DNA of 64,000 nt. It comes from the human T2T-CHM13v2.0 reference genome, Homo sapiens. The stretch lies in the NCBI RefSeq assembly GCF_009914755.1, contig NC_060929.1; one strand, 5' to 3'. The translations under genes were made by a program, and so were the position numbers. Shown here piece by piece: positions 1 to 64,000 of this stretch. The notes under the pieces are model-generated. The model had not been told where the DNA came from. It did not search any database and was given only the letters and a program-made list of their open reading frames with translations. The first letter of the stretch is position 1; the number at the start of each line of letters is the position of its first letter.

Positions 1-874
1 ACAATGAGGGTGGGGGGAACCTTGACACTCCAGCCGTTGACCCAAGGGAGCCCGTGCTATCCTGGGAGGCGCTGCGATCTAATCTAGAAACAGCTGAACA
101 AACTGTAGGCAGAAGTTTGTTTGTTGACACTATCTGTGGAAATGAGGGATAGTGTTGACAGCAATTTCATTCATTGATGGACAAAGAACTTCTGTGCCTC
201 TGAGTTGTAGTGTGTAAATGTCAAAACCTCCACATTGATGTGAGAGAGGAAAAAGCCCCAGGAGGGCTTTGGTCACATAATAGACTACGCAGAGCGGACT
301 CTCAGATGGCCGTGGAGCAAATTTGGTTGGTTTTTGGGTACTGAGGTGGGGAGATGGCCACGAGCTATCGTTGGGTGAAAAAGGCAAGTGACAGAACTAG
401 AGGGGCAGTGTAATCCCTTCCAGTGAGAAAGAAGAGAGAAAGCAGAAAGGAAGGGAGGAAGGGAGGCAGGCAGGCTACAAGGAATGAATCTGGGGGCCTG
501 CCAGTTGAGCCATCTGCCCTGTGGTCAGGGCAGCTGCTGGCCCGGGCTCAGGGTGCCCCTCTGAATGAAGGAAGAGGAAGACTCAGACAGCACCCCACGG
601 CCCAACCTCATTCCATCCCCACAACTCAGGGCACGCCTGTGACTGACTTCCTTCCTCCTGAAATTGGCCCCCCTGGGGATAGGAGCCCATCCTCAACCAT
701 CCAGGGCTCTGTGGGAAACAAGGTTTGAGTCCTTCTTCCTGGCTCTGGGGACAGAGTCAGATACCATGCGCCAAAGGTTCAAGATGGTTCCATTTTATTT
801 GAAGCAATGTGTTTCTGAAGAACCTACACAATTCTATATGTACATTTATCAAAACTAACCTTTCACTTAGGGGG

Positions 875-1163
875 GTGTGTGTGTGCGTGTATGTGTGTGT
901 GTATGTGTATTGTATGTGTGTGTATGTGTGTGTCTATGTGTATGTGTGTGTATGTGTGTATGTGTCTATGTGTATGTGTGTGTATGTGTATGTGTGTGTA
1001 TGTGTATGTGTGTATGTGTATGTGTGTATGTGTATGTGTGTATGTGTGTGTATGTGTGTATGTGTATGTGTGTATGTGTATGTGTGTGTGTGTATGTATG
1101 TGTGTGTGTATGTATATGTGTGTATGTGTATGTGTGTGTGTATGTGTGTGTGTGTGTGTGTGT
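875..1163. repeat. Compound (TG)n/(TATGTG)n microsatellite
   Basis: ~290 bp of almost uninterrupted purine-pyrimidine alternation; it generates the spurious Cys/Val and His/Thr ORFs in the track. Confidence 0.97.
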
Positions 1164-1459
1164 CATACCTTTCCACTTGAAGACCGTCTTTCATTTTCTC
1201 CACGACCTTGTGTCTTCTACCTCACAGATTCTCAGACATTGACTTGTTTGAGTTTCTCAGCTCTGGCACTGGCGCTGCTACTTAAAGCATGCCCATCTCT
1301 CACTGTGATAAGCGCCAAAAAGCAGTGTGCCCACGGAAAGCACTTGCAGAAGTGAGGTGCTGGGACACAGCTGCCAGGATTGAAGATACTGAGGAAGGAA
1401 CGGTGCCAACAATTTGCTGACTGCTTCCATGGCGACACCGTGTGGCCATGTTGTGCCAT

Positions 1460-1750
1460 GTGTCCACACGTCTGAGACCTGTCATCTTTAAGATCACTCC
1501 TAGTAATTTAAAAAAAAAATTTGAAGTGAGACACATTATCTTCAAAAATTGTGCACAAAGTGAGGCCTTATGAGCGGTTTTTAGCATGCAATTTTAAATT
1601 CACGTGTCTATACGCCTAAGACCTGTCATCTTTAAGATCACTCCTCCAAATAATTTTTTTAAAAAAATTTGAAGTGAGACATATTATCTTCAAAAATTGT
1701 GCACAAAGTGAGGCCTTATGAGCGGCTTTAGCATGCAATTTTAAATTCAC
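1460..1750. repeat. Two-copy direct tandem duplication, unit ~145 bp
   Basis: agacctgtcatctttaagatcactcc...tttgaagtgagaca...gcatgcaattttaaattcac occurs at ~1460-1603 and ~1604-1750 with few differences. Confidence 0.93.
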
Positions 1751-2122
1751 ATAATTTACACATATAGAAAATAAGAGCACACCAGGAGAAATTAGAGCGT
1801 AGTTACAGGAAAAGCCGTGCCGACCTCGGTGTGGCTAGAGGGCCAGTCTTCTTCTTTCCCACCTGTGGTGGGATGCTTGTACCAGAGAAGAGAACCTCTC
1901 TTCAGAGCAGGTGGCAGCTCCAGTCATGGTGGTTGTGCTGGACGGATGCTGACTGCGAGCCAGCCTCTCTGTGGAGTGCTGCGTGCATGTACTTATTTAC
2001 TTATTCATTCTGTAGTTATTTATCTTGCTCCTATATGGCAGGCACTCAGGATAGAGGGGTGAATGAGAAAGAGGTTCTTGCTCCTGTACAATCTATTGGC
2101 TTCCCTCCAAGGAATGTACTAT

Positions 2123-2427
2123 GTTTTTTGTTTGTTTTTAGAGACAGAGTTTTGCTCTGTCGCCCAGTCTGGAGTGTAGTGGCACAATCATGCCTCACTG
2201 CAGCCTCGACCTCCCCGGCTCAACTTCCTCCCACTTCAATCTCCCTGGAAGCTGGGACTACAGGTGTGCACCAGCATGCCTGACTAATTTGTTTATTTTA
2301 TGTTTTTGTATAGACAGGGTTCTTGCTATGATGTCCAGGTTGGTCTCAAACTCCCGGGCTCAAACAATCGTCCCGCTTAGGCCTCTCAAAGTGCTGGGAT
2401 TACAGGTGTGAGCCACCGCGCCCAGCC
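2123..2427 (-). mobile_element. Alu (AluJ-like)
   Basis: T-rich tail followed by an antisense Alu dimer ending gtgagccaccgcgcccagcc. Confidence 0.92.
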
Positions 2428-2429
2428 TG

Positions 2430-2580
2430 TAAGAGTCCACTTGTAAGAAATGTCCAGAAAAGACAAATTTATAGAGACAGACAGTACATTTGTTGTTACC
2501 AGGGCCTGTGGGTGAGAATGAGGACTGACTGTGCAAACGGGCATTGAGTTTTCTTTTTGGGCGAATGGAAATGTTATAAA
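2430..2580 (+). mobile_element. Old L1 (L1MB-like) 3' fragment
   Basis: aaatgtccagaaaagacaaatttatagagacaga...ttaccagggc...gggcattgagttttctttttggg...aatgtt resembles an L1M 3'UTR. Confidence 0.65.
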
Positions 2581-2984
2581 AGTCAGATTTTGGTCCTTCC
2601 ACACCCATCCCAATTTGGGCCTCCCGTCTGGATTACAGGAAACTCCTCCTCCTCCTCCTTCGACTTCTTGGATACTGGAGCCTGAGCTGAAGAATGTTTT
2701 CATTTCTTTGCCTCATGGCCGCCTGTTACCTCTCCCCAGCGGAGAGGCAGCTTGCTTGGCTCCTGCTGACCCCGGCAGGGAGCCAGGTGCCTTGGGTGTC
2801 AGCTCCCGTACTGGCCGTGGCGGCTCTGAACTCGGCACCTGCTGACTGGGGTAAGGCTCTGGTGATCCTGGGCCCGGGTATAGGTGCTCATGCCACCCCC
2901 ACCCCCCGGGTCAGCTCCTCTGTACTCTGGGCCCACGTGGAGGCTGGTTCTCCCTGGCCCTGAGAACACCGTGGTGCCTCCTCA

Positions 2985-3220
2985 CTTGGCTTTGGCTGAC
3001 ATTCTGGGGATTCAGAGCTAGACTCTGGCTGTCTTTGAGGGGACTCCAGGTGTAGATCTTGCTGATGCTCGGGGGACCCTGGGCTTGGCTCTGGCTGCCT
3101 TTGGGGGGGACCCCAAACCTTTGCACCCTGCTGCAGACTGGGTGATCCTGGGCTTGTCTCTGGCTACCTTTGGGGGGACCCCAGGCCAGCTTGCTGCAAC
3201 ACTTGGAGAAGACCCAGGCT
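2985..3220. repeat. Degenerate ~65-bp tandem repeat (3-4 copies)
   Basis: Core ctctggct(g/a)(t/c)ctttg(a/g)ggggac(t/c)cca recurs at ~3024, ~3089 and ~3157. Confidence 0.6.
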
Positions 3221-3410
3221 TCCTTGTTTCTTCTGGGTTGGACTCAAACTCCACAAGGGCCAATCTCGCCCATGAAACTGAGGTGAGACTCTCACGCCAT
3301 GAGATCCACGGCCAAGCCACAAAGTTTCGAAACCCCTGCACATGTACACCGCACCCCCTGCCCCACCCCAGAGAAAGACTTTTGATTCCTAGTTCCCAAA
3401 GGCTCTCAGG

Positions 3411-3981
<571 letters not shown>

Positions 3982-4249
3982 CTGGTGTTATCTATTTTTA
4001 AAACGTTTCCCTGTCTGAGAGGAAAGACATTATTCCATTGCTCCAGTTTGCCCATTAGCCCTGCACACCCCGAGCCTCCTCTGATTTGCCTGCTTGGCTG
4101 CTGAATGTCACCAGCCTTAAGGTTCTCCCGTCACTGAGGCCAGCATGCGCTGACCACCAGGAGGCCCTGCTCCCCTGCCAATGTCCTCTGGTCGCACCTG
4201 CTCCAGGACACTCAGCTGCGTTTCTGAGCCAAGGCTGCAAAGTTCCACG

Positions 4250-5150
4250 CCGGCTTTACGATCAGTAAAGGGCATCAATACCCTGAGGCGGGAACTCGGG
4301 TTTTTAAGGCGTTTTTGTCGCTTCCAGCTCGGTTTCCCCTGTGGTCAGTTGGAGCCAGGGTGGGGAATCTGCAGCTTGCAGAGGGGACCACTGCGCCTCC
4401 TGCCTGAGGCGGGCTGGGGGGTCGTTGTCCTCGCAGCGTTAAGGCGAGTCTGGGACAGGACCCCGGCACCCCCTCCGGATCTGTGGCATCCTCCAGGACT
4501 CCGGCGCAGGACGCGCTCCAGGAGCCGCTCCTTCAGGGCCTCCGGTGCGCGCAGTCCGGGCGCCGGACGAGCTCCTTTATCAGAAAGGGCAGCCGCAGAG
4601 CCCGCGTGTGCGCGATGTGGCTGCGGGTGGGGAGCGGGCGGCGGGCCCGGGACACCGCGGCCACTGTTCTAGCCCCGCCTGGGCCGCCTGACCGCGGCTC
4701 CGCTGCGCCGCAGCCCCGCGCCCCTCTGGCTCCTGTTCCCGGGCGCGGGGAGAAGGCGGCGGGGCGCGCCTGGGCCCGCGCGGGTGCGAACGCGAGGTCT
4801 TTCCTGGGTGCTCCCAGGTCGGAGGATTCCCAGGGCGGGGGCCATCAGGGTGGCGAGGAACCGGCAGGGACCAGCCTCCGCTAGGACCGCGCTCGTGGAG
4901 CGGGGAGGCTCCTGGATCACGTCATCTCCTGCTCCTCACAGATGCGGGAGGAAAAACGGAGGCTCCCAGGGCCCGGTTAACTCGCTCTCTTGACAAAGAA
5001 CCTCCTGGACCGGACTCCAGCCAGGCCCCTCTGAGCCCCGTTCTCCACCAGGCCCCACCCAGCCTTGGCCTATGGAGACCTGAGCAGACACTAACAGTTA
5101 CCAGCGCTGGAGGCCACACCCCTCAGATAACGCGGGCGCCCCTTAGTTGC
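4250..5150. promoter_or_regulatory. CpG island (promoter- or enhancer-like)
   Basis: Very GC-rich, CpG-dense non-repeat sequence (core ~4480-4950); GC boxes (ccccgcc ~4673, gggcggg ~4833); tcacgtca CRE/E-box-like site 4917-4924; five-tract G4 motif 4625-4651. Confidence 0.85.
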
Positions 5151-5620
5151 CTGCCTGAGAAAACTGGATGCTGCCCAAGGGATGTAGTTTGTTCTGGCTG
5201 GCACCTGGGACAAGGCCTCTGTCTCCCGTCCCTCTGGGAGGATGACAGTTTCCAGACCGGGAGCAGCACTGGGGCCAACAGCACTCAACCAACCCTTTGC
5301 AATTTGTCACCTTCCTGACTCTGCTGAGCGCCCCCCAACCCCTTCCTTATTCCCTCATTCTCCCTTTGAAACTCAAAGTCACCTCTACAAATCCAAGTTC
5401 AGTCCAGCTCAGGCTGGACTCTTCCCCAGTGCAACAGTTGGTACTGATGAAAATCTTCCCTTACCCCTGTAATTGGAGCCTGATTTTGTTTCTCTTTGAC
5501 AGGTGGCATAGTGAGTGGTAGAGTCAGGATCCAACCCACTTCTGCCTGAACAACGCCCCTCTCCCTCTTTCAGACCATCCTCCAGCTTCTACTTGATCCC
5601 CCCCTTCAACCTGTAAATCT

Positions 5621-6180
5621 CAGTCACCAACTAGAATCACTAGTCACCAGCTGGAATCACTAGTCACCAGCCGGAATCACTAGTCACCAACTGGAATAAC
5701 TAGTCACCAACTGGAATCACTAGCCACCAACTAGAATCACTAGTCACCGACTGGAATCAGTAGTCACCAACTGGAATCGCTAGCCACCAACTAGAATCAC
5801 TAGTCACCAGCTGGAATCACTAGTCACCAGCCGGAATCACTAGTCACCAACTGGAATCACTATTCACCAACTGGAATCACTAGCCACCGACTGGAATCAC
5901 TAGTCACCGACTGGAATCGCTAGCCACCAACTGGAATCGCTAGTCACCAGCTGGAATCACTAGTCACCAACTGGAATCACTAGCCACCAACTGGAATCGC
6001 TAGTCACCAACTGGAATCGCTAGCCACCAACTGGAATCGCTAGCCATCAACTAGAATCGCTAGTCACCAGCTGGAATCGCTAGTCACCAGCCGGAATCAC
6101 TAGTCACCAACTGGAATCACTAGTCACCCACTGGAATCACTAGCCACCAACTGGAATCGCTAGCCACCAACTAGAATCAC
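5621..6180. repeat. Minisatellite/VNTR, 28 x 20 bp, consensus TAGTCACCAACTGGAATCAC
   Basis: 28 contiguous units counted; substitution variants only, no indels, no spacers. Confidence 0.98.
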
Positions 6181-6329
6181 TGCACCAGTTACTTACAGCA
6201 ACAACAACTACTTACTGGAAAAAGATTTATTTTTTTGTTGTACTTTGTGCTTTTTCTGCCATGTTTTGCCCAGGCTTTGTTTGCCCATCCTCTGATCCTC
6301 TATTAGGATATTTAAAACAATTAATATGC

Positions 6330-8382
<2,053 letters not shown>

Positions 8383-8683
8383 AATAATTCTTAAATGTAC
8401 AGTTTAGTTGTCTTAAGTACATTTCACATTGTTGTGCAACTGACACCACCTATCTCTAGAACAAAACTGACCCTATACCCACTAAACAGTAACTCCCAAG
8501 CCATCCCTCCCTGCAGCGTCTTGCCCGACCATTCTTTCTGTCTCTGTGAATTTGACTACTCCAGGCACTTCATATAAGTAGAATCATATACAATGTTGGT
8601 ACTTGTGCGTCTGGCTTATTCCCCTTAGTGTAGTGACTTCAGCGTTCATCCATGTTATAGCATGTATCAGAATTTCATTCCTC

Positions 8684-8987
8684 TTTTTTTTTTTTTTTTT
8701 TTTTTGAGACAGAGTCTCACTCTGTTGCCCAGGCTGGAGTGCAGTGGCGTGATCTTGGCTCACCGAAACCTCCGTTTCCCAGGTACAAGTGATTTTCGTG
8801 CCTCAGCCATCCGAGTAACTCGGATTACATGCATGTGCCACCACTCCCAGCTAACTTTTGTATTTTTAGTAGATAGGGGGTTTCGCCATGTTGGCCAGGC
8901 TGGTCTCAAACTTCTGGCCTCAAGTGATCTGCCCACCTTGGCCTTCCAAAATGCTGGGATTACAGGTGTGAGCCACCGCACCTGGCC
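8684..8987 (-). mobile_element. Alu (AluS-like) inserted in an old antisense L1
   Basis: Full dimer; TSD agaatttcattcct at ~8669 and ~8988. Confidence 0.93.
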
Positions 8988-9191
8988 AGAATTTCATTCC
9001 TTTTTAAAGCTGGATAATCTTCTATTGTATGCATATACTACATTTTGTTTGTCCATTCATTTGCTGCTGGACATTTGGGTTGCTTCCACCTCTTGGTTAC
9101 TGTGACTAATGCTTATATGAACACTGATGTATGAATATCTATTCTAGTCACTACTTGCAATTCCTTTCAGTAAGTACTCAGAAGTGGAGTT

Positions 9192-9504
<313 letters not shown>

Positions 9505-9535
9505 TTACTGGATCATGTGATAGTTTTATGTTTAA

Positions 9536-9954
<419 letters not shown>

Positions 9955-10215
9955 TCCGAGCCTGGGTCTTTATAACAGCCACCCCAGGCTCTCCAAGGGC
10001 ACCTGTGGGCAGGGCCAGGGAGCTCTGACCACATGGTGACGTGCCCTCCTCCAGCTCCCAGAGAGCCTGCGGCCCTCAACAGGGTGGGGTGGCGAGGGTG
10101 GAGCCCAGGTCTAGGGAGGCCCGAGTAAGACAATGGATTGGACTCACTGAGTGCTGCCTGTTTCCTGGCGCTGGGCTCCATCCTCCCATGTACACCCTCT
10201 TTCTGTCTTCACCCT

Positions 10216-10780
10216 TGACAGAGCAGGAGCACCGTCATCTCGGACAAACACCACCACTTTAAGTTCCAGCTCTCTTTCTAGCCCCATGCATTTCAAGAAA
10301 ATCACTTCTTTTCTAACTACATGCAACAACCAGAAAGAGCAGGCAGTAAAACACACATAAGACAGATAAGACAGCTCGGGTACAGGGGGAGGTGGGGGGA
10401 AAGCCTCTCAGGTAACTGCCAAACTTCACCCTCATACAACAGGCCCCAGTAAACCAGTGGGCCTTAATAAGCACATTCCTTTCCCTGCAGGTGCACTAAG
10501 ATAGGGAAGCTAAAAGCAGATTTGGGGGCTATGCGTGCAGCTGCAGAAAGATGTATGGGAACAGACACACAACTCTCCCTCCCAGGTAAGCACAACAAAG
10601 AGACACAGGAGCAGTCCAAGCCTCTGATAAACTCTCCCACCCTGAATCCTTAAAAACTCAGTCTGTAAGGGAGTGCGGGTTCTGACCCAACTCGGACAGA
10701 AGTCCCTCCCAGGTTTGAAATAAACCTGTTGATTGTTGAGCCACCCTTCATGTTTCTCTCCTCTTTCTTTAATTCTTACA
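10216..10780 (+). mobile_element. ERV1 solo LTR, MER41D/E-like
   Basis: TGACAGAGCAGGAGCACCGTCATCTCGGAC...AATAAA (~10719)...CTTACA; TG/CA ends; flanks accct / acccc; family from recalled consensus. Confidence 0.75.
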
Positions 10781-11105
10781 ACCCCTCCTTCTGAGACGGA
10801 GAAGTTTACAGCTGGGGAAACTGAGGCTCACAGAGAGTTGACTAAGAGAAGGCAAGGAAGGGAGACAGAGCCCCCTGCAGACTCCTCACCCGAGGAACTG
10901 AGAGAAGCTAGGACCAGGGCCTGCCTTGCACCCCACTCCACCTCCACCTCCCTTTGTGGGACCTCAGGGGGTGGCCCCATTTCCCCTGTGCTGGGCAAGG
11001 AGCTCCTTTTTGCTGCCTGATGTTTTGGATCCTGAGCCCACACCCAGGCAGGGCTGTCTCCTCTCCCTGTAGTTGCCGAAGCCAGCAGGCCCCAGGCTTC
11101 ACCTC

Positions 11106-11720
11106 TGTCCTCTACTGGATGACCCTGTGGTCAGTTCTCTGGGTTTTTCAGAAAGGTGGCACTTTTTACCCTGCATTTGGTGGAGAATTTCTCTGGAGCT
11201 TCCTAACAGAAATGAGGTTTTAGGCAGTTTGGTATAAAAAACAGTTAAGACTTTGGTACAGAATTGTGACTCTGCTGGGGAAAGGGAGACTCCCTTTCCC
11301 AGTCTGCTAAGTAGCGGGTGTTTTTCCTTGACACTGACGCTACCGCTAGACCACAGTCTGCCTGGCAATGGTGTCTTCCCAGAAGCTGGAGTTACCACTA
11401 GACCAAGGAGTCCTCTGGTGGCCCTGTCCGGGCGTGACAGAAGGCTCGCACTCTTGTCTTCTGATCACTTCTCACTATGTCCCCTCAGCTCCTATCTCTG
11501 TATGGCCTGGTTTTTCCTAAGTTATGATTATAGAGCAAGGATTATTATAATATTGGAATAAAGAGCAATTGCTACAAACTAATGATTAATGATATTCATA
11601 TATAATCATGTCTATGATCTAGATCTAGTATAACTCTTGTTATTTTATATATTTTATTATACTGTAACAGCTTGTGCCCTCGGTCTCTTGCCTCGGCACC
11701 TGGGTGGCTTGCTGCCCACA
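11106..11720 (+). mobile_element. Class II ERV solo LTR, LTR3 (HERV-K HML-6)-like
   Basis: TG...CA ends with perfect 6-bp TSD CACCTC (11100-11105, 11721-11726); AATAAA ~11557; 3' end ctcggcacctgggtggcttgctgcccaca. Confidence 0.8.
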
Positions 11721-11894
11721 CACCTCAAGGGAGGCTTGGAGTACAGAGGACAGGGGGCTGGAGGTGCTCGGGGGTGCACCTGCACACACTCCTGCACACC
11801 GGCTCTTCTGCCCTTGTCCTGGCCGCACAGCAGGGGCTGGTGGTGGGACCAGCAGCTGGGGGGCAGGGAGGGGAAACAGGGTGGCAAATAGTTA

Positions 11895-12660
11895 CAGTTT
11901 ACTTTTATTATTGAGATGAAATTTACGTAACATAAAATTATCCATTTTTCAGTGGGAGATTTGTGGCATTCGGCACCATCACGGCATAGCACAGGCATCG
12001 CCTCTGTGTAGTTCCAAGACATTTCCACGGCCCCAAAAGGAAACCCCATACGTATTCAACAGTTGCTCCTTGCTCCCCACTCCCCCGGCCCCTGGGTTCT
12101 GTCTCTGTGGCCTCGCCTCTTCGGGACATTTCACCTGGACCTTTGTCTGGCTTCTGTCACTCAGCATGAGGTCTTCTGGGCTCCTCCACACTGTGGCATG
12201 CAACAGGCCCCGTTCCTGAGAGGGGTGAATAGTGTTCCATCACCCGTTCATCTGGGGACGGACATGTGGGTGCCTTCCACCCTTTGGCGATTACGAAAAG
12301 TGCTGTCAGGGACATTCCCGTTACAAATATCTGAGTCTCTGCTCTCAGTTCTCTTGGGTACGTAACTAGGCCCCAGGCGTGACATTGCTGGGTAATTCTT
12401 TTGTTTTTTGAGGAACTGCTGCGCTGTTTTCCACAGTGGTTGAGTCATGTTCCATTCCCAACAGCAGTGCACAGGGGTCTATCCCGTCCTCCCCGCCCCG
12501 TGTTATTCTCTGGTGTGTGTCTAACTCTGGCCATCCAGTGGTTGCACGGCATCATCTCCCTGTGGCTCTGGCTTGCCTTTCCCTGGCGACAGTGCTGCCG
12601 GGCACCTTTTCCTGGGCTTGCTGGCCAGTTGCCTCTCATTGGAATGGCATCTCTTTGAGC
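11895..12660 (-). mobile_element. Old L1 (L1MB-like) 3' end, unusually GC/CpG-rich
   Basis: Minus-strand translation HCCWEWNMTQPLWKTAQQFLKK matches the L1 ORF2 C-terminus (compare [22 protein letters not shown] at ~34 kb). Confidence 0.75.
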
Positions 12661-13519
12661 CCTCTGCCCGTTGTCTACATTTGGAAAACCCAACAGCCTG
12701 TCCCATTTTTAGTGTCCTGAGTTTAAGCATTTCTGCCCAAACCATCAAGCAGCTTCATCCAGAGGCATCTTCATCAGTGCCTGAGCCCCCCGTCCCTTTC
12801 GAGGAGGGCGTGGGATCATCTGATTTCTCCCGTGGGCATTGAGTCACCACCATCCTCGGGAACCCTGGGAACATTCCCAGAAGACCTCCTTCCCCCAAAC
12901 CTCAGCTGTGCCCGGACCCCCTCCCCACCCAGGCAGAGGGCTGCATGTCATTGTAGGGGTGTCAGGAGACTTGGGTCCCGGTCACAGTTCCACCATGAGT
13001 GTGAGATGCGAGTGCTGGGCCTCCGTTTCCCCGCACACAATGGGGAGAGGGATGTCCGTGTTCTCCAGTGGGTGGCTCAGGCCGGGTGTTGGAGGAAGAA
13101 CCTCGAGGAAGAGAGGGCGGTGCCTGTGTGGGCAGAGATGGTGGCGCCTCCGAGGCCAGGGCTGACTCCCATCTCTGCTCCTCCTCCTGCTGCTCCTCCA
13201 GGCCACCCTTCCTGGCTGGGGGCCCAGGAGGAGAGGTGTCTGCAGAGGCCCTGCACCCCACACTGGGTCCCCTGCTCCACATGTTGGGAAGAAGGAATTT
13301 CGGTCTGGAACTGAGACTGCACTGCCACGATGGTGACTGCTGTCCTCTTTGGACTCCAGGGAGGTAGCTGTCCTTGGCATTTATTGAGTGCCGGCAGCAG
13401 CTGAGTCTGTGCTGTGAACACACCTTTCCACACACGCCAGCCCCGTGTCCAGAGCTCCAAGACCACCTGAGGGATTCACTCAGTGGAGCTCATGTGCTTA
13501 TAGCGACTCTGTTTCCCAG

Positions 13520-14060
13520 GTGACCAGCATGACCTGGAGGAAGATATGCCAGGGCAGACGTCCTCTGAGGAAGCCACAGGGGTTCACATGGTAAAGACGT
13601 CTTCTTTCCTCTGAAATGGAAATTTTATTTCTCTTGGTGTCTCTCTGTTTCAACTGAATTAACATGTCTAAACCTTAACCGTGTACACTATAGGTGACTG
13701 ACAGAATTTCTTGGTGTGCAAATGTCAGAGTTCTTTATCAACTAAAAAATGGTTTCACATGGCATCCACATTTACAAACTGTATGTCAGCAGACATTTTC
13801 CTCAAGAGAAATGCCTTCTTGTTGAGAAGTATTTGGAATTGTCAAACAAAAACAATTGAAAACCTTGCACAGAAATCTTGTGCCTTTCCATGCATATCTT
13901 CTAGATACCGGGGCCATTGTCTCAACCACTATTTACCATCTGTTTTTTTAACATCAACAAGTGAAGAAAAGACCTGTGCATGCAGGACACAGCCTGGTCT
14001 GACCCTCATAGTGTTTTATTTTTCTCTAGATGCAGGGGGACCCAGACACACTGGCAAACA
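13520..14060 (+). pseudogene. FAM153-like orphan exon pair (13520-13590 and 14030-14060)
   Basis: ctctgtttcccAG|71 nt|GTaaag and tttttctctAG|31 nt|GTacgt; spliced peptide (G)[33 protein letters not shown] resembles the recalled FAM153 repeat DLEEHxPGQTVSEEATxVHxMxGDPDTLA. Confidence 0.8.
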
Positions 14061-14673
14061 GTACGTATTCTGGGATCATCTCTTTGTTTAGGTTCGAAAT
14101 CTTAGTGTGGCAAAGGTGGCGCTGTTTTGCCTGCCTTTGCTCAAGAGCCACTCTGGTTTGAGCTTCCTGCCAGAAATGAGATTTGGGAAGTTTGGTTTAA
14201 GAAAATACTGAGAGTCCAGTAAACAACCCTAACCATGCTACTGTCATCCCTGGAAGCAGCAGTGTCATGTAAGGTGCGGTGGTACATCAGGGTTGGGAGG
14301 GACAGAGGAGAGAGTCCTTATGGAATGATTGTGGATGTCTTTGGGAGTGTGTGTGCATTTCCCCAGAAAACATACTCCCATGTTGAAAGCACAACACAAG
14401 GATCAATGTTCAAGGAAAATTCCATCAGCACTGCACAGTTTGCATAAATCAACCCATTCATCCTCCACCTCAGCTGTGCCCAAAGATAAGTTTACTATCC
14501 CCAGACCTCAGATGGACATGGTGCAGAGTCGAATTTACCAAGCTCTTGGTCTTTTAAATGGAAGAGGCACATGTGACCTCGGCAATGAGTGGAAGGTTAA
14601 TGCCATGGGCTACTGCACTGAATTTGTCACAAAGCCCTGGTATAATTTCTTGCTAAGCCAAGTTACTCCAGCA

Positions 14674-14767
14674 GTTGCAGTGAGCTGAGATCATTCCATT
14701 GCACTCCAGCCTGAGTGACAAAAGCGAGACTTCCTCTCAAAAAAGAAAAAAGAAAAGAAAAGAAAGA
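14674..14767 (+). mobile_element. Truncated Alu right-arm fragment
   Basis: gttgcagtgagctgagatc...ccagcctgagtgaca...A-rich tail. Confidence 0.85.
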
Positions 14768-15833
14768 GATCAGGCTCTTGGTGGTGGTGAATATAGAGAA
14801 GCTGCTCGGGGGGCTCTGGGGCAGTGGGGGAAGGGATGTTCTTCCTCCTTCACATGGGCCTATGCTTCAGAGCCATGGGGAGAGTTTCTGTTCTTTCCTG
14901 TGGTGCCCACATCAGCCTGGAGGGATGGGCAGGGCAGGGGCTGCCACCCAGAGTTGACAGCTCTGGGAAGTGAAATGAGGGATTTGAAGTGACCTGCCCA
15001 GAGTCACAGCACTCGGGAGTGATGGATCTGGGACAAGAATGTAGTTGGTTTTCTGGGGACAGAGGTCCCTGAACGCCTGAGACCTCCAAATCATGGACTG
15101 GACCCTGAACCAGGGGCTCTTTTCACTCCCTTTCTCGATCCTCCTGCCCCAGGTCTCTTCAGGAAGGTGGATGCCTGGAGGTGGCTAAGTCCAGAGAAGA
15201 GCTTCAATCATTCAAACAGAAACCTCCGGCCCCTGACCTTGCTTTGTGGTGAGCACATGACCAGTGACCATCCCAAGGGACCAGGGGGGTCTGTTTGGCC
15301 GCCAGGCTGGCTCAGAACTCAGGACGTTCCAAGCCAACTGCCACTTAACGGCTGTGCCAGGAAAAAACCTTCCTTCAACTGACCAACCCTGCAGGAGCAG
15401 TTAACGGAAGTTAACTGAAAATGTGGCCATCGGGGCTGGTGCATCAGTGGTTTGATGAATTCTATCCACGACCCATCCATCTTGCTGACGGCCGACCTGA
15501 GCAGCTACCTGAGAGCTGGCAGCGCTCGCTCAATGAAGGCCGCCGAATGACCTGGAAGCCACCCTGATGGGCAGGGCCCTCGAGGTTAATGAGACACAGG
15601 TAAAGTGTGCCCCAGGCCATGAGCAGGGGCCCTGAGGAGGAGGACTGTGAGCAGGAAGCGAGCTCCCTCACCTGCTCGCAGGAGACAACCCAGATAGATC
15701 AAAAACCAAGAGCACAAAACCATGTGACAGCTGAGACAAATGTTGGCTTTTTAGACCTTTAAGGCAAGCATTTTGGTATTACAGGGACAGAATTAGAACC
15801 TGGGGGAAGCTGATGGAGCTGATGAAAATTTGA

Positions 15834-15942
15834 AGGAGGTGGAGGTTGTGCTGAGCCGAGATTGTGCCATTGCACTCCAGCCTGGGCAACAGAAGGAGAA
15901 GAGGGAGACCCCGTCTCAAACAAAAAAAAAAAAGAAAGAAAT
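15834..15942 (+). mobile_element. Truncated Alu right-arm fragment within probable ERV1-internal sequence (~15690-16300)
   Basis: ggaggtggaggttg...ccattgcactccagcctgggcaacag plus A tail; the ERV-internal call for the flanks is weak. Confidence 0.7.
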
Positions 15943-16577
15943 AGATTTCAGAATGAAAAATTGTTACCTCTTGTATTCTCATTGAGAACAAATTGATATC
16001 TTACGAACAGCTTACTTTTTAACCTTTGGTTTGATATTAGCGTATGTTTAATATTGTAGCTAGTTTTAATAAGACCCTATAAACAAATCTATCTCGGTTT
16101 TGATTGTGATTAGAAATTATGAGGTTATAAAACATTTATGTTTCATAAGCCTTTTATAACCTCATAACTTTTTCTATTTTATAACTGTTTACATTCATTC
16201 AGTTGTATTTATCTTTCAAATTTTTCTTTAAAACAATCCCCAAAACCTTTAAACTAGGCAAAATTCTGTTTCAAATCATGAAATAACTCATTATTTTTTT
16301 TAGCAATCTCTGCATTTAGTCTGCTCTAATATTTGGTTTCAGGTTTGGATGTCTCTATTCAGAAGACTTTGGCCTGTAATCCCCCTCTCATGGGCTGTCT
16401 CACACCGCACTTGGTATCAAGATTCTCCCGATCTGGTGAAGGCAGTGTTGCTGTGTTCCTTCTGGATCTATTCTATGGAAAAGAGTGCATAAAATTGGCA
16501 TGGGAAATGGGACATTTTTCTAAATAGAGGAAAATATTTAAGGCAAAAATCCTGATAGAAAAATCAAGAATACAAAT

Positions 16578-17547
16578 TCAGAGCTTGGGAAATTCATCTC
16601 TCCACCATCTCCAATCTGAGGACGGGGGATGTTACACTAACCTTCAGGTACAGCTGTGATGAAGGATGAAGTGTTGACTGATGCGGGGATGGAATTTTGT
16701 TTCTAGAACATTGATCCTTGGGTTGTGCTTTGCACAGAGGAGCATGCTTTCTAGAGAAATGCACACACACTCCCAAAGGCATTCACCATCACTCCACACG
16801 GACTCTCTCCTCCATATCTCCCCACCCTGATGCACCCCTATTCCTATTTAAATGACATCACTGCTTCTGGGAACTGCAGTGGATGGCCACAGTTGTTGAC
16901 TAAACTCTTCATTTCTTTACACCAAACTGCCCAAACCTCATTTCCAGCAGGAGGCTCAAACCAGGGTAGTTCTCCAGCAAAAGTAGGGAGGAAAGTGTCA
17001 CCTTTCTCAAAGCTAAGATTTTTCCTTATTAAATGGGAGATCCCAGAGTACGCACGTTAGAGCTGAATCGCTGAGTGTGTCTGCAGAGAGAAAGGAAAAC
17101 ACCGTGAGCCTCAGACCATGCTGTGTCCTGTGTTCATGGGTCTTTTCTTCACTTGGTGACATTAGAAAACTGGTTGGGAGATAGTGCTCGAGGCAATGGC
17201 CCCCAAATAAAGCCTAGAAGACACTTGAGGAAATGTACAAGAGTGTTGTATGAGATTTTCAAAAATGATTTTTGGTTGCAAAGTCACCGCTGTTTTCAAG
17301 AATGCATTTCTCCTGAGGACAATGCTCTCTGCCATGCAGTTTATCACTAACACTGTCATCTATGAGTGCCATCTGGAACAAGTTCCAAGTTGGCAATGAA
17401 TGGGCTCTCACATACCTCTGCCCACCAAGAAATTCTGTGGCTCATCTGTAAAGTCCGTGGTAAGAATTACATATCTTAATTCAGAGAAAATAGAAAGAAA
17501 CCAAAAGAAATAAAATTCCCATCTCAGACAAAGAAAGAAGACTTTAC
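16578..17547 (-). repeat. Diverged inverted paralog of 13591-14548 (FAM153-like intron / micro-exon / intron)
   Basis: Reverse complement is collinear with 13591-14548 (e.g. gtaaag..tcttctttc..tctga(a/g)atgg(a/g)aattttatttc, acagaatttcttggtg, gggagtgtgtgtgcattt, aaggatcaatgttc, gaattt(a/c)ccaagctc); micro-exon 17056-17080 with CAG acceptor and GTGCGT donor. Confidence 0.85.
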
Positions 17548-18017
17548 CGAGTGTGCTGCCTGGATCAGGTCCCAAGAATCCAGCGAGGGAAACCGCCAAT
17601 TCTGGCGGTAGAAGAAGCCTAGGAAACATAGAGTCACTGTCAGCCGTGGGAGCTGCTGAAGGACCTCTGGCAGCCTTGGGTGCTGAGGACACAGGACTGG
17701 CGTGTGTGGAGGAGGTGGGTGAGAGCACGGGCGGAGCTGCTGCTGGGCCACCCTCCTTGGTGGTGAAGGGCAGGCAATGGACGCCATCAGGAGAGCCCTG
17801 GGAGACACAGCCTCGGGTCCCTGGCTAAGCCGCCCTCATCACTGTGAAGTAGGCAGTGTTTACACAGGCAGCACAGAAATGCACGACATCACTCCAGGAC
17901 AGGGTCTCCTCACAGAAAGAGGCCTGGAAAATGTCCTCTATTTTAAAACAAGTTACCATGTTTAACATTCCTGAATCTATATATGCTCCTTCTGCACTTA
18001 TCATCTCTATTATTGGA

Positions 18018-18135
18018 TTTTTTTTTTTTTTTGAGACAGAGTCTCACTCTGTTGCCCAGGCTGGAGTGCAGTGGTGTGATCTCGGCTCACTGCCACCTCT
18101 GCCTCCTGGGATCGAGCGATTCTCCTGCTTCAGTC
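18018..18135 (-). mobile_element. Partial Alu
   Basis: Poly-T then gagacagagtctcactctgttgcccaggctggagtgcagtgg, truncated. Confidence 0.88.
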
Positions 18136-18259
18136 ACCTGATATTATTGGATTTTAAAGCATTATTGTGAGAAATACACAATATGTATTATTTTAATTAT
18201 TAAGTGCACACTTCGGAGCATTAGTTCTATTCACAATGCTGTACAGAAAACTAAAAACA

Positions 18260-18561
<302 letters not shown>

Positions 18562-18574
18562 CTAAAAACAATAT

Positions 18575-19700
18575 TAATTCAGTTTTCTTACCTTCCACCT
18601 TAGGAAGCTACAGAAATAACTATAGTGTAATGTAAACCAGATATAAAAATAGAACAAAAAATTATTTACAGAAATCATTATAATAGAAATGATAAACAAA
18701 ACCAAGGGCTGCTTCATAGGAAAGATAAATAGAATTGATAAACCTCCAGCCAGGCTAACCATCAAGAAAAGCTAGGAGACACAATTTACAAATAATATAA
18801 ATAAAAGGAAGAATCATTCCTGTTGATCCCATTAATATCAAGCAGATAATAAAAGAATACTTAGCATAAATCTATGCTCACAAATTTGACAGCTTAGATA
18901 AAACTAACAAATTCCTTCAAAGGCAGAAACTATATCATAAGTACCCAAAGGAGACTCAGATAATCTGAGTAGGCTTATATCTATTACAGAAATTGAATCA
19001 ATAAGAACTTTTTTAAAAATGCATTTTTAAAAATGATTTTACTGAATTCTACCTAATTCTTACAAGGGAAAACATAGTCTTATTATATACACAGCTGATT
19101 AAAATTCTAAACATTTACCCAGTTACATTTTAAAATTATGCCCATTGCAAAATCTGCACGAGAATGAGGGCAGCTGTATTCACAATCACCTGAACGGGAA
19201 GCAGCTGAGATGCTCTTCAGGCAGTGAGTGCAGCCACCCACATTGTTACAGGAACCCAGTGGAACATGATTCACTGATAAAACTTAGTAAGCCGTTAAGC
19301 TAAAAAAGATAGGAAAAATCTTGCATGCATATTGCTAAGTGAAATCAGTTAGTCCTAAGTGACTGCATACTTTATGATTCCAATTCTATAGAATCTGGGG
19401 AAAGAAAATCGACAGAGGCAGTAAAATAAATGATATTTTATTTTACTCATGTTTTGAGTGTGAAACTTTTCTGTCTGGGTGATGAATGACATTATGAGTT
19501 TGTCAAAATCCGTAGGCTGAACAACACCGGGTGAGCCTTACTGCAAACTCTAGACGTTCATTAAGAAGAAGATGATATCACTATTGCTTCAGCCACTATA
19601 ACAAATGCACCACATTCATGTAAGATGTGATCACAAAAAAGATACTGAGGGGGGAGGGTATATGGGAACTTTCTGTACTATTTCAATTTTTATGTTAATT
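18575..19700 (+). mobile_element. Old L1 fragments (ORF2 and 3' region)
   Basis: A-rich L1-like motifs (ataaacctccagccaggcta, acaaattccttcaaaggcagaaacta, atactttatgattccaattctatag). Confidence 0.7.
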
Positions 19701-20195
19701 TACAAGTTTCACATGATCTCCATTTGTTTGAAAACGCAGCAACATGATCTCAGGAAGAGTTCCATTTTAGCCAATGTCTAACAATCAGCGAAATATCTAA
19801 ACCTTGCATTGAGATGTTCTTTACTATTAAAAGTGAACCAAACTTGAAGCGGAAATACAGTCACTAGTGACTGACTAGTGCTACACTAGTCAATTTGCAC
19901 ACATGAAATAAAGAAGATACAGTGTAGCAACGTCAGAGTGGTCTGAAGTGTGGGACACTGAAGAGTGTGGAATCCTTATGCTTGCGAGGGTGAGTAACTG
20001 AATTTCCACAGTACCTCTACGTCGCTGCTCTTCAGGGGGCAAATTAGGATCAGGGCGCATATGCGCTCTAAATCTGTGCGTAGATTCCTGCTGATCCAAG
20101 GAGTTATCTGGGAAATGTAAGAAAATAAAGACAGCTGTTGACATCTTGCTGCAAAAGACCATAAAGAAATGAGGAATCGTTTATTCACAGTTCAA

Positions 20196-21288
20196 CCCAT
20201 TTCCTGTGTTCCCCGAGAACACTGTGCTGCCAGCGAGCTGTACTTTGAAGTGGTGGCCTGCCTCTTCACATCTGTGGGTATTTCTAGTCGGGTGGGATGA
20301 GAGACTGAGAAAAGAAGTAAGACACAAAGACAAAGTATAGAGAAATAACAGTGGGCCTAGGGGACTGGCACTTAACATACTAAGGACTTGCACTGGCACT
20401 GGTTTCTGAGTTCTTTCAGTTTTTATTGATTATTTTTATTATTTCAGCAAAAAGGAATGTAGTAGGAGGGCAGTGTGATAATAAGAAGAAGGTCAGCAAA
20501 AAACATGTGAGCAAAAGAATCTGTGTCATAATTGAGTTTAAGGGAAGGTAATGTGCCTGGATGTGGACGTAGGCCAGATTTATGTCTCTTTCTACTTAAA
20601 CATCTTAGCGGAGTAAAGAATAACAAAGCAGCATTGCTGTAAACATGTCTTGCTTCTTACTATCGGGCGGTTTTTCTTTGATCTTAGAATTGAACAAATG
20701 TACAGTCGGGTTTTATACTGAGACATTCAGTTCTTAGGAGCAGGCAGGAGACAGTGGCCTTCTTCTATCTTAACTGCAAGAGGCTTTCTTTTTTTACTAA
20801 TCTACTTTAGCACAGACTTTTTACGGGTGTCGGGCTGGGGGACGGTCAGGTCTTTCTTATGAGGCTATATTTCAGACTATCACATGGGGAGAAACTTTGG
20901 ACAATACTTCACTTTCAAGGGCAGAGGTCCTTGCGGCTTTCTACAGTGCGTTGTGCCTTTGGTTTATTGAGACTAGAGAATGGCGATGACTTTTACTAAG
21001 TATACTGCTTGTAAACATTTTGTTAACAAGGCACGTCCTGCACAGCCTTAGATCCTTTAAACTTTGATTGTATACAACACATGTTTTTGTAAGCTCTAGG
21101 TTGGGTCAAAGTAGTTGGGTCAAAGTGGCTGGGGCAAAGCTACAGATTAACGTCTCAGCAAAGCAATTGTTCAAAGTACAGGTCTTTTTCAAAATGGAGT
21201 CTCTTATGTCTTCCTTTTCTACATAGACACAGTAACAGTCTGATCTCTCTTTTCCCTACACAGTTTTCCTTTCTAAATGGGAAATGGA
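20196..21288. mobile_element. piggyBac MITE (MER75A-like, ~80 bp) split by the LTR5 insertion: 20196-20245 and 21261-21288
   Basis: Left TIR cccatttcc, right TIR gggaaatgga; flanked by tcaa and ttaa (TTAA target); internal ccccgagaacactgtgctgccagcgagctg. Confidence 0.7.
20246..21260 (-). mobile_element. HERV-K(HML-2) solo LTR, LTR5A-like, heavily G>A hypermutated
   Basis: Minus strand starts TGTAGGGAAAAGAGAGATCAGACTGTTACTGTGTCTATGTAG and ends ...CACTTCA; ~1015 bp; degenerate TSD tactt / cagtt. Confidence 0.9.
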
Positions 21289-21294
21289 TTAAAT

Positions 21295-21803
21295 CAGGGG
21301 TCCCCAACCCCTGGGCCATCGATAGTGTGTGGCCTGTTTGGAACTGGGCTGCACAGCAGGTGGTGAGCAGCCAGCTGGGAGCAAAGCTTCATCTGTATTT
21401 ACAGCCGCTCCCCGTCACTCCCATCACCGCCTGAGTTCCACCTCCTGTCAGATTAGCCAGGGCATTAGCTTCTCATAGAAGCGCAAACCCTACTGTGAGC
21501 TGCACAGGCCAGGGATCCAGGCTGCATGTGCTTTATGAGAATAAATGCCTGATGATGGGTCACTGTCTCCCATCACCCCCAGATGGGACTGTCTCGTTGC
21601 AGGAAAACAAGCTCAGGGCTCCCACTGATTCTACCTTATGGTGAGTTGTAGAATTACTTCATTAATTATTACAATATAATAATAAAGTGCACAATAAATG
21701 TACAAGAATCATCCTGAAAGCATCCTTCCTCCCCACCCTCATCCTCTGAAAAATTATGTTCCATGAAATTGGCCCCTGGTGTCAAAAAGGCTGGGGACCA
21801 CTG
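21295..21803. mobile_element. hAT-Charlie DNA transposon, MER1A-like
   Basis: TIRs caggggtccccaacc ... ggctggggaccactg; 8-bp flanks gattaaat / ggttcaat. Confidence 0.85.
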
Positions 21804-23525
21804 GGTTCAATGTTTGATCCATTGTCCACTGTCACCATCTGCAGCGATAAGCCTCCTGAAACTGAGCTGGGCGTTAGGAAGAACTTGCACTGTGGATTGC
21901 ACTTAACAACGGTGCAGACCGACTGTGTAGGCAAATCCCTGTACTGAGATAAGACAAGGTAGAAGGGCGGCAGATGGGAGTGACCAAGAGCACGGGGAAC
22001 TGGTGCACAAAGGTTTGGGCTCAAGTCCTTATTTGGAAGCTACATGAACTGAGAAGTTCTATAGACCCTTCTGTGCCTCAGTTCCCTCTTCTGAGTGTGG
22101 AAATGTTCATAATGGCCTATGTTACATTCTAAGGCTAAAAGTAATTAAACAGAGGTAAATTCTGAAGAAAACAGGTGCTTCAGGAATCCCCTTCACCCAT
22201 TCCAACCTCCAGCTTCATTATCAAACCCTATCCATCTTCCTCATGATTGTCAGACCAGACTTTCATGGTCCCTCATTGTCACAGCTGCAGCTCTCCCTGA
22301 GAGCTGCCTTCACCCTCACCCCAGCCAGTCCCTCTCTGGAATCCTCCTCCCATACACACATACCACCTTTCTAGCATAAGCCGGATTCTGCCACTGTCTA
22401 TTTGAAGTCCTGCGTATGACTTCCATCTCCTACTGCAAGAGTCATCAGCTCAGCCCAACTTCCCTAAGCCCTGATGATCCAGCCGTCATCTGTCTCTGCC
22501 ACCTCCTGTCCTCACTGTCACTGTGCTCTCCCTTCACCACCAATATTGTAACTGACGAGCCTATCCCCACATACAATGTCCTCCTTAAACTTTCTCTGCC
22601 TGGAACTTCTTCTGCTTTAACCAATATGAGAAATTGGACTACCTTCTTTATGGCTCATAACACATGCCATCTACCCGGCAAAACCTTTCCAAAAGGTCAG
22701 TTCTCATTTCTCATTGCACATCCCTCCATGGCAGCAGAGGCCATATTATGTCTACCTTTGTATTTATTTACAATCTGTTTGTAAATCATGACATGCTGAA
22801 TAAAATTACTGCCACATTTATATTGGTGCCATGAATCCTTAACATACCATAAACACTCAGCCCTTGCCATGTGAGAGAACAAATGGGTATATAAACTTAA
22901 TATTATTCTCCTTTGTATTAGCAACACATATACTTACCCTGGTCTGGATCCACCGAATGTTTTCTACCCCACTGCCACACACCTGCCCAAATCCTAAGCA
23001 GCATTTAGAAACTAGCTCAAGTGTCTCACTGCAGGCAGTTTTCCTTGTTCCCTCAAAAACAAAGTATGATACTGTCCCTGAATTCCTTACTCAGTTTTCT
23101 TTCCTGTAAGGTTTCAATTCCTATCTTACGTTAATAAAGATTTAGATCCACATGATCCGTCTTCATATGTAAGCTATTTCAGAGCAGTTTCCATATCTAC
23201 CATGTGTTGTATCCTTCAGAAGGTCCAGTATTCCCCAGAAAACTACAGCTCTAACAATCTCTTGAGAAAATCAACAAGTATTGCAAAATATCCTGATTAC
23301 AGATTTTGAGGACAGCAAAAATGTGAATGAATGCCTGTATTATGCAATTTTTGTAAGATTACAATCACCACTGTTGATGACAACAATTTTACATTCAGCT
23401 TGTATTTAGTACTTGCTTCATTTGTTTGTCAATCAATTTGGGCTGAAATCTGAAAATTATCCTTCCTGCCATTAATCCACTCTCCAAATAATTTCTATGA
23501 CACAAATTCCAGGGATCGTAATTTC

Positions 23526-24457
23526 TTAAACTGAATCCTTCCAGATCAATTTTCCAATTGCCCTCTTTACAACTTTGTTCCTCAGTGCATAGATTAGTGG
23601 GTTCTAGGTGGGGGCAGCAATGGTATAAACAAGAGGAAGCAGCTTTCCCTGAATCTGAGAGTAGTTACTCTTCAGCTGAAGACACATGAACATGATGGTT
23701 CCATAGAACAGCAAGACCACCATCAGGTGGGAGGCACAAGTCCCAAAGGCCTTCTGCTGACCTTCAGCAGACTGCAGCCTCAGCACAGCCCTGGCAATGC
23801 AGGCATAGGAGGTGAGGATGGTGCACACTGGAAGGGCAAGGATGATCACACGAGCAATTAACATCTTCAATTCAGTTGGGCCGGTGTCCACGCAGGACAG
23901 CTTGACAATGAGCAGGACCTCACAAAGAAATGGTCCACACGGCGGTGGCCACACAGAGGCAAAATGGTGGTTAGTGAAGAGTGAAAGAGAGAGTTGGCTA
24001 ACCCAGAAAACCAGGACAAGGCTGCGAGAAAGTGGCAGATCTGTTGGTGCATGATTGTAACATAGTGAAGGGGCCAGCGGACGGCAACATAACGGTCCAC
24101 AGCCATGATAGCAAGAAGCACACACTCTGTGGAGCCAAGAGCCAAGGCTACAGAATACTGAACCATGCAGCCTACATAGCTGACCTTCTTACTCTCTCCC
24201 CAGATGTTCACCAGCATCTGAAGGACAATGCAGGTGGTGAAACACATGTCCAGAAATGAGAGCTTTCGGAGGAAGAAGTACATTGGGGTGCGGAGCCGGT
24301 AGTCCAGCAGAGAGACCAAGATGATGGCTGTGTTCCCTGTGAATGTCATGGTGTAGAACCCGGAGACAAACAGAGAAAGGATGAACTCAGCCTGGGGATA
24401 TTCTGAGAAGCCAACTAAGATGAAGTCTTCCCCTGAGCTGTCATTTATTTTCATCAT
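23526..24457 (-). pseudogene. OR2AI1P: Olfactory receptor pseudogene, family 2 (probably OR2AI1P; symbol inferred from family and recalled neighbourhood)
   Basis: OR motifs LRTPMYFFL, MAVDRYVAVRWPLHY, DHFF/CEV, KAFGTCASHL, PT*NPLIYALRNK; 932 nt; 1-bp deletion at ~23924; in-frame TAG at 23604-23606; terminal TAA at 23526-23528. Confidence 0.9.
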
Positions 24458-24779
24458 CTGCTTATTTTGTAGCACTTGAAATAGAATCAAGTGTACTCTA
24501 TCTATTGTCAAAACAAATTTTAAAAAGGAGTTAGTCAATTTTTATGTAATATTCACTATGATTTCACAGGTTTGCAAACAAATCTACATAATAGGAATTC
24601 AAATTTCCTGGTGTAAAAAATTATTTAAATGGTTTAAATGTAAATCCAATGTTACAAAGAATGTAAAACTTAGAATAAAGTAGCTTTGTTTTATTATTAT
24701 TACTGCTTAACACTTTTAGACAAATGAGCTCAAAACACTAAGAATAGTAAAGATAAAATAAAATAAATTTTATAGACCA

Positions 24780-25070
24780 CCAGTACTATATTAAATAGAT
24801 GTAGAAAGAGTGGACATCCTTGTCTTGCTCCTGATCTTACAGAAGAAGCTTTCAACTTGTCACCACTAAGCATGTTAGCTGTTAGCTTTTCATTTATGGC
24901 TTTTATTGTGTTGTGCTACATTCCTTCTATACCTAATCTATTGAGATTTTGTATCATGAATGGACATTGAATTTGGTCAAATACTTTTTCTGCCGCTAAC
25001 ATGATGATCGTATGGTTTTGTCCTTCACTCCGTTCATGTGGTGTGTCACATTTATGGATTTGCATTTATT
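24780..25070 (-). mobile_element. Antisense L1 ORF2 fragment
   Basis: gacatccttgtcttgctcctgatctta...cattccttctatacctaat...gaatttggtcaaatactttttctgc. Confidence 0.8.
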
Positions 25071-25585
25071 TAAAAGATCAACAAAATTGACAAACCCTTA
25101 GCTAGATTAACTAAGAAAAAAAGACTCAAGTAAAATCAGAATGAAAGAGGGTCCATTACAGTCAGTATCACAGAAGTAAAAAAGGTTTATAAGACAACCC
25201 ATGAACAATTGTACTCCAATAAACAGATAATCTAGAAGAAATGAATAAACTCCTTGAAACATACAACTTACCAAGACTGGATCAGCAAAAAATAGAAAAC
25301 TAGGACAGACCAATAACTAGTAAGGAAACTGAATCAGCAATTAAAAACTTCCCAACAAAGAAAAACTCAGAACCATAAGGCTTCACTGGTGATACTCTAC
25401 CAAATATTAAAGATGAATTAAGATCAATTATGCTCCAATTCTTCAAAAAATAAATAAATAGGAAAAAACACTCACAAACTCATTCTATGAAGCTAGCATT
25501 GTCCTAATATCAAAGCCAGACAAAGTCACTAAAATAAAAGAAAACTGTAGAATAATCCTGATGATTATTGGTGCAAAAACCCTCA

Positions 25586-25777
<192 letters not shown>

Positions 25778-26856
25778 TTATCAATCTGAATTCACAGCAC
25801 ATTTAGAGGATTCTACATCATGATCAAGTTTTATTCCTGGAGTGTAAGGATGGTTTAATGCTGGAAAATATATGAAGATTAATCAATGTAATATTCCACA
25901 TTAATAAAAGACAAAACTACATGATCATCACAACTGATGCAGAAAAAAGCATTTGACAAAAGATAATACCCTTTTCCTGGTAAAAACAATCAGCTAGGAA
26001 TAAAAGGAAACCACCTCAACATTATAAAGCCATGTATGAAAAATGCACAACTTACACCATACTCAGTGGTGAAAGACTGAAAGTTTTTCTTCTAAAATCA
26101 GGAACAAGGTGAGGATGTTGGTTCCCACCACCTCTATTCAATATACTACTGGGAGTCCCAGCTGGATTAATTAGGGAAGGAAAAGAAATACAAGATATCC
26201 AAATTGGAAATGAAGAAGTAAAGCTATCTCTGTTCACAGATGATATGATCTTATAGGTAGAATGTCCCATAGAGTGTGCAAACACACAGTTAAAATGAAT
26301 GAATAAATTCAGCAAAGTTGATGAATAAAAGATCAGCAAACAAATCAACTGCATTTCTATAGACTAAAAACAAATAATCTAAAAGGGAAATTAAGAAAAA
26401 ACTTCATTTAAAATGGCATCAAAAAGAATAAAACACTTAGAAGTGAAATTAAACCATCAAGTGAAAGACTTGTACATCCAAACACTATAAAATGGTGAAA
26501 GAAATGAAAGAAGACATAAATAAAGAAAATACATCCCATGTTCGTGAATTGGAAGGCTTAATATCGTTACAATGTACACACTATTCAAAACAATATATTC
26601 AGTCCTCTTTAATCCCTATCAAAATTCCAATAATTTTTTTTCAAAAACAGAAGAATTCATTCTAAAATTGATGTAGAACTTCAAGAGACCCTGAATAGCC
26701 AAAACAGTCTTGAAAAGAAACAAAGTTTGAGGTCTCTCACTTCCTGATTTCAAAATATATTGCAAAGCTACAGTAATTGAAACAGCATGGTACTGGCATA
26801 AAGATATACATACAGACCAATAGATTTGGATAGAGAGTCCAGAAGTAAATCCTACT

Positions 26857-27398
26857 GTGCAGGAGGACAAATCTCTGCATTGCCTTGGATGACCCAGCTC
26901 TGCCTACTCCCACTTGCATTCTTGGAATAACCGTAAAATGAAACATCCTGAAATTAGAAGGACCTGTTTGGAAGACTCTAGACAGTGTCATCATTCCTTC
27001 CAGAACTGAATATTTTACAACACTTGTGCTCAGTGATCCAAGTTGCACCCAGAGGTATAAAATCCAAAGTGGACTGTTTTAGGCATCACTCAGCTGAGAT
27101 ACAGAGTGGGATATGTAAACAAAATTTTATCTGTCCTGGAAAGATTTCCTAAGCCTTGAGGCACCAGCACACCACATATTCCAGCCTTCTGTTTATCCTT
27201 GCTTCCTATCTGTTAACAATAAAGTTGTTTTACTTAGTGTATTTTAAGAGTGTTCTGTCTCACCACACTCACACTCTGGCAGCTGGGTTTGAGTAAAACC
27301 TTCTGCCAGATTTAGAAAACTTTGCAGAAATTGGCAAGGTGTTTAGTCTTCACCTGGGATTGATACTAGTGCACACTATTCTGCTTAACATCACACAC
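26857..27398. mobile_element. Probable solo LTR (family not assigned) inserted in L1
   Basis: L1 sequence breaks at ccagaagtaaatcctac and resumes at gtggtcagatgatttttgaca; the insert has TG/CA-like ends, tataaaa (~27056) and aataaa (~27218). Confidence 0.55.
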
Positions 27399-28699
27399 GT
27401 GGTCAGATGATTTTTGACAGGGGTGCAGAGGGAGACAGGAGACTCTCTTCTCAAATGATACTGGGAAAACTGGATGTTCATATGCAAAAGAATAAACTTG
27501 AATCCTTATGTTAAACCATATGTAAAAATTACTCAGAATTGATGAACAACATAAACCTAATACAGACAAATCAAACAGCAGCACATCAAAAAGCTTATCC
27601 GCCACAATCAAGTAGTCTTTATTCCTGGGCTGCAAGTTGGGTTCCACATATGCAAATTAATAAATGGGATTCACCACATAAACAGAACTAAAGACAAAAC
27701 CTACATGACTATTTCAAAAGATGCAGAAAAGGGCCGGGTGCCTGTAATCCCAGCACTTTGGGATTTATTAAAAAGTCCAAAAATAACAGATGCTGATGAG
27801 ATTGTGGAGAAAAAGGAATGCTTATCCACTATTGGTGGGAGTGTAAATTAGGTCAGCCATTGCGGAAGACAAAATGGTGATTCCTCAAAAATCTAAAGAC
27901 AGAAATGCCATTCAACACAGCAATCCCATTATGGGGCATACACTCAAAGGAATGTAAATTGTTCTATTATAAACACACATGCACCCTTATGTTTATTGCA
28001 GCACTATTCACAATTACAAAGACATGAAATCAACCTAAATGTCCATCAATGATAGACTGGATAAAGAAAACGTGGTACATGCCAGAGAATACTATGCAAT
28101 CATAAAAAAAGAATGAGATCAAATCCTTTGCAGAGATATGGATGGAGATAGGGGACATTATCCTTAGGAAACTAACACAAGAACAGAAAACCAAATGCCA
28201 CATGTTCTCACTTATAAGTGCGAGCTAAATTATGAAAATGCATGGACACATAGAGGGGAACAACACATACTGGGGACTATCAGAGGGTGGACAGTGTAAG
28301 GAGAAAGAGGATCAAGAAAAATAACCAATAGGTACTGGGCTTAATGCCTGGGTGATGAAATAATCTGTACAACAAACCCCCAAGACACAAGTTTACTTAT
28401 GTAACAAACCTGCACATGTACCCTAAACTTAAAAGAAAAAGATCCCCATACTACAAAATTCTTAGAAGGAAACATAGGGGAAAATCTTCATGGTGTTGGA
28501 TTTGGCAATGATTTCTTAAATATGATATCAAAAGCACAAGCAACACCAGGAAAAATAGACAAATGGGACTATATCAGACCTAAAACTTCCATGCATAAAA
28601 GGACACAATCAATAAAGTGATTGTAACTGGTGATCTGTGAGCCTTGCCTGTGGCTGGAGTGGCCAGGACGTGAGAAGCAGCATTCTGGGGCAGCACAGG

Positions 28700-30128
<1,429 letters not shown>

Positions 30129-32010
30129 AGGGGTTAATATCTAGAATGTATAAAGTACTCCTATGACTAAATAACAACAAAATAACCCAACTCAATAATG
30201 GACAAAGGATTTGAATAAACATTTCCCCATAGAAGATTTACAAATGGCCAATAAGCACATGAAAAGATTCTAAGTATCACTAACCATTAGGGAAATGCAA
30301 ATAAAAACTACAACGAGATATCACTTCATACTTAACTAGAGTGGTTACTACCAAAAACGGAAAATAAATGTTAGTAAGAATGTGAAATTGGAACCCTTCT
30401 GCATTGCTTTTGGGAAATCTAAAATGGAGCTGTTGCTTTGGGAAAAAGTATGACAGGCTCCTCAGAAAATTAAAAATAAAATTACCATATGGTTTAGCAA
30501 ACTCCTTGCTGGGCATATACCCAGAATAATTGAAATCAAGGACTTGAACAAATACTTGCACACCTGTGTTCATTACAACATTATTTATAATATCCAACAG
30601 GTGGAAACAACACAAATATTTATCAACAGATGAACAAATAAACAAAAATGTGGTATACTCATCCAATGAAATATTACTCAGCCTTCAAAAGCCTTCCTGT
30701 CACATTCTACAACATAGATTAATCATGAGGACCTTATGTGAAGTGAAATGTTGCGGAAGTCAGGGACCCCAAACGGAGGCACCGGCTGAAGCCATGGCAG
30801 AAGAACATAAATTGTGAAGATTTCATGGACATTTGTTAGTTCCCCAAATTAATACTTTTATAATTTCTTACGCCTGTCTTTACTGCAATCTCTGAACATA
30901 AATCGTGACGATTTCATGGACACTTATCACTTCCCCAATCAATAACCTTGTGATTTCCTATGCCTGCCTTTACTTTAATTTCTTAATCCTGTCATCTTTG
31001 TAAGCTGAGGAGGATGTATATCGCCTCAGAACCCTGTGATGATTGCGTTAACTGCACAAATTGTTTGTAGAGCATGTGTGTTTGAGCAATATGAAATCTG
31101 AGCACCTTGAAAAAAGAACAGGATAACAGCAATGTTCAGGGAACAAGGGAGATAACCTTAAACTCTGGCTGCCTGTGAGCTGGGCGGAACACAGCCAGAC
31201 TTCTCTTCTTTCAAAAGCAAATAGGAGAAATATCGCTGAATTCTTTTTCTCAGCAAGGAGCATCCCTGAGAAAGAGAATGCATCCCTAAGGGGAGGCCTC
31301 TGAAATGGCCGCTTTGGGGGTGGCTGTCTTTTATGATCATAGCTGTGGGATGAAATAAGCCCCAGTCTCCTGTAGTGCTCCTAGGCTTATTAGGATGAGG
31401 AAATTCCTGCCTAATAAATTGTCTCCATTTGCCTTGTAATATCTTATTACCTTGTGAAGCATGTGATCTCTGTGACCCACACCTATTCGTACACTCCCTC
31501 CCCTTTTGAAAATCACTAAAAAACTTGCTGGTTTTGCAGCTTGGGGGCATCGCGGAACCTGCCGACATGTGATGTCTCCCCTGGATGCCCAGCTTTAAAA
31601 TTTCTTTCTTTTGTACTCTGTCCCTTTATTTCTCAGACCAGCCGACACTTAGGGAAAATAGAAAAGAACCTCTGTGAAATATCGGGAGTGAATTTCCCCT
31701 GATAGTGAAATAAGCCAGTTACAAAAAAACTTATGCTAAAATTTGTATTAATTTCACTTATATATGGCATCTAAAGCTGTCAATTTTATAGAAACAGAAA
31801 GAATGATAGTTATTAGGAGACGGGGTAGAGGAAATGGAGAGTTATTTAATGTGTTGTAGAGTTTCAGCATGTAAGATGAAAAAGCTCTGGAGATCTGTTA
31901 CACAACAACATGAATATATTAACACTACTGAACCGTACACTTAAAATGGTTAATGTGGTAAGTTTAATGCTATGTTTTTTTAAAACCTCAATTAAAAATT
32001 AAAGTTAAAA
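30129..32010 (+). mobile_element. L1MA/MB 3' end split by MER11
   Basis: caaatggccaataagcacatgaaaagat...gaggaccttatgtgaagtgaaa | taagccagttacaaaaa...acttaaaatggttaa. Confidence 0.8.
30749..31704 (+). mobile_element. MER11 solo LTR (HERV-K11 / HML-8)
   Basis: Starts TGTTGCGGAAGTCAGGGACCCC; perfect 6-bp TSD GTGAAA (30743-30748, 31705-31710). Confidence 0.9.
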
Positions 32011-32884
32011 AAATTAGAGACCAAGTTGTTTGGAGATAGATTAGAATTTATTAAAATAAATCACTCTAAATAAATAATTATTTGCTTCTTCTCTCCCCAC
32101 CCCAAACAATGTACATTTTGAGAAATGATCAAGAGTCAGTGGATGCAGGGTAATAGCGGTGAGCATAGTGGATAAAGAAAGGGAATAAGATAAATTATGC
32201 TTATGTCTTGCATAAGCTTGTCATGACAGTGTGCTACAAACTGCACAGGACATTAACCCCACCTTCTTCACATAAAATTCCAAAGTAGAGGTAAAGACAT
32301 AAAAGTGAAGTAGAAAAAAGTCATAGATTTCTAATATTAGCATGAGCTAGTTTAATGGAGGAGAGATCTCAAAAAGAGTAGGAACAGAAGATATTGAATA
32401 CTTATGAATAACCTACATAAAAAATAAACAGGTCTCATAGAGGAGTGTCTAAATTTCTGAATAATATGAAATATTTTAACACGTGGTGTTACATACGTCC
32501 TTCTTATAGGAAAAACTATGTTTTAAAGATGGAAATGTTTTCTAAATTTATCAATGAACTCAAGACAATCCCAGTAAACTTACCAATATTTTCTAACTTG
32601 ACGAAATTGTTCTAAAGCTTAACTAAAATAATAATCTATTAATAATGACTTAGCTACATCTAAAAAGCATTATATTTTTATTATTAAAAAATACTATCTA
32701 GTCACAAATAGCAAAAACAGTGAAACTGAACCAGGAAGCCAATTAGAAAAAAATTAAAAATTCAGAAATTAGCCAAAGTTTCTAGGATTTTAATATAAAA
32801 AATTAAGTATTTTAAATCTAAGTAGGAATAATTTATTATTCAATAACATATGTAAATCCTAGATACACTGATAACTTAAATACA

Positions 32885-34593
<1,709 letters not shown>

Positions 34594-35494
34594 ACCTGGA
34601 AAATGTGTTGTAATCACTATGATCAAAAACCTCTGACCACTGTCCTCTGACTACATCAGGAATCCTTGGGAAGGCATCAGCGGAGCTCCACAATACAGTC
34701 CCCGCTTATCTCCTTGGCACCTTCTTTTGTTACTTAGTTAAGACAACCTCTCTCTTCGGATGACCTAATTTGTTTGTAATCTCCCACCACAGCGTGTGTG
34801 TTGTGATCCCCCTTTTGATAATGCCACTGCCTCACCTTTAAAAGCCCTCCCTCACTCTATGGAGCCACGCCCCCAGCTACTTTTCTGTATAATTGCCTCT
34901 TCTCTAAGCGGATACATCTTAAATTTACTATATCCAGATTCCTTTATGCACTTTAAACACCTTAGAAAGCACAGATAGCAAAAACAGAGTATTATAATTT
35001 CTCCGAAATTGATCCCTACGTAAAAACTAAAGCCAATTGTAAAATGCATTGCTGTGGACGTGAATTTGTTTCTCCATATTCCTTTTTAAAATCCTCCTAC
35101 TGCTCCCAAGTTTGTCTTCCTAGATCAAAAGAAAATGCAGGATTGCCTCAGACCAACAGATATTCCAGAACCTGCCCAATCTACTCTTGGTCAGCATACA
35201 AAAATACACGTGCCCTCCAAGGAAATGCTGAGCTGGTGATCACTGATTAGGCTGAGATTCTTTCTGTAACAAAGGTTTACATGCTACATCATGGTGACTG
35301 CTACAACTCTATCTTCCCTAGAGAGCTGGCTTTTTGCCCAGAAATGAGGGATGCTTTTAACATTAGTAGGACAGAAGTACCTAACTTACTGTCATGTTAT
35401 GTTGACATATTGATCTGTTCTATTGATTTAATTATAAACCTGTGTTTTTCTTATCAATAGTCACTCACTATAATTAGTAAGATTATCTAGGACA

Positions 35495-35937
35495 GAGCTG
35501 CCCAGTGGAAATAATGTAAGCAAAGTATGTCATTAAAATTTTTCTAATAGCCACATTTTAAAAGGTTAAAAAAGTAAATTAACAATATATCTTATTTAAC
35601 TCAGTATACCCAAACTATTAATTCAACATGTTTGAATACAAAAAATTAATGAGGTATTAATTTCATACTGTCCAAAATTTAGCATGTATTTTATACTTAT
35701 TGTACATTTCAAATCAGATGCTAATTTTTTATTGGCAATACTTCATCGGTATTTAGATTTTATAATAATTACACTCCAAAGCATATATTTACTTATCCAA
35801 GTTGTTCCAAGCACACTTTGTTTTCCAATAGCTGAACTGAGAATCAATTTTTTAACTTAGGTTAAATTAAATAAAATTAAATTTCCCTTTCAGTCTCAGT
35901 AGCCACATTTCAATTTGTTAAGTATTGGACAGCACAG
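35495..35937. mobile_element. hAT-Charlie DNA transposon remnant (MER33/MER3-like)
   Basis: cagagctgcccagtggaaataatg...aaattttctaatagccacatt...tattggacagcacag. Confidence 0.6.
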
Positions 35938-36049
35938 CCACACATCTTGTTCCCTGAATGAGAATAAATGAGGTAGTCTGCACACCTAGCTCTTTTTTCT
36001 GGAGATATGTAGCTAATTTATTTTCTTGGAACACACTGCTGAGCCATCC

Positions 36050-36765
<716 letters not shown>

Positions 36766-37773
36766 TGAGCCCTCCTTTTACAGTTATTTTTGTTTTTGTA
36801 TGAACACGAGCACAAGTTACCTGCAACGCTTCCTTTCTACCTGGTGTTCACATAAGATCTCGGGAGCTGATCAGTTGTTCCTGTTGTTAATACTTTTCCT
36901 TATTTCCACAGGACTTTTGTTTTTTAAATTTTAATTGATATGGGTACGTAGTAGGGGTGTGTGTGTGTGTGTATGTGTGTATATATACACACACATATAT
37001 ATGGAGTACATGAGACGTTTTGCTACAGGAATGTAATGCGTAATAATCACAGCATGTAAGTAAAATGGGGCATCTATCCCTTCAAGTATTTATCCTTGGT
37101 GTTACATACAATCCGATTGCAGTCTTTTAGTCATTTTTAAATGTGCAATTAAATTATTATTGACTCTATTCTCCCTGTTGTGCTGTCAAGTTCTAGGTCT
37201 GATTCATTCTTTTAACTATTTTTTGTACCCATTAACTTGGCTTTTGCGTTTCCTTGTTTTGCTTTATCTTTCCAGCTCATATAGGTGGTGATATACATAT
37301 TATATTTCTAAAAAACATCTACTTAACAGAAGTAACAAAGTACCTGCACATGTGTGTATACTGTATCTATATATATGTGAGGAAAAACACATTCTTGCTT
37401 ATTAAAATCAATTTGAAAAGTTAAACATGTCATTTGAAATCCACCCTTCCTTTGGATTACACTACACTTCTGATGCTTTCTATAAACCTGAGTATCTTTA
37501 TGAACTCAGTATCATTATGAACTCAGGGTCTTGTCCCAGTTAACCTGAGTTATCTTTATTATCGTTACTCTCAATCATCACAACGTGGCCAGTGGAAATT
37601 CCCTTAAGGTGGCTCATTGCTTTTTGAGGACTGTCACTGATTCTCTTACAAACTTCACTGGATATACCTTGCTGTCCAAATATTTTCTTTCAGCCTCAAA
37701 AAACTGGAATTAACTACTCTCCAAAGACTTTGAGTTTACTTTAGTAGAGAATAGTATTAAGAACAAAATATGG

Positions 37774-38384
<611 letters not shown>

Positions 38385-40220
38385 AACAAAATAGGGGCAC
38401 TAGGCTTGAATAATAACATGATTGTGAATAAAAATGCTATAACCGATTGATTATGTAAAGCCTTTCATTTTTCTACGACAGACTGGAAGTGATGTTGCTG
38501 TGCTTTTCTTTTCTTATAGCAGTTCCATTGGTCATCAGAACTTCATCCTACACTTAAACGTCCTTTATATGCTGTGTGTGAGCATACGAAGTCTCTCTCA
38601 TGCTCACACACAGCATCATCAGTACCCCAAAGGGGACCAGAACCCAATGCAGAACTTACAGCAAAGAAATAGAAGGTTTTGATCCTACCTGGTGACTGGG
38701 AGTTCCTGCTCCAGGCAAAAGAGTTGAGCTCAGGTTGGCAAACTGCTTTTATTTTACCCAAGGACATAGAGAAAGCAACAGGATAATGTTGGCTGCACAA
38801 GACTCTGCCTTATTTTGACATCCCCTGGGCTTCAGCCTCCTGTGGTTAATTACTATCAGAAATGGATGAGCCCTGGGGATGAGGGAGATGTAAAAAAAAG
38901 ACGATGGGGGCCTCCAGAGAATTTCTACAGAGACTTAGAACTAATTCTATCTATTTCATCATTGCTTTGTTTATCTGCTTATCATCACTGCATTAAAAAA
39001 CCTGATGCTTTTGGGGATTCTTGGCAAAAACGAAAGAAATAAGATATCCAGAGTAAGGTTGACAAGTAGCTGCATATAATTCCAAATTATCATTAAATCA
39101 GCCTTTATAAGCTGTTTGTTTAACATTAACATAAATATGTTGAATACATATTTTTCCTTAGAATTTTAAAAATCAGTAACTTTTTTTATTACCTAAATTA
39201 TTTTTAAGTACTTTATTGTAGCCACATATGCATTTGCTTCTGAGGAGAATGAATGGCACATAATACCTTAATAGTCAGAAAAGACCACTTAACTTAGGTG
39301 ATGATCACATCATCTGTGACAGAGTATTTAGGAAAAGTCACCAGCAGACTAAAAACATCTGCTGTACAACATTGTACCTATAGTTAGTAATACCGTATTG
39401 TACACTTAAAAATTTTCTAGGAGGATAATTCTCATGTTAAGTGTTCTTACCACAATAAAAAGAAAAATATATCATTTTAACCGATTTACCAGTTGCTGTG
39501 TAACAGAAAGAATATAAACTTTGGAATCAGGAGGACTTATATTTATAATCTTTACTTTTCCACTATCTCATTTTTGCTCCCCACTTACAACAACCCACAT
39601 CCTCTCCCATGATTTCACCACCATTTTAATGACAGCATAACTTTCCAGCTACATGGGCCCTTCATATACACAAGGCCATTAAATCCATCCCAACTCTGCC
39701 TCAGAAAACTGCATGTCTGGATGCTTCAGAGTATTATCATAATTCTAAATAGCTGATTTAGAAAAATCCCACAAATAAGGGATTAAAAAACAACTAATTA
39801 CCCTTTTAATATCATTCTAAAGCAGTGTCTGACAAGCCCACCTAGGATCTTCTAATAATATAGGACAGGGATCAGCAAACTTTTGCTGCTTTTGTAGCCA
39901 AATAGTAAATATTTAGGCTTTGTGAGCCATGTAGTTCTTCGGCCCCTACGCCACGCCACCATTATAGAATGAAATCGCCATGGGCATACATAAATGAGCA
40001 TAACTGAGTTACAAGTTCCAACCAAAGTTTATTAAATCAAATGTATGTTTTCAGCCATTGTATTTTAAGACATTCTTCTGATTCTTTGTCTCTCTGTTTT
40101 CATTCTGGGACACTCATCATGCATATGAAGGGGCATTTGATGCCACAGGTCTCAGGCTTTGTCCATTTCTCCTTATCCTTTTTATTGCTGGTTCTTAAGA
40201 CAGATAATCTCAATTGATTT

Positions 40221-40952
40221 TTTTTGATAGTGAAAATATACTTTATTTTTTAATACAATAGCTGCCAGCAATATACTGGTGTTGATGTTCCAAAAAGAAA
40301 AGAAAATACATGCATTCTATAATAAGCTTTCATTTGCCTGTTCAAGAAATTATAAAGAAAATACTCCAATTCTGTTCAACATTATGGCTTGAGGAGTTGA
40401 AATTTTTCCATGATAAAAATATACTTTGTATGGCCCAAACCTTGACTATTTATAAAGGATGGAGCTTTTAAAAGCCCACATATATCAATAATGAATGCTC
40501 CCCTCTCTTTGAATTAAATGCTTAAATTCAAATTAATGCAAGAAATTGGTGAATCATTAAATGATGAAATTTGTATCAAAATGTTCGTGAAAAAATACAT
40601 TTCTATTTCCTCTACATTTTTACTTTGTAGTTATTTTCTAAATGGGTTTAAGTGCACAGAAATAAATGCTATCTACATGCAACTCTGGAGAGATTCAAAA
40701 CACAACAGAAGTAAAGTTAACATGCCTAAATCCTAGAGTTGATCCACTTAGTGTAAGAATAAATGTCAGAAATCTCTTAATTGTATACAGATTGCTCAAG
40801 GATTTAAAGATAAATTGTGAAAGCCAAAATTACCAAGAAATAAAATCTTATTTGAATTTTATCACAAAAGTCCTAGTAAAAGACAACAGAACTGTATAGA
40901 ATATCTGCATTTACATCAAAAAAGGGAAGTTTGAGGAGGGCCTCTGCCCGGG
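40221..40952 (-). pseudogene. 5'-truncated processed retrocopy of an unidentified mRNA 3'-UTR
   Basis: 14-bp TSD atctcaattgattt (40207-40220, 40953-40966); short poly-T; minus-strand AATAAA (tttatt 40242-40247) ~16 nt from the tail; TT/AAAT endonuclease-type site. Confidence 0.8.
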
Positions 40953-43292
40953 ATCTCAATTGATTTAATTCAAATTTGCTCATTGTTTTTTCTGCTTGTT
41001 CAAGTAGGCTCTTGAATCCCCTTGCTGCATTTTTCAGAGAGAAAGGAAAAAGGATGAGGAAAAATGAGGAAGGTCTGAAACCTGTGTAACCCCAAGAAGT
41101 ATACCAAGATACACAAAATGGGAGTCCCAGGGGGTGAGGTGGGAGAGAAAGGGACAGAAAGAACATTTGGGGAAATATTGGCTGAAAACTTCCCAAATCT
41201 GATGGAAAACATTAACCTACACATCAAAGAAGCTCAGCAAAATCCACTAAGATATATACTAAACTAAAATATATACATGCCAAGATGCCTTATAATCAGA
41301 CTTCGGAAAGACAAAGAGAGAACCTTGAAAGCAGCAACCTAGAAGTGACTCCTTATGAACAAGAATCTTCAATAAGATTTACAGTCAAATTCTCATCAGA
41401 AAATGTGGAGGCCAGAGAGCAGTGGGATGACATTAGAATACTGAGAGAAAAAAAAAAACTGATGCCAATCAAAAACTCTACGTGGCTAAACAATCCTTCA
41501 AAGTGAAGGAGAAATTAAGCATATGCAAATACATAAAAACTCAAGGAAATCTTTGCTAATACATTGGCTGTACAAGAAATTCTAAAGAAATCCTTCAGGC
41601 TGAAATAAAAGGACACTAGGCAGTAATCTGAAGCCATACAAAGAATAAAATACACTGGTAAAGGTAACTGCACAGGTAAATATAAAGGTCAGTTGTTGTA
41701 TTTTTGGTTTGCAACCTTTCTTTTCTTTCCCATCTTACATAAAAGGCAAATAAACAAAAGATTAATATAAATCTATGATAATGGGAACACAATATGTAAA
41801 GATATAATTTGCAATAACAAAATAGGAAGGCACAGAAAACATATATAGCAGTAGGATTCTTGAATAATTTTGATGCCAAGATAGTATTAACTCAAATTTG
41901 ATAATTATAAAGTTTAACATGTTAATTGTAATGCCCAATATAACTGCTAAGAAAATTACTAAAACTATGAAGAATAATAATGAGAATGGAATTAAATGGT
42001 ACATTACAAAAAAATTAAACATGAAAAAAGACAATGTTGGAGGAATTGAGGAAGAAAAAATATATAAGACAGAAAAGAAATAGAATAATGATGTAAGTAA
42101 GTCTTTTCTAATCCATATTTGCTTTAAATGTAAATATATTAAATTCTCCAATTAGCTGGGCATGGTGGTGCATGCACATAATCCCACCTACTCAGGAGGC
42201 TGAGGTGAGAGAATTACTTGAGTGTAAATGTTTGAGTCCAGCCTGAGCAACATAGTAAGATCCTGTCTCAAAAGAAATCCTCTCCAATTAAAAGGCAGAA
42301 ACTGGCAAAAATAAATTTTAAAAGAAACATGATTCATCTATATGCTATGTATGAGAAACTCCCTTTAGATCCAAAGGCACAAATAGGTTTAAAATGAAAC
42401 TGTAGATAGATATTCTATGTGAATATTAGCCAAAAGAGAGCTGGAGAAGCAATACTAATATAAGATAAAATAGACTTTAAGCCAAAATTATTACAAGAGA
42501 CAAAGAAGGAAAATAGCTTAAGGTTATTTTTAACTTCCCTTGTGTTTTCTTCTTTGTCCCATTGGTAGTTTAAAATTGTGTTTCATTTCCGCATATTTAT
42601 GATTTTTTCCCATATTCCTTCTGTTATTGATACCTAGTTTTATTCCATCATAATCAAAAAATTCTTTGTGTGATTTGAATATTTGTAAGTTTATTAAGAC
42701 TTTTTGTGTCATAATAAATGGTCTATCCTGAGGAATATTCCACGGTACTCGAGAAGAATTCCTGTTCTGCAGTTGTTTGGTTGTGGTGTACATTTACGTT
42801 GTAGTTTGTAAATCTTTCTTCTTTCTTAATTCATGTTCACAGCTGTAAATTTCCCTGCAAGCACTGCTTTGCTGCATCTCATAAGTGTGGGTGTGTATGT
42901 ACATCTCAAGGAACTAGAAAAGAAAGAACAAACTAAACCCAAAATTAACAGAGGAAAGGAAATAATAAAGATTAAAATGGAAATGAGTGAAATAGAGATT
43001 AGAAAAATAGAATCAACAAAACCAAAAGTTGTTTTTTTGAAGATTAACAAAATTGGCAAATTTTAGCTAGACTAAAAGCAAAAAACAGAAGACTCAAGTT
43101 ACTAAATCAGAAATTAAAGTAGTACATTACTACCAATTTTACAGAAATAAAAAAGATTATGGGAGCATACTGTGAACAATTGTTTGCCATCAAGTTGAAT
43201 AACCCAAATGCAATGGACAAATTCCTAGAAAGACACAAGTTACTAAAATTGACTCAAGAAGAAATAAAAAACCTGAATAGACCTATATAAAG

Positions 43293-44587
43293 TATAAACA
43301 AAAGTAAAATTCTAAGCCCCCTAACTGACTGAATGGACCCCTTCTCTCAGCCAAGGGGATTCCAAAGAAACCTGAAAAACTAGTTCAGGCCATGATGGGA
43401 AGTGGAGATCAGACATGCCTTGTCATACTCTCCTCCCTTTGGAGTTCAGGCAAAACTGACAGCATCAACATTAAAATGGAGACATCAAGACTGACACAAG
43501 ACTCTTTGTAGCAACAAGACACCAAATTCCAACCTGACTCTAGTATAGCGTCATATGACAGATAGCAGGCTCTAAAAGAAATAAAAATATTTTACCCCAA
43601 AATATATTTCTTTGACATATTTTGAAATATCCCTGCACAGCAGTCTCTTGTGGTGGAAATTTACATTCTGTAGATAATTCCGTTCCCTTTCCAGGTCTTT
43701 TTCTGATCCTGAAGAGATTAGTTGAGAGTTTAGCACCTTTTAAGGTCTGAATAAGAAACATTTGCCATCTATTGCCTCTAATGGCAGCCACCTATGAGAC
43801 TTCATCTACGCAATGAGAACCGTAGTTTCCATAACCCTTTTTCTTAACCCAGACATTCCTTTCTATTGATTCCAGTTCTTTATATAAGAACTTAACTCTT
43901 TTTTTTTTTTTTACTTTTAAGGTCAAGGGTACATGTGCAAGTTTGTTACATAGGTAAACTTGTATCATGGGTATTTGTTGCACATATTATTTCATCATCC
44001 AGACATTAAGCCTAGTACCCATTAGTTATTTTTCCTGATCCTCTTCCTCCTCCCACCCTACACCCTCTGATGGGTCCCAGTGTGTGTTGTTTCCCCTGTG
44101 TGTCCATGTGTTCTCACCATTTAGCTCACACTTATAAGTGAGAACATGTGATATTTGGTTTTCTGTTTCTGCATTAGTTTGCTAAGGATAAGATCTTCCA
44201 GCTCCATTCATGTCCCTGCAAAATACCTGATCTCATTCTTTTTTATGGCTACATAGTATTCCATCGTGTATATGTATCACATTTTCTTTATCCAATTAAC
44301 TTAAATTTTTCAACCGATTGCCAATCAAAAAATCTTTGAATCCACCTATGACCTGTAAGTCCCCACTTCGAGTTGTCCTGACTTTCTGGACCAAACCAAT
44401 GTATACCTTATATGTATTTATTGATGTCTTATGTCTCCCTAAAATGTATAAAACCAAGCTATAACCCAACCATCTTGGGCACATGTTTCCAGGACCTCCT
44501 GAGGCTGTGTAACAGGTCATAGTCCTCACGTCTGGCTCAGAATAAACCTTTTCAAATGTCTTCCAGAAGTTGCCTTTTTTGTCAACA
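43293..44587 (+). mobile_element. ERV1 MER4-family solo LTR interrupted by an antisense L1PA 3' fragment (~43898-44295)
   Basis: taaaattctaagccccctaactgactgaatggacccc...ggctcagaataaacc...tttgtcaaca; nested poly-T plus L1 3'UTR. Confidence 0.8.
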
Positions 44588-45015
44588 GAAGTAAAGAGTA
44601 GCCAAAAATCTCCCAAAAAAGAAAAGTCCTTGAACAGATGGCTTCACTGGTGAATTCTACAAGACATTTGAAGATAAATGAACACTTAGCCTTTTCTAAT
44701 TTTTCCCAAAAAATTGAAGAGGAAGGGATACTTTCTAACTCATTATTTGAAGCCAACATTACTTTGATACCAAAGCCAGACTAAGAAATCACACAGAAAA
44801 AAGAGACAGAGACAGACAGAGAGAAAGAGAGAGAGAAAGAATGAAAGCTGCAGACCAATATTCCTTATGAAAATAAATAAGAAAATCCTCACAAAATACT
44901 AGCAACCCAATTTCAGAAGCAGATTAAGGGGATTATATATCATGATCAAGTGTCAATTATCCCAGGAATGCAAAATTAACCTGACATATGAAAATCAATA
45001 AATGGAACACATCAT

Positions 45016-45475
45016 GTGTATTAGTTTCCTAGGGCTGTCATAACAAATCTTCACAAGTTGAATGGCTTAAAACAACATAAATTTATTCCATCCAATGCTG
45101 AAGGCCGTAAATTTAAAATCAAGGTGTGAGTAGGGTTGGTTCCTTTTGGAAGCTTTGTGGGAGAATCTGTTCCATACCTCTCTCCTAGTTTCTGGTGCCT
45201 TCCAGGAATCCTTGGCTTGTAGTTGCATCACTCCAGTCTCTGCCTCCATCTTTGCAAAGGTCTTCGTCTCTATTTTTTTCGTGTCTCTCCTTTTCTTTCT
45301 CCTACAGGAACACTTGTCATGGGATTTAGTGCCCATTCTAACCCAGGATAATTTCTTCTTGGGATTCTTACTTGAATACATCTGCAAAAAGTCTTATTCC
45401 AAATAAGGGTCTTGTATTTCTAGGTTCTTGGTAGTTATATGTTTTTATGGGGACTGCTATTCAACCCACTGGACC
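45016..45475 (-). mobile_element. MaLR MLT1-type LTR
   Basis: tgtattagtttcctagggctgtcataacaaat...ggcttaaaacaaca...ccttggcttgtagttgcatcactccagtctctgcctccatctt. Confidence 0.8.
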
Positions 45476-46887
45476 ACATTAATAGAATTAAGTGGGGAAT
45501 ACCCAGATAATCATCTCAACTGATAGAGAAAAAGCATTTGACAAAAATCCGATGTCCTTTCCCTATCAATACTCAACAAAGTAGGAATAGAAGGGAACTT
45601 CCCAAACATGATAAAGATCATTCATTTAAAAAAATCATAGTTATCGTACTCAATGATGAAAGGCTGAAAGCTTTCCCTTTAAGATCAGGAACAAGATAAG
45701 GATGCCCTCTTTTATGACTTCTATTCAACATCTTAATAGAAGTTCTAGCCAGAGCAACTAACCAGGAAAAAGAAATAAAGGTATCCATAATGAAAAGATA
45801 GAAGTAAAATCCTTATTCACAGATGACATGATCTTATATACAAAAAATCCTGAAGACTCCGCAAAAAGACTAGTAGAGCTAATAAGAGAATTCAGAAAAG
45901 TTGCAGGATATAAGACCAACAAGCAAAAATCAGCTTTATTTTAATACGTTAGCAATGAACAATCCAAAAATTAAATTTAAAAAAGTTTTATTTACCATAG
46001 CATCAAAAAGAATAAAATATTAGGAATAATTGACCAAGGAAGTGAAAAACTTGCATGTTGAAAACTATAAAACATCACAGAAAGAAATTAAAGAAGACCA
46101 AATAAATAGAAAGATACCCATGGTCATGAACTGAAGAGTTGATATTATGCAGATTGCAAAAGGACTCAAAGTGATCTGCAGATTCTAAGCAATCCCTATC
46201 AAAATTCCAAATTTTTGCAGAAATAGAATTCATATGGAGGTTCAAGCAACTCTGAATAACCAAAAACATAGTGAAAAAGAATAAGTAGGAAGATTTATAC
46301 TTCCTGATCTCGAAACTTATCACAAAGCTACAGTAATCAAAACGTGATAACAGACATATAGAACAAAATTAAGAATCCAGATGTCAACTTGTACATCTAT
46401 GGTCAATTGATTTTTGACAATGATAGCCAAGGCTGTTCAGTGGGGAAAGAACAGAAGAGCCATCTCTTCAACAAATAGGGTTACGACAACTGGATAACCA
46501 CATGCAAAAGAATAAAGTTGGATCCTTACCTCATTCCATATACAAAGTTAACTCAAAGTGGACAAATGTAAGAGCTAAAACTATACAACTCTTAGAAGAA
46601 AACATGAGGGTAAATCTTCATCACTTTGGATTTGACAATAGATTACAGGATGTAACACCAAAAGCACCAGCAACAAAAGAAAAATAGATAAATTTGACTT
46701 CATATAAATTAAAAAAAAATGTACATCAAATGACACTATAAAGACAGTGAAAAGACAATCCAAAGAATGGGAGAAAATATTTACCTGTCGTCTGTCTGGC
46801 AAAGATCTGGTATTCAGAATCTGTAAGGAACCCTTACAGTTCAAAATAAAAGACAAACAACCCAACTTAAAAATGGGCAAAAGACTT

Positions 46888-47318
46888 TGTATCAGTTTCC
46901 CAGCTTCTGTAACAAATTCCTCAAGTTGGTGGTCATTTATTCTCTCACACTTCTCAAAATAAGAAGCCTGAAACGGACGTGTCAGTAAGGCCACACTCCC
47001 TCTGAAAGCTCTAGGGGAGAACCCTTCCTTCCCTCTGTCAGCTCCTGGTGACTCCTGGTGTTGCTTGACTTCTGACAGCATAACTCTAATTTCTGCTTCC
47101 ATCTTCATATGATCTTCTTCACTGTGTCTCTGTTTTATCTTTTTCTATCTCCTACAAAGAGAATGGTCCTTGTATTTAGAGCCCAACCTATATGCAGGAT
47201 GACCTCATCTTAACTTAATTATATCTTCAAAGACTATTTCCAAATGAGCTAAATTTCACAGATGATAAGGGTTAAAACTTGGACATATCTTTTTGGGGCC
47301 ACTTCACAACCCTCTACA
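46888..47318 (-). mobile_element. MaLR MLT1-type LTR
   Basis: tgtatcagtttcccagcttctgtaacaaatt...cactccctctgaaagctctaggggaga...gacctcatcttaacttaattatatct. Confidence 0.8.
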
Positions 47319-49056
47319 GACTTGAGCAGATATTTCTCCAAAGAAGATGTACAAATGGCCATAAAACACACAAAAATGCTTAATGTCATTAATCATTAGG
47401 GAAATGTGAATCAAAATCGCAATGCTGTATCTCTTCACACCCATTAGGTTGGGCATAATCAAAACAACATAAAATATGAAAGGATAGCAATGATGGAGAT
47501 ACTGGACCCCTCATCTATTGCTGGTGGGAATGAAAGATTGTGCCACTACTGTGGAAAACAGTTTGGTGGTCCCTCAAAAAGTTAAACATAGAATTGCCTG
47601 TCAGAAGATGGAGCAGTTTTATTTCTAGGTATAAATCCAAAATAATTGAAAACAGGTATTCAAACAAACATTGCATGTAAATGTACATAGAAACACTATT
47701 CACAATAGACAAAAGGTGAAATCAACCCAAATTTCCATCAACTAATTAATCAATAAACAAAATGTGATACAGCCATACAGTGGAATATTATTCAGCCATA
47801 CCAAATGAGACATTGATCCATGCTAAAACGTAGATGAGTCTTGAAAACATTATACTAAATGATACAAAAGGTCACGTATTGTATGATTCCACGTATGTGA
47901 AGTGAATTCAGATAGCTAAGTCTATAGTGACGAAGTTGTAGTTTGCTGGTGCCAGGGCTGGGAGCAAGGGAGAATGAAGAGTTACTTTTTAATTTTGAAA
48001 AACTCCCCCATGATAGCAACTAAAACTATCAACAAAAATCCGAGGAATGAATCTAATAAAATATTTTATGAAGAAAAATATGAAACAAAATTCAAGTAAT
48101 AAAGACCTAAATGCATAGAGAAATATACTGTGTCTGTCTCATAGACATCAAATCTTCCCAAATTTATTATGACTTTAATGTAATTCCAATAAAAATTAAA
48201 TGAGGTTTCCCGTGAAACTTTAATAAGCCACATTAAAAAGGAAATGAACAGTAGGACAGTTTTCAAGAAAAATTAGACAAGGAGAGTTGTGCTACCAGAA
48301 ATAAAGACTTACTGAGTGCCATAATAATTAAGACAGTGGCGAATTTGCAATGGGATAAAAGAGAACACCAAAAGAAACATAATGTATGCCTCCAGAAAAT
48401 GTGATAAATTACAAAAGCGACCTTACATGTAAGTGGGGTCTTGTTTATCTGATATACGTCTTTTAGCTCTTCCCTCTTTCCTCTTTTCTACCAGGGAGGT
48501 AGATCTGAAGGTTGGACTGCCAGCAGCTCTTTTGTACCACAAGGAGATGAAGACGGGAGCGATGTGCTATTTGTGGCACTGCATAAATATGACACCTTTT
48601 CAGCCACAGACAACCTCGAGATTTATTTTATGTGATGGGAAAATAAAGTTCAAAGCTCTTCGTTGTTTAAGCCACTGTGTGAAGGTTTTTACAAGTGATT
48701 AAGTATATTCCTAAGTAACATTTACTATTTATTTTCTTCTTCTCCTACCATGGATGAGAACAAGGAATGCACAAAACAGAGATGGGGCAGGGAGATTATA
48801 CCATCTACTTAACAATCTTTTGACATAATAGTGATGAGTATAGCATCACCTTGACTATTGAATTATAAACTAAAAGACCTAACCACAGTCATTCTCAGAA
48901 CCGAACTGAATCAGCATTAACAGAAAGGGGGAAATGAGAAGTGTGAGGGATTTGTCAGAAGAAAAAATAAAGAGCCCTTTCATTACTTGTAACTTATATC
49001 TTAGCCTGGAGGATATTGGTGAAAATACCCTTTTCCATCCTTTTTTAGAATTCATT

Positions 49057-49310
49057 TATTTATTTATTTTTGAAATGGAGTCTTGCTCCATCTCCCAGGC
49101 TGGAGTGCAGTGGCACAATTTCGGCTCCCTGCAACCTCCGTCTCCCAGACTCTAATCATTCTCCTGCTTCAGCTTCCCGAGTAGCTGCGATTACAGGTGT
49201 GCACCACCACACTAGGCTAATTTTGTTTCACCATGTTGGTCAGGCTGGTCTCGAACTCCTGACCTCAAGTGATCCGCCCACCTCGGCCTCCCGAAGTGCT
49301 GGGATTACAG
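49057..49310 (-). mobile_element. Alu with internal deletion
   Basis: Antisense dimer lacking part of the middle A-rich/left-arm junction and the 5' end. Confidence 0.88.
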
Positions 49311-49767
49311 ACCTTTTCCTTCTTGTGTGCAGAAAATAACATTTTAAAATCAAATCTGAGAGGAAAAGAGCTACATGTTTTATAATAAAATGTTCACTTT
49401 GAGGTGCAGATATTAAACAATGTTTCCAGAACTTTGGGATTTATCCTCTATTTATTATACTCAAGCCCAGATATATTTGAAAAGGGCCTTCCTTTCATAT
49501 TTTTAAAAAAGAAAAAAAAAGCCTTACTGTTTCAAAAAGCAGGTTGCATTCACGCTTTGTTTGCACATCAAGTGATTTTTTAGTCTAGAAACAGCTCCAC
49601 CTGCTGGAACTTTGTGTTTTGCTGGAAGTTTTTGTTTTGTTTTGCTCTGAAAGTTTGAGACAGGCAGGCAGGCAGGCAGGTTTTTGCAGAGATTTCTTGC
49701 TATATACTGAGTCGTAAAAGTTTTGAGTTATTGTCATGATACCAGACACATTGCTTTACCATAATAG

Positions 49768-50155
49768 TTGTTATGGGCTGAATCGTGCTCATTTCCCCAA
49801 CCCCAATTTGTATTGTGGAGTCCTAACTCCCAGTAGTCTCAGAATGTGACTGTTCAGAGACTGGTCCTTAAAAGAGGTAATCAAAGTAAAATGAGGTCCT
49901 ATGGGTGGTCCCCAATCCAATATGACTGCTGTCCTTACGGAGGAGGTGAGGACACAGACACACACAGAGGGACAACCACGTAAGGACACAGGGAGGAGGC
50001 AATTCTGTAAGCCAAGGAGAAAGGCCTCAGGAGAACCAGCCCTGCCCACACCTTGGTCTTGGAGCTCCAGCTCCAGATGGTGAGAAAACAATTACTGTTG
50101 TTTAAACTACCCAGTCTGTGGTATTTGGTTAAGGTCGTCCTACCAAATGAATACA
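49768..50155 (+). mobile_element. MaLR MLT1B-like LTR
   Basis: tgttatgggctgaat...aatccaatatgactgctgtcctta...aggcctcaggagaaccagccctgcccacaccttg...aatgaataca. Confidence 0.82.
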
Positions 50156-50601
50156 ATCGTCTTTTAGTAAGTATTTGTCCACACCACCACTTTATCAAAA
50201 TGTATGAGAAAATGTTTAAATCATTGGCCCGGCCATGAAACGGGAAGAAACACTTTTCCTCATGTCTCTTGTGATGACGGTAAAAATTTCATGGCCATCT
50301 GGCCGTTGTTTTCACCTGAATGTTTTCATTTGAAATGGCATTCCACTCTCAGATTTGAGTACATTGGAAACACTGACATAAAGCAACCAAGGATAGCTGA
50401 AGTTTCATCTTCTGCCACTCAGCAAAGAAGGTACAGTTGATTACTAACAGCTAGACTTATTTCTATTTTCAGTTTCTCTGGATGCTGTGCCTTTTCACCC
50501 TCAAATTCTAAAAGAACTTGTGATATATAAACTATTTTTCACATTTTATATTATTATTTTACTAAAGAGAAAACGAGCATAGAGAGATTGAGTAACTTGC
50601 C

Positions 50602-50764
50602 AATAATTAAATATTATATTATAAATTATTATATTAATAATGAATAATTATTATAACAATTAATTATAATATTAATAATTAATATAATTAATAATCAATA
50701 TAATATAATTATTAATATGGTTAATAATTAATATAATTATTAATGTAATTAATTATTATTATTA
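50602..50764. repeat. AT-rich low-complexity tract inside a MIR-like element
   Basis: ~160 bp of TAAT/ATTA motifs between gagtaacttgcc and aggtctgactccaga. Confidence 0.85.
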
Positions 50765-51548
50765 GAAAGTAGCAGATGTAGTCTTTAAGTTCAGGAGGTC
50801 TGACTCCAGAATCTAAGTCTTTAACCTATCTCTGGATGACTTTTAAGATAACAAACTGTAAAAACATCATTAATCTAAACAGAGAGTAGAATGATGGTTT
50901 CCAGGGGCTGCTGGGTGGAAGAAAATAGGGGGATGCTGGTCAAGGGCTACAAACTTTTGATTAAAGATAAATAAGGAGATCTAATGTACAGCATGGTGAC
51001 TATAGTTTATTAATAATAATGCATTGTATACTCGAAATTTGCTAAGAGAGTAGATCTTAAGTGTTATCACTGAAAAGAAAATAGAAAAAGTACATATGCG
51101 AGGTGTTGGGTAGGTTAATTAGCTTGATTGTTACACAACACATATGTACATCAAAACATCACATTATATACCTTAAATATATCTGATGTTTATTTGTCAA
51201 TCATACTTCAATTAAAAATCATTGATCTAGAAGTTAAGAAAGCAAACAAATAGATGTCTAGCCTGTGACCCAGATTCTATTTGTTTTCTTAGAAAAGGAA
51301 AACAAACCCGCTCACCAACAAAGCCACAGAATCATAAGGGCTCAGGCGCCCCATAGGACTGTCTCAGCCAACATCAGACAGTGCATGTGTGGCAGGATCT
51401 CCTAGCTGCTCCCCAAACCCACGGCCTTCTCTTCCTCCTGGGCTAACAGCCGGACCACGCTGCCCAGCCCCTCACAGCTAAGGGAATGTGACGTCCTCCA
51501 TGCTTGGCCTAGGAACACCATCTGGGCACATGGAGGTAGGGCTTATAT

Positions 51549-51649
51549 TTCTATCTTTAAATTAACGCCTACTTCGCACTGACTGTTTAGCAGTAGAATA
51601 CTACCTGCTAAACAGTCAGTGCGAAGTAGGCGTTAATTTAAGGATAGAA
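51549..51649. repeat. Near-perfect inverted repeat (45-bp arms, 11-nt spacer)
   Basis: 51549-51593 is the reverse complement of 51605-51649 with one mismatch. Confidence 0.97.
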
Positions 51650-52199
51650 GAGCTTTGTAAGTAAAAACCAGTTAATCTTCACAACCCTATGTGTGGTGAT
51701 GTTATTTATCGCCATTATATGAATGAGAAAAAGGAGGATTAGAGAGTTTCTTGTGCAAATTAATTTGCCCAAAGTCACAAAACTACAAAGTAGAGGAGTC
51801 AAAGTTGGAACCTCAGCCTTTAAGGAGCACTCTGCCACCACAAGCCAGTACCATACTGTTTGACTTCCCAGCCTCCAGAACCATGAGCCATATATATTTA
51901 TATTCTTTATAAATTACCCAGTCTGTGATATTCGATTATCACAGCAGAAAAAGAGCTAAGACACATAGGCAGAAGAACTGATCAAGTATTTTATAGAAGA
52001 GGAACTACTTTTTATAATCATGTTAAAGAATACCCAACCTCATTAACAAGCAGGGAAATATAAATTTAAATGGCATTGCGAGGCCAGCAATTCCAGCTTA
52101 GACACATTCCCTGGAGAAACTCCTTCCCATGTGCACAGGAACAAGTCCCATGAGTTCATGGCCACATCATTCGCACCAATGTTCATCAACAGCAGAATA

Positions 52200-53490
52200 G
52201 AAATAAATGGTGTTGGGAAACTGGCTATTCATATGCAGAAGAAGGAAATTGGACTCATCTCACTCCTTATGCAAGAATCAACTAAAATGGATGAAAAACT
52301 TAACAAAAGTCCCGACACTCTAAAACTACTAGAAGAAAACATTAGAGAAAAGCTCCATGACACTGGTCTGGACCATGATTTCTTGGATATGACCTGAAAA
52401 GCACAAGCAATGAAAAAGCAAAAATAGACAAATGGGATTGCAGGAAACTGGAAGGCTTCTGTACAGCAAAAGAAGCAGTTGATTGAAGGAAGGAACATAC
52501 CACAGGTAGGAAGAAAATACTTGTAAATTATATATTGGATAAGGCACTAATATGCAAAATATGTAAAGAACTGAAACTAATCAATAATAAGAAAACAAAT
52601 AACCCTCTTTAAAAGTGAGCAAAGGACCTGAATAGACATTTCTCAAAAGAAGACATATGAATGGTCAATAAGTGTACGAAAAAATGCTCACATCAGAAAA
52701 ATGCAAATTATAAGCACAATGGTTATCACCTCACACCTCTCAAAATGGATAGTATCAAAAAGAGGAAAGACAAGTGCTGGTGAAGATGTGGAGAAAGGGA
52801 ACCCTAGGGCACCGTTGGTGGGAATGGAAATTAGTACAGCCACGATGGAGACAAGTATAGAGGTTTCTCAAAAGACGAAAAATGGAACTGCCATATGATC
52901 CAGTAATCCCACTATGTGTATACCCAAAGGAATTGAAATCAGTGTATCAAAGAGATATCTGACTCTCATGTTCATTGCAGCACTGTTCACAGCAGCCAAG
53001 ATATGGAAGCAACCTAGGTGTTCATCAATGGATGAGTGAATTCAAAAAATTATGGCCTATATACACAATGGAACACTATTCAACCTTTCAAAAGAAGGAA
53101 ATTCTGTCATTTGTAACAACATAAATAAATCTTGAGGACAATATATTAACTGAAAGAAGTCAGGCACTGAAGGATAAATACGGCCTGATCTGACATGCGG
53201 AGTCTAAAGATGTCAAACTCCTAGGAGTAGAGAGTGGAATGAAGGAGTAAGTTCTGGTGATCTATGGCACAGCATAGTAACTATAATTAATACTAATATA
53301 TTGTATATTTCAAAATTGCTAACAGAGTGGATTTTAAATGTTCTTGCCACAAGAAAAGGATGTGAGTATGTGAATGAGCCTGATTGAATCATTCCACAAT
53401 GTATAAATGCACCAAAACATCACATTGTATCCCACAAATACATACAATTATTTGTCAAATAAAATTAAACTTAAAATAAAAATAAAATAC
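52200..53490 (+). mobile_element. L1MA-like 3' end
   Basis: aaatggtgttgggaaactgg...gacatttctcaaaagaagacata...ccatatgatccagtaatcccact...aaacatcacattgtatccc, A-rich tail. Confidence 0.85.
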
Positions 53491-53526
53491 TTAATTGATA
53501 CATAATAATTGTATATATTCAGGGTG

Positions 53527-53869
53527 TACCTCGTGCCGCTCATATGCCATTGTGGACAGAAGGGCACCCTGAGAAGCTGGGCAACACACCCAGCAAACCG
53601 CACGGACCTGTCGGCTCCCAGGGTTGAGCAGCATCTGAGGGCTGAGGCAGGTCACCCTGTGAGGTCAATAAAGGAGATGCAAGTGAGTAAGAGACACCAG
53701 TGTGTGGAGCAGGGGGTCCAGGACACAGCCTGTAGTGATAGTCCCTTAGCCACGAGTGTCAGAAGGTGGACTATCAACAAGAACACAAATATCCTCTCTC
53801 ACTGTGGTTGCTGCAAGAAGCCACCAGGATGGAGCCTCTCCAAGATGTGAAATTGTCCCTTCCCATCAT
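53527..53869 (-). pseudogene. Highly decayed olfactory-receptor relic (N-terminus to end of TM3)
   Basis: Across frameshifts: MMGRDNFTSWRGSILV, ERIFVFLLIVHLLTLV, LDPLLHT, LLTCISFIDL, PQMLLN, SVRFAGCVAQL, ALLSTMAYERH; splice acceptor ttttctttttctcacAG 15 nt before the ATG. Confidence 0.8.
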
Positions 53870-53973
53870 CACCTTCTGAGTGACCTGTGAGAAAAAGAAA
53901 ACAATAAATCACTCGACTACTGCGCTCTGTCCCGGGTGTGAGCGTGCTGCATAGGACCTAGGACCAACTTTAA

Positions 53974-54468
<495 letters not shown>

Positions 54469-55234
54469 TGCTTTATTCTTCATAAGATCTTCCACCCATC
54501 CCAACTGACCTGTTCTGTGTTCCATGCACCCTTGTCTAATTGTCAAGCACCAATCACATAATCAAATCCCTCGGTGAGGTGAAAAATAGTAGAATTGCTT
54601 ACACTAAAGGCAGAAACTTACCTAAAATAGAATGAATACAGTGATCATCTCCAGGCCCTAAATTTGGGGAAATCCAGGCTGCAGACAGAGACCCAAAGAG
54701 GTGGCCAGGTGTGGAGAAGGAAGTGACTCACTGCTGCACTGACAGATATTCATCCTGTTGATCTGGTGCTGAAAGAGGGGGCCTGCCCTCCCCTCTCCTG
54801 TCCCCATCGTCTCCTCGGACTGTTTTCCATCTCACAGCTACATGGATATTTGTTTTACTCTTACTATATCTGGATAAAAATAAGCAACAAAAGATTGAGA
54901 GTTGTATTTCCCACGAATCTATGCCCACGAAGAAATACTCTGTTTCAAGTTAGTAATAGCAATTTCCATGGCTGGTCACCTGGAGGGGGAAGGTGGATTT
55001 TGATATTAAGGTTAATTCATGGCTTTCTACACACACTGTAAAAGATAAGGCTGAACTCTTAGAGATTCCCACCTCAGTTTGCCCCCTTTTATGGTGGACA
55101 CAATAACTAAAAGATGTATACTACTTTATACTCTAGAATCTTCATGTAGTGAGCTCGTTTAACCCTTGAAGTGACTCAGTTCTATACAGAACCAAAAGAA
55201 AAGATAGGGGGAGGAATCGTGGCTGATATCAGTG

Positions 55235-55440
55235 ATTCCCACACGTGTGCATTAGAATCAGCAGAGGGTTTGTTAAAGCACAGATGACTGTCCCCCTTCC
55301 CGCAGAGTCTCTGATTGAAGAGGTCAGGCTGGGGTCCAAGAGTTCAAATTTCTAACAAGTTCCTGGGAGCTGGTGATGCTGCTGGTTGGGGACCCCTGAG
55401 ACAATGGCCTCCTTTGGGACACTCTGAAAACCACTGTCTT
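55235..55440. mobile_element. MER5A-like DNA transposon
   Basis: gcattagaatcagcagagggtttgttaaagcacagatg...atttctaacaagttcctggg..gatgctgctggt...aaaaccactg. Confidence 0.7.
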
Positions 55441-56644
55441 ATCTTGTTATTCTTCCAAGAGTACCTTCATGTTATCATTCATTGAATAGCCATTCAATTA
55501 AGGAAATATTAAGGTGTTTCCTTCATGAAATATTTAATAAGCAAATTGGTGAAGGAATTATGATAATGATCTTACAATGTTCAGTAGAAGGACATGAAGC
55601 AGTTGACGGCAAACCTTAGCTCCCGCGACCTGAATAATGCCCGGCTTGTACACCATACCGACCTCACACGCCCAGGCTGCCTCCTTCATCCCTCACTGCC
55701 TGTTCCGAGTGAAAATTGGCGTCAGTCTAAATAAACTAAGTTGTGAATGGATACTTACAAGCATGCACATTTTTGCACATAATGTACATATGCACATATT
55801 TGCATAGGATGTGGTGTGGGAGCATGGTTATTGCTAAAGACCACAGGAAAACAGATTATATTAAATGTAGTTTAATAGGTTAAAATTAAGTATAAGGCTC
55901 AAACAACTTTTCAGTAAAGATACTTGTATATGAAGAAGATTTTTCTCATTTACTTCTTCCTTTTTCAGATGTTAGAGGTGGGTCTGATGAAAACAAAATT
56001 GAAAGATTGAAATGCCATCTAAGTCCAGTTAGATTCACACTGAACAAACAATACTTCTGGCATTTGTTTTCTGTTCACAAAGTATACCCTCAGCTCTGGC
56101 CTACTATCTCACCCCAGTGTGCAAGAATCAGAAAAGGAACTTATAAATAAATGTAGATAACTACTGGAAATTCAACTCAACAAGCATAAATAGAGCATAT
56201 AACATCATACCATAAAGTCAGTGTTTCCCCCTTCTATTACATAAATCATTCAAAAGCCGCAAGGAGAATTAAAATCAGAAGTTGAATTTCCATTTTCAGA
56301 GAAACTGAGAATTATCTAAAACTCCAAACCACAAAATGTCGAGGACGGTGAACCAGGTGGGAATTGAGCACTGGTGTGAGATGAAGTGGAAGAGGTTGCT
56401 TGGAAAGATGACTCTGCAGCTACAGAGCTCAGAAAGACACAGCAGAAGATACTTCTCAAAGCACACCCTTGGGTCGAAAACTATCTCTCTTATTTCAGTG
56501 GAGGTGACCACAGGTATCGGCTGGTGGCAAATTTGATTTTGGAAAGCTGAAGAACAGGCCAAATAAGGAATCATATGAATAGGTCATATTTCTAAAGAGT
56601 GGCTAGCCTCATATCAGATGAGGAGATAGGAACTACATTCAGTG

Positions 56645-57122
56645 GGCTGGAGTGCAGTAGATCATAGCTCACTGCAACCTCAAACTCCTGGATTAAAGTG
56701 ATCCTCCTGCCTCAGCCTCCCGAATAGCTGGGACTACAGGTACATGTCACCATGCCCGGCCAGTGAAACTTTTTCTAATAAACCAAAGCAATTAAAATAG
56801 CTTCTGTGTCTCCTTTGGCTAGGGAAAAGTAAAAGGTAAGCAAACACACAGAAAATCCTAGTTCATCAGAAAAAAAATCCAGTGATTCTGCAAGAAGGCC
56901 CTGGATGCACCTCATGCAAACTTCATGCAAATAGTTATTAATGAAAAACACACTTCCACCAGGCACAGTGGCTCACACCTCTAATTCCAGAACTTTGGGA
57001 GGCCAAGGTGGGATGATTTCTTGAGCCCAGGAGTTAGAAGTTAGAGTGAGCTATGATTGCAACACTGCACTCCAGCCTGGGTGACTGAGTGAGACCCCAT
57101 CTCCAAAAAAAAGAAAAAGAAA
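56645..57122. mobile_element. Two Alu monomer fragments in opposite orientation (~56645-56761 minus, ~56961-57122 plus)
   Basis: ggctggagtgcagt...ccatgcccggcc and aggcacagtggctcacacc...gagaccccatctcc. Confidence 0.82.
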
Positions 57123-57149
57123 CACACGCTTCCTCCAATGATGAGCAAT

Positions 57150-58880
57150 AAAAAGGAACCAGCAAAATACATGTACAAAAATAACGTAAGAAAAATATTT
57201 CATGTTCAAATAGATCAGAGGGTGAAAAAAAGAAAATAAAAAAAAGAAACAATGATCAAAAGAAGAGGAAATGTAAGTAACAGATAGACAAAGACACCAG
57301 AAAAAAAATGTTGCCAAGGAGCGGAGAAAAATTAGCACAAGTATTAATTAGGACAATAACAGTTTTTAAAGACATAATGAAGCAACCACCTCTAACAAGC
57401 ATGAATGTAGTGAAGAGATTTAAAAGTTCAGAGAACATAAGGTAAGAAAACAGGATGTGAACTGCGACCCAGCAAAGATCAGGAAACACAGGGAAAGAAA
57501 AAAAGATTAAATCGTCACAGAAAAGAAGGCAAAATTGGATGGGGCGCAGGAAGAGACATGGACACAACACAGCAAGGGTCACAGAAGAGAGAAAGAGAGA
57601 AATGAATAAATGAAAACAGAAATAAATTAAGTTTAAAGAAATTAGAGAGTAACAGCTATGGAAGAAAAGCAGTATAAAATTGGAGTACTCAAAGAAAAAA
57701 TAAAAATATTGAAAACAGAACAAATATTTAAAAATATAATATTGGAAAGCACTCCTGTGAAAATGTGAATTGAAAATGTGATTTAAAGAGCATACCATAT
57801 TCTCTGGAAGACTGATCTGTATCAGGTCAACAGTGAGACAATCCTGGTAAAGATGGTCTCTATTTCAAAGATATAGAACCCACTGGGCAGATGAGCAAAT
57901 GGATTAAGTCACTTGAGAGAGCAAATAAATCAGGCTGGTTCAGACGCCTCTGCAGTATTCATCACTAGATGACCCTAGAGCAGAGCCTGTGAAATCCTCA
58001 ACAGGGCTGCCCAGGGTGTGTTGGGACCAGGCAAATACATTTATTGCGGAGACCCTGTCCATATAAAAAAACTAGTCCCTCAAAACACTGTGGTACAGAC
58101 ATAAAGACAGGCATATAGACCAATTGAATAGGATAATGAGTTCAGAAATTAACACTCACAAAAATCAATTGATTTTTGACAAAAGTGACAAGACCATTCA
58201 ATGGAGAAAGAAAATTTTTAACAAATGGTGCTGAAAAAATTGGATACCCACATGAAAAAGAATAGGGATGGATGCTTACCTTATACTACGTAAAAAGATT
58301 AACTAAGATGGACTGAAGACCTATAAGAGCTAAATTATTGACTTTGAAAAGAAAGCCTGGGGGAAATCTTCCCGATGTTGGATTTGGCAATGGTTTCTTG
58401 GATATGACACCCAAAACACAGGTAACAAAATAAATGGGAGATAAACTGGGCTTCATAAAAATTAAAAACTTTTGTACAATAAAGGATACAATCAGGAGAC
58501 TACAAAGGCAAGGAAAACACAGATTGGGAGAAAAAAATTAAAGCACACATTGGATAAGAGATTAATATCCAGAATATATAAATAATTCCTACAACTCAAC
58601 AACCAAAAATAAGCAATCCAATTTAAAAATGGCCAAAGGACTTGAATACACATTTCTCCATAAAGGATATACAGATAGCAAACAAGGACATGAAAAGATG
58701 CTCAACATCACTAATCATTAGGAAATGCAAAAGCAAACCACAATGAGATATCACTTCCCACTCACAGGGCTGATAAAAAATAACAAGTGTTGGTGAGAAT
58801 GTGGAGAAACTGGAATGCCACGCATTGCTGCTGGGAATGTAAAATGGCACGGTTGCCGTGGGAAACAGTGGGGCATACTG
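57150..58880 (+). mobile_element. Old L1M fragments
   Basis: A-rich ORF1-like stretch, then ttgatttttgacaaaagtgacaagaccattcaatgg and aagatgctcaacatcactaatcattaggaaatgcaaa. Confidence 0.7.
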
Positions 58881-59711
58881 TGAGTGAGGAAGGCACTCCA
58901 AAGTATGGATACCCTGAGACATGGGGCTAGGGCAGAGGTCCTCCTTTTGCCTGGGATCCAAGGGCAAGAGTGACCTTAAGATAAAAATGTGACCTAAGAA
59001 TTTCACACTCATCAAAGTTTGAACATGTTTAAAACTATAGGAATATTTTCCCCATGAGTCCAGAGACGGCCTAAAAATCTACATCCAAGAAATTAATGGT
59101 ACACACTGAATTTTACTACCAGACCAAACTAAAGCCAATATGAGAAATAGGGAGACAGAAGAGAATGCTAATGTTATATGTCTTGAAAATGTTGAAATGC
59201 CATATTCAACACACTTTGAGAAAGCAAAATGAAAAAAAATTGCTTAATAGAGTAAGTATACTGATTTTTTTTATTTTAATAGCTAGGAGCAAAGTGTCTC
59301 ATTAAAACTGACAAGCCAACAGAGTCATAAGCACATTTGAGTATAAAGAATAACATTAATAAAGTTGACGCAATCAACTAAAAATAAAATTAAATAGTGA
59401 ACGAGAGTGAAGAGATAAAAAAAAACTTATTAATTTATTAATTGCTTAAAATAGGAAATTTACAGATACTTTCTAAGGAAACAAAAGACTAAATTATTAA
59501 ATAAATGTATTATTATACAAGTAAACATTAGGACATATCTCTCTTCCATCAGGGAAATATACACACAAAAAAAGAAGGTAAAGACAATAGTCAGCATAGT
59601 GAATGTTTTTTAAAAATCTACAACAAAACATAGCATAAAATAATATAGTTAGGTCCAAATATACATCATACCACTAAATGTAAATGAATTAATAAAAAAC
59701 AAAATAGTATT

Positions 59712-60011
<300 letters not shown>

Positions 60012-60176
60012 TTAGTAGTATATAAAAAAAATATTTAACTTCCCTATTAAAATAAAAATGCTTTCAAGATTGGGTAACGAAGTAAAGTTCATCTTGGGCA
60101 CTGTGACTAAGAAAGGATTGGAAAAAAAGAAGGTCATCAAAGGTATATCAGGCAAATGGGAACAAAAGAAAGCAGT

Positions 60177-60330
60177 ATTTTTACCCGGCAGGAGTTATCA
60201 TGATCACGAAGGTGGTTTTCCAGGGCAAGCCTCAACCATTGCACTCCGGATATGCTGACCCGCATGATTTCCCCAAATGTAGGAAACTCAACTGCATAAT
60301 TTTTGAAGGACTGCATTGCACTCTCTTCTG
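60177..60330 (+). pseudogene. U1 snRNA retropseudogene (possibly RNU1-17P; unverified)
   Basis: catgatcacgaaggtggttttccaggg...ccattgcactccggatatgctgacc...atttccccaaatgtaggaaactcaactgcataattt matches U1; followed by an A-rich tail; no PSE or 3' box evident. Confidence 0.92.
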
Positions 60331-60439
60331 ATTTAAAAAATTTAAAATTTTTAAATATAAAAATAAAAATAAAATATTTAGGATATTAATACGATACAAG
60401 GTAGACTTCAAGCCAAAACCATTAGCTAAGACAAATAAA

Positions 60440-61680
60440 GACAATTCCTAATACTAAAGTGTGGCATGATCCTAATAAAATGCCCACAGGATTTTACTGT
60501 GGAGTTGGATAAGTTCATATTAAAGGTTAAGTGGAAAATAAACACGAAAAGTCGTGAAATCTCTTTTTAAAAAGAAGAGGAATGAGGGGGATACTACTCC
60601 TTCCAGATGGTTTACTGTATAATAGACTCTAAAACTCAATAATTTAAACATTGTGACTTGAATGCTTGAAGAGATAGATCTGTGGAATGGTAAAGAAAGT
60701 TTATAAATAGACCCATTTTCTTGTGGAATTTAGTATGTGATAATGGTGTAACACAGGCCAATAAAGTACAGACAGATTATACGAGACAGGTTGTTGGAAC
60801 TCCTAGTTAGCCATCTGAAAAAAAGAATAATTTTGGACACATATTTGTCCTTTACACCAGGACAAATTCAAAATGGATCAAGGATTTAAATGTAAAAAAG
60901 AATCAAAACGATAACTAAATTAAACCATGGCTGAATTCCTTATTGACCCTTCAGGAAGGTCTTTCTAAAACATTAACATAAAACCAAGAAGCATAAAAAA
61001 GATTCATAAATCAACTCCTATGTATCACAAACCTGCAAAATCAAGTCAAAAGTTAAATTGAAAATTGTAACAAGTATTTACAACTCACAAATTTATCTCA
61101 TAAAGAGCTGAACTTCCCAATATATTAAAAGCTTCTGTGAATGAGAATAATAAGCCAATAGATAAAATGAGGTGTGATGAGCAAGTTCCCAGAAAAAGAA
61201 ATACAAACAACTCTAAAACTAGGAAGAGATCTCAACCTCAGTCATGATGAGAGAAATGCAAATTCAGTCTCTCCGTAACACCATCCTTCACTTTCAGTTT
61301 TGTAAGTAAAATAAATAGTAAATAAAATAAAAAGTTTACTCATGGGAGTGTAAATTGGAACAAACTCTATTGAGGGAAATTTGTGATCTTTATCAAAATT
61401 ATTAATGACAAATACTGTGAATCAGCAATTCATTTGTAGAAATGTAGCATACAGATACTCTCACAAGTGTACAAAATGATGTATATCCAAGGCTACTCAT
61501 TGCAGTGTTGCTTGTGAGAGCAAAGGCAGGACACAGCTGAAATGCTCATCAACCGAAATGATTGGTTAAATTGGTTACATAAAGTATGGTACATGCATGC
61601 ACGGAATAAAAACAGCCATCAAAAATGAAGAGCAGTTTGAACTGATATGGAATAATTGTCAATTATTAATTGTCTGGTAA
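60440..61680 (+). mobile_element. Old L1ME-like ORF2 / 3' fragments
   Basis: aaaatggatcaaggatttaaatgtaaaa, gagagaaatgcaaatt, gggagtgtaaattggaacaaac. Confidence 0.65.
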
Positions 61681-61741
61681 TAAGTCCTGGAATTAAGCAG
61701 TAGCTTTCCAGATTAAGGGCTGGAATATACATATATATTTA

Positions 61742-62285
<544 letters not shown>

Positions 62286-64000
62286 TCTTTCTGAGTAAAC
62301 CATTAGACTTTCTTTATTTATATCCCTAGTTCATTCAGAGAAAAAGTTAGATGTTCTCAGTAATACATAAAATACAGTTTTTACTACGTGAGTAAAGAAA
62401 ACTAGTAAACTAGGAATCAGGGTTAAAGGGTGATGTGAAACCTGCAAGCATAGACAAGTCCAAAAAGGAAACCTACAAGGTGCTGTACATTTGAAAACAT
62501 AGGATATGAATTCCACTCTTGGATTTCAAGAGTCCAGTGTGGAAGGAGACAATGTTAGCTACATAAACTACAGTGTCCATGAGTTTTAAAGATTAAAAGT
62601 GCATAAATATTGTTGGTAATGACACCAGAGAGAAATGTTCCCCTTGGTATTCCTAAAGGCATCTCAATGTCATTACAGCAAACACAGCTCGGGTTTTACA
62701 AAGTTGTTTCCTTTAATGTATATTGACGCCATGCTACTAAAGCACAGTTCAATGTGGCAAAAGCAATTCAACAAGGACCGAATGAAGCTGTCCTGGATGG
62801 CAGACTGGGGATTAGGAAGTGGACGCTCAGGAAAAGAATAAAGGAATATTCCTCAAATAATTCTCCGTAAATTAGATTTTTTTCTCACTGAAGTTGTATG
62901 GAGTATCCTTGAACTCAGTTATACAAATACACCCTAGAAGTTATCCCGGGTCCTTCTACTGTCAGTTAATGTCACATATGAGGGTTTTCACAAACCCTTG
63001 CAGTGGAAAATATCTTGACATCTTCTTTGGGAAGCTTAGAAGCCCAAGAACAGCAATAGCATATGCTGAATGGGAGACCTTCCCTTCCGGAAGGGGGCGA
63101 CTAGCCAAGACACTGAGGGCACGAGCCGTCTAGTTCTCCAGTGTCTCCCACATATGCCTCCCAGGATGGCAAAGTCTCATGTTATAAGTGACAGCAACAA
63201 TAATGTAGACCTCAAAATTATTTTAACCACATATGACCAAATTCTCTCCTGGGCCGTGAAAATGTATCAAAAAAGTACTCGAGGAATGTTTAACCTTGAG
63301 CAACGTAATTCCCTCTTTGAAATTCCAGTGGAGATTGGTTGCAGACTGTATGCCCACAGAAAAATGGTGAGCCCCACAGTAAAAGGCTGGGTCCCAACTC
63401 CCAGAAAATTCCCTGATATGTGGCAGTCATGAAATAAAGATTTGTTGAATAAATTCCTAAGTATGGTCGTTAGCCATAAACCTGTTAAATATTGGGCCTC
63501 TTCTACCAAAACGATGCTGGTATTGATGTCAAAATAGTGGCTTTGTTGGTTCTTCATTTCTGTACATCAATGCTAAGGACACTTGTCTATTCGGGTTCCT
63601 AGGGAACTTGGACTGTAAGTCATATCAGATGACAGCTCTGACATTCTCTGCACATTACTACCTATAAACCTGTTCTGTCCATATCTGTAATGGAGAGGCC
63701 ATAGCTGCCCTTTATGGCTGTTTCAGAGTCACCGCACACTCGTAGCTAAGTCGTTCCCTATGTCCAGTGCCAAACCATCTTTGACTCAAGGTTTTCTTTC
63801 TCAGTAGCCAGATGGCAGAGAAAACCACTGATCTCCATATCTTTTAAATAATAATATTTGTACATCAAGATACAATAAAAGCATTCTCTAACTTTTCCTT
63901 ATAATGTGCCTTCTGTTGTTGTCATTATTTTTTGAATATTCCCCTCTTTCCTCACATCTTTGTTGAAGAGAACGGCATCCCCAGTCCTTGAGTTAAATGA

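What the first reader, a model, noticed from the sequence alone, without database searches (positions are those of the whole stretch)
20246..21260. HERV-K(HML-2) LTR5 solo LTR carrying a fossil APOBEC3G-type hypermutation signature
Seen in sequence: across ~1015 nt of the + strand there is a single CCC (the terminal ccctaca) but more than 15 GGG runs, and many CpGs survive (ttacgggtgtcggg, tatcgggcgg). Compared with LTR5 consensus as I recall it, C-runs are converted at the 3' C: cagccctagatcccttaaacctt>cagccttagatcctttaaacttt; taatccacctcagcacagaccctt>taatctactttagcacagactttt; agttcccagg>agttcttagg; tttaccaag>tttactaag; gaaaccttgg>gaaactttgg. Established: the LTR is on the minus strand, so the window's + strand is the retroviral minus-strand cDNA. 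CC>CT there (GG>AG on the viral sense strand) is the APOBEC3G signature; TC>TT is the A3F/D/H signature. Inference: this provirus was edited in a single replication cycle before germline integration, recording innate antiviral restriction in an ancestral primate, and later collapsed to a solo LTR. Hypermutated HML-2 copies are known elsewhere; I cannot tell whether this locus has been reported.
Basis: partly seen in the sequence, partly recalled or inferred. Interest (0 to 1): 0.82.

Follow-up and report, generated by a model that had tools for sequence, protein, structure and literature searches.

The report
APOBEC3G-edited HERV-K solo LTR
This is a roughly 1-kb leftover of an ancient HERV-K retrovirus whose DNA was heavily mutated by a host antiviral enzyme just before it entered the germline; this kind of fossil is already known, but the editing makes this copy look about twice its real age in a published catalogue.

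Summary
The observation and the interpretation both hold. Window 20246-21260 (minus strand) is a full-length solo LTR of the older HERV-K(HML-2) LTR type, with a 5-bp target-site duplication. A paralogous empty site on chromosome 2 confirms the duplication.

- **Excess changes.** Compared with 29 natural genomic copies, it carries about 53 private G>A changes on the viral sense strand against 7.5 C>T. The other copies have 2-18 G>A.
- **Context.** 73% of GG sites are edited, 21% of GA, and 3-4% of GC or GT. CpG accounts for about 2 of the changes.
- **Flanks.** Both flanks are clean: 2 of 82 GG sites changed, against 34 of 46 inside the LTR.
- **No sibling.** No other copy shares the edits.

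This is the APOBEC3G-type footprint of editing during reverse transcription, before integration. The enzyme's identity is inferred from sequence context only.

The locus is already catalogued as HML2.LTR317 (LTR5A, hg19 chr5:180116551-180117566, Subramanian 2011). That table gives it the highest age of all 196 LTR5A solo LTRs (28.4 My). The paper's main text does not mention APOBEC or hypermutation. Removing the excess G>A gives roughly 12-15 My.

It is a new, well-documented member of a known kind, of modest interest.

The parts
20246..21260 (-). Full-length (1015 nt) solo LTR of the older HERV-K(HML-2) LTR type, listed as LTR5A in print. It carries about 47 excess sense-strand G>A changes.
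   Evidence: Full-length matches at 87-89% identity to 29 fetched copies, out of 40 scored from 1371 candidates. TG...CA ends. Substitution spectra and contexts. Listed as HML2.LTR317.
20241..20245 (.). Target-site duplication, left copy on the + strand (TACTT). It has one mismatch to the paralogous empty site (CACTT).
   Evidence: The chromosome 2 paralogue carries the 5-mer once, and the alignments of both window flanks overlap on it.
21261..21265 (.). Target-site duplication, right copy on the + strand (CAGTT). It has one mismatch to the paralogous empty site.
   Evidence: Among the other copies, 22 of 29 have perfect 5-6 bp duplications and 6 have one mismatch.
18746..20245 (.). Host flank, part of the pre-integration site. 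It serves as the internal control and shows no strand-biased G>A.
   Evidence: Against the chromosome 2 paralogue, in LTR-sense orientation: G>A 17, A>G 19, C>T 22, T>C 17 over 1374 aligned nt. GG>AG at 1 of 44 sites.
21261..22760 (.). Host flank on the other side, also a control. It includes an old interspersed repeat at about 21285-21804.
   Evidence: Against the chromosome 2 paralogue: G>A 10, A>G 10, C>T 12, T>C 9 over 669 aligned nt. GG>AG at 1 of 38 sites. Repeat matches.

Best explanation
A HERV-K(HML-2) virus of the LTR5A lineage was reverse-transcribed in, or on its way into, a germline cell of an ancestral catarrhine, probably a hominoid. An APOBEC3G-type cytidine deaminase was present in the particle. 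It deaminated C to U on the single-stranded minus-strand cDNA, preferentially at the 3' C of CC. Plus-strand synthesis then fixed these as G>A on the viral sense strand. The edited DNA was integrated by the viral integrase, which made a 5-bp duplication. Later recombination between the two LTRs left one LTR.

Shown here: the strand-specific, GG-centred, element-confined and copy-private G>A excess; the LTR family membership; the duplication; and the empty paralogous site.

Inferred: the enzyme's identity, that a single replication cycle was responsible, that the lost internal genes were equally edited (which would have made the provirus defective on arrival), and the route to the solo state.
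For: **Overall divergence.** The window copy is 88.9% identical on average to 29 natural copies. Those copies are 93.0-95.2% identical on average to the rest of the set.

**Substitution spectrum (triplet polarisation, no reference sequence built).** Window-private G>A is 52.9 against C>T 7.5. The other 29 copies have G>A of 2.3-18.5 (median 6.1).

**Column counts.** The window has A in 57 columns where at least 20 of 29 others have G. It has T in only 7 columns where at least 20 have C. For the other copies these counts are 1-22 and 3-13.

**Context.**
- GG 32.5 of 44.8 edited (73%); GA 12.2 of 57.4 (21%); GC 3%; GT 4%.
- GGG 94%, GGT 94%, GGA 66%, GGC 20%.
- About 2.4 of the changes are at CpG.

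**Fisher tests against each of 29 copies.**
- GG against GY: median p 2.9e-14, worst 2.6e-12.
- GRD (G, then A or G, then any base but C) against control contexts: median p 1.6e-13.
- Each of the other 29 copies, used as query, gives a median p of 0.09-1.

**Flanks against the chromosome 2 paralogue.** GG>AG at 2 of 82 sites, against 34 of 46 in the LTR (p 1.6e-18). The four transition classes are balanced in both flanks.

**Position and sharing.**
- Edits occur in all five fifths of the LTR.
- The copies that share an edited column are scattered, at most 7 of 57 columns per copy.
- The best non-self match in the genome search is 89%.

**Integration and family.**
- 5-bp duplication with a paralogous empty site.
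- Copy L016 lies 172 nt upstream of a Gag_p10 domain and is followed by an RT fragment with a very strong match (E 1.1e-65) to PDB 7sr6_A. The paper that bears that code has the HERV-K RT structure as its title (listing only).
Against: - No orthologous locus from another primate could be examined. That the edits predate integration therefore rests on the sharp LTR boundaries, not on shared ancestry.
- The enzyme is inferred from context alone.
- GA sites are edited at 21%, with GAG at 50% and GAA at 15%. This is more than background, so the footprint is not purely GG.
- The 29 comparators were the copies most similar to the edited query (40 scored of 1371 candidates). This could bias which columns look private.
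- Both copies of the duplication carry a mismatch. They differ from each other at 2 of 5 positions.
- The window copy has an unexplained high private T>C count of 9.3, against a median of 3.3 and a maximum of 11.6.
- CC/GG asymmetry by itself is not unusual in this window.
Confidence: 0.9

Rival explanations
1. The enzyme was not an APOBEC3G orthologue alone. The footprint is a mixture from an A3G-type enzyme and a GA-preferring APOBEC3 (of the A3F, A3D or A3H type) packaged in the same particle. The process and timing are otherwise the same.
For: GA sites are edited at 21%, against 3-4% for GC and GT. GA against GY gives a median p of 5e-5 (that test took context from the edited copy, which inflates the GA count). 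With reference context against L002, GA is 14 of 63 and GC plus GT is 4 of 94. Esnault 2008 (PMC2531183, passages read) reports GA-context editing of HERV-K by A3B and A3F, GA or GT by A3DE, and GG by A3G.
Against: Within GA sites the preference is GAG (50%) over GAA (15%). I recall GAA as the A3F-preferred triplet. The avoidance of C at +2 is the same at GG and GA sites, as if one enzyme were responsible. GG is favoured over GA in all 29 comparisons (median p 6e-5). Armitage 2012 (PMC3310730, passages read) tabulates GA>AA rates alongside GG>AG in A3G-only single-cycle infections.
Confidence: 0.2
2. The G>A changes arose after integration, from strand-biased damage or APOBEC action on the chromosomal copy, for example while it was transcribed or single-stranded in the germline.
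For: APOBEC-type clustered mutation of chromosomal DNA is known in other settings (recalled, not examined here). No orthologue was available to date the changes.
Against: The bias stops at the LTR ends: GG>AG at 2 of 82 flank sites against 34 of 46 inside. The flank transition classes are balanced. The edits span all fifths of the 1015 nt. None of the 29 other chromosomal copies of the same sequence shows the pattern.
Confidence: 0.03
3. The copy belongs to, or was gene-converted from, a divergent A-rich LTR subfamily. On this reading the differences are inherited rather than edited.
For: Private changes other than G>A number 28.1, third highest of the 30 copies. This hints at a slightly divergent source.
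Against: The best other genomic match is 89%. In 27 of the 57 edited columns no other copy shares the A, and in 20 more only one does. The sharers are scattered over 28 copies. Ordinary subfamily divergence would not put 73% of its changes' targets at GG sites on one strand.
Confidence: 0.02
4. The G>A excess comes from reverse-transcriptase misincorporation under a skewed nucleotide pool, without a deaminase.
For: Armitage 2012 (PMC3310730, passage) cites a study in which dNTP-pool imbalance affected RT misincorporation, and which took this to explain the G-to-A bias seen in HIV evolution.
Against: The target choice is GG over GA over GC and GT, with C avoided at +2. That is the deaminase-type context used by Hypermut. 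About 47 excess changes in 1 kb is far above an error-rate effect.
Confidence: 0.02

Closest known systems
HML2.LTR317 in Subramanian et al. 2011 (Retrovirology 8:90, PMC3228705), Additional file 2
   Same: Chromosome 5, minus strand, span 1015, type LTR5A, hg19 180116551-180117566. Strand, length and chromosome end match the window locus. The distance to FLT4 also fits hg19 coordinates that I recall, which I did not check.
   Different: The table gives an age of 28.44 My (24.8-32.09), the highest of the 196 LTR5A rows. The count of 196 is; I read all 8 parts by eye. The main text has no occurrence of 'APOBEC' or 'hypermutat'. The hg19-to-T2T correspondence is inferred, not lifted over.
Hypermutated HERV-K(HML-2) elements of Lee, Malim and Bieniasz 2008 and Armitage et al. 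2008 (both J Virol 82)
   Same: These are germline HML-2 copies with a strand-specific G>A footprint attributed to human APOBEC3G, and to a lesser extent A3F. I saw this summarised in Koito and Ikeda 2013 (PMC3576619, passage).
   Different: Neither paper is held, so I could not see which loci they list. From memory each describes two elements, and these are proviruses rather than solo LTRs. That is recalled, not checked.
Edited LTR retrotransposons from genome-wide screens (Carmi 2011; Anwar 2013; Knisbacher and Levanon 2016, PMC4866542)
   Same: The phenomenon and the detection logic are the same: pairwise alignments within a subfamily, with runs of consecutive G>A mismatches on the coding strand. 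The window LTR meets the stated run criterion (one run of at least 10, or two of at least 5) in 28 of 29 pairs. None of 812 control pairs meets it.
   Different: I could not see their locus lists. Carmi 2011 and Anwar 2013 are not held. The supplementary file of Knisbacher 2016 that might hold them was not searchable. Whether this locus is in those lists is open.
APOBEC3G-hypermutated HIV-1 proviruses (for example Armitage et al. 2012, PMC3310730)
   Same: GG>AG dominates, with a lesser GA>AA component. Editing is all-or-nothing and heavy within one genome (passages).
   Different: That is an exogenous lentivirus in somatic cells, studied within one replication cycle. Here the record is a germline fossil of a betaretrovirus-like element, reduced to a single LTR.

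Membership tests
HERV-K(HML-2) solo LTR (LTR5A/LTR5B type) | Full-length similarity to a multi-copy LTR family of about 1 kb | tested here: met
   40 scored matches out of 1371 candidates. The 29 fetched copies are 1004-1036 nt long and 87-89% identical over all or nearly all of the query (positions 1-1015, or 1-1007/1009).
HERV-K(HML-2) solo LTR (LTR5A/LTR5B type) | TG...CA termini | tested here: met
   In sense orientation the element starts with TG and ends with CA, like the other copies.
HERV-K(HML-2) solo LTR (LTR5A/LTR5B type) | 5-6 bp target-site duplication, and no internal proviral sequence on either side | tested here: met
   The paralogous empty site on chromosome 2 carries the 5-mer once. 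Each window copy differs from it at 1 of 5 positions. Both flanks align to the paralogue right up to the junction. 22 of 29 relatives have perfect 5-6 bp duplications.
HERV-K(HML-2) solo LTR (LTR5A/LTR5B type) | Members of the LTR family flank betaretrovirus-like HERV-K internal genes | tested here: met
   Copy L016 is followed 172 nt downstream by Gag_p10 (E 4e-22). It is then followed by an RVT_1 fragment with a very strong match (E 1.1e-65, 128 aligned residues) to PDB 7sr6_A. The paper that bears that code has the HERV-K RT structure as its title (listing only). One provirus was examined.
HERV-K(HML-2) solo LTR (LTR5A/LTR5B type) | Subgroup-specific insertions that separate LTR5A from LTR5B and LTR5Hs (Subramanian 2011) | not tested
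   No repeat library is on hand, and no subgroup reference was built. The LTR5A label rests on the published table. The length of 1015 nt fits the roughly 1004-nt LTR5A quoted in that paper.
APOBEC3G-type hypermutated retroelement | G>A in large excess over C>T on the viral sense strand, compared with relatives | tested here: met
   52.9 against 7.5; the other copies have ratios of 0.3-2.7. 57 against 7 columns.
APOBEC3G-type hypermutated retroelement | Preference for GG over GA, and over GC or GT, with C disfavoured at +2 (the GRD context: G, then A or G, then any base but C) | tested here: met
   73%, 21%, 3% and 4%. GGG and GGT 94%, GGC 20%. All 29 Fisher tests give p of 2.6e-12 or lower.
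APOBEC3G-type hypermutated retroelement | Not explained by CpG decay | tested here: met
   About 2.4 of 52.9 G>A changes are at CpG. The CpG count is 14, against a family median of 15.
APOBEC3G-type hypermutated retroelement | Confined to the reverse-transcribed element and absent from host flanks | tested here: met
   GG>AG at 2 of 82 flank sites against 34 of 46 in the LTR, p 1.6e-18. The flanks were compared with a paralogue, not an orthologue.
APOBEC3G-type hypermutated retroelement | Edits private to one integration, not a propagating lineage | tested here: met
   No copy shares more than 7 of 57 columns. The best other match is 89%. Only 40 of 1371 candidates were scored.
APOBEC3G-type hypermutated retroelement | Edits present in every species that carries the orthologous insertion | not testable with these tools
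   No other primate genome is held.
APOBEC3G-type hypermutated retroelement | The enzyme was the A3G orthologue of the host at the time | not testable with these tools
   Context only. A minor GA component leaves room for a second enzyme.

The most novel reading that the evidence does not exclude
The hypermutation of this particular solo LTR has not been reported, and it explains why the locus is listed as the oldest of all 196 LTR5A solo LTRs. If so, solo LTRs are a largely unread archive. They outnumber proviruses about tenfold. Each one keeps the editing record of a provirus whose genes are gone. A family-wide count would give the rate at which APOBEC3G-hit HML-2 genomes still reached the germline. 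In this similarity-selected sample it was 1 of 30 LTR5A-type copies. Such a count would also correct divergence-based ages, starting with the next outliers in the same table.
Probability: 0.45. Interest if true: 0.4.

Novelty: new member of a known kind. Interest (0 to 1): 0.3.

Why it matters
It is a clean, single-locus record of an APOBEC3G-type enzyme hitting a HERV-K infection in a human ancestor. About three quarters of the GG targets in the LTR were destroyed, yet integration into the germline still succeeded.

There is also a practical consequence. Ages for solo LTRs that are based on divergence from a subgroup reference are inflated by such editing. This locus is listed at 28.4 My, the oldest LTR5A solo LTR. 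About 58% of its private changes are excess G>A, so a figure near 12-15 My is more likely. That changes the prediction for which primates share it: great apes, and perhaps not Old World monkeys.

The phenomenon itself is well established for HML-2 and for LTR elements generally.

Tried and rejected
**Method choice.** I did not compare the LTR with a subgroup reference sequence. All spectra come from pairwise and triplet comparisons among natural copies aligned with MAFFT in a script. I did not use DNA alignment for this family.

**Target-site duplication by eye.** No duplication was visible in the two flanks alone. The two copies differ at 2 of 5 positions. It became clear only through the chromosome 2 paralogue.

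**Older paralogues of the flank.** The copies on chromosomes 10, 16 and 5 (L054, L064, L068) lack the stretch around the junction, so they say nothing about the insertion site.

**More proviral copies.** The link to internal HERV-K genes therefore rests on one copy that was already held, L016.

- Lee 2008, Armitage 2008, Anwar 2013 and Carmi 2011 are not held.
- The Knisbacher 2016 supplements held as text total 307 characters, and one file was not searched.
- A search for APOBEC3, LTR5 and G-to-A together found 3 papers, none about this.
- Whether this locus appears in any list of edited elements therefore stays open.

**Phrase searches in the supplement.** They failed across table cells, so I read all 8 parts instead.

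**Copy L016.** It has a raised G>A count (22 columns against 9) but no GG bias (median p 0.79). I rejected it as a second hypermutated copy.

**Position along the LTR.** The edited fraction of GG sites by fifths is about 0.76, 0.65, 0.92, 0.71 and 0.56. There is no clear gradient. The two GG sites in the first 7 nt are unedited.

Full report
**What is there.** Window 20246-21260 has, on its + strand, 1 CCC against 17 runs of three or more G. It has 14 CC against 72 GG, and 14 CpG. Of about 630 sliding 1015-nt windows, the one starting at 20201 has the lowest CC/GG ratio. That alone proves little, because the stretch near 22201 has a stronger asymmetry in the opposite direction (CC 100, GG 17).

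The comparison with the family is what counts. A search of the window's own genome found 1371 candidates, of which 40 were scored. The best non-self matches are full-length at 87-89% identity. In viral sense orientation (the reverse complement of the window), the window copy compares with the 29 fetched copies as follows:

| Sense-strand count | Window copy | 29 other copies |
|---|---|---|
| GG | 14 | 48-61 (median 56) |
| CC | 72 | 63-81 |
| CpG | 14 | 7-22 (median 15) |
| A | 321 | 261-284 |
| G | 174 | 218-242 |

So one dinucleotide on one strand has been depleted fourfold, and G has been turned into A.

**The substitution spectrum.** The 30 copies were aligned in a script. The window copy is 88.9% identical on average to the others, which are 93.0-95.2% identical on average to the rest of the set.

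Changes were polarised by triplets. A site is assigned to one copy's branch when two other copies agree with each other and differ from it, and the counts are averaged over all pairs. On this measure:
- the window copy has 80.9 private changes, of which 52.9 are G>A and 7.5 are C>T;
- the other 29 copies have 17.6-39.1 private changes, G>A of 2.3-18.5 (median 6.1), and G>A:C>T ratios of 0.3-2.7.

As integer counts, the window has A in 57 columns where at least 20 of 29 others have G. It has T in only 7 columns where at least 20 have C. For the other copies these counts are 1-22 and 3-13. In the 31 columns where all 29 others agree and the window differs, 22 changes are G>A.

**Context.** With the downstream base taken from the comparison copies and CpG set aside, the edited fractions are:
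- GG: 32.5 of 44.8 (73%);
- GA: 12.2 of 57.4 (21%);
- GC: 3%;
- GT: 4%.

Only about 2.4 G>A changes sit at CpG. The triplets are as follows:

| GG triplets | Edited | GA triplets | Edited |
|---|---|---|---|
| GGG | 94% | GAG | 50% |
| GGT | 94% | GAA | 15% |
| GGA | 66% | GAC | 2% |
| GGC | 20% | GAT | 0% |

This is the GG-first pattern, with C disfavoured at +2, that Hypermut encodes as GRD (G, then A or G, then any base but C).

Hypermut-style Fisher tests against each of the 29 natural copies give:
- GG against GY: median p 2.9e-14, worst 2.6e-12;
- GRD against control contexts: median p 1.6e-13;
- GG against GA: median p 6e-5.

With each of the other 29 copies as query, the median p is 0.09-1.

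**The edits are private and confined to the element.** In 27 of the 57 columns no other copy shares the A, and in 20 more only one does. The sharers are spread over 28 copies, with at most 7 columns each. There is therefore no sibling and no subfamily.

The flanks provide an internal control, because they belong to a low-copy duplicated segment. A paralogue on chromosome 2 aligns to both flanks at 82-89% identity.
- In LTR-sense orientation, one flank shows G>A 17, A>G 19, C>T 22 and T>C 17 over 1374 nt.
- The other flank shows 10, 10, 12 and 9 over 669 nt.
- GG>AG occurs at 2 of 82 flank sites, against 34 of 46 in the LTR compared with its nearest copy (p 1.6e-18).

Edits occur in all five fifths of the LTR. 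The bias therefore begins and ends with the reverse-transcribed DNA.

**Anatomy of the insertion.** The family starts with TG and ends with CA. Among the other copies, 22 of 29 have perfect 5-6 bp target-site duplications and 6 have one mismatch. One copy, L016, is a proviral 5' LTR.

The window copy looked as if it lacked a duplication. The chromosome 2 paralogue resolves this, because it is an empty site. It carries CACTT once, where the window has TACTT, then the LTR, then CAGTT. So the LTR has a 5-bp duplication in which each copy has since acquired one change. Host sequence runs right up to both ends, so this is a solo LTR.

**Family.** Copy L016 lies 172 nt upstream of a Gag_p10 match (E 4e-22). 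An RVT_1 fragment follows it, with a very strong match (E 1.1e-65, 128 aligned residues) to PDB 7sr6_A. The paper that carries that PDB code has the HERV-K RT structure as its title (listing only). Between the LTR and gag there is an 18-nt stretch that I recall as resembling the tRNA-Lys primer-binding site; I did not test this.

Additional file 2 of Subramanian et al. 2011 lists HML2.LTR317: chromosome 5, minus strand, hg19 180116551-180117566, span 1015, LTR5A. Chromosome, strand and exact length match. The correspondence with T2T coordinates is inferred, not lifted over. The subgroup-defining insertions were not tested here.

**Mechanism.** The best explanation runs as follows:
1. An APOBEC3G-type deaminase, carried in the particle, deaminated the 3' C of CC on minus-strand cDNA.
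2. Plus-strand synthesis fixed the changes as G>A.
3. Integrase inserted the edited DNA.
4. Recombination between the two LTRs later removed the internal genes.

The footprint, its confinement, its privacy and the integration signature are shown. The enzyme's identity, the single cycle and the state of the lost genes are inferred.

The GA component is real. It prefers GAG over GAA and shows the same avoidance of C at +2 as the GG sites. I read this as the minor specificity of the same enzyme, and I give a second GA-preferring enzyme 0.2. Post-integration damage, a divergent subfamily, and nucleotide-pool errors are each at or below 0.03, for the reasons given under the rival explanations.

**What counts against, or is left open.**
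- No orthologue could be examined.
- The comparators were chosen by similarity to the edited query.
- The flanks were compared with a paralogue rather than an orthologue.
- Private T>C is high (9.3 against a median of 3.3) and unexplained.
- Changes other than G>A number 28.1, third highest of the 30 copies. The source element may have been slightly divergent.

**Relation to what is known.** APOBEC3G footprints on germline HML-2 are established:
- Esnault 2008 found GG-context G>A excess in full-length HERV-K copies (PMC2531183, passages read).
- A review attributes clear A3G, and lesser A3F, footprints on ancient HERV-K elements to Armitage 2008, and cites Lee 2008 among the studies showing APOBEC3 restriction of reconstituted HERV-K ex vivo (PMC3576619, passage read). 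Neither primary paper is held.
- Genome-wide screens of LTR elements use runs of consecutive G>A mismatches (Knisbacher and Levanon 2016, PMC4866542, passages read).

The window LTR meets that run criterion in 28 of 29 pairs, against 0 of 812 control pairs. It may well sit in such a list, but I could not see those lists.

The main text of Subramanian 2011 has no occurrence of 'APOBEC' or 'hypermutat'. Its table gives this locus 28.44 My, the highest value among the 196 LTR5A rows. The count of 196 is, and I read all eight parts by eye. The next highest are 28.06, 27.52, 26.82 and 26.44 My. The paper puts LTR5A activity at about 15-21 My.

Since 46.7 of the 80.9 private changes (58%) are excess G>A, scaling the listed age gives about 12 My. 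Allowing for the somewhat high count of other changes, I put it at 12-15 My. This is a rough, inferred figure.

**Verdict.** This is a new, well-controlled member of a known kind, with a small practical point about dating. Interest 0.3.

Noticed in passing
L016 (G000:C6:61821416-61825441): This is the 5' LTR of a provirus whose gag runs almost directly into pol: Gag_p10 at locus 2692-3066 and an RT fragment at 3468-3875, so a large internal deletion. Its LTR has a raised G>A count (22 columns against 9 for C>T) but no GG preference (median p 0.79).
   Followed up: partly
Subramanian 2011 Additional file 2, rows HML2.LTR272 (hg19 chr4:184647421-184648434) and HML2.LTR613 (hg19 chr12:38389333-38390356): These are the next-oldest LTR5A solo LTRs in the table (28.06 and 27.52 My), well above most LTR5A rows. 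They are candidates for the same kind of editing-inflated age. Their sequences were not fetched.
   Followed up: no
window 18746-20245 and 21261-22760: The flanks belong to a low-copy duplicated segment. One paralogue lies on chromosome 2 near 131.84 Mb (82-89% identity). Older ones (68-76%) lie on chromosome 5 near 176.6, 178.3 and 178.6 Mb, on chromosome 16 near 33.0 and 34.4 Mb, and on chromosome 10.
   Followed up: partly
window 21285-21804: An old, very abundant interspersed repeat (4289 candidates; scored copies 77-80% identical) starts about 25 nt from the LTR end. It is present in the chromosome 2 paralogue but absent from the older paralogues, so it inserted between the two rounds of duplication. 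No family name was obtained.
   Followed up: partly
window 22000-23000: Strong C-over-G strand asymmetry: CC 100 against GG 17 in the 1015-nt window at 22201, and GC skew down to -0.42. There is no tandem repeat. The cause was not examined.
   Followed up: no
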